A DNA stretch of 62,749 bases, filler included, from a bacterium (lineage in GTDB: Bacteria; JALSQH01): the NCBI GenBank assembly GCA_026985515.1. It is 7 parts of 7 records of this genome, joined end to end, with 100 filler letters (N's around TTAATTAATTAA, not from the genome) between each part and the next. Parts side by side here need not be neighbours in the genome. Positions count along the whole stretch, not along the records: positions 10,956 to 30,561 come from JALSQH010000017.1; 6 more parts are not named here. One strand, 5' to 3'. Numbering within the stretch: position 1 is the first letter of the stretch; each line of letters starts with the position of its first letter. The translations under genes were made by a program, and so were the position numbers. Of this stretch, positions 1-62,749 are shown in pieces. The notes beneath the pieces are model-generated. The model made no database searches and had not been told where the DNA came from. It worked only from the letters and a program-made list of their open reading frames with translations.

Positions 1-1494
1 CCGACCACAGATTTGCTCATTCCACCCGATGAGGATTCCGTTGAGATTGAGGAGGAGAAGTTAAAGGAAAAGGCTGTAAAACTCAAGGAGAAACTCGCAG
101 AGTTCAGGGTAGAGGGAAAGGTTGTTGGGATCCTGCCGGGTCCAATCATAACGAGGTATGAGTTCGTTCCGGCTCCCGGTATCAAGGTTTCTCAGGTAAC
201 GAATCTCGCCGATGATCTTGCAATGGCGGTGAAGGCGAGAAAGGTAAGAATTTCAGTTATATCTGAAAAAGGTGTTCTGGGAATAGAGATTCCCAATGAG
301 TACAGGAGAATTGTGAGATTGAGAGAGATACTGGAGAGCAGGGCTTACCTCAATAAAAAATTGAAGCTTCCCCTTGTCCTTGGTCTTGATATTGCCGGAA
401 CCCCTGTGGTTGAGGACCTTGTTGATATGCCCCACATCCTGGTGGCAGGTATGACTGGTTCAGGTAAGAGTGTTGGAATAAATTCAATTCTCGTTGGGTT
501 GTTGTACAGGCATTCTCCCAAAAACCTGCGACTTGTCCTTGTTGATCCAAAACTGGTTGAACTCTCCATTTATTCAGATATCCCCCACTTGCTTGTACCT
601 GTGATTTCAGAAAGTGACAGAGCAGTGGGAGTGTTAAAGGGAATTGTTGGAGAAATGGAGAGGAGATACTCCATGTTAAGGCTCATGAAGGTCAGAAATA
701 TTGAGGAGTACAATGCAAAGTTCAGTGAAATGGCAGGTAGTGAGGAAATCCTCTGTGTTAAACCCGATAATGAACTTTTTCAGCCTCCAGGTATTGAGTT
801 TGATGAAGAGGGAAGGGCCTGTCTTTCCTATCTTCCATACATTGTTGTTGTTATAGATGAGTATTCTGATCTTATGTTTGCCACCGGTAAAAAGGTAGAG
901 GAATTTGTTGCGCGTCTGGCACAGAAGGCAAGGGCAGCAGGTATTCATATAATACTTGCCACCCAAAGGCCCTCTGCTAAAGTTGTCACAGGAATCATAA
1001 AGGCAAATCTTCCCGCGAGAATTGCCTATAATGTCAGATCTGCCACTGATTCGCGAATAATTCTTGACGATCCCGGTGCTTCCCAGCTTCTGGGTAAAGG
1101 TGACATGCTCTTTCTACATCCCTCCAGAAATGAAATCAAGAGGATTCAGGGTCCCCTTGTCACCCTGGAAGAGGTTAAAAAAGTTGTGGAATTCTGGAAG
1201 AGACAGGGTACCCCTGCTTACAGAGATGACCTTATCATCCTTGATGAAGATTCCTCTGATGGAAGATATGAGAATGTTGATAAGTTCAAGGATAAGATGT
1301 ATTACAGGGCTCTGAAAATTGCAATGGAGGAGGGTGAGGTAAGTGCCAGCAGGTTGCAGAGAAGACTGGGCATAGGCTATAATAGAGCAGCAAGGTACAT
1401 TGAAATTATGGAGGCTGAAGGAATAATTTCAAAAGCAGATGGTGCAAAGCCAAGGAAAGTTTTGAAATTTTTTGATGTGAATCTGGAGGATTAA
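1..1494 (+). CDS. ftsK: DNA translocase FtsK, motor and gamma domains (5' partial)
   Basis: Walker A GMTGSGKS, Walker B VVVIDE, LAQKARAAGIH/ATQRPS and gamma-domain LQRRLGIGYNRAAR; frame is open from base 1. Confidence 0.96.
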   Translation, partial: PTTDLLIPPDEDSVEIEEEKLKEKAVKLKEKLAEFRVEGKVVGILPGPIITRYEFVPAPGIKVSQVTNLADDLAMAVKARKVRISVISEKGVLGIEIPNEYRRIVRLREILESRAYLNKKLKLPLVLGLDIAGTPVVEDLVDMPHILVAGMTGSGKSVGINSILVGLLYRHSPKNLRLVLVDPKLVELSIYSDIPHLLVPVISESDRAVGVLKGIVGEMERRYSMLRLMKVRNIEEYNAKFSEMAGSEEILCVKPDNELFQPPGIEFDEEGRACLSYLPYIVVVIDEYSDLMFATGKKVEEFVARLAQKARAAGIHIILATQRPSAKVVTGIIKANLPARIAYNVRSATDSRIILDDPGASQLLGKGDMLFLHPSRNEIKRIQGPLVTLEEVKKVVEFWKRQGTPAYRDDLIILDEDSSDGRYENVDKFKDKMYYRALKIAMEEGEVSASRLQRRLGIGYNRAARYIEIMEAEGIISKADGAKPRKVLKFFDVNLED

Positions 1495-2163
1495 ATGAAG
1501 AGAGGAAAATATTTTCTTATCTGGTCAGTTTTACCTGTGTTTCTTTTCTTCCCGGTAAAAAGTTACGGAGGAAAGGCAGACAGGGTGGCAAAGAGATTGC
1601 AGAAAATTTATGAAAAGGCAGTGGACTTTTCAGCAGATTTTACTCAGAAAAGCTACAACAGGACCTTTAACAGGTGGGTTACAGGAAAGGGTAAGGTTTT
1701 TCTGAAAAATGGTGGGAAAATGAGATGGGAATATTACGGAAAGAATGCCCAGACCATTGTTTCAGATGGTAAGGTTATGTGGGTTTATCAACCAGATGCA
1801 AAGGAGGTTGTAATAAGTTCCCTTAAAGATAGTGTTGCAAGAACCCCTGTTAACTTTCTTGAAGGTATGGGGAATCTCAGAAAGGATTTTAAAGTGAAAC
1901 TTACTGAACTCGGTGATTACCCCTCCAGTAAATACTATGTTCTGGAATTGACTCCCAGGGAAAAGATGCCCAATCTCACCAGAATGCTCATGGTTGTTGA
2001 TAAAAAGGATTTCAGAGTGGTTGAAGTGAGGACCTACGATTTTTACAACAACGAAAATATCATTAAATTTTACAACCAGAAACTGAACTCTGGTTTGAAA
2101 GATTCCCTCTTTCAATTTAAAGTTCCCCCTGGTACAAGAGTTCTGAAAATGCCCGCGAGATGA
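1495..2163 (+). CDS. lolA: Outer-membrane lipoprotein carrier LolA
   Basis: Signal peptide, FSADFTQ, GKMRWEY, IVSDGKVMWVY, C-terminal FQFKVPPG; canonical ftsK-lolA order. Confidence 0.88.
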   Translation: MKRGKYFLIWSVLPVFLFFPVKSYGGKADRVAKRLQKIYEKAVDFSADFTQKSYNRTFNRWVTGKGKVFLKNGGKMRWEYYGKNAQTIVSDGKVMWVYQPDAKEVVISSLKDSVARTPVNFLEGMGNLRKDFKVKLTELGDYPSSKYYVLELTPREKMPNLTRMLMVVDKKDFRVVEVRTYDFYNNENIIKFYNQKLNSGLKDSLFQFKVPPGTRVLKMPAR

Positions 2164-4538
2164 AGAAATATCGTGATCTTGAGGAGGCACTGAGAGAAAT
2201 AGAAAGTAGTAATTTGGGGAGGAATTTTATCCACAGAGAAGTGATTCCTCCAGGGGAGGGAAAGTATACCGATTTTCCCCCTGACCTTCATCCTCAGCTG
2301 GTAGAATCTCTTAAACGGAGGGGCATCACACGTCTTTATACTCATCAGCGGGAAGCTTATGATGCTGTGAAAAAAGGTAAAAATGTTGTAATTGTTACTC
2401 CCACTGCATCGGGAAAGACCCTTGCCTACAATCTGCCTGTAATAGATACAATTTTAAAAGACCCTGCCACCAGGGCTCTGTATATTTTTCCCACCAAGGC
2501 ACTCTCACAGGATCAGTTATCTGAGTTGAATGATGTAAAAAAATACCTGGCAAATCCATTTACAACTTTTACCTATGATGGAGATACCCCTTCAGATGCA
2601 AGGCAGAAGATAAGGGAAAAAGGCAATATTATAGTTACAAATCCAGACATGCTTCATCAGGGAATCCTTCCCCACCATAACAGATGGGATAAATTTTTCA
2701 AGAATCTGAAGTTCATTGTGATTGATGAACTTCACACATATCGTGGTGTCTTTGGCAGTCACTTTGCAAATGTATTGAGGAGATTAAAGAGGATATACAG
2801 GTTTTACGGGTCTGAGCCTGTTTTCATAATGACATCAGCCACTATCGCCAACCCTGTTGAACTTGCAGAGAGATTAATTGAAGATGAAGCTGTTCTCATT
2901 GACAGAAATGGTGCTCCTTCGGGTAAGAAATTCTTCTATTTTTACAATCCTCCCCTCATAGATGCTGAGCTGGGAATCAGGAGAAGTGCCCTCAAGGAGT
3001 CCACCTTTCTCGCAAAGAGTTTCATAGAAAAGGGTTTTCACACAATAGTTTTTGCACATACAAGACTTCATGTGGAGATAATGGTCCGCTATCTGAGGTC
3101 CTACCTTGAAAAGAATCTTCAGGATTACGGAATGGTGAGAGGGTACAGGGGAGGTTATTTACCAAAGCGCAGAAGGGAAATTGAAGAGGGTTTGAGAAGT
3201 GGAAGAATAAAGGGCGTTGTTTCCACCAATGCCCTTGAACTGGGGATAGATATTGGTTCCCTTGATGTGGCAATAATGACCGGTTTTCCCGGAACCATTG
3301 CAAGTGCGTGGCAGCAGGCTGGAAGGGCGGGAAGGAAAAAGGGAAATTCTGCAGCGATTCTGGTGGCTACGAGTTCACCCATTGATCAGTTCCTGATGAA
3401 TCATCCTGAGTATTTTTTCAGCAGAAGTCCCGAACATGCCCTCATCAATCCTGATAATCTACTGATTCTCATGGATCACATAAAATGTGCCGCCTTTGAG
3501 TTGCCCTTCAAGGAAGGGGAGAAGTTTGGAAATTCTTCGGTGGATGAGGCAATGGAGTATCTTGAAGAAGAGGGAGTTGTTTTTAAAAATGGAGATATGT
3601 GGTACTGGATGGATGAGAGCTACCCTGCCAACAATGTTAGTCTGAGACAGATGGGTGACGAAAATTTCACTGTTGTTGATACAACCTCAGCTCCCCGAAT
3701 CATAGCGGAGGTCGATTATTTCAGCGCCCCGAGAATACTCTATGAAGGTGCAATTTACATGGTGGAGGGAGAACCCTATCAGGTTGAAAAACTTGATTTC
3801 AGGAACCACAAGGCTTTTGTGAAAAAAGCAAAAGTTGACTACTACACTGATGCCATTGAATATTCAAGGTTAAAGGTGCTTGATGTCTTTGATGAGGAAG
3901 AAGATTTCCTGGGATATGGTTATGGAGAGGTACAGGTTATAACCAGCATTGCCGGTTTTAAGAAGATAAAATTTTTCACATCTGAAAATGTGGGATATGG
4001 AGATGTTCATCTTCCAGATATTGAGTTGCACACCACATCTTTCTGGGTATCTTTTCCCGGGGAATTGAGGAGTGAAGTGGAACTTGATACATTCCAGTAT
4101 ATTGAAGCCATCCACGGGATAGGCTATGCAATGAAAAATGTGGCTGCACTCTTTGCCATGTGTGACCCCCGTGACATAAGCAGGGTGGTTGCTGACAGGG
4201 AGGGAAGGTGGAATTATAATGAAACTACAGGGGGAGGAGTTTTTACGGATCTGGATGGTAATAGAATCCCTTCTCCAGAAAAAGCCTATACACCCACAAT
4301 CTACCTGTATGAAAATTACCCTGGAGGTGTGGGTATCAGCGAAGAATTATTCAGGGTGAAAAAGGATCTGTTGATGGAAACATACAGATTAATCTCTGAA
4401 TGTGGTTGTGAGAGGGGTTGTCCCTCATGTGTGGGCCCCGTTACATACACAGATAATGATGTTAAGGGCAACAGTTTGAAAATTTTGAGAAAGGTGCTTT
4501 TTGAAAATGGGGATCAGGGAGAAGTTAAAGAAACTTAA
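2160..4538 (+). CDS. mrfA: DEAH-box helicase with DUF1998 Zn domain (YprA/MrfA, Hrq1/SftH family)
   Basis: TPTASGKT, DELH, SAT, QQAGRAGR, C-terminal C...CGCERGCPSC; ATGA overlap with lolA. Confidence 0.88.
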   Translation: MKKYRDLEEALREIESSNLGRNFIHREVIPPGEGKYTDFPPDLHPQLVESLKRRGITRLYTHQREAYDAVKKGKNVVIVTPTASGKTLAYNLPVIDTILKDPATRALYIFPTKALSQDQLSELNDVKKYLANPFTTFTYDGDTPSDARQKIREKGNIIVTNPDMLHQGILPHHNRWDKFFKNLKFIVIDELHTYRGVFGSHFANVLRRLKRIYRFYGSEPVFIMTSATIANPVELAERLIEDEAVLIDRNGAPSGKKFFYFYNPPLIDAELGIRRSALKESTFLAKSFIEKGFHTIVFAHTRLHVEIMVRYLRSYLEKNLQDYGMVRGYRGGYLPKRRREIEEGLRSGRIKGVVSTNALELGIDIGSLDVAIMTGFPGTIASAWQQAGRAGRKKGNSAAILVATSSPIDQFLMNHPEYFFSRSPEHALINPDNLLILMDHIKCAAFELPFKEGEKFGNSSVDEAMEYLEEEGVVFKNGDMWYWMDESYPANNVSLRQMGDENFTVVDTTSAPRIIAEVDYFSAPRILYEGAIYMVEGEPYQVEKLDFRNHKAFVKKAKVDYYTDAIEYSRLKVLDVFDEEEDFLGYGYGEVQVITSIAGFKKIKFFTSENVGYGDVHLPDIELHTTSFWVSFPGELRSEVELDTFQYIEAIHGIGYAMKNVAALFAMCDPRDISRVVADREGRWNYNETTGGGVFTDLDGNRIPSPEKAYTPTIYLYENYPGGVGISEELFRVKKDLLMETYRLISECGCERGCPSCVGPVTYTDNDVKGNSLKILRKVLFENGDQGEVKET

Positions 4539-5259
4539 GTCCTCCTTTCATGAGAAATCTGGTAACAGTGTTGAGAGAATACCCCTTCCAGATGTTCCTG
4601 TTAACTTCAGAAGAGAATTTGCTTCAGATTATAAAACCGGAACTTTCAGAATGGGAGATTTTGAAAAATTTTTTCCTCTCTATCTTCCTTTTTTTCCCTC
4701 TGTGATTGAAAGCCCGGAGGAAATGCTTTTCCTTGACCTTGAAACCACTTCCCTTAGCATGGGGGCAGGGAATTTCCCCTTCCTTACTGGAATTGGCTGG
4801 TTTGAGGGCTCCCTTTTCATCGTTTCTCAGTACCTCATAACTTCTCCACCTCAGGAGGTTGAGGTTCTGAAAATTTTGCTTGATCACTGGAATAGATCCA
4901 GAGTTATAGTGACCTACAATGGAAAAACATTTGATGTCCCTTTACTGAAGGGTCGATTTTCCATCTATCGTCTTGGTGAACCTGACGAGAAAAAGCATTA
5001 TGATCTCTATCAGCTTGTAAGAGGCATGGTGAAACCTGCCACATTACACAATGCTGAGAGAGTGTTGCTTGGAATTGAGAGGAATGAAGAGTTTGAGGGT
5101 TCCGATATCCCTTCAATCTATTTCTCCTACATTAATACAGGGGATCTGGAGGTCCTGAAACCTGTCCTGGAGAGAAATCTTCAGGATATTTTGTCCCTTC
5201 CTGCTCTTCTCTTTAAATGGGTGGAAAAGAAGAACCCCCTTTTCTTCAACAAGCATTGA
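4507..5259 (+). CDS. mrfB: RNase H-like DEDD exonuclease (YprB/MrfB family, short form)
   Basis: FLDLETT, TYNGKTFD, HYDLY, NxQD motifs; directly follows the YprA-type helicase. Confidence 0.78.
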   Translation: MGIREKLKKLKSSFHEKSGNSVERIPLPDVPVNFRREFASDYKTGTFRMGDFEKFFPLYLPFFPSVIESPEEMLFLDLETTSLSMGAGNFPFLTGIGWFEGSLFIVSQYLITSPPQEVEVLKILLDHWNRSRVIVTYNGKTFDVPLLKGRFSIYRLGEPDEKKHYDLYQLVRGMVKPATLHNAERVLLGIERNEEFEGSDIPSIYFSYINTGDLEVLKPVLERNLQDILSLPALLFKWVEKKNPLFFNKH

Positions 5260-5270
5260 CCCTCTCAAGG

Positions 5271-5286
5271 ATGACATTTCTGTCAT
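5271..5286. promoter_or_regulatory. Palindrome ATGACA-N4-TGTCAT, candidate enhancer-binding-protein site
   Basis: Perfect 6-bp inverted repeat about 70 bp upstream of the sigma54 -24 box. Confidence 0.45.
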
Positions 5287-5356
5287 ATTTGTTTTAATGG
5301 GTGTTTAGTTTTTTTGCCATTCTCTTTATAAACTGCTTTTTATGTGAACCGCAAAA

Positions 5357-5372
5357 TGGCACAGTGGTTGCA
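5357..5372 (+). promoter_or_regulatory. sigma54 (RpoN) -24/-12 promoter
   Basis: TGGCAC-AGTGG-TTGCA is an exact TGGCAC-N5-TTGCW match, followed by SD AAGGAGGTGA and ATG at 5410. Confidence 0.8.
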
Positions 5373-5409
5373 AGGAGGTAAACAGAAGTTAAAAAAAGGA
5401 GGTGAAGGG

Positions 5410-5435
5410 ATGAAGAAGTTACTGATTGCCTTGCT
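5410..5435 (+). CDS. Start of a probably secreted protein (MKKLLIAL..., truncated by contig end)
   Basis: Strong SD, ATG and signal-peptide-like first codons. Confidence 0.6.
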
Positions 5436-5535
5436 NNNNNNNNNNNNNNNNNNNNNNNNNNNNNNNNNNNNNNNNNNNNTTAATTAATTAANNNNNNNNN
5501 NNNNNNNNNNNNNNNNNNNNNNNNNNNNNNNNNNN
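5436..5535. other. Artificial contig spacer
   Basis: N44-TTAATTAATTAA-N44, stops in all six frames. Confidence 0.98.
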
Positions 5536-6981
5536 TTTCTCCTGGACTTTAATTGGATCCATCTGCGGGGTGAATTTCTTATCCTCCTTCCATACACTCC
5601 TCACCTCTTCCTGTGACTTCCATATCCCTACCGCAAGTCCTGCAAGGAGTGCTGCTCCAAGCCCGGTTGTTTCAATGATTTTTGGTCTGACAATTGTTGC
5701 CTGCAGAAAATCTGCCTGCATCTGCATGAGAAGGTCATTCTGAGAGGCTCCTCCGTCAACTTTTAGTTCCTTTAGTTTCTCACCCAGATCATCTTCCATT
5801 GCCCTTATTATGTCATGGTTCTGAAGAGCTATCCCCTCAAGGGTTGCCCTTGCTATGTGTGCAGCTGTTGTTCCTCTGTTTATCCCCCTGATAATCCCCC
5901 TTGCCTGTGGTCTCCAGTAGGGAGCCCCAAGTCCGGTCAGTGCAGGTACAAACACAACTCCCTCTGTGTCATCAACCTGTTTTGCCAGCTCCTCAATCTC
6001 CGGAGCACTTTTTATAATTCCAAGTCCATCCCTTAGCCACTGAACTGCGGCCCCTGCTATGAATGCACTTCCCTCCAGTGCGTAGTAAACTTCTCCTCCT
6101 TCCAGTTGCCATGCAACGGTGGTTAAGAGTCCATGTTTGCTGGCTACTGGTTTTGTTCCTGTGTTCATGAGAGTGAATGATCCTGTACCATAGGTACACT
6201 TGGCCTCTCCCTCTTCAAAACACACCTGACCGAAGAGGGCAGATTGCTGGTCTCCGGCCATTCCAGCCACAGGGATTCCATCGGGGAGAAAATCGAGCTC
6301 CTTTGTGTAACCATATACCTGAGATGAGGGTCTTATTTCTGGGAGCATTTCTGCAGGGACAGTGAGAAGATCAAGAAGTTCCTCATCCCACTGGAGAGTG
6401 TGTATATTCATCAGGAGAGTTCGGGAGGCATTTGAGACATCAGTCACATGTACTTCTCCTCCGGTCAATCTGAATACAAGAAATGAATCAACGGTACCGA
6501 AGAGAGCCTCTCCCTTCTCCGCTTTTTTCCTCAATCCATCCACATTATCCAGAAGCCATTTCAGTTTTGTCCCTGAAAAGTATGGGTCGATGACGAGACC
6601 AGTTTTTTCCCTTATTATCTCTTCCTTTCCCTCCCTCTGAAGCTCTTCACATATGGGGGTGGTTCTTCTGCATTGCCATACAATGGCGTTGTAGAGGGGT
6701 TTACCGGTGGATTTTTCCCACACTATTGTGGTTTCCCTCTGGTTGGTTATACCTATTGCGGCGATTTCAGATGGATCAATTCCTGCCTCGCTGATGGCAA
6801 TTTTCACCACCTCTGCTACACCATTCCAGATGTCCTCAGGGTTGTGTTCAACCCAGCCCGGCTGGGGATAGATCTGGGGGAATTCCCTGTTAACCTTTGC
6901 AAGGACTTCAAGTTGATCACTTAAAATAATTGCCGTGTTTCCGGTGGTACCCTGATCAATTGCAAGAAGAAATTTGCCCAT
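5536..6981 (-). CDS. glpK: Glycerol kinase (last few codons missing)
   Basis: AIDQGTT, GITNQRET, WQCRRT, DPYFSGTK, GDQQSALFG, KCTYGTG, ATLEGIA. Confidence 0.96.
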
Positions 6982-6996
6982 CTTTTCTCCTCCTGA

Positions 6997-8394
6997 TTAA
7001 GATTTTGTAATGGTTATTGTGAATTCCCCATTCATTTCCAGGGTAAATTCCATTTCAAAGCTGTTTTTCCATTTCCATATTACGCCTTCATCAGTTTTAA
7101 CTTCAACCTGATGCCTGAAAGTGAGATATGGAAGGGCCACAATCATTTTTGATCCCTTTGAGGCACGCCATCTGATGGTAATTTCAGGAATTGTATAGTC
7201 ATATTTGAATCTTGCTTCCCCAATCCACATTTCTGGATATGCTCTTGCGAGACTGAAGATGAAATCCTGGGGAAACTGGGAGAAGTGGTCTTTTAGAAAA
7301 TCTATATCCCAGTATGCAGCCCCCAGATTAAACTGATCAACGACATCCATTAAATCATCAATGTACCTTGCAGTTGAGCTGTAGTCGGGGCCCCAGCCTC
7401 CATACTCACCCAGAATCATGGCTGCTTTCTGATACTTTGCCTCATTCAATCTGTCCTGAATTATACCATAGTAAAAGCCCTTATGGGAAGTCCCATACTG
7501 CCCCCCCTCATGGATGAAGGGATCGTAGTAATGAGGTGCGTAGACAATCTGATCAAAGGGGAGAGGTGGTAGAGATGATGTTAATCCTGCTCCCCTCATG
7601 ATTGAGGGTTCAAAAAATAGCAGTTTATCCGGGGCTGTTTCTCTGATAATTTTCCCAACATAGAGATAAAAGGGATAGAGAATGTTTTTCTCAAACTCAC
7701 AGGGCCCGTAGGATCCCGGGAAGGGTTCGTTAAGTATCTCGAAACCAATGACATTTTGCGTGTCCTTAAATCTATGAGCCACCCTTCTCCATGTCTCACC
7801 AAATTCTTTCCACAAGTAATCCCTTGAATTCCAGAAGTGATCAAAGCAGGCTATTACATCCCCCTGAAAGTAGTTAAGCCACCATCTTGGTAACCAGTAT
7901 TTTCTTGCGTTTATGTAATGGATCGAGTTGCATGTCCACTCGGGGGCACCGTTGCCTCCAAAACCTCTTCCGTAGAGATCCTGGTGCATGTCGATCAGTA
8001 CATATATTCCATTCTCAGCCGCCCAGGTCACTCTCCTGGCAAAATTTTCGAGGTATGCATTATCCCATCTGCCCTCTTCAGGTTCAAAGGGATACCACTC
8101 AAATATCATTCTGGCAAAGTTGAATCCCCATTCTTCTCTCATCCATCTGAAATCAGCCTCAGTTATACTCCCAAAGTAGGTGTCGAGACTGTCTCTTCCC
8201 GGTCTTTTGAATGACTCAGCGACATTCAGACCGCGGAGAATGATGTGGAAACCATTTACAAAGAGCTGATTCTGTTCCACATAAACAGGTGTGGCTCTGT
8301 GGCTTAATTCTACTATTTCCCTCATTTCCTTGGAAGAGGAACAGTTAGAAAGAATAAAGAGAAAACTGAGCAAAATTGTAAGAACTTTCCTCAC
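6997..8394 (-). CDS. GH5 glycoside hydrolase, endoglycoceramidase-like, probable lipoprotein
   Basis: LRGLN, IDMHQD, GNGAPEW, acid/base ILNEP, YAPHYY, nucleophile GEYGG; GTG start at 8394 gives a signal peptide ending LSNC. Confidence 0.82.
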   Translation of the reverse strand: MRKVLTILLSFLFILSNCSSSKEMREIVELSHRATPVYVEQNQLFVNGFHIILRGLNVAESFKRPGRDSLDTYFGSITEADFRWMREEWGFNFARMIFEWYPFEPEEGRWDNAYLENFARRVTWAAENGIYVLIDMHQDLYGRGFGGNGAPEWTCNSIHYINARKYWLPRWWLNYFQGDVIACFDHFWNSRDYLWKEFGETWRRVAHRFKDTQNVIGFEILNEPFPGSYGPCEFEKNILYPFYLYVGKIIRETAPDKLLFFEPSIMRGAGLTSSLPPLPFDQIVYAPHYYDPFIHEGGQYGTSHKGFYYGIIQDRLNEAKYQKAAMILGEYGGWGPDYSSTARYIDDLMDVVDQFNLGAAYWDIDFLKDHFSQFPQDFIFSLARAYPEMWIGEARFKYDYTIPEITIRWRASKGSKMIVALPYLTFRHQVEVKTDEGVIWKWKNSFEMEFTLEMNGEFTITITKS

Positions 8395-8401
8395 ATTCTT
8401 T

Positions 8402-8430
8402 ATCCTACAAAAGGAAGATTTTCCTGTCAA
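8402..8430 (-). promoter_or_regulatory. sigma70 promoter of the GH5-glpK unit
   Basis: TTGACA-17-TAGGAT on the minus strand, ending 7 nt before GTG 8394. Confidence 0.65.
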
Positions 8431-8456
8431 TGGAGGTTAACTTTCATCTTTTATAT

Positions 8457-8484
8457 TTGCCCGCATCACTTATCCCTGTATAAT
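8457..8484 (+). promoter_or_regulatory. sigma70 promoter of gltX
   Basis: TTGCCC-16-TATAAT upstream of SD AAGGA and ATG 8507. Confidence 0.5.
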
Positions 8485-8506
8485 CAAAGGAAAAAAAGGA
8501 TAGACA

Positions 8507-9946
8507 ATGAGCGTGAGAGTTAGATTTGCACCATCTCCAACAGGTTATCTCCACATAGGAGGAGCCAGGACTGCAATTTTTAACTATCTCTTTGCGAGAC
8601 ATCATGGGGGAACCTTTATTCTGAGGATTGAAGATACGGATGTTGAAAGATCAAAGAAGGAATACACAGAGGCAATTCTAAACTCCCTGCGCTGGCTGGG
8701 TGTTGAGTGGGATGAGGGTCCCTACTTTCAGAGTGAAAGGATGAATGTTTACAGAGAGTATCTTGATCTCCTCATTAAAAGGGGTAAGGGTTATCAATGC
8801 TGGTGTACCCCTGATGAATTGACGCTTTTCAAGGATTCTCTGAAAAAGGAAAAGAAGAAGTTCAAAAGAAGTGTAGTTGAAGAAAATCATCCTGAGTGGC
8901 TCTCTCCAAGGGAAGGCATTCCACCCGTTGTGATAGTGGAAACACCGACGGAAGGTAAAATTTATTATGATGATCTCATCAGAGGAACCATTTCTTTTCC
9001 TGCTGAGGATGTTGAAGATTTTATCATATGGAGGTCAAATGATACACCCACATATAATTTTGTTGTGGTTGTGGATGATGCTGATATGAAGATAACCCAT
9101 GTTATCCGGGGAGATGACCATATTTCAAACACCCCGAAACAGATTGTCATCTACAGAGCCCTCGGTTTTGAATTGCCCCATTTTGCCCATGTTCCAATGA
9201 TACTGGGACCAGATAAGAAGAGACTTAGTAAAAGACATGGAGCCACCTCTGTTGAAGCCTACAGGGAGGCAGGTTATCTCCCTGAAGCTCTTTTTAACTA
9301 TCTGGTGAGACTTGGATGGTCCTATGGAGATCAGGAGATTTTCACGAAGGAGGAACTGATAGAGAAATTTGATCTCTCTGGTGTTGGAAAATCCCCTGCG
9401 GTTTTTAACCCCGAAAAACTATTGTGGCTCAATGCAGAATACATAAGAGCCTCAGACCACAACAGGTTATTCCAGGAGATATATGATAAACTGCCTCCGG
9501 ATCAGCGAAGCAAGTTGGGGACAGACCCTTCATTTTTCAAACTTATAGGCCTTGTTAAGGTGAGAAGCAGAACCCTCATCGAGCTGTATGAAAATCTCAG
9601 GTTTTACTTCGAACCCTATCCAGATTCCTATGATGAAAAAGGGGTAAGGAAGTTCTTTTCAAAAAAACCTGTCTTTGATGCCCTCTGCGCCCTCTATGAA
9701 GAAATGGATAAGATGATTCATTTCAATGAGGAAAATCTGGAAAAGGCTTTCAGGGATGTTTCAGAGAGATACAATGTGAAATTGAGGGATCTTGCTCAGG
9801 CAGTCAGACTGGCTGTGACAGGGAAAACAGTGAGTCCGGGGATTTTCGAAACCCTTGAGATTCTGGGGAAGATAAGAACACTGAAAAAAATTCAGCGGGC
9901 AATAGAGTGGATAAAGTCCAATGTAAATTTTGAAAATCAGGGTTAA
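8507..9946 (+). CDS. gltX: Glutamate--tRNA ligase
   Basis: RFAPSPTGYLHIGG, LRIEDTD, THVIRGDDH, LSKRHG. Confidence 0.97.
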   Translation: MSVRVRFAPSPTGYLHIGGARTAIFNYLFARHHGGTFILRIEDTDVERSKKEYTEAILNSLRWLGVEWDEGPYFQSERMNVYREYLDLLIKRGKGYQCWCTPDELTLFKDSLKKEKKKFKRSVVEENHPEWLSPREGIPPVVIVETPTEGKIYYDDLIRGTISFPAEDVEDFIIWRSNDTPTYNFVVVVDDADMKITHVIRGDDHISNTPKQIVIYRALGFELPHFAHVPMILGPDKKRLSKRHGATSVEAYREAGYLPEALFNYLVRLGWSYGDQEIFTKEELIEKFDLSGVGKSPAVFNPEKLLWLNAEYIRASDHNRLFQEIYDKLPPDQRSKLGTDPSFFKLIGLVKVRSRTLIELYENLRFYFEPYPDSYDEKGVRKFFSKKPVFDALCALYEEMDKMIHFNEENLEKAFRDVSERYNVKLRDLAQAVRLAVTGKTVSPGIFETLEILGKIRTLKKIQRAIEWIKSNVNFENQG

Positions 9947-9987
9947 TGTGCTAATATAAGTTAGGACTTACTAACAAAGGAACTGAG

Positions 9988-10581
9988 ATGAAGAGATTGA
10001 AAAGAGAAGAAAGAAGGAAGAGGATCCTTGACAGTGCCATCAGGGTTTTTGCCAGAAAAAATTATCAGGCTGCCACGACTGCTGAGATTGCAAAGGAGGC
10101 AGGAGTTTCCGAGGCCCTTATATATCAGCATTTTAAAAGCAAGAAAGAACTTTTTATTGCGAGCATTGAAGAGACAAGTTCTTTCTTCATTGAAAATCTG
10201 AAGCAGATTTTGAAAAGGTATTCCTCAGATCCGGTGGAGGGATTCAGAAGTGTTTACCGTTTTTACTACAATTACCTGAAGAGGGATCCCACCCTTGCAA
10301 AGATGAGCCTGATGATTATAGCTGAGGCTGATGATCCTGAAATTAAAGAAGCACTGAGAACATATCTCCAGAAAGCTGTTTCAATTCTTGCAAAGGCTAT
10401 AAGAAATGCACAGAATAAGGGGCTTATCGTCAGTACCTTCAATCCCGAGGCTATGGCATGGTTGCTTGTTGGAAACTACAATCTCCTCGCCCTCCTCAAA
10501 CTTATAGATGCTCTGGATACCTTTGACGAGGAATCTGTAATCAGAATGGTGGAACCTTTTGTTACGGTTACTAAGAAGTAA
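9988..10581 (+). CDS. TetR/AcrR-family regulator
   Basis: N-terminal HTH TTAEIAKEAGVSEALIYQHFKSKKELF. Confidence 0.92.
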   Translation: MKRLKREERRKRILDSAIRVFARKNYQAATTAEIAKEAGVSEALIYQHFKSKKELFIASIEETSSFFIENLKQILKRYSSDPVEGFRSVYRFYYNYLKRDPTLAKMSLMIIAEADDPEIKEALRTYLQKAVSILAKAIRNAQNKGLIVSTFNPEAMAWLLVGNYNLLALLKLIDALDTFDEESVIRMVEPFVTVTKK

Positions 10582-10855
10582 GCTCTTTTCCGTATCTTTC
10601 TTTTAGAAATCTCTTGAGGATCTTCCCCGTGGGACCATAGGGCATCTCACCCTTCTTTATTATTTTTATTTTCCTCGGTGCCTTGTAGGGAGCAATGTTT
10701 TCCTTCGCCCATTTTACCAGTTCTTCCTCGGTAATATTCTCACCATCCCTCAATGTGACAACAGCGACGGGTATTTCCTTTTTTGTGGGATGTGGTACAC
10801 CAAAGACAGCTGCCTCAAATATGGCAGGATGCCTCAGCAATTCTGCCTCAACCTC
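10571..10855 (-). CDS. Acyl-CoA synthetase / AMP-binding enzyme, C-terminal fragment
   Basis: HPAIFEAAVFGVPH, YKAPR, TGKILKR; 5' end cut by spacer. Confidence 0.85.
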   Translation of the reverse strand, partial: EVEAELLRHPAIFEAAVFGVPHPTKKEIPVAVVTLRDGENITEEELVKWAKENIAPYKAPRKIKIIKKGEMPYGPTGKILKRFLKERYGKELTS

Positions 10856-10955
10856 NNNNNNNNNNNNNNNNNNNNNNNNNNNNNNNNNNNNNNNNNNNNT
10901 TAATTAATTAANNNNNNNNNNNNNNNNNNNNNNNNNNNNNNNNNNNNNNNNNNNN
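10856..10955. other. Artificial contig spacer
   Basis: N44-TTAATTAATTAA-N44. Confidence 0.98.
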
Positions 10956-11341
10956 GGGCAACCTATGAAAAAGATATACTTCTTGTAATGGTGGAAAACA
11001 GGAAAGAACTTTTTAAAATCAAGCCCGCATTCAGAGTGATAAAGATAGAAGATGGTGAAGATAAACTGGATCTTCTTGGAAAGGTCAAGACTGAGGAAGA
11101 AATGGTGAAAATGGGTCTTGATCTCTATATGGATACTGCCCTTTACAAAGATGAGGTTGCCTATAAGTTAGAGCCAGGTGTTCTGGGTGAAGTTATGGAA
11201 GAGGAAAAAATGGAGGAGGATGACAGAGAAAAAACCCAGACTCTTCTTGAAAAAAGCAAGGACAGGGATAAACTGAAAGAGCAGAAAAGTGAAGACCTGA
11301 TGAAACAGCTGGGCAATTATATCAGCAAACTCATTGATTAA
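10956..11341 (+). CDS. Hypothetical protein (5' partial)
   Basis: Frame open from the contig edge, codon usage like neighbours; resembles from memory a conserved myxobacterial hypothetical protein (LxGKVKT...YMD). Confidence 0.65.
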
Positions 11342-11364
11342 CTGCTACAGGAACAATTTCACAT

Positions 11365-12114
11365 ATGAGAATAGCCCTTATAAGTGATATTCACGCAAAT
11401 CTTGAAGCCCTCAGAGAAGTTGCTGCTGCTATTCAGAAGGAAAAACCTGATATCATCATTCACCTTGGAGATGTGGTGGGATATGGTGCAGACCCCCTTG
11501 AATGCTGCAGGTGGGTGAAAGAACACTGCCAGGTTTCCCTTCTGGGAAATCACGATGCTGTAATTGTGGGAAAAATGGATACTTCCTATTTTTCTGCACA
11601 TGCAAGAATCGCCATAGAATGGACTGCCAGACAAATTGATATTGAATGCAAAACATGGCTGGAAAGTCTTCCTTACACTTACATGATTGATGAATTTCTC
11701 TTCAGTCATGGCTCTCCCATCAATCCTGATCAGTTTGATTATGTTCTTGACTATGACACCGCAGAGGAGATATTCAGATTTATGGTGAAAAACAATGTAA
11801 AGATTGTTTTTGTTGGTCATTCTCACAAGGCTTTTCTCCTTGAAAAGAAAGAGGGTGAGATTCATCTTGTTGATCTTAACGGCAATGATGTATCGGAGTT
11901 CCATTTTGATGAAGAGAATCTTTACATTGTAAGTGTGGGAAGCGTTGGTCAGCCAAGGGATTTTGATCCGAGAGCCTATTACGCAATTTTTGATACAGAG
12001 AAAAAATACATTGTTGCCAAAAGAGTTGTTTATGATATAAAAGGAGCCGCAGATAAAATCAGGGATGCAGGGCTGCCGGAAGTTCTTGCAGACAGGCTTT
12101 ATATGGGAAGGTAA
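11365..12114 (+). CDS. Calcineurin-like metallophosphoesterase
   Basis: SDIHAN, GDVVGYG, GNHD, HGS, GHSH, GSVGQPRD. Confidence 0.92.
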   Translation: MRIALISDIHANLEALREVAAAIQKEKPDIIIHLGDVVGYGADPLECCRWVKEHCQVSLLGNHDAVIVGKMDTSYFSAHARIAIEWTARQIDIECKTWLESLPYTYMIDEFLFSHGSPINPDQFDYVLDYDTAEEIFRFMVKNNVKIVFVGHSHKAFLLEKKEGEIHLVDLNGNDVSEFHFDEENLYIVSVGSVGQPRDFDPRAYYAIFDTEKKYIVAKRVVYDIKGAADKIRDAGLPEVLADRLYMGR

Positions 12115-12935
12115 TGAGTGTAGTATCAGATGGTACCCTTTATATCATCTCAGATGCCACGGGTGAAACTGCCCAGAAAGTTGCAGTTGCAGCATTAATT
12201 CAATTTCCAAATAAGGTTCTGAGGATCAAAAGATTTCCGTACATTAAGAGCATTCAGGAAGTTGACAGAATTTTTGGTGAAATAGAACCTCCAGGATTAA
12301 TCATTTTTACAGTTGTTAACGAAGTGATAAAATCTGAAATCATATATCAGGCTATAAAGAAACAGATCCCTTTTGTGGATGTGCTTGGACCTGTTCTCGA
12401 GGCAATGGAAAAATTCTTTAATGAAGCTCCAGAGTCGGTGGCAGGTACTCTGCACAGGGTTAATGATGAGTATTTCAAAAGAATTGACGCCATTGAGTTC
12501 ACTGTTCAGCATGATGATGGAGCAAAAACAGACGATCTCGACAAGGCTGACATCATTCTGGTGGGGGTGTCCAGAACCTCAAAAACTCCTCTGAGTATTT
12601 ACCTTGCACATCAGGGATTTAAAGTGGCCAATATACCTATTGTTTATGGAAATGAGGTATTGATGGAAAGACAGGAAAAATTTTTTGAGAAGATCTCGAA
12701 TCTGAAAGTTGTTGGTCTGATCATTGACCCCATGTTGTTGCAGCGTATAAGAGAAGAAAGAGCAAAAAAGATTGGATTATCTGACTCCTCATATTATGAC
12801 CTCACAGAGGTCAGAAGAGAAATAACTTACGCCCGGAGGCTTTTTCAAAAATTTGGATGGCCGGTTGTAAATGTATCCAGGAAGGCGGTAGAGGAAGTGG
12901 CCACTGAAATTCTTACAATTCTGGGGCTAATATGA
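12114..12935 (+). CDS. ppsR: PEP synthase / pyruvate phosphate dikinase regulatory protein (kinase-pyrophosphorylase)
   Basis: ISDATGET, HDDG, GVSRTSKTP, KAVEEVA. Confidence 0.92.
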   Translation: MSVVSDGTLYIISDATGETAQKVAVAALIQFPNKVLRIKRFPYIKSIQEVDRIFGEIEPPGLIIFTVVNEVIKSEIIYQAIKKQIPFVDVLGPVLEAMEKFFNEAPESVAGTLHRVNDEYFKRIDAIEFTVQHDDGAKTDDLDKADIILVGVSRTSKTPLSIYLAHQGFKVANIPIVYGNEVLMERQEKFFEKISNLKVVGLIIDPMLLQRIREERAKKIGLSDSSYYDLTEVRREITYARRLFQKFGWPVVNVSRKAVEEVATEILTILGLI

Positions 12936-13651
12936 TACTTGAAAACTACTTCAGATTTGTCCTTGTCAGACCAAGAAATTCAGGAAATGTGGGCTCTGCA
13001 CTGAGAGTAATGGCGAATTTTGGTTTGAGGGATCTGGCAGTGGTAAAGATGTGGCATTATGATGAAGAAGAGGCAAGTCTCATGGCGGCATCTGCTTCCA
13101 TTCTGCTTGATCAGATCAAATTTTTCGATGATCTAAAAGAGGCTATTTCTGACAGAACAGTTGTATTTGGAACAACTGCGAGACGAAGGGGAAAGGCTCA
13201 GAGGATGACAATTGATTCTTTTAAAAATTTCATAAAAGAAAACCCCGGAGAAAAATATGCCATCCTGTTTGGTTCTGAAAAGACAGGTTTAACATCCGAG
13301 GAACTGGCGCTGTGTGATTATTACATCACAATAGACACAGACCAGGAGTTCAGATCACTGAATCTGGCACAATCTGTGGGAATAATTGCATATGAGATAA
13401 GAAGAACTTTTGTGAAAGAGCCTGAAATAACTCCACCAAGAAGAATCAGCCGAAACACTGTAGAAAAAATAGTGGACTATATTTCAAAAGTATGTGAGAT
13501 AACTTCTGCCCCTGAAAATGGAAAAAATAATAGCATAAGGGCAACGAGGGGAATCCTGGGAAGAGGAAATGTTACAGAAAAAGAAGGGAAAATACTCCTC
13601 TGGCTCATGAGACATATCTGGTGGTATATATCAAATTTCTGTGGGAAGTAG
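12932..13651 (+). CDS. trmJ: SPOUT tRNA/rRNA methyltransferase, TrmJ family
   Basis: NSGNVGS..RVMANFG, GTTAR, FGSEKTGL, SLNLAQSV. Confidence 0.85.
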   Translation: MILENYFRFVLVRPRNSGNVGSALRVMANFGLRDLAVVKMWHYDEEEASLMAASASILLDQIKFFDDLKEAISDRTVVFGTTARRRGKAQRMTIDSFKNFIKENPGEKYAILFGSEKTGLTSEELALCDYYITIDTDQEFRSLNLAQSVGIIAYEIRRTFVKEPEITPPRRISRNTVEKIVDYISKVCEITSAPENGKNNSIRATRGILGRGNVTEKEGKILLWLMRHIWWYISNFCGK

Positions 13652-13656
13652 GTACC

Positions 13657-13685
13657 TTGCAAACTTGATTTTTTTGGACTAAACT
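13657..13685 (+). promoter_or_regulatory. Probable sigma70 promoter of the S8 protease unit
   Basis: TTGCAA-17-TAAACT upstream of SD GAGGAGG and ATG 13716. Confidence 0.45.
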
Positions 13686-13715
13686 CTATCCAAATCAAAG
13701 TGAGGAGGATGTTCA

Positions 13716-16700
13716 ATGAAAAGGCTGTTGTGGACTATGGTTTTACTGTTGTTTTCCACTCAACTATTTGCGAGAGTTCCTTCAAATTTTCCGGATGAGC
13801 ACAGACCACCCAATGACCTGCATGGTAAGTGGAACTACATAAGTTACATACCACCGGAAGCAACACATATACGCGCTTCTGAAAGGGCCATGGGATCAGG
13901 ATTGTGGGCAGACAAAGCCTGGACAATTACCACAGGTAACTTTAACATTATCATCGCTGTTCTCGACTCCGGAATAAAGTGGGATGAAGAAGATCTGATA
14001 AGAAAAATATACCTTAACAGAGGAGAATTAAATGGCAACAAACGTCCCGAATTTGATTACAGTTTCTTTGTTACATCAGATAGATACAATGCCTGGTACT
14101 GCAGGGGCTTTACCGAAGTAACTCCCAATGATGGTTACGACTTGAATGGCGATGGAATTTTTAACATTGAAGACTACTGTGCCGATCCAAGGGTAAAAAT
14201 GGATGCTGGTGATGATCCTGCAGATAATATCCTTGATCCAAGCGACCTGATACACACTTTCAGTGATGGAATAGACGATGATGGAAATGGATATGTGGAT
14301 GACATAGCGGGATGGGATATGTTCTGGAACGACAATGATCCTTACGATGATACCAGGTTCGGACATGGAACAGGCGAGGCCAAAGATTCAGGGGCTGAAG
14401 GAGATAATGGAATTGGAGGTATAGGTTCCTGTCCCGATTGCGCTATCCTGCCAGTCAGGGTGAGCGACAGCTTCATTGCTGATGTAAATAACTTCGCAGA
14501 AGGTGTAATTTTTGCAGTTGATTCAGGGGCAAGGGTTATTCAGGAAGCTCTTGGCAGCATAAATTTCAACAGGTTTGCACAGGATGCAATTAACTATGCC
14601 TATGATAACGGAGCAGTTGTTGTGGCATCAGCTGCCGATGAAGATAGTTATCATCACAATTATCCCGCATCTGGAGAGAGAACCCTTCATGTAAATGCGA
14701 TAAGATATGATGGTGATTCTATAGCTGACTCAACCACTTTCCTTGCCTTTGCAAACTGCACAAATTACGGTGTTAAAATCATGGTCTCCGCCCCAAGCAC
14801 TTCCTGCTCCTCAGGTGCAACTGGCATCTTAAGTGGAGTTGTTGGACTTATCTATTCAATAGGATATGAGAAAAATCTTGATCCACCTCTTTCTGCAGAA
14901 GAGGTTCTTCAAATTGTAAAGATGAGTGCAGATGATGTTTATATTCCAGAATCACTTAACAGCAGAGTCCTTTATCCCCACCAAAAGGGGTGGGATAGAT
15001 TTACCGGTTACGGCAGAGTTAATGCCTACAAAGCTGTAAAAATGGTGGAAGAGGGGAGGATTCCTCCCGAAGTGAGGATTGATTCCCCAATATGGTGGCA
15101 GAACATTGATCCAGTAAAAACACCTGTTTTAAAGGTAAAGGGATATGTAAATGCAAGGAGAAGCAGTGGCTTTTCCTACATTGTAAAAGTTGGATTTGGC
15201 CTTGATCCGCAGAAATTTACAACTGTTGTGGAAAAGGATAATCTAAACCAGCCTGTTGAGGGAACACTTGCAGAGATCAATCTCAGAAATATACCCATTA
15301 ATCCGGAAAAACCGCTACCTCAAACAGGTTTTGCCCTTGAAGATATATGGAAGAAAACAAATCAGTATGCAATGACCATTATTGTCACTGCAATTGATCA
15401 TGAAGGCAACAGAGGAGAGTCAAGAAAGACTGTTTACATAGTGAGAGACAGAGATCTTCTGCATGGTTTCCCCATCTACTTTGGTTCCTCTGGTGACTCT
15501 GCACTGAACATAAGCGACATTGATAACGACGGAAAAATGGAAATTATAATGGCTCTCTCTGATGGCTCAATTCATGCAGTAAAGTATGATGGTACAGAAG
15601 CTGATGGATTCCCCGTTTATGTAAATATCCTTGAAGGTCTGGATGAAGATTCACCCCTTCCAAAACAACATCTGAATTCAAAAGCTTATAAAACAAAACT
15701 TAAACCTGAATATCATTCTTCAATACTGAGCTCCCCGGCAGTGGGAGATCTTGATGGTGATGGTAACAAGGAGATTGTGGTTGCAACTCTTGATGGTAAG
15801 ATATTTGCTTTTGATAACAAGGGAGAGTTACTCAGTGGTTTCCCTGTCTCCATGAATCCAAATTTCTATGCGCATACAGACCCTATTGAAGTGCTTGATC
15901 ATGGTTTTTTTGCAAGTCCCGCTTTAGCTGATCTTGATGGTGATGGAACTCTTGAAATTATTGCGGCAGGAATGGATGGATACCTCTATGCCTGGCATTA
16001 CGATGGCACACCCGTAGATGGTTTTCCTGTTGAACTTGTTGACAAATCGTACTCCGATGATACTGCCTGTATTCCCGGATCATATGTTAATCTGGGGAAT
16101 GGAAATAATCCTCCACAAAAATGCATCGAAAATGGGAATGCACGGATGAGAATTGTTGCTTCTCCTTCTGTTGGAGACATTGATGGTGACGGATTTCCTG
16201 AAATTGTGGTGGCAACAGAGGAGAGTTACGCAAAGGGTCATCTTCCAAATGAGGATTACATTTACAGCAGCAGAGTATATGCTGTTAACAGATTTGGAGA
16301 GATAATGCCTGGATGGCCTGTGCATGTTTCCACAATAAATGTCCTTCCATACATAGGAAGAGGTATTCCAGATGCACCTGTTCTTGCTGATTTTAACGGT
16401 GATGGAAAACTTGATATAGTGGTTCTCACTGTGGGAAGCGGGTTTCTTCCAGCTTTTATCTTCAACTGGAAAGGTGAAAAGATAAGGCATTTTAGAAGCG
16501 GGAATTATGATCCATCATATCCAGGTGAGGGTAAACCTTTTTCAGTGGTTCTTCTCAATAATCCATCCCTTGCAGATCTCAATATGGATGGAGTTCCAGA
16601 TATCATTGATGGTGGAATAAGCAGTGAAATTCTTGCGAGACTGGGGATAGGAGCCAAAAGAATAGATGCTGATCATCAGGTAATAGCCTGGGATGGAAGG

Positions 16701-17231
16701 ACTGGAAAAATAATGCCCTTCTTCCCCAAGATCATTGAAGACTGGCAGTTCTTTGGAAATTACTCAGTGGCTGATATTGATAATGATGGTGAACCCGAAA
16801 TTCTGGCTGGTTCAGGCGGAAATATTGTGCATGCTTACAAGGTCTCTTCATGGAAGGAGGCTGAAGGATGGCCAAAGTTTACAGGGCAGTGGATAATTAC
16901 CGCTCCTGTTGTGGGTGATATTGATGGTGATGGATATCTGGAAGTGGCTGTTAATACAAGAAAGGGGTTCCTTTATGTATGGAAAACAAAGGGCGTGGCT
17001 TCAAGAAATGGGAAAACCACGATTCAGTGGCAGAGTTTCCAGCATGACGAAATGAACACCGGGAACTATACCACTCCAATTGCTGTTCAGAAAGGTCCAT
17101 CAGTAGTGAAAGAAAAGACAGCAGGATGCTCCTGTCAGGTGGGCTCTGGAACAGATGATGCAGGAACTCTGTTATTCTCTATAATGATAGTAGCCCTCTT
17201 TATTTTTGCTACAAGAAGAAAATATGCTTAA
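13716..17231 (+). CDS. Secreted S8 (subtilase) peptidase with FG-GAP/VCBS repeats and MYXO-CTERM-like anchor
   Basis: Signal peptide, AVLDSG, FGHGT, variant TSCSSGAT, many DxDxDG repeats, C-terminal GCSCQVG + TM helix + RRK. Confidence 0.82.
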   Translation: MKRLLWTMVLLLFSTQLFARVPSNFPDEHRPPNDLHGKWNYISYIPPEATHIRASERAMGSGLWADKAWTITTGNFNIIIAVLDSGIKWDEEDLIRKIYLNRGELNGNKRPEFDYSFFVTSDRYNAWYCRGFTEVTPNDGYDLNGDGIFNIEDYCADPRVKMDAGDDPADNILDPSDLIHTFSDGIDDDGNGYVDDIAGWDMFWNDNDPYDDTRFGHGTGEAKDSGAEGDNGIGGIGSCPDCAILPVRVSDSFIADVNNFAEGVIFAVDSGARVIQEALGSINFNRFAQDAINYAYDNGAVVVASAADEDSYHHNYPASGERTLHVNAIRYDGDSIADSTTFLAFANCTNYGVKIMVSAPSTSCSSGATGILSGVVGLIYSIGYEKNLDPPLSAEEVLQIVKMSADDVYIPESLNSRVLYPHQKGWDRFTGYGRVNAYKAVKMVEEGRIPPEVRIDSPIWWQNIDPVKTPVLKVKGYVNARRSSGFSYIVKVGFGLDPQKFTTVVEKDNLNQPVEGTLAEINLRNIPINPEKPLPQTGFALEDIWKKTNQYAMTIIVTAIDHEGNRGESRKTVYIVRDRDLLHGFPIYFGSSGDSALNISDIDNDGKMEIIMALSDGSIHAVKYDGTEADGFPVYVNILEGLDEDSPLPKQHLNSKAYKTKLKPEYHSSILSSPAVGDLDGDGNKEIVVATLDGKIFAFDNKGELLSGFPVSMNPNFYAHTDPIEVLDHGFFASPALADLDGDGTLEIIAAGMDGYLYAWHYDGTPVDGFPVELVDKSYSDDTACIPGSYVNLGNGNNPPQKCIENGNARMRIVASPSVGDIDGDGFPEIVVATEESYAKGHLPNEDYIYSSRVYAVNRFGEIMPGWPVHVSTINVLPYIGRGIPDAPVLADFNGDGKLDIVVLTVGSGFLPAFIFNWKGEKIRHFRSGNYDPSYPGEGKPFSVVLLNNPSLADLNMDGVPDIIDGGISSEILARLGIGAKRIDADHQVIAWDGRTGKIMPFFPKIIEDWQFFGNYSVADIDNDGEPEILAGSGGNIVHAYKVSSWKEAEGWPKFTGQWIITAPVVGDIDGDGYLEVAVNTRKGFLYVWKTKGVASRNGKTTIQWQSFQHDEMNTGNYTTPIAVQKGPSVVKEKTAGCSCQVGSGTDDAGTLLFSIMIVALFIFATRRKYA

Positions 17232-17478
17232 ACTTATTTTTACTGTTCTGGTGATTTACCTGCTGTACAGATATTACAAAAGAACTCTACCGGAAGGTGC
17301 AGGAGGACAGAAGGGTGGAGAAAAGGTCAGAGATATCCTTGTCAGGGATCCCAACTGTGGAAAATTTATACCAAAAGAGAGAGCAGTGAGGGTGGAATTT
17401 GATGGCAAAATATACTATTTCTGCAGTCTGGAGTGTGCTGTTGAATATGAGAAGAAGATTAAGGAACACAGTAATTAG
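17224..17478 (+). CDS. Small membrane protein with YHS/TRASH domain
   Basis: N-terminal TM helix, RDPNCG and YYFCSLEC. Confidence 0.8.
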   Translation: MLKLIFTVLVIYLLYRYYKRTLPEGAGGQKGGEKVRDILVRDPNCGKFIPKERAVRVEFDGKIYYFCSLECAVEYEKKIKEHSN

Positions 17479-18118
17479 CTTCATATTTGTGGTAACGGCG
17501 GTCAATCTTTTTGCAACTGAAAGTGGGATACCCGGTTTACCCCTGGGAAATATGGAATTTTCGGCAGGTAGTGGCTTCGGTTATATTTACCGTCCCCTTC
17601 AGAATCCAGATAATTATGTTGATGCCATAAGCAGCTTTCAGATGATACTTAAAGGCGGAATGGGCATAACTGATTATATCAATATCTTCATATTCGGTGG
17701 ACTCAACGACGCAAGAAAAAAAATAGGCAATTTCAGAGGAGTTCTTTCCCCTTTTTATGGCTTGAGTCTGAGGTTAATTCCACTTAATGAAAACTTTACC
17801 TTTATAAATCTTGCCTTCGAAGTTGCTGCCGAGTATTCAAAAATTTCCGGAAGTGAGGCCAATCTCTACTGGACGAAGATTGATGCAAAACTCTCTGTGA
17901 GCAAACTCTTTTCAGAGATTTTTGGATTTTACGGCGGTGTTAAATATTCCTACCATTTTATAAAACTTTCATCTCTAAGTGAAAGAAGCAGATCAGTAAC
18001 CCCGTGGGGTATATTCATAGGAATGGATTACTTTGTTACTCCTTACATCTTTTTTGAAGCGGAAATGCATAATTTTGACCAGGACGCCCTCTTTTTGATG
18101 GTTGGATCAAAATTTTAA
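17447..18118 (+). CDS. Putative outer-membrane beta-barrel protein
   Basis: Signal peptide, alternating aromatic/Gly strands, terminal Phe. Confidence 0.6.
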   Translation: MRRRLRNTVISFIFVVTAVNLFATESGIPGLPLGNMEFSAGSGFGYIYRPLQNPDNYVDAISSFQMILKGGMGITDYINIFIFGGLNDARKKIGNFRGVLSPFYGLSLRLIPLNENFTFINLAFEVAAEYSKISGSEANLYWTKIDAKLSVSKLFSEIFGFYGGVKYSYHFIKLSSLSERSRSVTPWGIFIGMDYFVTPYIFFEAEMHNFDQDALFLMVGSKF

Positions 18119-18129
18119 GGAGGTGAAGT

Positions 18130-18777
18130 ATGAAGTTTTTTATTGATACAGCAGATATCGAAGAAATCAAAAGCGCCCTTGAAATGGGTCTCGTTGATGG
18201 TGTTACCACCAATCCGACCCTTATATCCCGGACGGGGAAACCATTTAAAACAGTTGTTAAGGAGATCCTGGAAGTTGTTGATGGTCCCGTCAGTCTGGAA
18301 GTTGTCAGTCTGGATGCAGAGGGAATGGTGAAAGAGGCGAGGGAACTGGCAAAGTTAGGTGAAAATGTTGTGATCAAGATTCCCATGACCATCGAAGGTA
18401 TGAAGGCTGTGAAAATACTTTCTCAGGAAGGAATAAAAACTAATGTTACCCTTGTATTTTCGCCTCTTCAGGCTCTTCTTGCGGCAAAGGCTGGAGCTAC
18501 ATATGTGAGTCCATTTGTGGGAAGACTGGATGACATTTCTTCAGATGGAATGAATCTGGTCTTTCAGATAATAGATATTTATGCAAATTACAATTTCGAA
18601 ACAGAAATCATAGTGGCAAGTATACGACATCCTATGCATGTACTTGAAGCTGCTCTCCTGGGAGCTGACATTGCAACAATACCTTTTAAGGTGATAAAGC
18701 AACTTGCTTCCCATCCACTGACAGACCGTGGAATTGAAAAGTTTTTAGAAGACTGGAAGAAAGTTCCCAGGGAATAG
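18130..18777 (+). CDS. fsa: Transaldolase / fructose-6-phosphate aldolase family (TalC type)
   Basis: [36 protein letters not shown]. Confidence 0.93.
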
Positions 18778-18778
18778 T

Positions 18779-19963
18779 TCAGAACACTTTTATGACCATG
18801 CCTTTTAAATATTCACCTTCCGGGTGATACAGGTTTATTGTGTGATCTGGCGGCTGTCCAAGACGTTTTATGATATAACCTTCCCTTGAAGTATCTTTTA
18901 GTGCAGAAAAAACTATTTTTTGAAACAGAGTTGCATCAACATGATTTGAACAGGAAAAGGTAAACAGAAGTCCCCCACTTTTTAATATCTTTATGGCATT
19001 CATGTTTATGTCTTTGTAGCCCCTTGTTGCGTTTTTTACACTGCTCAGGGTTTTGGCAAAGGCGGGTGGGTCAAGCACAACTACATCATACCTTTTACCA
19101 CGGGAGAATTCATCACGAAGAAATTGAAAAACATCCGCTCTTATAAAATCATCCAATACTGGCTCAAATCCATTGAGTTTATAATTTTCCATGGAAAGTT
19201 TTAGAGCTTCTCTGGATATCTCCACATTGGTTACCTTTGCACCCCTGAGAAGTGCAGGGATTGAAAATCCTCCAGTGTATGAAAAAGTGTTGAGAATCTT
19301 CATTTCCCTCTCTGCAATATCAAACAGAAATTTTCTGTTATCCCTCTGATCGAGGAAAAAGCCTGTTTTCTGTCCATTTATCAGGTCAGCATAGAATTTC
19401 CATTCCCACTCTTTAATGAGAACCCTCTCAGGTACTTCACCATATACAACTTCTTTTACAAGGGGTAGACCTTCCACTTTCCTGGTCTCAACGTCATTTT
19501 TCTCCAGTATGCCCCGGGGATTCAGAACATCTTTTAAAATCTGAATAATCTCATCTTTAAAATACTCCATCCCGGCCGATCTTATCTGGAAAACCACATA
19601 GCCATTGTAATAATCGATGATAAGACCTGGTAAAAAATCGCCTTCACTGTTAATAACCCTGAAAGCATCTGTTACTTTCTGAAGAAATCTCTTTTTCCAT
19701 TCAAAAGATCTTCTTATTCTCCCTTTTATTAAATCAGGGCCTGGAATTACTTTCTCTTCGAAGGAAATGACCCTGATTCTCAGGGACGATTTTTCACTTA
19801 AAAGACCCCATGCCAGGAAATTTTTTCCACTATCAACTACTCTTACGACAGGGGTATCATTGTTTTTTTCAATCCTTGATATTGCACCGGAGAAGATCCA
19901 TGGATGGTGGTTTTTTATGGATTTTTCTCTGCCCTTCCTGATGAAGGCGATGTTATTCTTCAT
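18779..19963 (-). CDS. rlmI: 23S rRNA m5C1962 methyltransferase RlmI-like
   Basis: PUA HPWIFSG, SEGDFLPGL, GQKTGFFLDQRDNR, LDPPAF, EGEYLK. Confidence 0.88.
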   Translation of the reverse strand: MKNNIAFIRKGREKSIKNHHPWIFSGAISRIEKNNDTPVVRVVDSGKNFLAWGLLSEKSSLRIRVISFEEKVIPGPDLIKGRIRRSFEWKKRFLQKVTDAFRVINSEGDFLPGLIIDYYNGYVVFQIRSAGMEYFKDEIIQILKDVLNPRGILEKNDVETRKVEGLPLVKEVVYGEVPERVLIKEWEWKFYADLINGQKTGFFLDQRDNRKFLFDIAEREMKILNTFSYTGGFSIPALLRGAKVTNVEISREALKLSMENYKLNGFEPVLDDFIRADVFQFLRDEFSRGKRYDVVVLDPPAFAKTLSSVKNATRGYKDINMNAIKILKSGGLLFTFSCSNHVDATLFQKIVFSALKDTSREGYIIKRLGQPPDHTINLYHPEGEYLKGMVIKVF

Positions 19964-20891
19964 GTTTTTTTTCCAGAAACTTTATCATGGCAGTTATAAG
20001 GTCATTAACAGGAGTGGGAATTCCCAGTTCCTTTCCGTATCGGGAAATTGCACCATTAAGAGCATCAATTTCCGTTTTTCCCCGCTGATGAAGGTCGTGG
20101 TACATTGATGGAAAGTGATCATAGGTGGGAGGTATGAGTTTTTCAATGAAATGCTTGAAGTAATCTTCCGGTTCCTCGATAAGAAACTTCACACCCAGTT
20201 TTTTCCCGACACTGTAAGTCTCTTTGATTATTTCAAGCATAGAATCTCTGAGTGGTTTAAAATCTGCCATTTTTCCATAGTTTGAAGAAAGAATGGCTCC
20301 CAGGGGATTCAGGGCATTATTATAAAGCACCTTTGCCCAGAGGTAGGAGCGAATATTTTTTTCATATCTGAAAGGCAACCCACACCTTTTGAACACATCA
20401 ACAAGTTTAATTGCAAAGTTTTCTGTTTCCCTTCCTCCAAATGCGGGACCGATGAGGGTATCATCTGCGATAACTGTGATTTTGACGTGTCCCGGTTCAA
20501 CAATTTCAGCACCATATATTACTCTGCCTCCTATGATTCTATCCTCCGGAAAAAATTCAGCTATTGTTTCCCAGTTACCAAGACCATTCTGAAGAGAAAC
20601 TACCCATTTCTCCCCAAATCTCTCTGAAAGTAATTTTGCCATCGTTCGAGTATCATATGACTTTACTGTAAAGAGTACAACATCAATGTCCGGTAAATCA
20701 TTTACAGAATCAAAGGCTTTTAAATTTTCTAAATGATGTTCCCCCCAGATTCCACTGATATGTAGTCCCTTTTTCTGCATAGCTTCGAGATGTTTTCCCC
20801 TCCCGAGAAAATACACTTCTTCGCCGCACCTGTGCAGGAAACCTCCGATGCTTGATCCAATTGCTCCACTTCCGGCAATGAGGAATTTCAT
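19953..20891 (-). CDS. panE: 2-dehydropantoate 2-reductase
   Basis: GSGAIG, VKSYD, LQNGLG, WAKV..N, SMYHD, TEIDALNG. Confidence 0.9.
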   Translation of the reverse strand: MKFLIAGSGAIGSSIGGFLHRCGEEVYFLGRGKHLEAMQKKGLHISGIWGEHHLENLKAFDSVNDLPDIDVVLFTVKSYDTRTMAKLLSERFGEKWVVSLQNGLGNWETIAEFFPEDRIIGGRVIYGAEIVEPGHVKITVIADDTLIGPAFGGRETENFAIKLVDVFKRCGLPFRYEKNIRSYLWAKVLYNNALNPLGAILSSNYGKMADFKPLRDSMLEIIKETYSVGKKLGVKFLIEEPEDYFKHFIEKLIPPTYDHFPSMYHDLHQRGKTEIDALNGAISRYGKELGIPTPVNDLITAMIKFLEKKHEE

Positions 20892-20898
20892 AATACTG

Positions 20899-22113
20899 TC
20901 AGGCACCAAACTTTTTGAATTTTAAAGCATGAGCCATTAACTGCGGCATCAATTCGGTACCCCTGAACATCCCCAGACTTCCTTTGAGAGCCTCTTTCTC
21001 AGTGAACCTTTTTGCATCATCTTTTCTCACATATGGAGAATGGATAAGTACAGGCACCGGATGCCAGCTGTGGTTTTTGAGGGGGACAGGGGTGGAATGA
21101 TCTCCGGTTATTGCAAGCACATCGGGGGACAGGGCGAGTATCTCCGGCAGTACTTCATCAAAAGATTCTATATGATGCACCTTTGCATCAAAATTTCCAT
21201 CTTCTCCATAGCTGTCGGTCTTCTTGATATGGAGGAAAATAAACTCATATTCATTCCACTTTTTCTTTAAAAGCTCTATCTTTTCCTTCAATAATTCTCC
21301 TTCACCATCAATGCCAAGAATTTCCATCCCCACAAGTTTTGCCACGCCTCTGTACATTGGGTAAGAGGCTATGGCACCAGCTTTCAATTTAAAAATTTCC
21401 TCAAAGGAGGGTACAGGGGGCAACTTATCAAAACCTCTCAGAAGAAGAAAATTTGCAGGGTGTTCATCAGCAAGTATTTTCGCAGCCTTTTCAATGAATT
21501 TTTTCACCACCTCAGCCGTCCTCTGTGATTTTTCATCCTCTCCCACAGGTTCAAGTGGGGGTTTACCTGTCAATTGCGGGTCTGTATCTGACACCCTTCC
21601 ACCCAGATCTTCTCCCCTCAAAACGAGGGCGAATCTATGCTCAGCTTCCGTTTTAAGAAAAACCTCAACTCCGTCAATTTCCTTTATTTCTTTTGAGAGT
21701 TTCTCAATTAATTTTCTATTCAGATCAGTTGGTATTCTTCCGGCCCTTCTATCGATCACCTTTCCATCGCTATCTATTGTTGCAAAATTTCCCCTTGCAG
21801 CCACATCCCTTTCTGTCAGTTCCATTCCAAGTCCAAGGGCAGATAGAACACCCCTTCCCACTTCATACTTCAGTGGATCATAACCGAAGAGAGAGAGGTG
21901 ACCCGGACCGCTGCCTGGAGTTATCCCTCTTCCCACGGGAAAGTGGAGGCCAAGAGTTGATTCACTGGCAAGTTTGTCCAGATTTGGTGTTCTGGCAGCT
22001 TCCAGAGGAGTTACTCCATTAACTGGAAGATCTCCTATGCCATCCAGAACAATAAGGAGAATTTTCTTATCATTTTTAACAGAAATTCTCCTGTAAAGGT
22101 CAAATAACTCCAT
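20899..22113 (-). CDS. apgM: 2,3-BPG-independent phosphoglycerate mutase (ApgM type)
   Basis: LDGIGD, TPLEAA, PGSGPGHL, DRRAGR, HIKKTD, TGDHSTP, HSWHPVP. Confidence 0.92.
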   Translation of the reverse strand: MELFDLYRRISVKNDKKILLIVLDGIGDLPVNGVTPLEAARTPNLDKLASESTLGLHFPVGRGITPGSGPGHLSLFGYDPLKYEVGRGVLSALGLGMELTERDVAARGNFATIDSDGKVIDRRAGRIPTDLNRKLIEKLSKEIKEIDGVEVFLKTEAEHRFALVLRGEDLGGRVSDTDPQLTGKPPLEPVGEDEKSQRTAEVVKKFIEKAAKILADEHPANFLLLRGFDKLPPVPSFEEIFKLKAGAIASYPMYRGVAKLVGMEILGIDGEGELLKEKIELLKKKWNEYEFIFLHIKKTDSYGEDGNFDAKVHHIESFDEVLPEILALSPDVLAITGDHSTPVPLKNHSWHPVPVLIHSPYVRKDDAKRFTEKEALKGSLGMFRGTELMPQLMAHALKFKKFGA

Positions 22114-22122
22114 TTTCTCCTC

Positions 22123-22614
22123 CTAATCTACTTTTCCTTTGCCACATTCCTCTGGCCGTTTGCCGGTATACAGGTAATATTTAAAGCTTTTCAGCCAGAA
22201 GGGTATCTCATTGGGACATCCTTTTATGAAATTTATGAATGCCAGAAATCTGTCCACTGCGTCAGAGGTGAGGTGATGCTCGATTGCACAGGCATTCTCC
22301 TCAGCCTCTTTTTCAGGAAGATCAAGTACTTCAATAAAGAACTCTTTGAGAATAAGATGCCTTCTGTAAACTTCGCTGGCTATTTTTTTCCCTTCTTCAG
22401 TTAGTTCAACATAACCATACCGTTCATGAGAGACGTAACCCTTTTTTTCCAGTATCTTTAACGCTCCCACTACCGAAGCAGTACGCACCTTAAGATGTTC
22501 CGCGATATCCTTTACTCTGGCAATTTTTTTCTCTTTTGAAATTATCAGAATAGCCTCCAGATAATCTTCGAGACTCGGTGTGAGGTTGTTGCTTATTGAT
22601 CCGGTTTTCCTCAT
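22123..22614 (-). CDS. DtxR/MntR-family metal-dependent regulator
   Basis: EDYLEAI, wHTH, RRH..LKEF, ACAIEH. Confidence 0.92.
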   Translation of the reverse strand: MRKTGSISNNLTPSLEDYLEAILIISKEKKIARVKDIAEHLKVRTASVVGALKILEKKGYVSHERYGYVELTEEGKKIASEVYRRHLILKEFFIEVLDLPEKEAEENACAIEHHLTSDAVDRFLAFINFIKGCPNEIPFWLKSFKYYLYTGKRPEECGKGKVD

Positions 22615-22646
22615 TACTTATAATTATAGAAATGGTGAATCAATAT

Positions 22647-23264
22647 TCAACAATTTCTCTTCAGGAAACCCTCTTTGAGAATCTTTGCTATGTATTTGAT
22701 GGTTTGCTCATGGGGATACCCGAGATGAAATCTTCCTCCGTACAGATCCTCTGTAATAAAGTAATTGAAATAAACCTGAACGATCAACCTCATTATGAAA
22801 AAGATATCTATATCTTCCCGAACTTTTCCCTCAAATCTTGGTTTTATGGTGGATATAAATTTGTCATATAGTTCCTGAGAAAAGAAGTTAACAGCCATGG
22901 AGGCATGTTTACCGCTGAACTCAAGGGCATCAATGGTTAGCAGGATGAAATAACTTCTGTTATCTCTGTAAACTTTTTCTATGATTTCTCCCAGTTTTTC
23001 TATGTTATCAGGAAAAATCTCCTCATCAAAAAATGCAAAAATCAGTGGAGCAAACCTTGTCAGATGATTGGGTTCAGTGAGGAGAGTGTAAAAAATTTCA
23101 TATTTGTTGCGAAAATAGTAGTAGATATTACTCAATCCGACTCCAGATTCCTCTGATATTTGCCTCATGGTTGTATTCTTGTATCCCTGCTGCATAAACA
23201 GATGCTCAGCTGCTCGCAAAATTCTTTCCCTGGGATTTATCTTTCCGGACGGTTTCCTTCCCAT
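22647..23264 (-). CDS. TetR/AcrR-family regulator
   Basis: TTMRQISEESGVGLSNIYYYFRNKYEI; ATG at 23264 follows the upstream stop. Confidence 0.88.
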   Translation of the reverse strand: MGRKPSGKINPRERILRAAEHLFMQQGYKNTTMRQISEESGVGLSNIYYYFRNKYEIFYTLLTEPNHLTRFAPLIFAFFDEEIFPDNIEKLGEIIEKVYRDNRSYFILLTIDALEFSGKHASMAVNFFSQELYDKFISTIKPRFEGKVREDIDIFFIMRLIVQVYFNYFITEDLYGGRFHLGYPHEQTIKYIAKILKEGFLKRNC

Positions 23265-23268
23265 TTTC

Positions 23269-25056
23269 TTACCTGTAAATGTAATTCCCGAGGTTAAATT
23301 TCTCATAAAAATAACCAATCAGTGCATTAAAATCTCTTGCTGTTGCAGGAGAAAATTCATCAGGATAATCTGTGGTCCCATAATAATCTTCAAGGTTAAG
23401 AATATCATTTATGGCTTTTTTATCATTTGCAAAATCAAGATAAAGAAGACCATTAAAAGATGCATTATTATTTCTGAAAGAGATGTAGGGAAGAGGGGTT
23501 GCAAGGGTATCTTTAAGTATCCTTTTTATTCCATATCCTCTGTAAAGCTCTTCGTGGTACACGCCGGCAGTGAAATGGTCAACATCTTCAGGTGGAATAT
23601 CTTTCGGGAGAATAATCCCGTAAGGTCCATTTAATGGATATTGAGATAAAACTCCCGGTTCATATGGAACAGTTGTATCCCATTCAAGGAAAAAGAGATT
23701 TTCATCGGAGTTGTATGGATCTTTTCTCCATGGAGGGAGAAGAACTCTGAAAGAAACAGGATTTGCAAAGAAGGTTCTGAGATCAAGATTAATTACATCA
23801 GGTATAAATCCAGTCAATAATCCATATATGGTACCGGGATAGAGAGTTCCAATTGAAAGGAATTTTTTCACCATGTCGGGTAATTCAACTATTTTTGTTT
23901 TTGCTACAAAATCGAGAAGCGACGAAACAATATCAGCCAGAACAGGGAAAATATCTCCATTTAAACTTAATCTCTCAGGTGTATGGGTAGTAAGGTGAGA
24001 ATAAATTCTCTTCAGGGCTGAAATTCCATTTTCATCTAAAAAGAGATTTACGGAAGCTGTTGTATTGTTTACATACAACCTGTTGTAAAGAACAACATCA
24101 TACTTTATGCTGGTAAACATATTTTTGAAATTTTGATCTCCTGTAATTTTTGAAAATTCCTCACCTCTTTTCTGATCAAGAACAATCACCACCTGATCAT
24201 CAGAGAGAGGCTCAGCAAGCCCTGTCTCGATAAGTTTCATGAGATCTTTATATGCTTCCGTCAAACCTGTCAAAGGATATGTGTAAAATTCCTTTCCATC
24301 AGGAGTTCCATCTTGATCAAGATCCCATTCACTTAAATGAAGAAATTTCAGCTCCGGGTCATTGAGTTGCTGGACAATAATATTCATCAGAATCAGAGGA
24401 GTCGGTACAGGTTCTCCATTTATTCTTTTGTCCTTCAGATGAACATACTGAGTATAAATACCATAAATGTCCAGATCAAGCTCCTGAGAAAGTATAAATT
24501 TAACGGTAGAGAGAAAAATTTTGCTTAAAATACTCAAAAAGTAGATATCAGTTCTATCAATTTTTCCACCCAGTTCCATAACCTTCTGCATATTCCAGAG
24601 CACTGGAAGAGTCTTGATCCTGAGATCTCCACCTCTTTCTTTGGCGATATCCAGTAATCTGTCCATTTCCTCCCATCTTACCAAAAACCCGCTCATGATT
24701 TTCTTTGCCACTTCAAGAATATCTTCCTTTTCTGTTCTGGTACCCATAATATCAAAGCTTCCATGAGGAATCCCCTTTGATCTGTTAATCCCTGACACAG
24801 AAGCAAGATAATCAGCAAAATCAAGGGTCAGAGAAAGAAAGTGGGAAATTGCACTTCCTGTCAGTGCTTCACCATTTTCCGGATTTTCTTTTAATGCCTT
24901 GTCGTAATATTGGGCTGCAAGATCATAACTACCTTTCTCGAGATAACCCTTTGCTATTTGAGTATAACTTTTCTTCTCCTCGCTTTTTCCTTTGCACCCG
25001 GATATTAATAGAGAAAACAAAAGAATTACCGCAAGAGAAACTTTCAATTCCTTCAT
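23269..25056 (-). CDS. Hypothetical lipoprotein with N-terminal TPR
   Basis: Lipobox ISGC, one TPR-like repeat, DLDQDGTPDG Ca-loop-like motif. Confidence 0.7.
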   Translation of the reverse strand: MKELKVSLAVILLFSLLISGCKGKSEEKKSYTQIAKGYLEKGSYDLAAQYYDKALKENPENGEALTGSAISHFLSLTLDFADYLASVSGINRSKGIPHGSFDIMGTRTEKEDILEVAKKIMSGFLVRWEEMDRLLDIAKERGGDLRIKTLPVLWNMQKVMELGGKIDRTDIYFLSILSKIFLSTVKFILSQELDLDIYGIYTQYVHLKDKRINGEPVPTPLILMNIIVQQLNDPELKFLHLSEWDLDQDGTPDGKEFYTYPLTGLTEAYKDLMKLIETGLAEPLSDDQVVIVLDQKRGEEFSKITGDQNFKNMFTSIKYDVVLYNRLYVNNTTASVNLFLDENGISALKRIYSHLTTHTPERLSLNGDIFPVLADIVSSLLDFVAKTKIVELPDMVKKFLSIGTLYPGTIYGLLTGFIPDVINLDLRTFFANPVSFRVLLPPWRKDPYNSDENLFFLEWDTTVPYEPGVLSQYPLNGPYGIILPKDIPPEDVDHFTAGVYHEELYRGYGIKRILKDTLATPLPYISFRNNNASFNGLLYLDFANDKKAINDILNLEDYYGTTDYPDEFSPATARDFNALIGYFYEKFNLGNYIYR

Positions 25057-25081
25057 TACTACTTACCTCTTTTTTCTTCTA

Positions 25082-25110
25082 ATTCTAATGAATGTACTTC
25101 CTAAAATCAA
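25082..25110 (-). promoter_or_regulatory. sigma70 promoter of the lipoprotein-TetR unit
   Basis: TTGATT-17-TAGAAT on the minus strand. Confidence 0.55.
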
Positions 25111-25141
25111 GTTTACCAGCACATATCATTGTAAATTGCTC

Positions 25142-25169
25142 TTGACATCAGAGCTTCCTTTTATATAAT
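25142..25169 (+). promoter_or_regulatory. Consensus sigma70 promoter of the tRNA
   Basis: TTGACA-16-TATAAT. Confidence 0.85.
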
Positions 25170-25176
25170 GATTAGT

Positions 25177-25253
25177 AGCGGGGTAGGGCAGCCTGGTAGC
25201 CCGTCGGGCTCATAACCCGGAGGTCGGAGGTTCAAATCCTCCCCCCGCGACCA
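25177..25253 (+). tRNA. Initiator tRNA-Met (CAT)
   Basis: 77-nt cloverleaf, anticodon CAT, three consecutive G-C pairs in the anticodon stem, R11-Y24, unpaired 1:72, encoded CCA. Confidence 0.96.
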
Positions 25254-25258
25254 TTTTT

Positions 25259-25831
25259 TTATTTGATTAAGTCTTTTTCCTGATCTATAAATTTCCTCAA
25301 CATTCTGGAAAGTGTTACAAAGAGAGGAATTCCTGAGTCTCCCACTCTGTCTAAAAATTCATCAATCCAGGAAAGAATATGTTCTCTGAAGAAATATGTG
25401 AGATCCCGGGAATCCGGATAATTTTCAAGAAGGAAGGCGATAAATTCAAGTTCAATTGGGAGTGAGTCCGGGAGACTGCTTTCCTCGGCTGGTTCGAGCT
25501 GGTATTTTGCATACATCTCGATAACATCTTCAGTGGTGGGACCCATTACCAGTCCATTATTCCTGTAGACAGACTCATAGGGAGGTGCAATGGTGGTGGG
25601 AAATCCAGAAATAAAGAGATTTACAAAATCGGCTTCCACGTCCTGAAAATTTAGAGAATCTAACTGATCCATCCATCTTTCCATTTCATCCTTCAGTTCT
25701 TCCAGATCAATTAGTTCCTGAGCAAGTATTCTCATTTCTTCATATCTTTCCTTATCTGGATAAGAAAAAGCCCGGGCAAACCAGAGGTAAGCCCGGGCAC
25801 GAGATTCTCTGGATGGTTCTGTCTTTTTCAT
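25259..25831 (-). CDS. TorD/DmsD-family molybdoenzyme chaperone
   Basis: APPYESVY and LPDS..IELEF motifs; last gene of the Mo operon. Confidence 0.88.
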   Translation of the reverse strand: MKKTEPSRESRARAYLWFARAFSYPDKERYEEMRILAQELIDLEELKDEMERWMDQLDSLNFQDVEADFVNLFISGFPTTIAPPYESVYRNNGLVMGPTTEDVIEMYAKYQLEPAEESSLPDSLPIELEFIAFLLENYPDSRDLTYFFREHILSWIDEFLDRVGDSGIPLFVTLSRMLRKFIDQEKDLIK

Positions 25832-26520
25832 TTTTCTACAACTTCACCTTCCTGAAGTGCCTCTTCATAAAATTTTCTGTGAAATTGCTCTGCCTCTTCT
25901 GCGGGCTGCAAACCTGTTACCATGTTCCAGAGAGCAAAACCATGCATTTGAAAAGGTGGAAAGATAATTGCAAGGTATATGTGTCCCAGTATAATGGAGA
26001 ATGAAATAGTTCCAGCGAGACTGTGTATGAGTTGCAGCCAGAATTTCAAATTAAGCAATTCTGGTGAATGAAGTTCCCTTATGTAGTAAAGAGCAAAGCC
26101 TGTTACTGCTGATGTCAGGCCAAATAATATAACAAGCCAGACATTATTTTTCTGCCCGGCTTTAAACTTTCCCTGAGGTATACTGACAATATCTTTAAAA
26201 TACCTTGCAGGGGCAAAAAAGAATTTGGGGAAAACCAGCATCCATTTGTTGTCATCTTTATCCCAGGTAAAGGCTTTGACAAGCCCTTTATAGGGATATG
26301 GTGTGAAAAGCGACAGAATTGGCATAGCTACAAAGAGCACACCAAGGGCAATATGTATGGAAAGTGCATTTTTAACTCCACCCAATGGAGCTGCGAGAAA
26401 TCCAAACTGGGGTATGAAGTATGATAAGCCTGTGTATATCAATCCCAAAAAAGCAAAAACATGTACCCAGTGAACTATTCTGGTCCAGAGAGAAAATCTT
26501 CTAACATATTTCTCTCCCAT
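25828..26520 (-). CDS. Di-heme cytochrome b membrane subunit (FdnI/PhsC type)
   Basis: RF..WTRIVHW, four TM helices with His ligands, GKFKAGQK, GHIYLA. Confidence 0.85.
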   Translation of the reverse strand: MGEKYVRRFSLWTRIVHWVHVFAFLGLIYTGLSYFIPQFGFLAAPLGGVKNALSIHIALGVLFVAMPILSLFTPYPYKGLVKAFTWDKDDNKWMLVFPKFFFAPARYFKDIVSIPQGKFKAGQKNNVWLVILFGLTSAVTGFALYYIRELHSPELLNLKFWLQLIHSLAGTISFSIILGHIYLAIIFPPFQMHGFALWNMVTGLQPAEEAEQFHRKFYEEALQEGEVVEK

Positions 26521-26521
26521 T

Positions 26522-27343
26522 TTATTCCTCCTTATTCTTCTCTTCCGACTTCATTTCCTCAAGCTGTTCTTTTATCTTTTTAACCTGAGGCTTGGTTATA
26601 ATGTAATTCAACCCGAGAACACCCAGGATACCTGCTATTGAGAGTAACCCGAGAGGTTTTGCAAGATAGTGCCATAACCAGACACCAACTCCCACTTTCT
26701 TTTTGGGAACTGCATTCTCTTTATCAATGATATATCTGATTTTGGGCTTTGGATCGAAGTTGCCCCTGAAAATATTACTGTAATCACTTCCTTTGAAGAG
26801 AGGAACAGCCTTCTTTGCAAGAGCTTCCTGCTCGGGAGTCAGATTATCCCAATCAACGAAAATTCGTGATTCTCCCACACAGGTAGCCACACAGGCTGGT
26901 TCAAGTCCCTGTTCAATTCTGTGAATACATAGTGTACATTTATCCACATGAGGTACAAAGTGCTCATTATCAGGTCCATACTCTTCCCGGGCCTTCTGAA
27001 CATCCTGAGGGGTGTAGAAGTATCTCGCATCATATGGACATACCTCAACACATGCACCACAGAGAATGCACTTTTCATAATCAACCAGCACTACACCGCC
27101 GGGACCAATGTGGCTTGCACCTGTGGGACACACATCAACACATGGTGGATCATCACAGTGAACACATATCTGTGTCTGGAATATTCTGTCCGTATCAGGG
27201 TAAGACCCCACTTCTTTTTCATATACCCTTGTCCTTACCTTGTCTCCCCAGTAGGCTGTTTGGTTCTCCTCAATGCATGCCACCGTACAGGCGTTGCACC
27301 CGAGACAGGTGGTGGCATCTATGATCATTCCATATCGGGCCAT
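26522..27343 (-). CDS. 4x[4Fe-4S] electron-transfer subunit with C-terminal TM anchor
   Basis: CLGCNAC, CVHC..PCVDVCP, CILCGACVEVCP, KCTLC..PACVATC, hydrophobic C-terminal helix. Confidence 0.92.
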   Translation of the reverse strand: MARYGMIIDATTCLGCNACTVACIEENQTAYWGDKVRTRVYEKEVGSYPDTDRIFQTQICVHCDDPPCVDVCPTGASHIGPGGVVLVDYEKCILCGACVEVCPYDARYFYTPQDVQKAREEYGPDNEHFVPHVDKCTLCIHRIEQGLEPACVATCVGESRIFVDWDNLTPEQEALAKKAVPLFKGSDYSNIFRGNFDPKPKIRYIIDKENAVPKKKVGVGVWLWHYLAKPLGLLSIAGILGVLGLNYIITKPQVKKIKEQLEEMKSEEKNKEE

Positions 27344-27357
27344 CTCTAACTCCTTTT

Positions 27358-30072
27358 TTAAAGTTTTTTCAACCTGACCGTGAATTCCTGTGAAAGAAAC
27401 CCGGCGGCTATTGGCTCAACTCCATAACTCACTATTTCACTCAGTGGTGCTCCAACACCATATGCAACTTTGAGCTGTCTGGCCTCGGAACCGAAACTTG
27501 AAGGCATGAAAACAGTATCAGGTCTTACTTTCTCAGTTACATAAGCCTGAATATGGATTTTCTGGCCAGTTTTTGTATTAACTACCTCCAGCAGATCACC
27601 AGATTTGATACCCAGCTTCCGGGCAACCTTACTGTTGATCCACAGACCATATTTTTCAAGAGGATCAATAAGATTATTCACAAATGAGAGGAGCTTGTTA
27701 TCTAAAGTAGCAGCTGAGGCATGTGATTCTGTTGGAGTTTTACCATAGATAAAGTAAAATTCATTTTCACCAATCTTTTTACCCGTTACCTCGGCAGGTA
27801 TATATTTGATTGTGGGATCAATGAATTCATTGTAGCCATGCTGCTGAACCATCATTGCCATCATGTAACTGTAAAACTCAACTCTTCCAGATGGTGTGGG
27901 AGCAGGGAGTTTATAAAAGAGAGCAGATTTTTTGAGGAATTCCTCCTTCTTCTCTATGAGAACCACTCCATCTTTCTTCATTCTGGCCATTATGCCAGGG
28001 TGCTTCTTTTCCAGCAGCATTTCTGTCGCTTTCCTCAAAGCATCGTTATAAGATTTACCTTTTCTGACCTCTTCTGAAACAACCTTTTTGTAGTGTTCAG
28101 CGGGAAGTCCAAACAATTTCTCCATCCATTCATAAAATGGATCAAGGAGATTCAGTTTTTCAAGCCACATCATTGCAACATCGGGATAACTCTTAACATC
28201 ATAGAGGGGTTCCACAACCTTAAATCTGGTTGTCTTCATAAGATCAGGATTTGGACCATTGCCATAGACAAAGGGCTCATCCCTTTCCAGATAGGTGGTG
28301 GAGGGGAGAATTACATCAGCATAAGCAGCTGCCTCTGTGGGTAGAACATCATGAACAATAATCAGTTTTACATTCTTATGAGTGAAGAATTTTTTCCATC
28401 TTTCAGCAGTGTAGAAATTCCTGATGGGATTGTTTCCATTTATAAAAAAGGCCTTTATCTGGTATGGTTTTCCATCAAGCCATTTCAGTTTTCCTTCCAC
28501 AGCTTCATCAAGACCCCAGTCGGCAAAGGCAGGCATCAGAACTGCAGGCTTACCTTCTTTTTCATTCACAATTGAGAAAGCAAAGGAGAAATGAGGATGA
28601 CCATGTTTCCAGCTCCTGGGGTTTCCATAGAGATTGAGGAGTGCCATTGCAAAGAGCATTCCAGGCATTTCACCAGGTCTTACTTCCTCGCCCTTCTGCA
28701 TCGCTCTGAGAAAGTTGGCAACTTTCTCATGATGTTCTCCAGAGAAGACCCATCCACCCTCCTTATCAATATTGCCTGTTAATGCCTGGATCATAGTCTG
28801 TACTCTTCTGATAAGAACGATGTTTCTGTACCGTGAACCATGCCATCCTGGATCCATAACTGGATGTTTCGCTGTTCCAAATCCCTTTGCCACTGCTCTG
28901 ATTGTTGAAGCAGAAACACCGGTAATTTTCTCAGCCCACTCCGGAGTGAACTGTGAAAGCTGCTTTCTGAATAACTGGAAAACTGTAATAACCTTTTTCC
29001 CCCTGAATCTAACATTCGCTGGAATTTCAAGGGCAGGGGAGATTCCTTTTCCGGTGATATCCTTCTCATTTGTATTGGTGTATCCAGGAACTGCCACAAT
29101 TTTCTTGCTGTTTTCATCATATACATAGAATTTCGCGGGCATATTCCTCTTTTTGTCTATTTCCATTACCGGTTGACCATTCTCAGCAAATACAAGATGA
29201 GGCATGTTTGTGTGTTTTTTGAGGAAATCTGCATTATAGTAACCTTTATTAAGCATCTCGCTCATCATCGCAAGGAAAAATTCAAGATCTGTTCCGGGTT
29301 TTATGGGAATCCACTTTGTTGCCCTGGAGGCAGTCTCGGAGAGTCTTGGATCAAGAATAACGACCTCTGCTCCCCTCCTTACAGCCTTTGCAAATCTCAC
29401 CGCCCTGCTTGTTGAAATTCCACCCATTGAAGCATTACCAAGGGCTGCAAGAATGTAATCAGCCTTATCATAATCTGCAAGGACCTCGTCATGAATGTTG
29501 AAATCACCAATAACGAGGTCATTTCCGAAATGGCTTGAACCAACGCAGTGCTGCATGGGTGAAGCCACTATATTGGGCATCCCATAGGCAAGTGTAAAGG
29601 CCAGGGAAACCGGCATGTAGAAGACGCAGTTAAACCACCCGGAAGGCATTGCTATTTCCCATGGCTGTATATTTTCATCCTTAAGCTTTTTGATAATGTA
29701 ATCAATAACCTCGTCCCAGGTGGCTTTTCTGAATTTCCATTCTCCTCTTTTACTTCCTTCCACTCTGATTAGAGGATATTTCAAACGATGAGGATTGTAG
29801 AGAAGCTGTAGCCCTGTCTGGCCTCTTGCACAGATTCTTCCCTGGTTGAGGGAACTCTTGCTGTTGCCTTCAATTTTGACAGCCTTACCTTTCGGGTTCA
29901 CAGCCACCATTATACTGCATGTGGTGGAACAGAAATTACATACTGACGGAACATACCTGATCTGTTTTGTTGTTACCTTTGCTTTTGCCCTGGAAGGCCT
30001 GAGGAGACTTGCTCCTACAGCAACCCCGGCAGCGCCCTTCAAAAACGCTCTTCTGCTAATTTTACCACTCAT
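27358..30072 (-). CDS. Tat-exported Mo/W-bisPGD oxidoreductase catalytic subunit (Psr/Phs/Sre-like)
   Basis: Tat signal SRRAFLK, FS0 CNFCSTTC...C, IKPGTD, YADVILP, PTPSGRVEF; candidate Cys ligand in PMQHC. Confidence 0.85.
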   Translation of the reverse strand: MSGKISRRAFLKGAAGVAVGASLLRPSRAKAKVTTKQIRYVPSVCNFCSTTCSIMVAVNPKGKAVKIEGNSKSSLNQGRICARGQTGLQLLYNPHRLKYPLIRVEGSKRGEWKFRKATWDEVIDYIIKKLKDENIQPWEIAMPSGWFNCVFYMPVSLAFTLAYGMPNIVASPMQHCVGSSHFGNDLVIGDFNIHDEVLADYDKADYILAALGNASMGGISTSRAVRFAKAVRRGAEVVILDPRLSETASRATKWIPIKPGTDLEFFLAMMSEMLNKGYYNADFLKKHTNMPHLVFAENGQPVMEIDKKRNMPAKFYVYDENSKKIVAVPGYTNTNEKDITGKGISPALEIPANVRFRGKKVITVFQLFRKQLSQFTPEWAEKITGVSASTIRAVAKGFGTAKHPVMDPGWHGSRYRNIVLIRRVQTMIQALTGNIDKEGGWVFSGEHHEKVANFLRAMQKGEEVRPGEMPGMLFAMALLNLYGNPRSWKHGHPHFSFAFSIVNEKEGKPAVLMPAFADWGLDEAVEGKLKWLDGKPYQIKAFFINGNNPIRNFYTAERWKKFFTHKNVKLIIVHDVLPTEAAAYADVILPSTTYLERDEPFVYGNGPNPDLMKTTRFKVVEPLYDVKSYPDVAMMWLEKLNLLDPFYEWMEKLFGLPAEHYKKVVSEEVRKGKSYNDALRKATEMLLEKKHPGIMARMKKDGVVLIEKKEEFLKKSALFYKLPAPTPSGRVEFYSYMMAMMVQQHGYNEFIDPTIKYIPAEVTGKKIGENEFYFIYGKTPTESHASAATLDNKLLSFVNNLIDPLEKYGLWINSKVARKLGIKSGDLLEVVNTKTGQKIHIQAYVTEKVRPDTVFMPSSFGSEARQLKVAYGVGAPLSEIVSYGVEPIAAGFLSQEFTVRLKKL

Positions 30073-30119
30073 GGCCTCTCCTCTTTTTTTGATTTTTAGC
30101 GGGGAATGTGAATCTCAAT

Positions 30120-30136
30120 TTGTATACATTATACAA
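30120..30136. promoter_or_regulatory. Inverted repeat TTGTATA-N3-TATACAA, candidate repressor operator
   Basis: Perfect 7-bp arms between the Mo operon promoter and its start codon. Confidence 0.55.
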
Positions 30137-30158
30137 TGTTACCCCCTGAGTTGCTATT

Positions 30159-30186
30159 ATTATATCTCTTAACAGCTCTGTGTCAA
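30159..30186 (-). promoter_or_regulatory. Consensus sigma70 promoter of the Mo operon
   Basis: TTGACA-16-TATAAT on the minus strand. Confidence 0.75.
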
Positions 30187-30202
30187 GTGGCACGGAAATT
30201 CA

Positions 30203-30231
30203 TTGACAGAGGGATAAAGTAACATTATAAT
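30203..30231 (+). promoter_or_regulatory. Consensus sigma70 promoter of the 30254 lipoprotein
   Basis: TTGACA-17-TATAAT followed by SD AGGAGG. Confidence 0.8.
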
Positions 30232-30253
30232 ACTTTCAAGCAGGAGGAAAATT

Positions 30254-30561
30254 ATGAGAAAATTTGGGGCACTGATAGTTATGTTGCTTTTACTCTTCGT
30301 TTCATGCAATAAAAATAATACACAGCTTACAACCGAAGATAAGTTACCACCAGATTTCATGGGAATAAAAAGTGTTACCCCCATTGATGATGACTCTTCC
30401 TATGATTATTTCATGGTCAGATGGTTTAAAGCAAGAGATAATCTTACTCCGGGAAGCAGAATTACATATAAGGTATACTATAAAAGAAGTGAAACTGAAC
30501 TCAGCCCACTTCTGGCAGGTGTTGTAACGGGAGAAACCCTCTCATATATTGTGAAGATACA
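30254..30561 (+). CDS. Lipoprotein with possible Fn3-like domain (3' partial)
   Basis: Lipobox FVSC; PPDFxG..., W..A.D..T....ITY.VY pattern. Confidence 0.65.
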
Positions 30562-30661
30562 NNNNNNNNNNNNNNNNNNNNNNNNNNNNNNNNNNNNNNN
30601 NNNNNTTAATTAATTAANNNNNNNNNNNNNNNNNNNNNNNNNNNNNNNNNNNNNNNNNNNN
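30562..30661. other. Artificial contig spacer
   Basis: N44-TTAATTAATTAA-N44. Confidence 0.98.
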
Positions 30662-32491
30662 GAGTTTAAGAACTATCTCTTAAAGTACGGAAGCATAGAG
30701 GAAAAATTGAAAAAGTTTCTTCAGAGTCACAGGGATCTCCATAATTTTTACGAGGAAATTCTGGTTAAGTCTGAAACAGCTCTTACAGGACTGCCTGTAC
30801 CTGTGGATGTTCTTCTGCGGTTGAAGAAGAGCAGAAGAGTGAGAAAAAGTGAAGAGCTTTATGAGAAGATAAGCAGAATGCAGAAGGATCTTGAGGATAT
30901 TTCCAAGAGGCTGGAAGAAGTTAAATTAATTGCTGAGAAATCTGGAAGGCAGGCCATAATCCCAGGAACCATTTTCAGCCATAATAAAATAAAGCAGATC
31001 CTTTATACAATGAGAATGATTGAACTCAAGCTTCTTCAGTACAAAAAGGCAGAGATAATAAACGCGGTATCTCTTGAAGGTGCCAAGGTTCTGGGAGAGG
31101 TTTATGAATTGAGAAGACTTACTTCCTATCTTATGGATGTACTCGAAGAGTTGAGGAAAAAAGTAGCAGAAAAAAGGAACGAGCTTCTCTCCATACTTGA
31201 TTTTCTGACTGGAGTTTTGCCTCCAGATGTCATTTCGAAGTACGCCGCTGGAATAACCACGGGTATCACCCCTGAACAGAAGAGATACCTTGCGGCAAAG
31301 GCGGAACTGGAGAGGGAATTGAAACAGCTGGAAAATATGAACCCTCTGATAGATTTCTATGAAAATAGAGTTGCTTCAATGAGGGAAATGACCTTTACCA
31401 TTGAAAAAAGGATAATGGATCATTTTGCAAGAAGGATAAGGTATCAGCGAAAAAAGTATTTGAAAAAGATAGATGCGCTGCTTAAAAAAATTGAGTATCT
31501 CCGTAATCAGATTAATGTAATAAGACAGGAAATGGTAAGAAAGAAACTCCAGGCAATAGCCAGAGTGAGAAAGGAAATAACGGAAAAGGAAAAAATACTT
31601 GCACAGTATATAAAAGCACTTGGAAGGTTAAAAAGGGAAGCTGATCAGATGAGGGGTAAGGTTGTGTATGCGGAGCTGGAAAATTTCAGAAAGATGATGG
31701 ATTTTTACACAATGCAGGCTCATATGGGATTTATTGATATAAGCTGGAAGATAAAGGAGGAGAATGAAAAGAAGGTGAATAACCTGTATGAAGCTGAGGC
31801 AGATGAAATAAGCAGGGCTGAGAATTACTACAGCAATCTTCTTGCAGAGGCAAGAAAAAAACCTGAGGTTAAATTAAAGCTCGGAGAGGGAGTTAATTTA
31901 AAACCTGTCAGTGTTGATGAACTTGATAAACTGGAGGAGAATCTTGACTTAAAGGATAGTCTTTACGGATTTGACTTCAGGGATGTTGGTAAAAAGGTTG
32001 CATCTGTGGAACAGAAAGTAGATAGTTACAGCAGGGTTATAACGACCCTCAAAGAATCTCCCTTTAATCCACTTAAGCCGGTAAAACTGAAAGCGGGTAA
32101 AAAGGAGAATGTTTATTTAAGATTACGCATAAGAGATAGAATGGGATGGCAGTACAGGTTGCAAAAAGTAGAGGCATTTATTGACGGATTTCTCCTCTTC
32201 CAGAATGATAGGGTGCAGGACCTACCTAATGCGAAGAATTTCATAGGCTTTGCAGGTATGATTTTACCCGGGGAACACCATCTGGAACTCAAATTTTACT
32301 ATAAAACGAGGGGTTTTCTCTTCTGGAAGCCTGCCAGGAAGAATCTCATAGTCAGAGAATCGTACGATTTTGATTGTGCGCCACATGACAATGTTTTCAT
32401 CACATTTTCAATTGAAAAAGAGAAGGGTGCTCCGGAGGTAATTGAAGCATTTAAAAGAAAAAAGGCTTCTGTAAAGGAAGGAAAAAAATGA
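30662..32491 (+). CDS. Long coiled-coil protein with C-terminal beta domain, first visible gene of the Glt-like cluster (5' partial)
   Basis: Frame open from contig edge; ATGA overlap with the gltD-like gene. Confidence 0.7.
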   Translation, partial: EFKNYLLKYGSIEEKLKKFLQSHRDLHNFYEEILVKSETALTGLPVPVDVLLRLKKSRRVRKSEELYEKISRMQKDLEDISKRLEEVKLIAEKSGRQAIIPGTIFSHNKIKQILYTMRMIELKLLQYKKAEIINAVSLEGAKVLGEVYELRRLTSYLMDVLEELRKKVAEKRNELLSILDFLTGVLPPDVISKYAAGITTGITPEQKRYLAAKAELERELKQLENMNPLIDFYENRVASMREMTFTIEKRIMDHFARRIRYQRKKYLKKIDALLKKIEYLRNQINVIRQEMVRKKLQAIARVRKEITEKEKILAQYIKALGRLKREADQMRGKVVYAELENFRKMMDFYTMQAHMGFIDISWKIKEENEKKVNNLYEAEADEISRAENYYSNLLAEARKKPEVKLKLGEGVNLKPVSVDELDKLEENLDLKDSLYGFDFRDVGKKVASVEQKVDSYSRVITTLKESPFNPLKPVKLKAGKKENVYLRLRIRDRMGWQYRLQKVEAFIDGFLLFQNDRVQDLPNAKNFIGFAGMILPGEHHLELKFYYKTRGFLFWKPARKNLIVRESYDFDCAPHDNVFITFSIEKEKGAPEVIEAFKRKKASVKEGKK

Positions 32492-35400
32492 GAAGATTCA
32501 GATTATTCTTCCTTGCAGGAGTGCTGTTAATACTTTTTCCTGTCACAGTGATGGCAGACAATATTCTCCTGGAGTATGAGACACTCATGAATGATCTCAA
32601 AGTCAGGGCAAAAATGCTTGAAAAGGAGTCTGATTGGCGGGAGAAAATGGTAGAGGAGTATCTGAAAACCCGTCTCAAGAGAGATAAAGAGCTCATAGAG
32701 AGAAAATATAACAGGTTGATTGATCCCTTAAAGGAACAGGAAGTAAAACAGAGAAAGGAATACATAGCTACACTAAAGCTCTTTATTGCACGATATCCCA
32801 ATGCAAAGGTAACCCCTGCCGCCATGCTGAGGCTTGCCGAACTTTATTACGAATATGATGGTGATCTTTATCTTCAGGCTATGAAGAGATATGAGAAACT
32901 TCTCGAACTTTACGATGCTGGCGTGATTGTGCAGAAGCCACTTTTGCCTAAGAAAGATTTTTCAAGGTCCATTGAACTTTATAAACAGGTGGTAACCAGA
33001 TTTCCTCATCACAGGTTGCTTGATGTGGCCTATTATTTGATTGGCTACTGTTACGAAGAGATGGGAGAGCCTCAGAAAGCCCTCGTAGCTTTTCAGAAGC
33101 TGATTGAGCTCAGACCTGACAGTGTTTTTGTCCCCGAAGCATATTTCAGAATAGGGGAGTACTATTTTGACCCCCCCGGAGATGTACCACCAGATATTCC
33201 AAAGGCAATTTACAACTATAAGCAGGTGCTTAAATACAGGAATGAAACCAACCTCTACGACAAGGCTCTTTACAAACTGGGATGGTCATACTACCGGTTA
33301 AATCAGTATCCCCTCTCAGTAACCTATTTTGTAAAAGTTGTTGATTATTACGAAAAAAGGAAAAAGGAAGGGATTCTTAAAAAGAAAGGAGCCTCAGATG
33401 TTTATAAAGAATCCCTCGATTACATTGCCATTAATTTTTCTGAATGGACGGGGCTGCAGGGTCTTATAGATTATTTCAAAAAAATTGGAGACCGCCCCTA
33501 CGAGATATATGTTTTCAAAAAACTTGGAGATGTCTATTTTCAAAGAACCGAATATGATAAGGCACTCAAAGTCTACTATTATGTGTTGAAACGGTGGCCC
33601 ATGGATATCTCAGCACTTGAGGTTCAGAAAAAGATAATGCAGTGTTACGAGAGAAAAAACGATATTGAACATGCTGTGGAAGCAAGGGAAAAGCTGGTGA
33701 CACTTTATGGTCCCGGTTCGGAATGGTATGAAAAAAACAAGGACAATCCCGCCCTTGAAAAAATTTCGAAAGAGATGACAGAGAAGATATTAATTGAGTA
33801 CGCGACATTTCACCATGCAAGAGCTCAGGAGAAAAATGACCTCAGGGAATATCAGCTTGCTATAGAGGGTTACAAAAAATTTCTTAAATTGTTTCCCTTC
33901 TCCCCGAGAACAGCAGAAGTTGAATTTTACATTGCAGAGATTTATTACTCCCTTGGTAAGTATGAGGAGGCGGCAAAATATTATCTCCTTGTTACTCAGA
34001 ATGTGGTAACAAGGGAGAATAAATATCTATCAGATGCTGCCTACAGCCTCGTTATGTGTTACAATCAGATTCTTTCTCAGGAAAAGAAATTTATAATAGA
34101 GGAGGCGAAAAGGAAGTATCGTGAGCTTAAGCAGAGGGTTACGCCACCTCCTGTTACTTACTCAACAGGGAACACTGCTCCCTCATCAGTATCAGCCACC
34201 ACTATAAATAAGAGCTTGAAAAGTTTTTCTTTACCGGTATCTGCTCCAATATATGTGACTGCTACGGGAGAGAGGTTGTTTTTCACACTTCCCGCATCTC
34301 CACCGACAAAGGATGATGAGTGGCTTGCCTATGTTTCTTTTCCCAGAAGCGCTGACAGGCTTATAAAAACATGTAACTATTTTCTTAAACTTCTCCCCAC
34401 TCACAAAAAAGCTCCTAAAATCATTTATATTGCGGGACAAACATATTTCACCTTTGGCAGATATGATGATGCCCGTAATGAGTTGATGAAAGTTGTAGAG
34501 TATTATCCGCGAAACCCCCTTGCCAGGGAGGCTGTGAAAACAATTGTTTACAGTTATGTGAAACAGAAGAGGTATGATCTTCTTGCAAAGTGGGCAAAGG
34601 AAATTGAAAAGAGAGAAGAATTCTCTGATCCAGAAATGAAGAAGTTCTTCGCTGAAATTGTGGGAGGTGCCATTTTCAAAGAGGCAAGGGAAAAGGAAAA
34701 AAGTGCAAAAAATTACATAGAGGTTGCCAAAAAGTACCTCGAAATAGTAAAAAAGTATCCCAGATCCCCCATTGCATATAAAGCACTTTTTAACGCTGCA
34801 AAGGATTACGAAAAAGGTGGAGATCTCAACACTGCAATAGCCATATACAGGAGACTTATAAAGGAGTATCCCGGTAATGAATTGCTCCCGGCTGCATATT
34901 ATCAGATAGCCTATGATTATGATACGATGCTGGATTTTGACAGAGCGATAAACGCCTATCTGACTATGGCAAAGAAGTTTCCAAAGGATCCTCTTGCAAA
35001 AGATGCCCTCAATAACGCTGCCTGGGCTCTCTACAGACTGGAGAGGTGGGAGGAAGCCGCAAATGTGTTTAAAATGTATGCCACCAGATATCCTCAGGAT
35101 CCCTCTATCAGGGAGATTTTATGGAGAATTGGAGAATGTTACGAGAAGGCAGGCAAGTGGGATGAGGCTTTAAAGTCATACAGATTTTATTTGAAAAAAT
35201 ATCCGGATGATTACGAGAAGGAAATGCTTGTTTATTACAAAATTGCCACACATTTTAAAGAGATTGGTGATACGAAGAACATGGAGAAGTATTACAAACT
35301 CATTCTCAAAAAATTTGCCGAATTGAGTAAAAAGGCTGGAAAACCTGTTGGAAATGCATATGCCGCAGAGGCAAGTTTCTACTTTGCAATGAAGACATTT

Positions 35401-36069
35401 AAGGTATACCAGAGCATAAAACTGAAGCTTCCTCAGAAAGTGATGGCCAGGTTACTGGTTAAAAAGAAAAAAATGATGCCGGTAGTATTAAAGGCTTTTA
35501 AAAAGGTTATTGAGTACAAGGACCCCAACTGGAGTGTGGCAGCACTTTACATGATGGGGAGAACCTTTACAGAGTTTGCTGATACACTTTTCAATGCCCC
35601 AATTCCTGCCAACCTCACAGAGGAAGAGAAGGAGGTTTACAGAGAAGAGCTGGAAAATCTTGCCTATCCTCTCGAAGATCAGGCAAGTGCCTTTTATGAA
35701 AAATGCGTTGCCCTGGCTGAGGAAAAAAATATTGACAATAAATGGGTGAGGGAGGCAAGAAAAGCGGTCCATGAATTCAAACCTGAGGTACCTGTCTATG
35801 TATTGAAAGTAAAACCCGAGCCCGCCTTTGGTAAATTGTTTCCAATTTTCGGTTTCAGAAAAGTTGCTCTCAAGAAGAAAAAAAGAGCGGCTCCAGCCAT
35901 TGTCTCTTTTGGAGGAATTAAGATAGATCCTCTGAATATCAGGGAATACAGAAAGTGGCAGGCTATTGACAGAACGAGAAAAACCATTACCTATTCTTCC
36001 ACCATGGAGAAATTTATTATGAATGATCCTTTTTTAAGAGAATTGAGGAAAACAAGGGTTGAGCAGTGA
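32488..36069 (+). CDS. gltD: Large periplasmic TPR protein, GltD/AgmU/NfsD-like
   Basis: Signal peptide, about 1190 aa of TPRs, RLAELYYE, YKLGW, LYGPGSEW, C-terminal WSVAAL..G...NAPIP..L.....Y...L...A.PLE. Confidence 0.72.
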   Translation: MRRFRLFFLAGVLLILFPVTVMADNILLEYETLMNDLKVRAKMLEKESDWREKMVEEYLKTRLKRDKELIERKYNRLIDPLKEQEVKQRKEYIATLKLFIARYPNAKVTPAAMLRLAELYYEYDGDLYLQAMKRYEKLLELYDAGVIVQKPLLPKKDFSRSIELYKQVVTRFPHHRLLDVAYYLIGYCYEEMGEPQKALVAFQKLIELRPDSVFVPEAYFRIGEYYFDPPGDVPPDIPKAIYNYKQVLKYRNETNLYDKALYKLGWSYYRLNQYPLSVTYFVKVVDYYEKRKKEGILKKKGASDVYKESLDYIAINFSEWTGLQGLIDYFKKIGDRPYEIYVFKKLGDVYFQRTEYDKALKVYYYVLKRWPMDISALEVQKKIMQCYERKNDIEHAVEAREKLVTLYGPGSEWYEKNKDNPALEKISKEMTEKILIEYATFHHARAQEKNDLREYQLAIEGYKKFLKLFPFSPRTAEVEFYIAEIYYSLGKYEEAAKYYLLVTQNVVTRENKYLSDAAYSLVMCYNQILSQEKKFIIEEAKRKYRELKQRVTPPPVTYSTGNTAPSSVSATTINKSLKSFSLPVSAPIYVTATGERLFFTLPASPPTKDDEWLAYVSFPRSADRLIKTCNYFLKLLPTHKKAPKIIYIAGQTYFTFGRYDDARNELMKVVEYYPRNPLAREAVKTIVYSYVKQKRYDLLAKWAKEIEKREEFSDPEMKKFFAEIVGGAIFKEAREKEKSAKNYIEVAKKYLEIVKKYPRSPIAYKALFNAAKDYEKGGDLNTAIAIYRRLIKEYPGNELLPAAYYQIAYDYDTMLDFDRAINAYLTMAKKFPKDPLAKDALNNAAWALYRLERWEEAANVFKMYATRYPQDPSIREILWRIGECYEKAGKWDEALKSYRFYLKKYPDDYEKEMLVYYKIATHFKEIGDTKNMEKYYKLILKKFAELSKKAGKPVGNAYAAEASFYFAMKTFKVYQSIKLKLPQKVMARLLVKKKKMMPVVLKAFKKVIEYKDPNWSVAALYMMGRTFTEFADTLFNAPIPANLTEEEKEVYREELENLAYPLEDQASAFYEKCVALAEEKNIDNKWVREARKAVHEFKPEVPVYVLKVKPEPAFGKLFPIFGFRKVALKKKKRAAPAIVSFGGIKIDPLNIREYRKWQAIDRTRKTITYSSTMEKFIMNDPFLRELRKTRVEQ

Positions 36070-37880
36070 GAAAAATTTTAACGTTGTTCATGCTTCTGAT
36101 TGTGGTTTCATGTGCCACTTCCAGAGTGACGGAGAAGGGACCTTCTGCCGAAAAAAAAGAAAAGGCAAAAGTTGAAAAAAAGTTCAAAACAGTTGAAAAA
36201 GCAGAGAAGATTGAGATAAAGTACCCTGTAACGGAAGATATTAAAAACAGCGGAGATTACAAGAAATTTGAAGAGCTGATAGAACTCCTTCGAAAAGATC
36301 CAACTCTGGCGGATGCCCATTACGATATTGGAGTAATTTACAGCAGACATAAGGAATTTTCCCTCGCAGCAAAAGCGTATGAAGAAGCTCTGAAGATCAG
36401 ACCGGATTATGTTGAGGCAGCTGTTAATCTTGCAGATGCATACAAAGAACTTGGCAGATATGGTGCAGCAGAGGCCATCATAAAGAGAGTTTTACGAGAA
36501 AATCCAGATGACATAAGATTGCTGAATGCCCTGGCAATAATTTACAGGGAAAAAGGGAAACTTGATGAATCCCTTGACCTCTCTCTAAAGGTTTTAAAAA
36601 AGGATCAGAAGTATCTACCAGCAAGAATTAACATTGGTCTCATATACCTGTTAAAGAAAAAGTATGCAATGGCATATTATGTTTTTGATACATCCAAGGA
36701 TATTGATCCAAATAACCCTGCCATCCATGAATATAAGGGTTACACTCTCTATTTTCTGGGGGATCTTAAAGGGGCTGAGGAAGAATTCAAGAAAGCACTT
36801 AAGTTGAATCCCGGTAAGCCGGAGCTGTATGTTAATCTTGCAATAATCAGGATGAAGCAGGAAAAGTGGAATGAGGCTGAGAAGTTTTTGAAAAAAGCAC
36901 TGAAAATAAAACCCCTGATGGGAGAGGCACATCTTGATCTTGGAGTTGTTTATCTAAAACTTGGTAAATTGAAGGAGGCTTACAGGGAACTGAAAAAGGC
37001 CATAAAGTATGGGGCGGATAAGGCTGCGGCGTATTACAACCTCGCTATTGTGGCTTCCCTTTACAGACGTAAACCAGACGTTGCGGCAAAAAAAGCTGTT
37101 GAGTATCTCCAGCTGTATTTGAAGTATGCGGTTAATATCTCTCCTGATGAGAGAAAGGAAGTCGAGGACCTTATCAAGGATATCAAGGAAATCGGAGTTG
37201 AAGTAGTTTACCTTTACAAACCGAAATTTTCTCAGCTTCCTCCATACGCAAGACCCAAAGAGGAAGGAGCTCCTCAGCTCGCTTCAGGTTACGGAAGTGA
37301 ATCCACATCTCCTGCTTATTCAGGCTCCACAACCTATGCAACATCTACAACACAGTATACCTCATCCACGACTCAGCCTCCTTCACCTGCAACAACTGCA
37401 GTTTCTTCTTATGGTAAACCTGTTACTTCCCAGGCATCCGTAAGTGAAGGTGGGGGTAGACCGGTAACTTCAACTGCTGAAAAGTATCCTGAAGTCGCCA
37501 CAGCTTCTTCATTAAATAAAAAAAGTTCTTCACAACGGGAAAATTATCCCTCAGAAATAACCGGTAAGGCTCCTCGCAGATTTCCAGAAACTCAAACTGC
37601 TCCATCCACTTCTCCTCTTCCAGTGACATCGGAAGGTGGTAAAGTAAAGCCTCCAGAGTCAATGCAAAACAGTCAACCATCAATTCCGAAATCAGTGACA
37701 TCATCTGTTGAAAGGGAAACAACAGCTTATCCTCAGGAAGTTTCCCCGGTGGGGGAAGCTCCTTCTGTTGAGGAGATTACTCCTGCTGAGGAATCTCCTG
37801 AGAGTGTGGAGGAGGCACCAGAGGTTACTTCTCCTGTGGAACCAGAGGAACCTGAGGAAATATCCCCGGAGGAACCATGA
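36066..37880 (+). CDS. gltE: TPR lipoprotein, GltE/AglT-like, with P/S/T/E-rich tail
   Basis: Lipobox VVSC, tandem TPRs, position between gltD-like and gltF-like genes. Confidence 0.62.
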   Translation: MRKILTLFMLLIVVSCATSRVTEKGPSAEKKEKAKVEKKFKTVEKAEKIEIKYPVTEDIKNSGDYKKFEELIELLRKDPTLADAHYDIGVIYSRHKEFSLAAKAYEEALKIRPDYVEAAVNLADAYKELGRYGAAEAIIKRVLRENPDDIRLLNALAIIYREKGKLDESLDLSLKVLKKDQKYLPARINIGLIYLLKKKYAMAYYVFDTSKDIDPNNPAIHEYKGYTLYFLGDLKGAEEEFKKALKLNPGKPELYVNLAIIRMKQEKWNEAEKFLKKALKIKPLMGEAHLDLGVVYLKLGKLKEAYRELKKAIKYGADKAAAYYNLAIVASLYRRKPDVAAKKAVEYLQLYLKYAVNISPDERKEVEDLIKDIKEIGVEVVYLYKPKFSQLPPYARPKEEGAPQLASGYGSESTSPAYSGSTTYATSTTQYTSSTTQPPSPATTAVSSYGKPVTSQASVSEGGGRPVTSTAEKYPEVATASSLNKKSSSQRENYPSEITGKAPRRFPETQTAPSTSPLPVTSEGGKVKPPESMQNSQPSIPKSVTSSVERETTAYPQEVSPVGEAPSVEEITPAEESPESVEEAPEVTSPVEPEEPEEISPEEP

Positions 37881-37934
37881 ATGTTGAAGATAAACTGGAG
37901 TTGTGTTTAAATGAATATGTAATTGAGGGGAGAG

Positions 37935-38213
37935 ATGAAGGTTTTTAAATTTCTTTTAACAACCTTGATATTTCTTCTGAGTTCGGCTATTATTGTAACA
38001 ACTGTCAGAGCCCAGCAGGTGATAAGGATGGAAGAGATGATAGTAAAAGGAAGGGTTCAGAAGCCGCAGGCAATGTATATCCTCCAGAGGTCAACCCACG
38101 TTACATTTGAGACTTCCATTAAAAACAAGAGAGAGGATTTCAGACTTTATATTCTTGAAGCGATAAGAGAATATGATGATCTTTTTTCACCTGGTGCTGA
38201 AAGTAAAAAATAA
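37935..38213 (+). CDS. gltF: Small secreted protein, GltF/CglF-like
   Basis: Signal peptide then I.MEEM.VKGRVQKPQAMYIL.R, resembling the CglF I.G...KP motif; matching synteny. Confidence 0.62.
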   Translation: MKVFKFLLTTLIFLLSSAIIVTTVRAQQVIRMEEMIVKGRVQKPQAMYILQRSTHVTFETSIKNKREDFRLYILEAIREYDDLFSPGAESKK

Positions 38214-38232
38214 GTAAAGGAGGAGTAAGGAT

Positions 38233-39090
38233 ATGAAGCGGATCATTATGGTGGTTACACTCCTGTTGTTTCTGGCAGGAAGCGGGAATGTTTATGCCCG
38301 AAAGAGAGTTAAGAAACATAAAAAGACAAAACCCGCTGCTGCAAAGGTTGAGAAAAAAGCTGTTGCCAAGCCTGCTGCTCCACAGCCAGCCGCCGCTGCT
38401 CCCGCAACAACAGCTGCAGCTGCTCCCACGAAGAAAGAGGAGAGTATGAATCTATGGCAGTGGTTTATGGATAAGATGAATAAAGGTGGAACATTTATGT
38501 GGTTCATTCTCCTTGCAGGCTTATATGCAATTGGAGGCTCCATAGAAAGAACCTATGCCCTCTACTTTAAATATTCAATAAATGGAAAGGCTTTCTGGGA
38601 AATAATCAGAAAGCACGTTATGACCAACAACATAAGACAGGCTATTACCACCTGTGAGGCAAAATCTCAGGCGGCGCTGCCACAGATTCTAAAAGCTGCA
38701 CTTGAAAGAGCTGATGGAACTGAGAGGGAGATTCAGGATGCTGTGGATGAAGCTGCTCTCGAGGTTGTACCAAAGCTTCAAAGAGGATTACCATTCCTCT
38801 CAATGATAGCTAATGTTTCAACACTCCTTGGTCTTCTGGGGACGATTCTTGGATTGATCCAGGCTTTCAGGAGCCTTGCCATTGCAACCAACCAGACACA
38901 GAAAAGCGTGATGCTTGCGCAGGGTATTTCCATAGCAATGTACACTACTGCTTTTGGATTGATTGTTGCAATCCCAACATTGATAGTTTTTACCATCCTC
39001 CAGGCGAAGGCAAATGCAATTATGGAAGATATAGATCTCTACTCTGTAAAGCTTATTAATCTTCTTGTTGCAAAGAAAGGTGGGAAATAA
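38233..39090 (+). CDS. aglR: MotA/TolQ/ExbB proton channel subunit, AglR-like
   Basis: TLLGLLGTILGLIQAF, GISIAMYTTAFGLIVAIP; extra signal peptide and K/A/P-rich extension. Confidence 0.75.
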   Translation: MKRIIMVVTLLLFLAGSGNVYARKRVKKHKKTKPAAAKVEKKAVAKPAAPQPAAAAPATTAAAAPTKKEESMNLWQWFMDKMNKGGTFMWFILLAGLYAIGGSIERTYALYFKYSINGKAFWEIIRKHVMTNNIRQAITTCEAKSQAALPQILKAALERADGTEREIQDAVDEAALEVVPKLQRGLPFLSMIANVSTLLGLLGTILGLIQAFRSLAIATNQTQKSVMLAQGISIAMYTTAFGLIVAIPTLIVFTILQAKANAIMEDIDLYSVKLINLLVAKKGGK

Positions 39091-39125
39091 AAAATGGGAG
39101 ATAGAGGGGGAAAAAGGGGTAAAGG

Positions 39126-40469
39126 GTGCAGAGAACCGAGAGAGTATTAAAGGTTGCAGTTGTTCAGAATGACATTATAACCGGTGAATTTCTGCTCCGT
39201 GAAAGTGGCAAATTCACAGTAGGAACTGGTTTTAATGTTGATGTACATGTTAATGACGAGTCTCTGCCCCGAAAGACCACTTTTTTCTTTAAAAAGGGTC
39301 CAAGGTACGGGTTTGTAATTTTACCTGGAGCAAGGGGAAAAGTAGTTTCCGTTGAGGGACGGGTTTATACTCTGGACCAGCTTGTCAATTCAGAATTCTC
39401 AAGAATTGAGAGAGGTGCCCCTGTAGTTTATCTGGACAGGATCGAGAGGGGTAAAATCATTATTGGTGACACCACATTCCTCTTCAAGTATATTGAATTG
39501 CCACCGCCTCCCAAACTTGATTTGCCTGCTCCCAAAAAGGACTGGAGATATCTTTCAATCCTGGCGGTCTCGCTTCTTATCCATGGAGCTTTGATGTACT
39601 ATCTGGGAACGGCAAATGTAAAAACTACGGCACCTGAATCTCTGCAGGCGATTCCGGCGAGATTTGCTAAGTTGATTGTTGAAAAGCCTCCAGAGAAGCC
39701 AAAGCCTCAGAAGGTAAAAAATCTCCCCATAAAGGCTCAAAAGGAGAAGGTTGGTGAAAATAAAGGAAAGGTGCAGAAAACCAGACCTAAGGAAGAGGCT
39801 GGTGGAGGAACAAGCACAAGAAGGGCAAAGGCTGCCAGACCATCAAAAGCTGCACTCAGAAAGAAGGTCAGATCCGTGGGTGTCCTCGCTATTCTCACAT
39901 CTAAAAGCGCAGGTGGAAGTGTGGCAGATGTTATAAGTGCAGGAGCCGGTGTCACCGGTGATCTGGATAAGGTTTTATCTGAGGTTGGCGGTGTGGGTGT
40001 TGCGAAGAGTACAGCTGAAGTTCTTGCGGCTGCAAAGAGAAGAAGAGGTGCAGCTGCCGGGGGTGGCGCAGATATAGGCGAACTTGCCGTGGGACCGGGT
40101 GAGAGCATCGGGCTCGGGAAAAAGAAAGTGGTTAGAGTGAGAAGCAGAATATTGACCGGGGCTTTTGCAAGTCAGGGGTCACTTGATTCAAGAGTTATTG
40201 CAAGAGTTGTTAAACTGGGAATGGGTGGAATAAAGTACTGCTATGAAATGGGGTTAAAGAGAAATCCAAAACTTGCCGGAAAGGTGGTGGTGGAGTTTGT
40301 AATAGGTTCTGGAGGTAGAGTTAGAACAGCGAGAGTTACCTTTTCCTCACTTGGAGATAGGGAGGTGGAGAGTTGTATAGTGAGAAGAATATTGAGATTC
40401 AGATTCCCTCCTCCAAAAAATGGGAGTGTGAGAGTTTCCTATCCTTTTATTTTTACATCTGCAGGGTAA
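39126..40469 (+). CDS. gltG: GltG/PglI-like TonB-type energy transducer (AgmX/PglI C-terminal domain)
   Basis: Cytoplasmic beta domain, TM helix with SxxxH (SLLIH), flexible linker, C-terminal IKYCYE..LKRNPKL.GKV...F.I...ESCI......RFP.P....V.VSYPF.F. Confidence 0.78.
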   Translation: MQRTERVLKVAVVQNDIITGEFLLRESGKFTVGTGFNVDVHVNDESLPRKTTFFFKKGPRYGFVILPGARGKVVSVEGRVYTLDQLVNSEFSRIERGAPVVYLDRIERGKIIIGDTTFLFKYIELPPPPKLDLPAPKKDWRYLSILAVSLLIHGALMYYLGTANVKTTAPESLQAIPARFAKLIVEKPPEKPKPQKVKNLPIKAQKEKVGENKGKVQKTRPKEEAGGGTSTRRAKAARPSKAALRKKVRSVGVLAILTSKSAGGSVADVISAGAGVTGDLDKVLSEVGGVGVAKSTAEVLAAAKRRRGAAAGGGADIGELAVGPGESIGLGKKKVVRVRSRILTGAFASQGSLDSRVIARVVKLGMGGIKYCYEMGLKRNPKLAGKVVVEFVIGSGGRVRTARVTFSSLGDREVESCIVRRILRFRFPPPKNGSVRVSYPFIFTSAG

Positions 40470-40476
40470 AACAGGC

Positions 40477-40498
40477 TTCTGTGACTCCGGTCACAGAA
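40477..40498. terminator. Hairpin after gltG (weak terminator, processing site or operator)
   Basis: TTCTGTGAC-TCCG-GTCACAGAA, 9-bp stem with only a weak U-tract. Confidence 0.45.
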
Positions 40499-40504
40499 AT
40501 GGCT

Positions 40505-40533
40505 TTGTATTTATGATAAAATTATGGTAAGAT
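40505..40533 (+). promoter_or_regulatory. Probable extended -10 promoter of the polysaccharide export operon
   Basis: TTGTAT-17-TAAGAT with TGn extension; SD GGAGGT before ATG 40559. Confidence 0.5.
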
Positions 40534-40558
40534 ATAAGGGCTAAATGGAGGTTAATAA

Positions 40559-41092
40559 ATGTTTTGCAGAGTAAAAAACATACTTTTGATAGCATTTCTG
40601 GCTGGTTTTGCAGTGGTTGCATTTGCCCAGGGGAAGGTCCTTCCAAGACCTGAATTGCTGGCAAAATACAAAACTCTGCTCGGGACTGCATCTGATCAGA
40701 TTTCCAAAATGAAAAAGATGGAAGATGACGCAAGAGAGCAGAATGATATGGTTGTGGTGAACTGCATTCATCCCAAATATGTGACTGCCAGGAGACTGCT
40801 GGAAATTGCAAAAAAAAGTTATGATAGACTTCAGACCCTTGGAGCCAGGGGCGGGGAGGGAGTCTCAGTTGAGGTGATAAACAGCATTACAAGAAAAATC
40901 AAGCTCGCCTGTGACAGAATTGCTGATCTTTACAGGGCTGCACAATCCTGTTTGAGTATCTCCGCCGCCAAAGCGATAACAAAGGTCAAGATACTTCAGG
41001 GTCAGGAGCTGCTTCCGGGGAAAAAGGAAATAGGAATCACAACAGAAATCCCTGCGAAAGTGGAAACTCCACCACCATCAGGAAGCGAATAG
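40559..41092 (+). CDS. Secreted helical hypothetical protein with Cys residues
   Basis: Signal peptide ending AFA, helical body with VNC/ACD/QSC, Pro-rich end. Confidence 0.7.
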   Translation: MFCRVKNILLIAFLAGFAVVAFAQGKVLPRPELLAKYKTLLGTASDQISKMKKMEDDAREQNDMVVVNCIHPKYVTARRLLEIAKKSYDRLQTLGARGGEGVSVEVINSITRKIKLACDRIADLYRAAQSCLSISAAKAITKVKILQGQELLPGKKEIGITTEIPAKVETPPPSGSE

Positions 41093-41112
41093 AGGAAAGA
41101 GGAGGGGAGTAA

Positions 41113-42255
41113 ATTAAAAGGATAATTGCAGGGGTAGTTTTATTCATTTTTTTTGCTGTGTGTAATCTGTTTGCATCTGGAAAGGGCATTCGTGCAGGAA
41201 TACTTCGTATAAAGCCGACACTCCAGCTGGATACCGGTTATGAAAGCAATGTTTATCTTACCTATGAGTCTGGATCGCCGGGGGATTTTTTTGTCAGTCC
41301 TTTTGTTGAATTGAAGATTGTGCTTCCATTTCTGACTCATTCCTTTTCTTTTGGTGTTAACTACAGCTACATAAATTATTTTCACGAAAAGAAACAGAGT
41401 GGATCGAGTTATAATTTTTTTGGTGACCTTGATATGAACTTTATTGGTGGGTTATCCTTCGACATTGCAGAGAAATACTCATATACAGAGGAGCCCATCC
41501 TTGGGAATTACGAGGTCGTATCCAGCAGATTACCTCACAATACTAACACACTTTCACCCTCAATAATATATAAAATTCCATCTGGAGCAATAACTTCAAG
41601 GTTTAATTTTCAGTGGATTCTGGATTCTTTCCCGACTCAGCCCGATTATGACAGAACGATGTATAAATTCAATCTTGGTACAGTTTATCGATTTCTTCCC
41701 AAAACAGGTCTATATTTTGACCTCAATATAATAAATGTGGGCAAAAAGAACAACGGTGGCATTTCCTCAACAAAATATGGTGGTGAGATAGGTTTAAAGG
41801 GGTTGATAACCCCCAGGCTTTCGGCCACAGCAGGCTTTGGATGGAAGTATGGTGAATATTCCGATGGGTCCCTTGAAAATGAACCAGTAATCAGGCTTTC
41901 ACTTGAAGAGAGATTTTCGCAGATTATGAAGATGAGTCTGAGTTACCTGAGGATGACAAATGATTCTTTTATAAGCGACTTTTATGTGTTGAATATGGTT
42001 AAGCTTTCCCTGTGGAGGGCTTTAACTGCCACCATAGCCACTGACATTACGCTTAAATGGTGGCTTGTGGATTATTCACCTTCTACTCAGAAAGATAACA
42101 ATTACAATGCAAAAGTTTCTATTAATTATTCGCCAGCGGTTGCCACATGGTTGAGCGGGACCTTCTCATATGTTTTCAGCAAAAGAGATTCAAATGTTGA
42201 GGCCTTCAGATATACCGATCATAAGATCTTTCTCGGTGTAAAACTCTCCTGGTAG
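41113..42255 (+). CDS. Outer-membrane beta-barrel for polysaccharide export (EpsX/Wzp/ExoB-like), probable ATT start
   Basis: GYESNV motif, alternating strands, terminal Trp, directly upstream of OPX; a complete signal peptide exists only from ATT 41113. Confidence 0.75.
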   Translation: MKRIIAGVVLFIFFAVCNLFASGKGIRAGILRIKPTLQLDTGYESNVYLTYESGSPGDFFVSPFVELKIVLPFLTHSFSFGVNYSYINYFHEKKQSGSSYNFFGDLDMNFIGGLSFDIAEKYSYTEEPILGNYEVVSSRLPHNTNTLSPSIIYKIPSGAITSRFNFQWILDSFPTQPDYDRTMYKFNLGTVYRFLPKTGLYFDLNIINVGKKNNGGISSTKYGGEIGLKGLITPRLSATAGFGWKYGEYSDGSLENEPVIRLSLEERFSQIMKMSLSYLRMTNDSFISDFYVLNMVKLSLWRALTATIATDITLKWWLVDYSPSTQKDNNYNAKVSINYSPAVATWLSGTFSYVFSKRDSNVEAFRYTDHKIFLGVKLSW

Positions 42256-42261
42256 TCAGCG

Positions 42262-43116
42262 ATGAAGAGGTTTCTCATACTGATTCCCATAATCCTTTTT
42301 ACTGCTTCCAGCATGCTGGCAGATTATCATGTTGGAGCAGGTGATGTACTGGATATAAAGATTTTTGAAGATCCAGATGCATCGGGTACCTTTGAAGTTT
42401 CCCCCGATGGATTTATTAATTTCCCCTATATTGGAAGGATAAAAGTTGAAGGTAAAACCACTTCACAGATTGAAAATTTGTTAGAGCAGAAGTTGAAAGA
42501 GGGGAAGATCTATGTAAATCCACATGTTTCCGTTTCTGTGGCAAAATACAGAAGTAAGAAAGTGGTTGTTCTGGGGGAGGTGGAAAAGCCGGGTGTTTAT
42601 TCAATAAACAGGGAATTGACAATCCTCGATGTTCTATCAATGTGTGGTGGCTTAACTGACAGGGCGGGAGATCGTCTTATACTTCTGAGGGGAGGATCGG
42701 CGGCTACCTCTGTCACATCTGCTTCTGGAAAATTCGTCAGGGGGATCGGCGCCGGTCAAGAGGTCAGGGTTGTGAGTCTTGTTGATCTGCTCCAGAAGGG
42801 CAACCTGAAGGAAAACTATCGTGTAAAGAATGGAGACATAATTTTTGTGCCGGAAGCTGGTAAGGTTTATCTTTTCGGTGAGGTGAAAAAACCTGGTGTT
42901 TACAAGTTCCACGAGGGTATGACCCTTCTCCAGGCAGTTGTCAAGGCTGGTGGTTTTACGGTCAGGGCAGCCCCCTCAAGGGTGAGAATAATAAGAATGA
43001 GCGGTGGCAAAGAGAAAGTCATTGAAGTGAATATGAAAAAAATTATTGATAACGAGGAGAAAGATGTTAAACTAAAAAATGGTGATGTGGTTGTTATACC
43101 TGAGAGTTATTTCTGA
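42262..43116 (+). CDS. wza: Short OPX/Wza polysaccharide export protein (PES + 2 SLBB, no OM helix)
   Basis: YHVGAGDVL, DGFINFPYIG, two GEVxKPG SLBB domains, ends PESYF. Confidence 0.88.
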   Translation: MKRFLILIPIILFTASSMLADYHVGAGDVLDIKIFEDPDASGTFEVSPDGFINFPYIGRIKVEGKTTSQIENLLEQKLKEGKIYVNPHVSVSVAKYRSKKVVVLGEVEKPGVYSINRELTILDVLSMCGGLTDRAGDRLILLRGGSAATSVTSASGKFVRGIGAGQEVRVVSLVDLLQKGNLKENYRVKNGDIIFVPEAGKVYLFGEVKKPGVYKFHEGMTLLQAVVKAGGFTVRAAPSRVRIIRMSGGKEKVIEVNMKKIIDNEEKDVKLKNGDVVVIPESYF

Positions 43117-43124
43117 GGAAAAAG

Positions 43125-45215
43125 ATGGAAAATAATGAAGCTGTTGTTGATTTAAAGCAACTTATCGAGATTATAAAGCGCAAGAGAAACTATGTGGCAG
43201 GGTTCTTCCTGCTATCGCTTTTTCTCGCTCTGCTTTATATTTTTCACACCACTCCCCAGTATCGGGCTGTTGCCACCCTTCTGATAAAACTTGAACCTCC
43301 CAAACTTCTCCCCCTGCACAGTGCAGCTGATCTTCAGACCACAGATTACTGGTTTGCCAAGGATTACTACAATACGCAGATAAAAATAATTAAGAGTGCA
43401 AAGGTGGCACAGAAGGTTATAGAAAAACTTGATCTTCGTGATCCCCATGATCCCTCAAAGTATGTTGATCCTGGCTATATCATTGGGAAGATTAAGGTTG
43501 TCCCCATTGAAGATACCCAGCTTGTTAGAATTGTTGTGGATGATCCCGATCCCAAAAAGGCCGCAAAGATCGCCAACGCGGTGGCTGAGGCCTATTCCGA
43601 ATTCAATGTGGAGGAGAGAGTAAAACTTGCAGAATCAGCTGTTGAATGGCTGAGTAAGAGACTTGAGGATATGAAGAAAACATTGAGGGAATCTCAGGAA
43701 AAACTCTTCAGATTCAGGCGTGATAATGACATTATATCCATTGAAAATCAGGAAAATGTTCTTGCTCAGAAACTTGAAGTTGTTAACAAGAATTATATTC
43801 AGGCGAAGGCTGATAGAGCTGCAAAGGAAGCGAGGTACAGATATCTCCAGTCCCTTCTTAGAAGTAACAACGATGTTCTCAAGTATACATCTATCTTTGA
43901 TGATCCAGTTCTGGAGAAAATGAGATCTGACCTTGTTGCTGCCCAGGAAGAGAGGGTGAAGCTTTCAAAAATATTCTCTGAAAATCATCCAAAGATCATG
44001 TCTCTTGATAATCAGATAAATTTTATAAAGAAAAAGATGAGGGAAGAGATCTTCAAAATGCTGGAAAAGGCAAGAGTTGATTATGAGATAGCCATCCAGA
44101 GGGAGAAAAAACTTAAGAGTCTCCTGGATGAGTATAAAAAGGAAGTTTTTGACCTCAATCAGAAGATGATTCAGTATTCTTCACTTTTTCAGGATGTGGA
44201 AAAAAACAAAAAGCTTTATGATCTCCTTCTTGAAAAGTTGAAGGAAAACGATATAGCCAGGCATTTGAAGGAAAATAATGTTTCAATTGTTGAGTATGCG
44301 AGAGTACCAAAGGCACCATTCAAGCCAAAGAAATCTATCATTCTATTGCTTTCCATAATTATGGGGTTGATGGGAGGTGTGGGACTTGCTCTTGCAGTTG
44401 ATTATTTTGATAACACAGTTAAGGGGAGGGAGGATGTGGAGAATTACATTAAATTGCCGCTCATCGGGTATGTGCCTGCCCTGATGCCAGAGGAAGCCGA
44501 AGTAGTGAAAAAAGATCTCTTTACCTTTTACCATCCCAAATCGTCAATTTCTGAACAGATCAGATCCATAAGAACTGCCATTCTTTTCATGTCCGCTGAT
44601 CATCCTTTAAAAACCATTCTTGTTACCAGTTCCATCCCCCTTGAAGGCAAGTCCACCATTGTGGCAAATCTTGGAGTTACCATGGCTCTGAATGGTGCAC
44701 GCACCCTCATAATAGATGCTGATCTCAGAAGAGGGAGATTGCACAAAACATTTTCACTTGATGGAAGGAAGGGTTTGACAAATCTGATCCTTGGTCAGTT
44801 TGAACCGGAAGAGACAATTTTCAAAACAAACATAGAAAACCTATGGTTCCTGCCCAGTGGACCGTTCCCTCCAAATCCTGCTGAATTGCTGGGATCATCA
44901 AGGATGAATGAACTCATAAAACAACTTGAGGGTAAATTTGACAGGATTCTCATTGACTCGCCACCCGTGATGCCTGTTACCGATCCCATTGTTCTGAGCA
45001 AGATAGTGGATGGTGTGATTATTGTTGCAAAATTGGGAAAGGTAACAAGAGAGATGGTTAATCACACAAAAGAGAAACTCAATGGAGTGGGGGCAAATAT
45101 TCTTGGAATAATTCTCAATGAACTTGAACTCAAGAAGAAAAGCTACGGGTACTATTATAGTTATTCTTACTCCTACTATTATCACTCCCCTGAGGAAGAT
45201 ACCTCTGCCAGATGA
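43125..45215 (+). CDS. wzc: Wzc polysaccharide co-polymerase fused to BY-kinase
   Basis: Two TM helices, periplasmic coiled coil, Walker A SSIPLEGKST, IDADLRR, IDSPP, C-terminal Tyr cluster. Confidence 0.93.
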   Translation: MENNEAVVDLKQLIEIIKRKRNYVAGFFLLSLFLALLYIFHTTPQYRAVATLLIKLEPPKLLPLHSAADLQTTDYWFAKDYYNTQIKIIKSAKVAQKVIEKLDLRDPHDPSKYVDPGYIIGKIKVVPIEDTQLVRIVVDDPDPKKAAKIANAVAEAYSEFNVEERVKLAESAVEWLSKRLEDMKKTLRESQEKLFRFRRDNDIISIENQENVLAQKLEVVNKNYIQAKADRAAKEARYRYLQSLLRSNNDVLKYTSIFDDPVLEKMRSDLVAAQEERVKLSKIFSENHPKIMSLDNQINFIKKKMREEIFKMLEKARVDYEIAIQREKKLKSLLDEYKKEVFDLNQKMIQYSSLFQDVEKNKKLYDLLLEKLKENDIARHLKENNVSIVEYARVPKAPFKPKKSIILLLSIIMGLMGGVGLALAVDYFDNTVKGREDVENYIKLPLIGYVPALMPEEAEVVKKDLFTFYHPKSSISEQIRSIRTAILFMSADHPLKTILVTSSIPLEGKSTIVANLGVTMALNGARTLIIDADLRRGRLHKTFSLDGRKGLTNLILGQFEPEETIFKTNIENLWFLPSGPFPPNPAELLGSSRMNELIKQLEGKFDRILIDSPPVMPVTDPIVLSKIVDGVIIVAKLGKVTREMVNHTKEKLNGVGANILGIILNELELKKKSYGYYYSYSYSYYYHSPEEDTSAR

Positions 45216-45961
45216 TTAAAAGAAATCTGAAGCTTCTCCTTGAATATGATGGAACAGAATTCCACGGATGGCAGTTTCAACCGGAGAGGCGTACAGTTCA
45301 GGGTGTACTTCGTGAAGCAATTTCAAAAATTGAAGATCTGCCTCTTTCAGAGATAAAATTAATTGGTGCCAGTCGGACAGATGCCGGAGTTCATGCGGTT
45401 GGCCAGGTTGCAAATTTTTTCTCAAGAAGAAGAATTTCTCCTGCAAATTACAGGAAGGCACTGAATTCTATTCTTCCTGAAGATCTGGTTGTAAAAGGAA
45501 TTGAAGAAGTTGAGCTTTCTTTCAATGCCAGAAGAGATGCCAGGGGGAAGTGGTACAGATACATAGTTTTAAACAGCGATTACCCATCTGCTCTTGAAAG
45601 AAAGAGAGTTTTCTTTTTTCCTCATAAGGTTGATGTGGATTTGATGAGGGAGATAGGTCATATCTTCGTGGGAAAAAAAGATTTTTCATCCTTTCGTGCA
45701 TCGGGAAGTGATGCGAAGAGTTCCATCAGAGAAATTTTTTCTCTTATAATTGAGAAGCATGGCGATTACATATACTTTGACATAAGAGGTTCAGGTTTCC
45801 TCAAGCAGATGGTGAGAAATATTGTGGGTACACTTCTATGGGTTGGGATCGGGAAAATACAACCTGAAGAGCTGGAGTCAATTTTTTCTGCCAGAGACAG
45901 GAGGAAAGCTGGTCCCACCGCCCCCGCACATGGATTGTATCTTATGGAAGTTGAATACTGA
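45212..45961 (+). CDS. truA: tRNA pseudouridine(38-40) synthase
   Basis: YDGTEFHGWQ, SRTDAGVHA, FLKQMVRNIVG, TAPAHGLYL. Confidence 0.96.
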   Translation: MIKRNLKLLLEYDGTEFHGWQFQPERRTVQGVLREAISKIEDLPLSEIKLIGASRTDAGVHAVGQVANFFSRRRISPANYRKALNSILPEDLVVKGIEEVELSFNARRDARGKWYRYIVLNSDYPSALERKRVFFFPHKVDVDLMREIGHIFVGKKDFSSFRASGSDAKSSIREIFSLIIEKHGDYIYFDIRGSGFLKQMVRNIVGTLLWVGIGKIQPEELESIFSARDRRKAGPTAPAHGLYLMEVEY

Positions 45962-46022
45962 GTATGTTGAATTGATTTACCTATTTCTTTGTTATAAAAT
46001 TAAAAATGAGACGGAGTAAGGT

Positions 46023-48752
46023 GTGGTAAAAGCCAAAATATTAATTGTTGAATCAAATCTGAGGGATAAAGGTCTGCTTGAAGTTGCACTGAAAAAGGCC
46101 GGATTCAGTGTAGCCACCACATCCACCCCGGAAGAGGCCCTGAGCATTCTGGATATTTTTATGCCAGACCTGATTATTTCCAATACCAGATTCCCCAAAA
46201 TGGATGGCTTTGAGTTTTGCAAACGGGTAAAGGAAAATCCGAAATACAAACATATACCCTTTATATTTCTCACTCCAGATAAGAGTCTCAATTCCAAGAT
46301 AAAGGGACTCGAACTGGGTGCCGATGATTATCTGGTGAAACCCCTCTACCTCAGAGAACTTGTGATGAGAGTCAAGATCCTGGTTGAAAAAAAGGAAAAG
46401 GAGAGTCTTGAACTGGTTGATTCCAGGAAAATGTTTACCGGAAGCCTGGAGGATATGGGACTTGTGGATCTTATTCAGACTATGGAGCTGGGAAGAAAAA
46501 CCGGGATCATCTATCTCTATCGCAAAGACAAGATAGGAAAGATTTATTTCTCTGAGGGGAGGCTCATTAATGCTGTTGTGGGTGATATAGCGGGTGAGGA
46601 GGCAGTATACAGACTTTTTACATGGAATGAGGGAACTTTTAAAATAGAGTTTCGTGATATTAGCGGGATCGATGAACTGATCACTTCTTCCACACAGGCG
46701 ATATTGATGGAGGGAATGAGGAGACTCGATGAAATTGAGAGGTACAAAGAACAGCTGCCACCCTTTGATACCAGGCTTAAAGTGGATAATGAAATGATTC
46801 TGGAAAGTAACATAGAAAAGTTTCCCAGGGAAGTTGAAGATATTCTGGTTCTCTTTGATGGAAAGAAGACCCTTGGAGAAATCCTTGATGAAGTTAAAAT
46901 TGATCAGGTTAAAGCGGTTGAAATAATATCAAAGCTTTACTTCGAAGGATTCCTTACGCCTGTGGCTGAAGATAAAGAAAAAACAGGGTCCTTTGTGGTC
47001 AGTCAATTTGACCTTTTCGAAGAGGAGGAAACTGAAGTTTCCAGACCCCCTGAAATTCCACCAGAGGAACTTTTCAAAGATGATCCCTCAACCACAGAGG
47101 GAAAAGGTATGTTTGAACTTGCACCTCCGGAAGAGGAAAACCTGGAGGATAAAAGGGTAACAAAGGGTCCTGTGAGAAAGGAAGATGTTGGGAAAGTAAT
47201 TCCTTTCCCTGCCACATCTGCTGAAACAGCTCCTGAAATTGAAAAGATCTCATCCTCGGAAAAGGTTTCTCCTCCTGTGATGGAACCTCCCCAGTTTGTA
47301 AGGGTGGAGAAGAAGAGGGGAGTGGGAAGAATCCTTTTCCTTTTTTTCTTTGTGATTCTCCTCTCTGGAGGAGGAATTTACTACTATTACTCCAGAGTAA
47401 ACAGAGCCACCTATGAGCCTCCAGAAAGTCTTGTCTATTCTGATGCTATTTCAGAATTTTTACTTGATACGGAAGAAGGGTATCGCAATGCAGAGAAAAT
47501 TTTTAAGAAGCTGGAAAATCTTTCTGGAGAAAACTGGAAAATTAAGTACTTCCTGTCCCTTATCCATTTGCGCTGGGGTGAATTAAAGAATGATGAGGTT
47601 ATGATTGATCGGGGCTGGGAAGAAGTACTGCAGCTAAAGGAAACGAATGATAACCCGTTTGTAGAAGGAGCTTATGCTGAAGCTCTCATGATAATGGGGA
47701 AAATTGACGATGCCAGACATCTGATCCAGAAGATGCTGAAAAATAAGAAGTATTACCAGTTTTATTATGTACTTGGTGATTCCTATCTCCGGGAGTATGA
47801 TACCGAGAGAAGCAGAGATCCGCTGATTAAGAGCGTCAAATTAAATCCAAGGTTTGTGAAAGGACTCGCCGAGATTGGAAAACTTTACTTTATGAAGGGT
47901 GATTTTACCAGCTCAATTACCTATCTAAACAGAGCGATTCAACTGAGCCCTGAACATGTTGAATCCCTGGTATATCTGGGTAGAGCCTATTACAGGCTGA
48001 AAAAATACAATACAGCAACTTCATATTTGATCAGGTCTCTTTCCTACAGGAAGGATGAGGCTGTAATGTTACTCCTGTCCAAAATATATGTTGAAAATCT
48101 CCTTATGCCAGAGAAGGCCCTGAGTTTTTTGAAAGATCTCTGGTTTAAAAGTGAAAAGCAATTGATAAGAATGGAAGCGGGTTACCTTCTCGGCAAAGCA
48201 TACATTGAAATGGGACAGAAGAAAAAGGGGATAAGAATTCTGAGAAAAATTTACAACGTTAATCCCGGGTACAGAGATGTGGGTGTTATTCTGGATACAT
48301 TAAAAGAGGGGATGAAGAAAAAAATAGCAGGAAAATCGATTCATGGAGAGAAAAAGAAACCTGAGGGTGGAGTTAATGTTCTTTCAGGCAGAGATCTTGG
48401 AGAGAGGTATCTTCAGCTCGGGATTTATGAATACAGAAGAGATAATTATGAAATGGCTTATCAGTATCTCAGTAATGCCATGAAACTCATGCCTGACGAT
48501 TACAGGGTTTATTACGCCCTTGGCCGGGTTCTCGAGGATATGGGGAGAGTGCATGAAGCGATAGCTGCATTCCTGAAGGTGGTATATCTCAATCCCTCTC
48601 ATGCTGATGCCCATCTTCATCTTGGAGGTTTGTATTATTCTATTGGAAGAACACAATCAGCTATTAAAGAATACAGAACATATCTTCAACTTGCACCGAA
48701 TGGTGCCCACGCTGAAGAAGTTAAACGAATACTGAGGAGCTTAGGTGGTTGA
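46023..48752 (+). CDS. Atypical receiver - DUF4388 - TM - periplasmic TPR protein
   Basis: REC fold with Asn at the phosphoacceptor site (DLIISN), GSLEDMGLVDLIQ..E.GRKTG domain, one TM helix, TPRs. Confidence 0.8.
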   Translation: MVKAKILIVESNLRDKGLLEVALKKAGFSVATTSTPEEALSILDIFMPDLIISNTRFPKMDGFEFCKRVKENPKYKHIPFIFLTPDKSLNSKIKGLELGADDYLVKPLYLRELVMRVKILVEKKEKESLELVDSRKMFTGSLEDMGLVDLIQTMELGRKTGIIYLYRKDKIGKIYFSEGRLINAVVGDIAGEEAVYRLFTWNEGTFKIEFRDISGIDELITSSTQAILMEGMRRLDEIERYKEQLPPFDTRLKVDNEMILESNIEKFPREVEDILVLFDGKKTLGEILDEVKIDQVKAVEIISKLYFEGFLTPVAEDKEKTGSFVVSQFDLFEEEETEVSRPPEIPPEELFKDDPSTTEGKGMFELAPPEEENLEDKRVTKGPVRKEDVGKVIPFPATSAETAPEIEKISSSEKVSPPVMEPPQFVRVEKKRGVGRILFLFFFVILLSGGGIYYYYSRVNRATYEPPESLVYSDAISEFLLDTEEGYRNAEKIFKKLENLSGENWKIKYFLSLIHLRWGELKNDEVMIDRGWEEVLQLKETNDNPFVEGAYAEALMIMGKIDDARHLIQKMLKNKKYYQFYYVLGDSYLREYDTERSRDPLIKSVKLNPRFVKGLAEIGKLYFMKGDFTSSITYLNRAIQLSPEHVESLVYLGRAYYRLKKYNTATSYLIRSLSYRKDEAVMLLLSKIYVENLLMPEKALSFLKDLWFKSEKQLIRMEAGYLLGKAYIEMGQKKKGIRILRKIYNVNPGYRDVGVILDTLKEGMKKKIAGKSIHGEKKKPEGGVNVLSGRDLGERYLQLGIYEYRRDNYEMAYQYLSNAMKLMPDDYRVYYALGRVLEDMGRVHEAIAAFLKVVYLNPSHADAHLHLGGLYYSIGRTQSAIKEYRTYLQLAPNGAHAEEVKRILRSLGG

Positions 48753-49098
48753 AAAAAGAAGAGACAGAAGAGTCCCTCTGAGAGTTCAGGTTTTTGTGAG
48801 GAATAAGGAGTTTGAAGGTACAATATTTTTCTATTCTGCTAATATAAGCACAGGTGGTATTTTCCTTGAATCAGACCTGCTTTTCGATGTTGGAACAGAA
48901 TTTTTGCTTGAGTTTACACTACCTCTCCATCCAGGGTTTATCAGGGCGAAAGGTGTTGTGGTGTGGGTAACCAGACCAGGTGTCATAGGACAGGAGAGAA
49001 GTGACCCACCAGGAATGGGAATAAAGTTCGTTGAAATATCCGATGAAGACAGGAAAAAACTGGAAGAATTTATTGCCAGGAAACTCAGCAGAAGCTGA
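48745..49098 (+). CDS. Stand-alone PilZ domain protein (myxobacterial TIGR02266-like)
   Basis: RxxxR (RRDRR), NISTGG, PGMGIKF. Confidence 0.88.
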   Translation: MVEKRRDRRVPLRVQVFVRNKEFEGTIFFYSANISTGGIFLESDLLFDVGTEFLLEFTLPLHPGFIRAKGVVVWVTRPGVIGQERSDPPGMGIKFVEISDEDRKKLEEFIARKLSRS

Positions 49099-49100
49099 TT

Positions 49101-49881
49101 TCACTCCATGAGGTGTTTGAAATACTCCCTGTTTATTTTCCTGTAGGGATGGGGGAATCCCTCTTCCAGTGATTTTATAATCTCTTTTCTTTTTTCAGTG
49201 TATCCTCTGGATGGGGGAGGGATCTTGATTTTTTCTTCTGAGGGCCTGCCAGAAGTTTCTCCATAACCACCTCTTTTAGCCACCCCTTTTCTGTAAACTT
49301 CTCTCTCCTTTTCAAGCTCTTTTCTACTTTCTTTCATCGCATTTATTGCTTCATCAAGCCAGAACTGAGCCTTTTTTTCACTTTCATATCCTTTGAAGGT
49401 ATTCTCTTTTTCAATTCTCTGGTATGCTTCATTCATCTTTTCCCTGCTCCTGCTCACAAAATCAACGCTTTTTCCAGCAAGGTGTGGATATTTTGTTGCA
49501 ATATCTCTCAGTTGCCTCTCTATCTCCCCTGTTCTTTTTTCAAATCTTCTGTTTTCCCTCTCGAAAAATTTTACACTGCTACTGTTCTGTATATCTTTTA
49601 TTTCCCTTTCAGTCTGATCTATTTTCCGCAGCATATCATCTATGTCATATCTGTTTACATCGGGATATCTCTTTAACTCTTTTAGAAGTTTTTTCAAATC
49701 ACTCAGATTGTTTTCCGTTTTTATCTTCTGTATCCTTTTCGAAATGGGGGGTGAGTAGAGATAAAAGGAAGGTATGCTTAAATTCATCTCGTCCAGAATC
49801 CTTTTGATCATGTTTCTTATTCTTTTTGAGGCAGATTTTGAAATCTTCCGGTTGTAGCGGTGAAGAGACGCCAGGTACTTT
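49101..49881 (-). CDS. Coiled-coil protein C-terminal fragment (DUF4175-like)
   Basis: Frame open to contig edge; C-terminal KIKIP...RKEI...L.EGFP.PY......YF..L. Confidence 0.55.
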
Positions 49882-49981
49882 NNNNNNNNNNNNNNNNNNN
49901 NNNNNNNNNNNNNNNNNNNNNNNNNTTAATTAATTAANNNNNNNNNNNNNNNNNNNNNNNNNNNNNNNNNNNNNNNNNNNN
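49882..49981. other. Artificial contig spacer
   Basis: N44-TTAATTAATTAA-N44. Confidence 0.98.
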
Positions 49982-51697
49982 ACGCTCTTTCTTTTCTGGA
50001 GATGAGTAATTCTGGTATGACCTTTCATAAAACTCATATGCGTCTTCATATCTACCAAGCTTGAAGTATATGTCGCCCATATGCTCAAAGATCTCAGGCT
50101 CAGGATTTTTCAAAAGTGACACAGCTTTCTCAAGGTAGAATTTTGCCTTTTGAATTTCACCCTTCTTATAGTACACCCATCCAAGACTGTCAATTATGTA
50201 GGGATCATTGGGTCTTTTCTTCAAAGCCTTTTTTATATATTTCTCGGCATCATCAAGCTTTATACCCTGCTCAGCGTAATAGTAACCAATATAGTTCAGA
50301 GCATCGGGATTATCGGGATCCGATTTTAAAATCTTTTTCATACACTCAAGTGCTCTGTCATACTTTTTTTCATAGTCATAAGCTATTCCAAGCTTATAGA
50401 GGAGAGAGACATTATCGGGAAACTTTTTCAAACCTTCCTTCAGCACCGCTATTTCCTTCTCATATTCTTTTTCACCCTGATAAACATCAGCAAGAAAAGT
50501 GTAGGCATCTGGAGAAGGGAATTTTTTTAAAAGATTTGTCAGCACCTTTTTCACTTCATCCTTCTCTCCAAGCTGATAAAGAATGGTGGCCTTCAGCAGA
50601 GAAATAGCGGGAAAGAAGTTTCCAGGTTTTTTAATTGAATTCAGCACATTCAGTGCTTTTTCATACTGGGAAATATTTGCATAAGAAAAGGCAAGATAAA
50701 GTTTAATGGGAACAACATCCGAATATGTTTTCTCCAGATTTTCAAGGATCTGAATTGCATCCTGAAATTTTCCTTCATTTATGTATGTAAAAGCAATAGC
50801 AAAATCAAGTTTCCATGAGGAAGTTTTCAATTCTCTCTTCAGTCTCAATAACTCAGCCCTTGCTCTTTCACCCTTTTTCTCTATCTCATAAACCTGGGCG
50901 AGGAACATACGCAATTCCAACCAGTCAGGGTGGATGGCAAGTACAGCCTTAAGAAGCTTCTCGGCCTTTTTAAGCTGACCCGTTACAACATAAAGAGTAA
51001 CCAGGTCCTTTATTCCCGGTAGAAAATCAGGATTAATTGAATAGAGAGTTTCCAGTTCCTTTATGGCGGCATTCCTGTTATTTTTCTTCAAATAGAGCCT
51101 TGATTTTATATAATGATAGAGGGTAGGTTTCGCCTCTTTTATCCTTTCAAGGAGTTCATCAACTTTCTTCAGGTTACCTTTTATAAGACCTATCTGAATA
51201 AGCCTCATGATAACGAGTGTATCGTAGGGATCTTTTGAATAGGCAAGGTTGAAAAACTTCTCAGCTTTGTTTATTTTTCTTATTCTGAAATATGAATCAG
51301 CCACTATTTTAACAATCTCAGGATCAAATTTTTCCTTGAGAAAGATTTCCCCATAATAAGAGGCATCCTCATACTTCCTTAAAACATAAGCCATTTTCGC
51401 AAGTCGTCCCGCCACTTCCGTCTGGGGATACTCATAGTAGAATTCTTCCAGAGCCTTATACGCATTCTCAAAATCCCCATGAGAAATAAAATACCTATAC
51501 TTGAGATAAGAGGCCATTCCATAAGCGGAAAGATTGAAAGAGGGTGGAGATTCTTCTTTAATTTCTGGTTTCTCCTCTCCCTTGATAACAACGGGGGGAA
51601 GCTTGATTACTTTCTCCCTCTTTACCGCTGTTCTGTTACATGAATAAAATGAGGGAAAGAAAAAAATTATAAAAAAAAGCAGGACAACCTTCTTCAT
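49982..51697 (-). CDS. Multi-TPR envelope (lipo)protein (3' partial)
   Basis: Signal peptide with Cys, TPRs, ALNYIGY.YAE and YIIDSLGWVYYK motifs. Confidence 0.85.
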
Positions 51698-51790
51698 TTT
51701 CAAAGATAAAATTACCATTTATTCAACTTTCAGTCAAATAAAATACAGCTTTCCTTTGCTTTTTCAAAAATAATTCATAATCTAATTGTT

Positions 51791-52522
51791 ATGAAGGTCC
51801 TCCTCTTTCCCACCTGTCTTGTTGAGAGAGCTGGGAAAAAGATCAGGAATTCTACCATTCTGCTTCTTGAAAATCTGGGACATGAGGTTCTAACCGTAAG
51901 TCACTCCACATGCTGTGGCCAGATAGCCTTTAACATGGGCGACTGGGACGAAGCACGCAAAATGGCAAGATTCTGGATTGAAACTTACCTCATGCGGAAC
52001 GATTTTGACGCAATCGTCTCTCCTTCTGGATCCTGTGTTCACATGATAAGGCACAATCTCCCCCTTCTTTTTGCTGAAGATCCTGAAATTAAAAGCATAC
52101 TGGAAGAAAAACTACCACTGGTTTTTGAAATAGTGGAGTTCATTTTTCACAATGGACAGCAAAATGAAATAGAGGCATATTTTCCTCACACCGTCACATA
52201 TCATCCATCATGCCACTACCTGAGGGGATTGAAAATTAAAGACAAACCAAGGATTCTCCTCAGTAATGTAAGGGGACTTCGCCTTGTTAAGATGGAAAAG
52301 GAAGAGATGTGTTGCGGATTTGGAGGTTTATTCTCAATCAAAATGAACAAAATATCAGCAGCCATAGCCAGCAGAAAGGCAGAGTATATTGAGCAATCGG
52401 GGGCTGAGTATGTTACAACACCTGATTTGAGCTGTATGCTGAATCTTGAAGGAATTCTCAGGAGGAAAGGATCTCCGGTTAAAGTAATTCACATCACAGA
52501 GATTCTGACATCGGGGTATTGA
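51791..52522 (+). CDS. lutA: Lactate utilization protein A (CCG domains)
   Basis: PTCLV, CCGQ, SGSC, YHPSCH, CCGFGG. Confidence 0.9.
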   Translation: MKVLLFPTCLVERAGKKIRNSTILLLENLGHEVLTVSHSTCCGQIAFNMGDWDEARKMARFWIETYLMRNDFDAIVSPSGSCVHMIRHNLPLLFAEDPEIKSILEEKLPLVFEIVEFIFHNGQQNEIEAYFPHTVTYHPSCHYLRGLKIKDKPRILLSNVRGLRLVKMEKEEMCCGFGGLFSIKMNKISAAIASRKAEYIEQSGAEYVTTPDLSCMLNLEGILRRKGSPVKVIHITEILTSGY

Positions 52523-52523
52523 A

Positions 52524-53846
52524 ATGGATTTTAACAGAAAATTTGAAGAACTTTACAGTAATCAGAATCTCAGAAAGGCAATAATCAATGCCACTGATAG
52601 AGCGGTAAAAAAAAGAGAGGAAACAATCAGAAGAATCCCAGACTTTGAAGAGTTAAGGGAAAAGGCCTCCCTGATTAAAGAATACAGTGTAAACAACCTC
52701 CCTGACCTCCTGGAGAAATTTAAAGAAAATGCCTCAAAAAATGGATTCATCATTCACACAGCAAAAGATGCAGAAGAAGCAAGGGAGATAGTAAATTCAA
52801 TTTTGCAAAGGAGAAAAGTTAAAACTGTCGTAAAAGGTAAATCCATGACTTCAGAAGAAATTGGATTAACTTCCTTTCTCCATGAGCAGGGCTACGATGT
52901 GTATGAAACTGATCTTGGAGAATTCATAATACAGCTTGCAGGTGAGCCCCCCTCACATCTAACAGGACCGGCCATCCATAAGAACAGATTTGAAATCGCC
53001 CGGCTTCTGCACCAGAAGTTGAAAATTCCCCTCACCACAGATCCTGAAAAGCTCACACAGGAAGTGAGAAAATATTTACGAAGAAAATTCTTCTCGGCAG
53101 AGGCAGGTATAACGGGTGCAAATTTCCTGATTTCAGACACTGGAGGCATTGTACTGGTAGAAAATGAGGGAAACATAAGATTAACCACCACATTACCACC
53201 CCTGCACATTGCAGTAGCTGGAGTAGAAAAAGTAATACCCTCAATAAAAGATCTCTCAGTATTTCTGAAAGTACTTGCACCAAGCAGCACTGGTCAAAGG
53301 CAGACAGGTTATGTTTCATACATCGGAAAAAGCGGTGAAAAAGAGAGACACATAATTCTTCTGGACAACAAAAGATGGAAAATGTGGAATGACCCGGTAA
53401 TGAAGCAGGCACTGAAATGCATAAGATGTGGAGCATGTGCCAATGTTTGTCCAGTTTTTCAGATTGCAGGAGGTCATCTATACGGAGGTGCTTACACAGG
53501 TCCAATAGGAATAATCTGGAACCACTTTATATATGGTGAAAAAGTCAGAGAAATACCTTATCTCTCCACTCTCTGTGGTGCCTGCGAGGAGGTGTGTCCC
53601 GTTAAAATACCCATTCCTTCTCTTATACTCGAATTGAGAAAAAGAAACTACAGGGAATCTCTCAACTTTCAGGAAAAATTACTCATAAAGGGATGGCGAA
53701 TTCTCCACACTGATAGGCTCGCCGGAAAAATTGCAAACATGGCATTTGAGGCGGGGAAAAAGATTGCAGGCAGAAAGGAGGTAATTAAAAACCTTCCCTT
53801 CATAATGAAAAGATGGACGGAAAAGAGGGACATATATCTGAAATGA
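52524..53846 (+). CDS. lutB: Lactate utilization protein B (Fe-S)
   Basis: KGKSMTSEE, ETDLGE, ENEGN, CIRCGACANVCP, STLCGACEEVCP. Confidence 0.92.
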   Translation: MDFNRKFEELYSNQNLRKAIINATDRAVKKREETIRRIPDFEELREKASLIKEYSVNNLPDLLEKFKENASKNGFIIHTAKDAEEAREIVNSILQRRKVKTVVKGKSMTSEEIGLTSFLHEQGYDVYETDLGEFIIQLAGEPPSHLTGPAIHKNRFEIARLLHQKLKIPLTTDPEKLTQEVRKYLRRKFFSAEAGITGANFLISDTGGIVLVENEGNIRLTTTLPPLHIAVAGVEKVIPSIKDLSVFLKVLAPSSTGQRQTGYVSYIGKSGEKERHIILLDNKRWKMWNDPVMKQALKCIRCGACANVCPVFQIAGGHLYGGAYTGPIGIIWNHFIYGEKVREIPYLSTLCGACEEVCPVKIPIPSLILELRKRNYRESLNFQEKLLIKGWRILHTDRLAGKIANMAFEAGKKIAGRKEVIKNLPFIMKRWTEKRDIYLK

Positions 53847-54349
53847 AGAAAACAGAGCTTCTACAGCAATTTATTTCAGAACTTGAACATCAGGGAATAC
53901 CCCATACAGTTGCATCTTCGGTTTTTGAGATAAAAAAACTCATTGTGGATTATCTCTGGAGAAAAAAGATCAGAGAAGTAATCACCAGTCCAGGTGATTT
54001 ACTGAAGAAGTTTGAACTTTACCCTTATCTGCTACCCTTCAGTGGTGATCTGGAAAATGTGAGAGCGGGAATCACCCTTGCCAGTTATGGAGTGGCATGG
54101 TCAGGGGGAATCGTGGAGCTTTACAACAGCAACGCTGAAAAATATGCCTCACTTGTGCCGGAGATCCACATCGCCATCATAAAATCTTCAAATATTCTTC
54201 AAGATTTTACTGAACTGTTTGAAAAAATCCCTGCAGATAGAGATGCAACATTAATAACAGGACCATCAAAAACCGCCGATATTGAGAAAATTGTAGTGAA
54301 AGGTGCCCACGGACCTCGGGAATTACAGGTTATAATTTTTGAGGAATAA
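53843..54349 (+). CDS. lutC: Lactate utilization protein C (LUD domain)
   Basis: [23 protein letters not shown]. Confidence 0.9.
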
Positions 54350-54378
54350 AAAACGAGGGGGGCATCCCCCCTCGTTTT
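54350..54378. terminator. Bidirectional intrinsic terminator
   Basis: AAAACGAGGGGGG-CAT-CCCCCCTCGTTTT between convergent lutC and hppA. Confidence 0.88.
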
Positions 54379-54379
54379 A

Positions 54380-55167
54380 TCAGTGCAGAAATGGTGCGAT
54401 AACGAGAGAAACTATACTCATCAACTTGATAAGAATATTCATGGATGGACCGGCAGTATCTTTAAAGGGATCACCAACAGTATCACCGGTAACTGCAGCT
54501 TTGTGAGCATCTGACCCCTTCTTCTCACCCTCAACTTCACCTTTCTCAATCGCCTTCTTTGCATTATCCCACGCACCACCTGCATTGGCCATGAAGAGAG
54601 CAAGCAAAACACCTGTCACTGTCGCCCCTGCAAGCATTCCACCAAGAGCCGCGGCACCGAGACCAAAACCCACCACAATGGGGGCAAGAACTGCTGTAAG
54701 ACCAGGAAGAATCATCTCTTTGAGAGCCGCTGTTGTTGAAATTTCCACACACTTTGCAGCATCAGGCTTTACACCCGGTTTTCCTTCAAGCAATCCGGGG
54801 ATCTCCCTGAACTGTCTTCTTATCTCATCCACCATTTTGGACGCAGCCCTTCCAACTGCCGTCATTGCAAGTGATGCAATGAAGAATGGAAGAACGCCAC
54901 CAATCAGCAGGCCGATAACCACTTTTGGATTATCAAGATTTATAACAATCTGACCCTTCGCTCCATGTGCACTCCCCACTGCCTGTGTGAAGGCAGAGAA
55001 AAGAGCAAGGGCTGTGAGAGCTGCAGAACCTATGGCAAATCCCTTACCAATAGCCGCAGTTGTATTACCAAGAGCATCAAGTTTATCTGTAATGGCTCTG
55101 ACATTTTCACCCAGTTCAGCCATCTCAGCAATACCACCTGCATTATCAGCAACGGGACCATACGCAT
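54380..55167 (-). CDS. hppA: Membrane-bound ion-pumping pyrophosphatase, K+-dependent type (5' partial)
   Basis: [20 protein letters not shown] (Ala at the K+-determinant position), [20 protein letters not shown]. Confidence 0.95.
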
Positions 55168-55267
55168 NNNNNNNNNNNNNNNNNNNNNNNNNNNNNNNNN
55201 NNNNNNNNNNNTTAATTAATTAANNNNNNNNNNNNNNNNNNNNNNNNNNNNNNNNNNNNNNNNNNNN
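55168..55267. other. Artificial contig spacer
   Basis: N44-TTAATTAATTAA-N44. Confidence 0.98.
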
Positions 55268-56949
55268 CTCTTTATACAGTTGATAAATTCACTCCTGCTC
55301 CTGGCTCTGTTTGAACAGTAAGTAACAATGCGGGTTGCTATGAACTGGTAAGCATCCCAGTATGTTGGTACTCTTCCAAGATGATTCTCAAACTCTTCTT
55401 CAAATAATTCAACTTCTGCAGTGTCTGAAAAGGCATAAAAATTTCCAGCAGCAAATACTGTGTAGTCACCCAGGACATCTGTATCCATGGGATTTATGAC
55501 ATCCCTTGTACAGAGGAAATTTAGTTTGTCCATACCAAAATATCCAAATTGCGGGATCAGAAAAGACACAGTAGTTGCACTGTCTGGAATGAAGACTGCA
55601 TCCACAGGTGGTTTATACTCTTTTTTTTTGAGATTTTCGAAAAAAGCCTTTTCATCTTCCCTGTCTTTTATTCCCAGAACCTTCCAGAAGTAGAATCTGA
55701 AATCTTGTGTGTTTTCCTCATACTGGATCTGCCATATTACTTCTCCCCCCCTGGAGGTGACCTCCCTTGAAAAGAGATTTGCGTATGTGGCGCCATATTC
55801 ATTCTCAGGGTTGAAAATTGCAAATTTTTTCCAGCCATTTTTAAATGCAAAGTCAACAAGCCTTTTAACAATTTTTTCAGGAGTCAGGTTTATTCTGATT
55901 ATATATGGATCATTCTCAAGTTCACTGAAAGATGAATTTATGGTGACCACAGGGATTTTAAACTTCCTGTTGAGTCTCAAAACCTCCTTTAAATCCCAGC
56001 TGAGAACCGGACCAATGCTAACAGGATTCATTTTCTTTCTCATCTGTCTGAAATACAGGGCTGTGAAAATCCTGTCACCCCATGTATTCCCGGTGGATAT
56101 TGGAGATGAGATATTAATGGCATAAAGAGTGTCCTCAAGGAGTTTTGTTCCAACTGGGGCAAATGCACCATTCAGAGGCAGAAGAAGAAAGATCCTGGCA
56201 GGCGCAGAAGCATGAGTAATTTCTACAATTTTTTTTAAATACTCAAATTTTTTATTGAGTTCTTCGTCATCAGATGGCTGATAGGAGGCGAGATGAGTGA
56301 AGTCTCCCTCTTCTGCAAGTTTTAAAATTAAAAGGTCGCTCAGGTGAGCAGAGTTAAACTTAATCCCTATCAATTCAGATACGGGGATTGAGTAAAGTAT
56401 GTTTTTCTCAATGGCGTACAGGAAATTTCTTATTTTTTTTGAGTTAAACTCAGATGATGCAAGGTCAAGAATCTGGAGCGCCTTTCCATACTTTTTTTTC
56501 TCCCAGTAAATTAGACCCACATTTGCAAGACATTTGCCCTTTTCAATTCCTGAGGGAATAAGATCAGGTTTGATTTTTTCATACCATTTTTTCAGACTTG
56601 GTGGTTTAATGTTTCCAGCAAGACAAACAGCTTCTGAGAAGTATTTTCCTTCCGGATAAGCTTCAATGTAAGAAGTAAGGTAGGTTATCGCTCTTGAATA
56701 TAATTTTTCTGCGTAGAAGATTTTCCCAAGGTAAAAAAGAGCGTTTGCCTTTATTTCTCCAGATGGTTTCATGGAAAGTGATTTGAGGAGATATTTCCTT
56801 GCTTCTTCAAATTTTCTCTGGGAAAACGATGTGATGGCGGAATTATAAAAATCCTCGGGAGTCTTTTTAACTACCTTCAGACCGGCGCAGGATGCAAGGA
56901 GTACCAGAGAAAGAAGGATGAGAAATTTATTTGTTTTCAAGTAACCCAT
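55268..56949 (-). CDS. Lipoprotein with TPR and periplasmic-binding-fold domain (LpoA-like, 3' partial)
   Basis: Lipobox AGL preceded by LASC, TPRs, LLLPLNG, IGPV, PENEYG, DAVFIPD. Confidence 0.7.
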
Positions 56950-57607
56950 TGTATTCATTCTGGGCATCTAAATATTTTTTATAGGCTAAAAGGGCTTCTT
57001 TTTCTGCTTCCTTCCATTTGAGTTCTCTTTCTGCTACCTCTATCTCAAATTCTTTGAGCTTAATTTTTTTGTCAGCCTCGTCAAGTTTGGTATCATATTT
57101 CAGTGCTACTTTTGCCTTGGCAAGTTCGACCACTGCTTCGCCCCAGGCAACTTTTTTCTCTAAAGCTTCAATTTTCTTTTTAAGATAATCTCTTTTCAAT
57201 TCAGTGACTTCAACCTTTTTCTTTGCAATAGTCACTTTTTTCTCCGATTCCATGAGCCTTTTGCCCTTTTCCACAATTTCACCTGATACGCCGCTCTGCT
57301 TTGCCAGTTCAAATTCTGCTTTTGCCTTTTTATACATATTCTCTGCTATACCTAACTCCGACTCTGCAATTTCTATCTCATTCTTAGTTTTTTCAAACTC
57401 TCTTTTTGTTTTCTCCAGTTCAAGCCTGATTTTTGCAAGCTGATCGAGAGCCCTGATTATTTCTTCTCTGTCTTCAGGAGGCACACGGCTCAGCTGGATT
57501 TCTGTAATGGAAGGAGTGGTCTTTTGGAAAAGGGAGCATCCTGATGCGTAGGTAAACAGCAACAGTAAAAGAAATGTGAATACAGAACTATGCTCTCTTT
57601 TTATCAT
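56927..57607 (-). CDS. Coiled-coil lipoprotein
   Basis: Lipobox ASGC followed by E/K/A-rich heptads. Confidence 0.72.
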   Translation of the reverse strand: MIKREHSSVFTFLLLLLFTYASGCSLFQKTTPSITEIQLSRVPPEDREEIIRALDQLAKIRLELEKTKREFEKTKNEIEIAESELGIAENMYKKAKAEFELAKQSGVSGEIVEKGKRLMESEKKVTIAKKKVEVTELKRDYLKKKIEALEKKVAWGEAVVELAKAKVALKYDTKLDEADKKIKLKEFEIEVAERELKWKEAEKEALLAYKKYLDAQNEYNGLLENK

Positions 57608-57802
57608 AGTAAAATGTTATCACAACGAAAATTTTAAGTCAAATAGTGCCTTATTTTCAGGGGGTATTCTAAGATATTGAGCTAATATCAAATGCTTGTT
57701 GCTATGGCAATTAAAATTGACTGGACAAGTAGAAATAGATTTTCTAATATTGTTTTAAGGGTGGAGGAGTATAATTTTATCTGCTATAACAGGAGGTTCA
57801 GG

Positions 57803-60439
57803 ATGAAGAAATTTGTTTCACTTTTTCTTTTGATTCTGCTGGCATCCTGCAGTACAACATCAAGAAAAAATGAAAAGGTTTTCACCTTTCCAGGTCTTTC
57901 CCATCCAGTCAGGGTGTATTATGATCACTATATGATCCCTCACATTTATGGAGAGAATATCTACGATGTTGTGAAGGTTCAGGGGTATATTTCTGCAAGG
58001 GAGAGATTATTCATTATGGATGTTTTCCGGAGAATGGCTATGGGTCGGCTTTCCGAATTGCTGGGGGATTTTGCGGGGATTACTCCTTCTCTTGATGCCT
58101 TCATTAGAGCAATATTCACTGCCCCTGATGGTGAGAAGGTCTATGATTTGTTACTGAAGCAGATGGAGAATAGCTCTGATCCTGATGATGAAATGACATT
58201 AAAATTTTTCAGAAGCTTTGTTGAGGGAATAAATCTTTATCTAAGGCGTCTGAAAAATGGAGAAAATTTATATTTCCCTCCCGAATACAAACTTTTTGAA
58301 ATAAAACCATCTGATATACCATACTGGGAGGTGAGGGATATTCTTGCTGTGGCGAGATTGTTCACTTTTACTCTTTCTGAGACCTTTGACTCAGAGTTTG
58401 AAAATACCATCTGGTACACTTCACTGAAGGATCGCGACCCTGAATTTTTAATGGCTCTCCTTGATCCAAGACCCGTTGATAGAAGTGTCACACTTCCCTT
58501 TTTCCTTCAAAATCACTGGAGTTTGGCTCCCGGGAGTTATTTCCCAACATTTTATAATTTCTTATCTGAGAATAAGAAATATCCACAGGTAAGTCCAGAT
58601 AGACTTCTCCCGATTTTCAATTTGCTTAAAGATCTCAGGGAAATGTTCTTCAGGTCATTGAAGGATTGGGGAAGCAACAATTTTGTGGTTTCCGGTGAAA
58701 AGAGTAAAACCGGATATGCTTATCTTGCAAATGACCCTCATCTGCAACTTATGACACCACCTATCTTTTACGAATTTCATCTTATGTGGAATGGAAAAGA
58801 GGGAAAAGGAAATGTTGCAGGAGTTACCTTTTCAGGTACTCCCGGTGTAATTGTAGGGCACAATGAGAAAATAGCCTGGGGAGTAACGGTGGTGGGGTAT
58901 GATGTCTCAGATATTTACGCTGAAGAAATAACGGAGTCATCAGGTAAATTGTTTTCATGTGATGATCTAAACAGAAATCATGTGTGTGAAAAGAATGAGT
59001 ATGTGGTGCCAGTGAGTATTTTTACTGACCGGATAAAAATAAGGAATTACCCGGAAGAGGGTTTTACCGAGGAAAAAATATCCATTCCCTATATTGCCAG
59101 ACATGGTCCGGTGATTTTTCTTGACAACATTCCTTCTGCGGTGGGTCTATTTATTTCCATTCCTTCGGGTGGAGCTGGTAGTTTAAAGGCAGTATCACTG
59201 AAGTGGACGGGAATGCAACCCTCCAACGAAGCCAAGGCTTTTTTCCTCCTTGATAGAGCCGAGAATTTCGAGGATTTCAAAAGGGCTGTGGATAATTTTG
59301 AAGTGGGAGCACAGAATTTTGTTTATGCTGATGTTGATGGTCATATAGGCTATTACCCCCATGCCTATGTTCCCATCAGACCCAGAGGATGCATACCATG
59401 GATGATAATGGATGGGACAGGCTGGTGTGAGTGGAAGGGACGTATTCCAGATGATCAGCTTCCACAGGTAACAACTCCCGAAGATATAAGCCTTTACGAA
59501 GAGAGGGGATTCATCTGCACCGCCAATAATGATCAGATAGGAGAAACCACCGGATGGAATGCTTTTTCTTTTGCGAAATATGTTAGCAGTCCCTGTACTT
59601 ATCCCTACAGATACTATCTTTACTATCAGGATGATATTGGCTTCAGAGAGGGAAGAATCACGCAGCTTCTGGAAGAGGGGCTGAAAAATAATTTGATAGA
59701 TTTCGATTATGTTAAGAGAGTTCAGAGTGATAATTTCAGCCTTTTTGGAAAATATTTTCTCTCTCACCTGCTAAAGTATGTTGAAAATGATGAAGCAAAA
59801 AGAAAGATAGATTCTCTCGATCCCCGCGTATCTGCTCAACTGAAACAGGCATTATATTACCTGAAGAACTGGCATTTTACCACCCCTACCGCGACTTCTG
59901 ATCCCTTTGGTGTGAGGCAGTTCAGCGATGATCAAATCAGAGAAAGTGTGGTAGCCACTCTTTTTCATGTCTGGGTGAAGAGATTTATTAAGGATACAAT
60001 CAGTGATGAATGTAATTTTTACAACATCCCATGTCCAGGGAATGAAAAGGGAGCACAGGTGGTTTACTATCTACTCACAGCTACATCTGTAACAGATTCT
60101 CCCACATATGATCCGTCTCTGGGTTACAGCAGGGTTTTTGATGATCTTTACACAACCGGTGTAACTGAGGATATCACCGATATTGCCATCAGATCCCTGA
60201 TTGAGACGTTAAGCTTTTTGAAATCAAAGTTCTCAACTACCGATCTGGAGTACTACAGATGGGGTGCACTGCATCAGGCAATTTTTCTAAATCCATTTAT
60301 TTTCAAAACGAGAGGACCATATCCAAATGATGGAGGAGATTTTACCGTGGATGTTGGGGATACACCTGCGGGCGGTGAGAATTTCCTCCAGACCCATGGA
60401 CCTGCCATGAGATTTGTGGTGGAGTTGAAGAAGGGAAGG
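57803..60439 (+). CDS. Penicillin acylase family Ntn hydrolase, lipoprotein (3' partial)
   Basis: SD AGGAGG, lipobox LASC, IPHIY, GRLSEL, GSNNF (beta1 Ser), ANDPHL, QNFVYAD, TANN. Confidence 0.9.
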
Positions 60440-60539
60440 NNNNNNNNNNNNNNNNNNNNNNNNNNNNNNNNNNNNNNNNNNNNTTAATTAATTAANNNNN
60501 NNNNNNNNNNNNNNNNNNNNNNNNNNNNNNNNNNNNNNN
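60440..60539. other. Artificial contig spacer
   Basis: N44-TTAATTAATTAA-N44. Confidence 0.98.
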
Positions 60540-60541
60540 CC

Positions 60542-60676
60542 CTTGCAAAGAAAATGGTAATCAAAAGCAAAGGGATGTTCAGATATACTCTCGATGGAGA
60601 TCTGTTTGAGGCAGAGGATGAACTCACTGCTGAAATTGGACCACAGATTAAATTTGCCGTACCTGAGAAAAAATGA
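60542..60676 (+). CDS. C-terminal fragment, probably diacylglycerol/sphingosine kinase family (not in ORF track)
   Basis: LAKKMVIKSKGMFRYTLDGDLFEAEDELTAEIGPQIKFAVPEKK*; xDG(D/E) motif; ATGA overlap with rtcB. Confidence 0.5.
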   Translation, partial: LAKKMVIKSKGMFRYTLDGDLFEAEDELTAEIGPQIKFAVPEKK

Positions 60677-62115
60677 AAAGCTTTCAGTACAGGAGAATTG
60701 ACCCATACAGGATTCTGATCCCCCGCCAGGGAAAAATGAGAACAGATGCTGTGATTTTTGTAAATGGAAATCTGTGGAATCAGATAAAAAATGATGAAAG
60801 CGTCATTCAAATAATGAATGTTGCCACACTTCCTGGAATAGTGGGTAAAGCACTCGCAATGCCGGATATTCATTCAGGGTATGGCTTCCCAATAGGTGGC
60901 GTAGCAGCATTTGATATTGATGAGGGAATAATATCTCCGGGGGGAGTTGGTTACGACATAAATTGTGGAGTTAGATTAATCTACACTTTCTTTCAAAAGG
61001 ATGAGATCAAAACAAAAATTGATAAAATCATCACCGCTATTTTTAATTCTGTTCCCTCCGGCGTTGGTTCAAGAAGCAATCTGAGAATCACAAAAAAAGA
61101 ATTCAAAAAGATTATCAAAGAGGGGGCAAGGTACGCTGTTGCAATGGGACTGGGGGAAGAAGAGGATCTCCAGTACATTGAAGAAAATGGTGAAATGAAA
61201 GGAGCTGATCAGGAAACCATATCATCACGAGCCTACGAAAGGGGAATCGAACAGCTTGGCACCCTCGGCTCAGGCAATCATTTTATCGAAATTGATTATG
61301 TGGAGAGAATCTATGATGAAAAGGTGGCAGAGGTATTTGGACTCTTCACAGAACAGATCGTTATTTTAATCCATACAGGTTCAAGGGGATTTGGCCACCA
61401 AATAGCTGATGACTATATAAAAATGATGAGAAAGAGTATCAGCAAATATGGAATAACTCTCCCTGATCAACAACTTGTGTGCGCTCCCTTCAAATCTGTT
61501 GAGGGCCAGGATTACTGGTTAGCAATGAAGGGAGCCGTGAACTTTGCATTTGCCAACAGAGAAATAATAACTCACAGAGTAAGAGAAGCTTTTTTATCGG
61601 TCCTGAGAACATCCCCCCGTGATGCAGGATTGAAACTTCTCTACGATGTTGCTCACAATATTGCAAAACTGGAAAAACTGCCTGTAAATGGTGAAGAAAA
61701 AGAAGTGATTGTCCATAGAAAGGGGGCTACCAAAGCCTATCCTCCAGGTCACCCTCTTATTCCGGAAAAGTACAGAGAGGTTGGTCAACCTGTTTTAATA
61801 CCGGGGGATATGGGCAGGTACAGTTATGTTCTTTCTGGAACCCAAACTGCCTACAACACAACATTTGGAAGCACCTGTCATGGAGCAGGAAGGGTTCTCA
61901 GCAGGCATCAGGCAAGAAAAGTGGCAGCGGGAAGAAACATCTTCGATGAAATGGAGAACAAAGATATTATTGTTCTTGCTGAATCCAGGAAGACAGTGGT
62001 TGAAGAAATCTCAGAGGCGTATAAAGATGTTTCAGAAGTTGTAAAAGTGGTGGAGGGAGCAGGAATTTCCAGGATTGTGGCAAGATTAAAACCCCTGGCT
62101 GTGATAAAAGGATAA
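60673..62115 (+). CDS. rtcB: RNA-splicing/repair ligase RtcB (long form)
   Basis: MPDIHSGYGFPIGG, GYDINCG, GSGNHF, HTGSRG, HN, HRKGAT, HGAGR. Confidence 0.96.
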   Translation: MKSFQYRRIDPYRILIPRQGKMRTDAVIFVNGNLWNQIKNDESVIQIMNVATLPGIVGKALAMPDIHSGYGFPIGGVAAFDIDEGIISPGGVGYDINCGVRLIYTFFQKDEIKTKIDKIITAIFNSVPSGVGSRSNLRITKKEFKKIIKEGARYAVAMGLGEEEDLQYIEENGEMKGADQETISSRAYERGIEQLGTLGSGNHFIEIDYVERIYDEKVAEVFGLFTEQIVILIHTGSRGFGHQIADDYIKMMRKSISKYGITLPDQQLVCAPFKSVEGQDYWLAMKGAVNFAFANREIITHRVREAFLSVLRTSPRDAGLKLLYDVAHNIAKLEKLPVNGEEKEVIVHRKGATKAYPPGHPLIPEKYREVGQPVLIPGDMGRYSYVLSGTQTAYNTTFGSTCHGAGRVLSRHQARKVAAGRNIFDEMENKDIIVLAESRKTVVEEISEAYKDVSEVVKVVEGAGISRIVARLKPLAVIKG

Positions 62116-62117
62116 GA

Positions 62118-62749
62118 TCAAAAATAACCTTCTATCCACTGGAAAAATTCCATAAAGGCCCGGCCTGTCAGAGAAACCACGATACTGTATTTAGGTGGAA
62201 TTTCTTCATTTTTTGCAATCCTGCTCTCTTCAACCTCTTCGAAGGCTCTATCAAATTCTACATCCTTAACAACTATTTTGACCCTGTGTCTTGCTACAAT
62301 CTTACCTTTATCATTGAGCAAATAGAAAAAAACCTTCAAGATGGTAACACGATTCTTTCTGTCAAACTTGTACAATTTGAGTTTTGGAAAGAGAAATAAA
62401 CTCTTCTTCCTGCCGATATCCCTTGCAATCCTGGTCAAATGATCAAAGTTGTAATTGAAAAGATCTATGCCCTCCTTTTTTAACTTCCAGTAAAAAATTT
62501 TCCCCCTTCTTATTTTCAGGGGAAATTTTTTGAAAAATTCCCTGTTCTGATCCCTTTCAATTACCCATTTCAAAGAGGCTGAAGAAATCTTCCCGATGTT
62601 CTTAATAAGATATTGATCCCAGATCCCGGGCCCGGTAAAGAAAGGAAAAACATAGAGATACTTATTTTCCCTGACACTATCAGGGATAATAAAATCTACA
62701 CCATCAGCCTTAATTTCGGAAACCAAAAAAAGCAAGATAAGAGCTATCC
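62118..62749 (-). CDS. Hypothetical secreted protein (5' partial)
   Basis: Frame open to window end, with a signal-peptide-like IALILLFLVSEIKA. Confidence 0.55.
   Translation of the reverse strand, partial: IALILLFLVSEIKADGVDFIIPDSVRENKYLYVFPFFTGPGIWDQYLIKNIGKISSASLKWVIERDQNREFFKKFPLKIRRGKIFYWKLKKEGIDLFNYNFDHLTRIARDIGRKKSLFLFPKLKLYKFDRKNRVTILKVFFYLLNDKGKIVARHRVKIVVKDVEFDRAFEEVEESRIAKNEEIPPKYSIVVSLTGRAFMEFFQWIEGYF

What the first reader, a model, noticed from the sequence alone, without database searches (positions are those of the whole stretch)
25142..25253. Initiator tRNA with A1:G72 mismatch that appears to be transcribed without a 5' leader
Seen: a perfect TTGACA-16-TATAAT promoter ends 7 nt before the first tRNA base, so the expected +1 is A25177. 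The tRNA begins with A opposite G72 rather than the usual bacterial C1:A72. Known: RNA polymerase prefers a purine start, formylation needs a weak or unpaired 1:72, and leaderless RNase P-independent tRNAs are described in some archaea such as Nanoarchaeum. Inference: a C1-to-A change allows a 5'-triphosphate tRNA-fMet that bypasses RNase P while keeping the formylation determinant.
Basis: partly seen in the sequence, partly recalled or inferred. Interest (0 to 1): 0.7.

Follow-up and report, generated by a model that had tools for sequence, protein, structure and literature searches.

The report
Initiator tRNA gene built to start leaderless
A bacterial initiator tRNA gene sits so close behind a perfect promoter that transcription should begin at the tRNA's own first base, an A instead of the usual C, which would let this tRNA skip the normal trimming of its 5' end.

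Summary
A 12/12 TTGACA-16-TATAAT promoter (25142-25169) ends 7 nt before a bacterial-type initiator tRNA-Met(CAT) at 25177-25253. That tRNA has A1 opposite G72.

By published E. coli start-site rules, A25177 is the favoured start. It is a purine at position 8 after the -10 box, with T before it and G after it.

The layout recurs. I found 39 distinct A1 initiator genes in metagenomes and Nitrospirota genomes with the -10 box exactly 7 nt upstream. In 38 of these 39 the base before A1 is a pyrimidine. Two Thermodesulfobacteriota genomes show the same layout. Base 72 is C, A or G in these groups, and never U at this spacing.

105 C1/U1 initiators of Thermodesulfobacteriota have no -10 box closer than 9 nt.

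[quoted passage not shown] In one of its genomes, only the initiator has this geometry among the 33 of 44 tRNA genes examined.

No RNA data exist for this organism and no genome is held. The start site, the 5'-triphosphate and the organism's RNase P status are therefore inferred or unknown.

Verdict: a real feature and probably a leaderless initiator tRNA, a new bacterial variant of a known archaeal strategy. A one- or two-base leader is not excluded.

The parts
25142..25147 (+). -35 hexamer TTGACA
   Evidence: 6/6 match; part of one of three perfect consensus promoters in the window (0.04 expected)
25148..25163 (+). 16-nt spacer
25164..25169 (+). -10 hexamer TATAAT
   Evidence: 6/6 match
25170..25176 (+). 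7-nt discriminator GATTAGT. Position 6 is G25175 and position 7 is T25176.
   Evidence: Inference from the start-site rules read: T at position 7 is a poor start, and G at position 6 is a weak competitor.
25177..25177 (+). Predicted transcription start, which is also tRNA base 1 (A): position 8 after the -10 box, T at -1, G at +2.
   Evidence: Inferred. The same layout occurs in 39 distinct A1 loci elsewhere and in G124 and G090. No RNA evidence.
25177..25253 (+). Initiator tRNA-Met(CAT), 77 nt, with A1xG72, G11:C24, three G:C pairs in the anticodon stem, A73 and an encoded CCA.
   Evidence: Closest known sequences are A1xC72 initiators at 73/77 identity.
25254..25260 (+). Run of seven T directly after CCA. 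Possibly where transcription stops, with the tRNA's own acceptor helix acting as the hairpin.
   Evidence: sequence. No separate hairpin in the fold and not called by the terminator scan. Inference only, low confidence. The convergent ORF 25259-25831 (-) ends 5 nt after the tRNA.
25082..25110 (-). Promoter-like site (9/12) facing the other way, upstream of the TPR-protein ORF 23269-25056 (-). Back-to-back with the tRNA promoter.
   Evidence: Consensus match only.

Best explanation
This is a working initiator tRNA gene whose own strong sigma-70-type promoter is placed so that RNA polymerase starts at the tRNA's first base, A25177. The primary transcript then already has the mature 5' end, as a triphosphate unless a pyrophosphohydrolase trims it, and needs no RNase P cut. 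It needs little 3' trimming, because CCA is encoded and a T-run follows at once.

A at position 1 supplies the purine that the polymerase prefers. G at 72 keeps 1x72 unpaired, which is the feature bacterial initiators need to be formylated and kept away from elongation.

Shown: the sequence layout, its recurrence in other lineages, and its restriction to the initiator in one analogue genome. Inferred: the start site, the 5' chemistry, formylation of an AxG tRNA, and termination at the T-run.
For: (1) Promoter quality and place. The promoter matches the consensus 12/12 and ends 7 nt before A1. The perfect consensus occurs 3 times in the window against 0.04 expected, so this organism uses the canonical motif.

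(2) Start-site rules for E. coli RNAP (passages of Yu et al. 2017 read). Positions 6/7/8/9 after the -10 box are used 8/55/29/7 %. There is a strong preference for a purine at the start, a pyrimidine before it and G after it. Here position 7 is T, and position 8 is A with T before and G after.

(3) Recurrence. Among 100 distinct purine-1 initiator loci from metagenomes, 60 had a scored promoter within 30 nt. In 49 of those 60 the -10 box ended 5-8 nt upstream (24 at exactly 7). Pooling these with 60 fetched Nitrospirota loci gives 39 distinct A1 loci at exactly 7 nt. They have 14 different -10 hexamers and 15 tRNA sequences. The -1 base is a pyrimidine in 38 of 39 and position 6 is a pyrimidine in 32 of 39. 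Two Thermodesulfobacteriota genomes (G124, G090) have TAAAAT-7-A1 with T at -1.

(4) Base 72 is C (38 of 39), A (G124, G090 and one other locus) or G (window), never U at this spacing. That makes three ways of keeping a mismatch.

(5) Contrast set. 105 distinct C1/U1 initiators of Thermodesulfobacteriota include 84 with a scored promoter. The -10 box ends 9-25 nt upstream in all 84, and none is at 8 or less.

(6) Within the HARP clade, C1 initiators have the -10 box 8 nt upstream with a purine at position 7 in 11 of 12 rows (read by eye). The start purine therefore keeps its place and the tRNA moves by two bases.

(7) In genome G327, 33 of 44 tRNA genes were examined and 10 had scored promoters. 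Only the initiator sits at 7 nt. The other nine are at 8-31 nt.

(8) The gene looks selected. Against its nearest relatives (73/77 identity) it differs by a compensatory A11:U24 to G11:C24 change plus positions 43 and 72.

(9) tRNAs engineered to start at their mature 5' end are aminoacylated in E. coli (Mohanty and Kushner 2014, passages read).
Against: There is no RNA evidence at all.

A25177 is at position 8, not the modal position 7. G25175 at position 6 is a possible alternative start. In the 39 analogue loci position 6 is never G.

The start-site rules come from E. coli, and this organism's polymerase is untested.

A close promoter does not by itself mean leaderless. In G124 and G090 most tRNA genes have the -10 box 7-17 nt upstream. 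In Nitrospirota, C1/U1 initiators with the -10 box only 5-8 nt upstream are common (114 of 301 genomes matched the pattern; classes).

A1 also occurs with leaders. Four of 6 A1 Thermodesulfobacteriota genomes have them, as does a GC-rich AxA class in metagenomes.

The 39 loci are largely one clade, so the number of independent origins is about three, not 39.

AxG and G11:C24 are both very rare, and formylation of such a tRNA has not been tested.
Confidence: 0.58

Rival explanations
1. Transcription starts one or two bases upstream (G25175 or T25176), and the very short leader is removed by the organism's RNase P (RNA-based or HARP). A1xG72 is then just one more rare mismatch variant.
For: Position 7 is the modal start (55 %) and position 6 is used 8 % of the time. 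G25175 is a purine. Two- to six-base leaders are the norm in related groups: the -10 box lies 9-13 nt upstream in most of 84 scored Thermodesulfobacteriota initiators, and 8 nt upstream with a purine at position 7 in C1 initiators of the HARP clade (by eye). Every analogue genome tested has an RNase P of some kind.
Against: T at position 7 is a disfavoured start. G25175 has a purine before it and sits at the least used position. This reading does not explain why 38 of 39 analogue loci have a pyrimidine at -1 with A1 invariant at position 8.
Confidence: 0.27
2. The gene is a decaying or spare copy. The working initiator, with a common 1x72 pair, lies elsewhere in the genome.
For: There are two very rare features in one tRNA: AxG 1 of 4438 and 11:24 G:C 3 of 4438. 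The genome is not held, so a second copy cannot be excluded.
Against: The promoter is perfect. The Rfam score is 63.2 bits. All other initiator marks are intact. The 11:24 change is compensatory. Genomes searched with the initiator patterns mostly gave one match each.
Confidence: 0.08
3. A1 or G72 is an assembly artefact: a chimera joined inside the conserved tRNA core, or a base error.
For: Logan contigs of the source sample break inside the tRNA (they overlap at 25219-25231), so A1 and G72 lie on different contigs. Many other initiator tRNAs of the community pile up there. No independent run covers 25108-25175.
Against: Both contigs match with 0 differences and similar depth, 8.02 and 7.25. 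Tetranucleotide usage left and right of the tRNA correlates at r = 0.97. That is higher than between the two halves of either side (0.94, 0.95) and far above 23 other loci of similar G+C (best 0.85-0.89, median about 0.2).
Confidence: 0.04
4. Transcription starts at G25178 (position 9) and yields a tRNA without base 1.
For: G is a purine at an allowed position (7 % usage). A class of initiator genes with the -10 box 5 nt upstream places G2 at the modal position.
Against: Position 9 is rarely used and has a purine before it, while A25177 is better placed on every rule.
Confidence: 0.03

Closest known systems
Leaderless tRNA genes of Nanoarchaeum equitans (Randau, Schroder and Soll 2008; known to me from recall and from its mention in the review read)
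   Same: The promoter is at a fixed short distance, so the transcript begins at the mature 5' end. A purine is at the first transcribed base. No 5' trimming is needed.
   Different: There, all tRNAs are leaderless and the organism has no RNase P. Here it is one tRNA, the initiator, in a bacterium with a sigma-70-type promoter. Analogue genomes keep an RNase P, and in G327 other tRNA genes have leaders. The Nanoarchaeum 5'-triphosphate was measured. Here it is inferred.
Canonical bacterial tRNA-fMet (E. coli metZ/metY type, C1xA72)
   Same: CAU anticodon, three G:C pairs in the anticodon stem, an unpaired 1x72, A73, a purine11:pyrimidine24 pair and encoded CCA. Encoded CCA is the high-frequency state in initiators (title and passages of Ardell and Hou 2016).
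   Different: A1xG72 instead of C1xA72, and G11:C24 instead of A11:U24 (1 and 3 of 4438). E. coli makes all 86 tRNA 5' ends with RNase P (abstract passage).
A1xC72 initiator tRNA genes of a HARP-only clade in the phylum of G004 (Nitrospirota by the record title of L004), for example G471, G522 and G327
   Same: 73/77 identity to the window's tRNA. A1, encoded CCA, a TTGACA-type promoter with the -10 box 6-7 nt upstream and a pyrimidine at -1.
   Different: Base 72 is C rather than G, 11:24 is A:U, and the spacer is 18 nt rather than 16. GltX is only 52-56 % identical, so this is not a close relative. Whether the window's organism has HARP is unknown.
tRNAs engineered in E. coli to be transcribed from their mature 5' end (Mohanty and Kushner 2014)
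   Same: The start site is set at tRNA base 1 to remove the need for RNase P, and such tRNAs are aminoacylated.
   Different: These are artificial constructs for valine tRNAs. They did not rescue an RNase P mutant, and the authors raised the retained triphosphate as a possible problem.

Membership tests
Bacterial initiator tRNA (tRNA-fMet) | Anticodon CAU in a standard cloverleaf | tested here: met
   ARAGORN. Rfam tRNA 63.2 bits.
Bacterial initiator tRNA (tRNA-fMet) | Three consecutive G:C pairs 29-31:39-41 in the anticodon stem | tested here: met
   Read: TCGGG CTCATAA CCCGG.
Bacterial initiator tRNA (tRNA-fMet) | No Watson-Crick pair at 1:72 | tested here: met
   A1 opposite G72, unpaired in the fold. 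The AxG form is 1 of 4438.
Bacterial initiator tRNA (tRNA-fMet) | A11:U24 (purine 11, pyrimidine 24) | tested here: inconclusive
   G11:C24 keeps the purine:pyrimidine order but not A:U. It is 3 of 4438.
Bacterial initiator tRNA (tRNA-fMet) | Formylation by methionyl-tRNA formyltransferase | not testable with these tools
   G2:C71, C3:G70 and A73 are present. An AxG substrate is untested. No fmt gene was looked for, because no genome is held.
Leaderless (RNase P-independent) tRNA gene, Nanoarchaeum type | Promoter at a fixed distance that places the start at tRNA base 1 | tested here: met
   At sequence level only. The -10 box ends 7 nt upstream. The same distance is seen in 39 A1 loci and in G124 and G090.
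Leaderless (RNase P-independent) tRNA gene, Nanoarchaeum type | Purine as first base of the tRNA | tested here: met
   A25177
Leaderless (RNase P-independent) tRNA gene, Nanoarchaeum type | Mature tRNA carries a 5'-triphosphate, and primary 5' ends map to base 1 | not testable with these tools
   No RNA run holds the sequence.
Leaderless (RNase P-independent) tRNA gene, Nanoarchaeum type | Genome lacks RNase P and all tRNAs are leaderless | not testable with these tools
   No genome is held for the window. In analogue genomes this is not met: RNase P RNA in 5 of 5 or HARP in 27 of 27, and other tRNAs of G327 have leaders.
Sigma-70-type promoter | TTGACA and TATAAT hexamers 16-18 nt apart | tested here: met
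   12/12 match with a 16-nt spacer. 3 in the window against 0.04 expected. Activity not tested.

The most novel reading that the evidence does not exclude
Bacterial initiator tRNAs that begin with A are a natural class of leaderless tRNAs with a 5'-triphosphate, and this class arose at least three times. In each case the promoter moved up against the gene, base 1 became the initiating purine, and base 72 was set to C, A or (here) G so that 1x72 stays unpaired.

The initiator would then be the one bacterial tRNA that repeatedly escapes RNase P. One such lineage is a Nitrospirota clade that has swapped the RNA enzyme for HARP. In the window the gene is a minimal unit: it starts at base 1, encodes CCA, and a T-run follows directly.

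Because the first base is A, output of the initiator would depend directly on the ATP level at initiation, as at rRNA promoters.
Probability: 0.45. Interest if true: 0.78.

Novelty: new variant of a known kind. Interest (0 to 1): 0.66.

Why it matters
RNase P is treated as the universal maker of tRNA 5' ends in bacteria. The initiator's unpaired 1x72 is known to make it an awkward substrate (Meinnel and Blanquet 1995, as cited in the passage of Ardell and Hou read).

A natural bacterial initiator that starts at its own first base would be the first bacterial counterpart of the Nanoarchaeum solution that I could find. It would give a functional reason for the roughly 1 % of bacterial initiators that begin with a purine (48 of 4438). 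It would also mean that a 5'-triphosphate tRNA works in formylation, IF2 binding and the P site.

The idea is directly testable with one 5'-end mapping experiment. It also gives a simple sequence rule for finding further cases: A1, a pyrimidine at -1, and the -10 box 6-7 nt upstream.

I did not find such a report in six full-text searches or in the passages of two differential RNA-seq papers that hold my search terms. Supplementary tables of such papers were not available and may list tRNA start sites.

Tried and rejected
- **Whole genome of the window:** none is held. The -10 to +1 distance of its other tRNAs, rnpA/rnpB/HARP, fmt and a second initiator copy could not be checked. The window has no other tRNA or Rfam hit.
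- **RNA evidence:** no RNA holder was listed. Laying contigs confirmed the bases only in the likely source sample.
- **Plasmid collection search:** it returned only generic initiator tRNA matches, which were not useful.
- **Close relatives:** GltX finds nothing above 56 % identity.
- **Synteny:** tblastn of 12 window proteins against the 119 metagenome loci gave no shared neighbourhood.
- **HARP in the window:** tblastn gave nothing (best E 0.057). The window is only 62 kb, so this says nothing about the genome.
- **A rule I formed and then dropped:** 'a -10 box 8 nt or less upstream occurs only with purine-1'. It held in Thermodesulfobacteriota (0 of 84; 1 of 105 with a looser pattern). It failed in Nitrospirota, where U1, C1, A1 and G1 initiators all occur with the -10 box 5 nt upstream and C1 occurs at 6-8 nt.
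- **Coverage:** of its 115 matches I analysed 60 by script. The rest I read by eye only.
- **Coverage:** of its 114 places I fetched 110.
- **Separate terminator after the tRNA:** none was found.
- **ViennaRNA fold:** the minimum-energy fold gives the acceptor and T arms but not the D and anticodon arms. I rely on ARAGORN and Rfam for the cloverleaf.
- **My promoter scorer:** it is a simple consensus count with a threshold of 8.5 of 12, requiring A at position 2 and T at position 6 of the -10 box. It left 40 of 100 purine-1 loci and 21 of 105 control loci without a call. It once picked a poorer site (L453).

Full report
**What is there**

The window holds one tRNA gene, tRNA-Met(CAT), at 25177-25253 on the + strand. 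ARAGORN finds it and Rfam scores it at 63.2 bits against a gathering score of 29.

Read, it is a bacterial-type initiator:
- Acceptor strands AGCGGGG and CCCCGCG.
- Three G:C pairs in the anticodon stem.
- T-loop TTCAAAT, A73 and an encoded CCA.

Base 1 is A and base 72 is G, so 1x72 is a purine-purine mismatch. 11:24 is G:C.

Directly upstream lie TTGACA (25142-25147), a 16-nt spacer, TATAAT (25164-25169) and seven bases, GATTAGT. The perfect consensus with a 16-18 nt spacer occurs three times in the window against 0.04 expected, and none of 100 shuffles reached three. The promoter is therefore not a chance match, and the organism evidently uses the canonical motif.

A run of seven T follows CCA at once, and a convergent ORF ends five bases later. 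A weaker promoter-like site faces the other way towards a TPR-protein gene.

**Is the sequence sound?**

No genome is held for the window.

Run X1, whose label is a hydrothermal vent metagenome and which may be the source, holds all sampled words. Two runs of another study hold 52 % and 22 %.

Logan contigs of X1 match 24700-25231 and 25219-25700 without a difference, at depths 8.02 and 7.25. They break inside the tRNA, where many other initiators of the community pile up. The other runs do not cover 25108-25175. A1 and G72 are thus confirmed only within the source sample and on two contigs.

A chimera is unlikely. Tetranucleotide usage left and right of the tRNA correlates at r = 0.97. The halves of each side give 0.94 and 0.95. 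Twenty-three other loci of similar G+C give at most 0.85-0.89.

**How rare is the tRNA?**

Ardell and Hou (2016, Table 2, read) counted 4438 predicted bacterial initiators:

| 1x72 | Count |
|---|---|
| CxA | 3392 |
| CxU | 626 |
| UxU | 207 |
| CxC | 90 |
| U:A | 63 |
| AxA | 39 |
| UxG | 9 |
| GxA | 7 |
| UxC | 3 |
| AxC | 1 |
| AxG | 1 |

11:24 was G:C in 3 of 4438.

None of the initiators I collected is AxG. That covers 100 purine-1 metagenome loci (89 with base 72 resolved), 105 Thermodesulfobacteriota loci, 6 more from the same phylum and 60 Nitrospirota loci.

**Where should transcription start?**

Passages of Yu et al. 2017 give the E. coli rules:
- Positions 6, 7, 8 and 9 after the -10 box are used 8, 55, 29 and 7 % of the time.
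- There is a strong preference for a purine at the start.
- A pyrimidine just before the start and a G just after it are also preferred.

In the window, position 6 is G (preceded by A) and position 7 is T. Position 8 is A25177, preceded by T and followed by G. Position 9 is G. A25177 satisfies all three sequence preferences at the second most used position, and the modal position holds a pyrimidine. I take A25177 as the main start. G25175 is the most likely minor one. This is an inference from another organism's enzyme.

**Relatives and analogues**

GltX from the window finds nothing above 55-56 % identity in one genome per species, so no close relative is at hand. The best GltX hits are MAGs titled Thermodesulfobacteriota, Deltaproteobacteria and Thermodesulfovibrio. 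Their initiators are C1xU72 or U1xU72, with the -10 box 10-26 nt upstream where I could score it.

This gave 100 distinct loci with enough flank.
- 60 had a scored promoter within 30 nt.
- In 49 of those 60 the -10 box ended 5-8 nt before base 1: 19 at 5 nt, 5 at 6, 24 at 7 and 1 at 8.
- The other 11 lay at 11-28 nt.
- 40 loci had no scored promoter. These include a GC-rich AxA class without encoded CCA and with a gap of about 16 nt.

*Contrast set.* 111 of 301 sampled genomes of the phylum of G001 matched a pattern blind to base 1. I fetched 110 of the 114 places. The 105 distinct usable loci all begin with C or U. 84 had a scored promoter, with the -10 box 9-25 nt upstream and none closer.

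*A1 in the same phylum.* 6 of 201 genomes have A1xA72. Two of them (G124, G090) have TAAAAT, seven bases, then A1, with T at -1. The other four have the -10 box 11-14 nt upstream.

*Nitrospirota changed the picture.* G004 is a genome titled Thermodesulfovibrio, a genus of Nitrospirota. A pattern asking for TTG, a spacer, TANNNT and 5-8 bases before any initiator matched 114 of 301 genomes of its phylum. A promoter pressed against the initiator gene is therefore common there, and not only with a purine at base 1.

I fetched 60 of the 115 places. One search sorts them:

| -10 box to base 1 | 1x72 classes (count) |
|---|---|
| 5 nt | U:A 19, AxA 9, CxA 5, GxA 1 |
| 6 nt | AxC 3, CxA 2 |
| 7 nt | AxC 16, AxA 1 |
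| unscored or misjudged | 4 |

By eye, 14 further rows are C1 at 7-8 nt. In 11 of the 12 at 8 nt, position 7 is a purine and -1 is T, which predicts a two-base leader.

My interim rule that a close promoter implies purine-1 is therefore wrong in general. What does hold is narrower and still telling. Pooled with the metagenome set there are 39 distinct A1 loci at exactly 7 nt, with 14 different -10 hexamers and 15 tRNA sequences. The -1 base is a pyrimidine in 38 of 39. Position 6 is a pyrimidine in 32 of 39 and is never G. Base 72 is C in 38 and A in 1.

The start purine keeps its place relative to the -10 box. In the A1 lineages that purine is base 1 of the tRNA.

**The RNase P context**

- The five Thermodesulfobacteriota A1 genomes tested all have type A RNase P RNA at 290-305 bits. 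None has a HARP match over the cut-off.
- In Nitrospirota the A1xC72 genomes and their C1 neighbours with the -10 box at 8 nt behave differently. PF08745, the family that I recall holds HARP, is found at 187-208 bits in 27 of 27.
- RF00010 is found in only 1 of those 27 (G522). PF00825 (rnpA) is found in 0 of 5 tested.
- The genomes with the -10 box at 5-6 nt (U:A, AxA, CxA and GxA classes) have RNase P RNA in 25 of 27 and no HARP over the cut-off. One search used stricter filters because it covered more than 40 genomes.
- Reviews say HARPs occur in some Nitrospirae and that most HARP-bearing bacteria also have rnpA and rnpB.

In genome G327, which has one 2.37-Mb contig and HARP only, I examined 33 of 44 tRNA genes. 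Ten had scored promoters, at 7 (the initiator), 8, 9, 9, 11, 14, 17, 19, 20 and 31 nt. Only the initiator has base 1 at position 8.

In G124 and G090, which have RNase P RNA, short distances are the norm (7-17 nt, one at 24). tRNA-Ser(TGA) shares the 7-8 nt distance.

**Placing the window's tRNA**

Its closest sequences (73 of 77) are the A1xC72 initiators of G471 and G522 and metagenome locus L209. In those the -10 box ends 6 nt upstream, so A1 sits at the modal position 7 with a pyrimidine before it.

The four differences are A11:U24 to G11:C24 (a compensatory pair change), position 43 and position 72. The compensatory change argues that the window's gene is under selection for structure.

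Whether the organism belongs near that HARP clade is open. GltX identity is 52-56 %, no better than to other phyla. The window holds no HARP-like ORF, but it is only 62 kb.

**Reading**

The most economical account is that the gene is transcribed from A25177 and needs no 5' cut. A1 serves as the initiating purine, and G72 is one of three observed ways (C, A, G) to keep 1x72 unpaired.

That tRNAs started at their mature end can be charged is known from E. coli constructs. That an organism can live on such tRNAs is known from Nanoarchaeum (and recall).

The main rival is a one- or two-base leader removed by RNase P or HARP. The rules and the pattern make it less likely, but only 5'-end mapping can exclude it.

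The claim is for this tRNA alone. Nothing suggests that the organism lacks RNase P.

**Novelty**

Purine-1 initiators are in published tables, and leaderless tRNAs are known in one archaeon. I did not find the link between the two in bacteria. I ran six full-text searches and read the passages of two differential RNA-seq papers that hold my search terms. Supplementary tables were not open to me and might list tRNA start sites.

I rate this a new variant of a known kind. It is of real interest to people who work on tRNA processing and initiation, and it is testable with one experiment.

Noticed in passing
L416-L452 (phylum of G004) and metagenome loci such as L101, L106, L112, L127: A large class of initiator genes has the -10 hexamer only 5 nt before base 1: 53 distinct loci, with base 72 always A. 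That puts base 1 at position 6 and G2 at the modal start position 7. Base 1 is U, A, C or G and flips between near-identical loci (L422 A against L424 U; L432 and L434 A against L439 G). Either the polymerase starts at position 6 whatever the base, or these tRNAs start at G2 and lack base 1. These genomes have RNase P RNA (25 of 27).
   Followed up: partly
G327, G404, G540, G564, G369, G471, G501 and 19 further handles in the phylum of G004: This clade has a strong PF08745 (HARP-type) gene in 27 of 27 genomes and no RNase P RNA hit in 26 of those 27. There is no rnpA hit in the 5 genomes tested. Reviews say most HARP-bearing bacteria outside Aquificaceae also keep rnpA and rnpB, so a sizeable HARP-only Nitrospirota clade may deserve its own look.
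   Followed up: partly
window 30159-30186 (-) and 30203-30231 (+): Two further perfect TTGACA-N16/17-TATAAT promoters lie back to back. One faces the molybdopterin oxidoreductase operon (27358-30072, with Fe-S, cytochrome b and NarJ-like genes down to 25259). The other faces the ORF at 30707.
   Followed up: no
G124 locus L380; G090 locus L404: In the two Thermodesulfobacteriota genomes with an A1 initiator at 7 nt, tRNA-Ser(TGA), which begins with G, also has TATAAT 7 and 8 nt upstream. Most other tRNA genes there have the -10 box 9-15 nt upstream, which implies leaders of only a few bases.
   Followed up: no
window 25219-25231: Logan contigs of the source sample break inside the tRNA, and contigs of many other organisms' initiator tRNAs pile up there (depth in the tens of thousands). 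Conserved tRNA cores are break points for k-mer assemblies of this community.
   Followed up: yes
window 39126-40469 and 60673-62115: One ORF has an AgmX/PglI C-terminal domain and a weak match to gliding protein GltG. Another is an RtcB-family RNA ligase ORF whose best match is an intein-containing RtcB model, below its cut-off. Neither is related to the finding.
   Followed up: no
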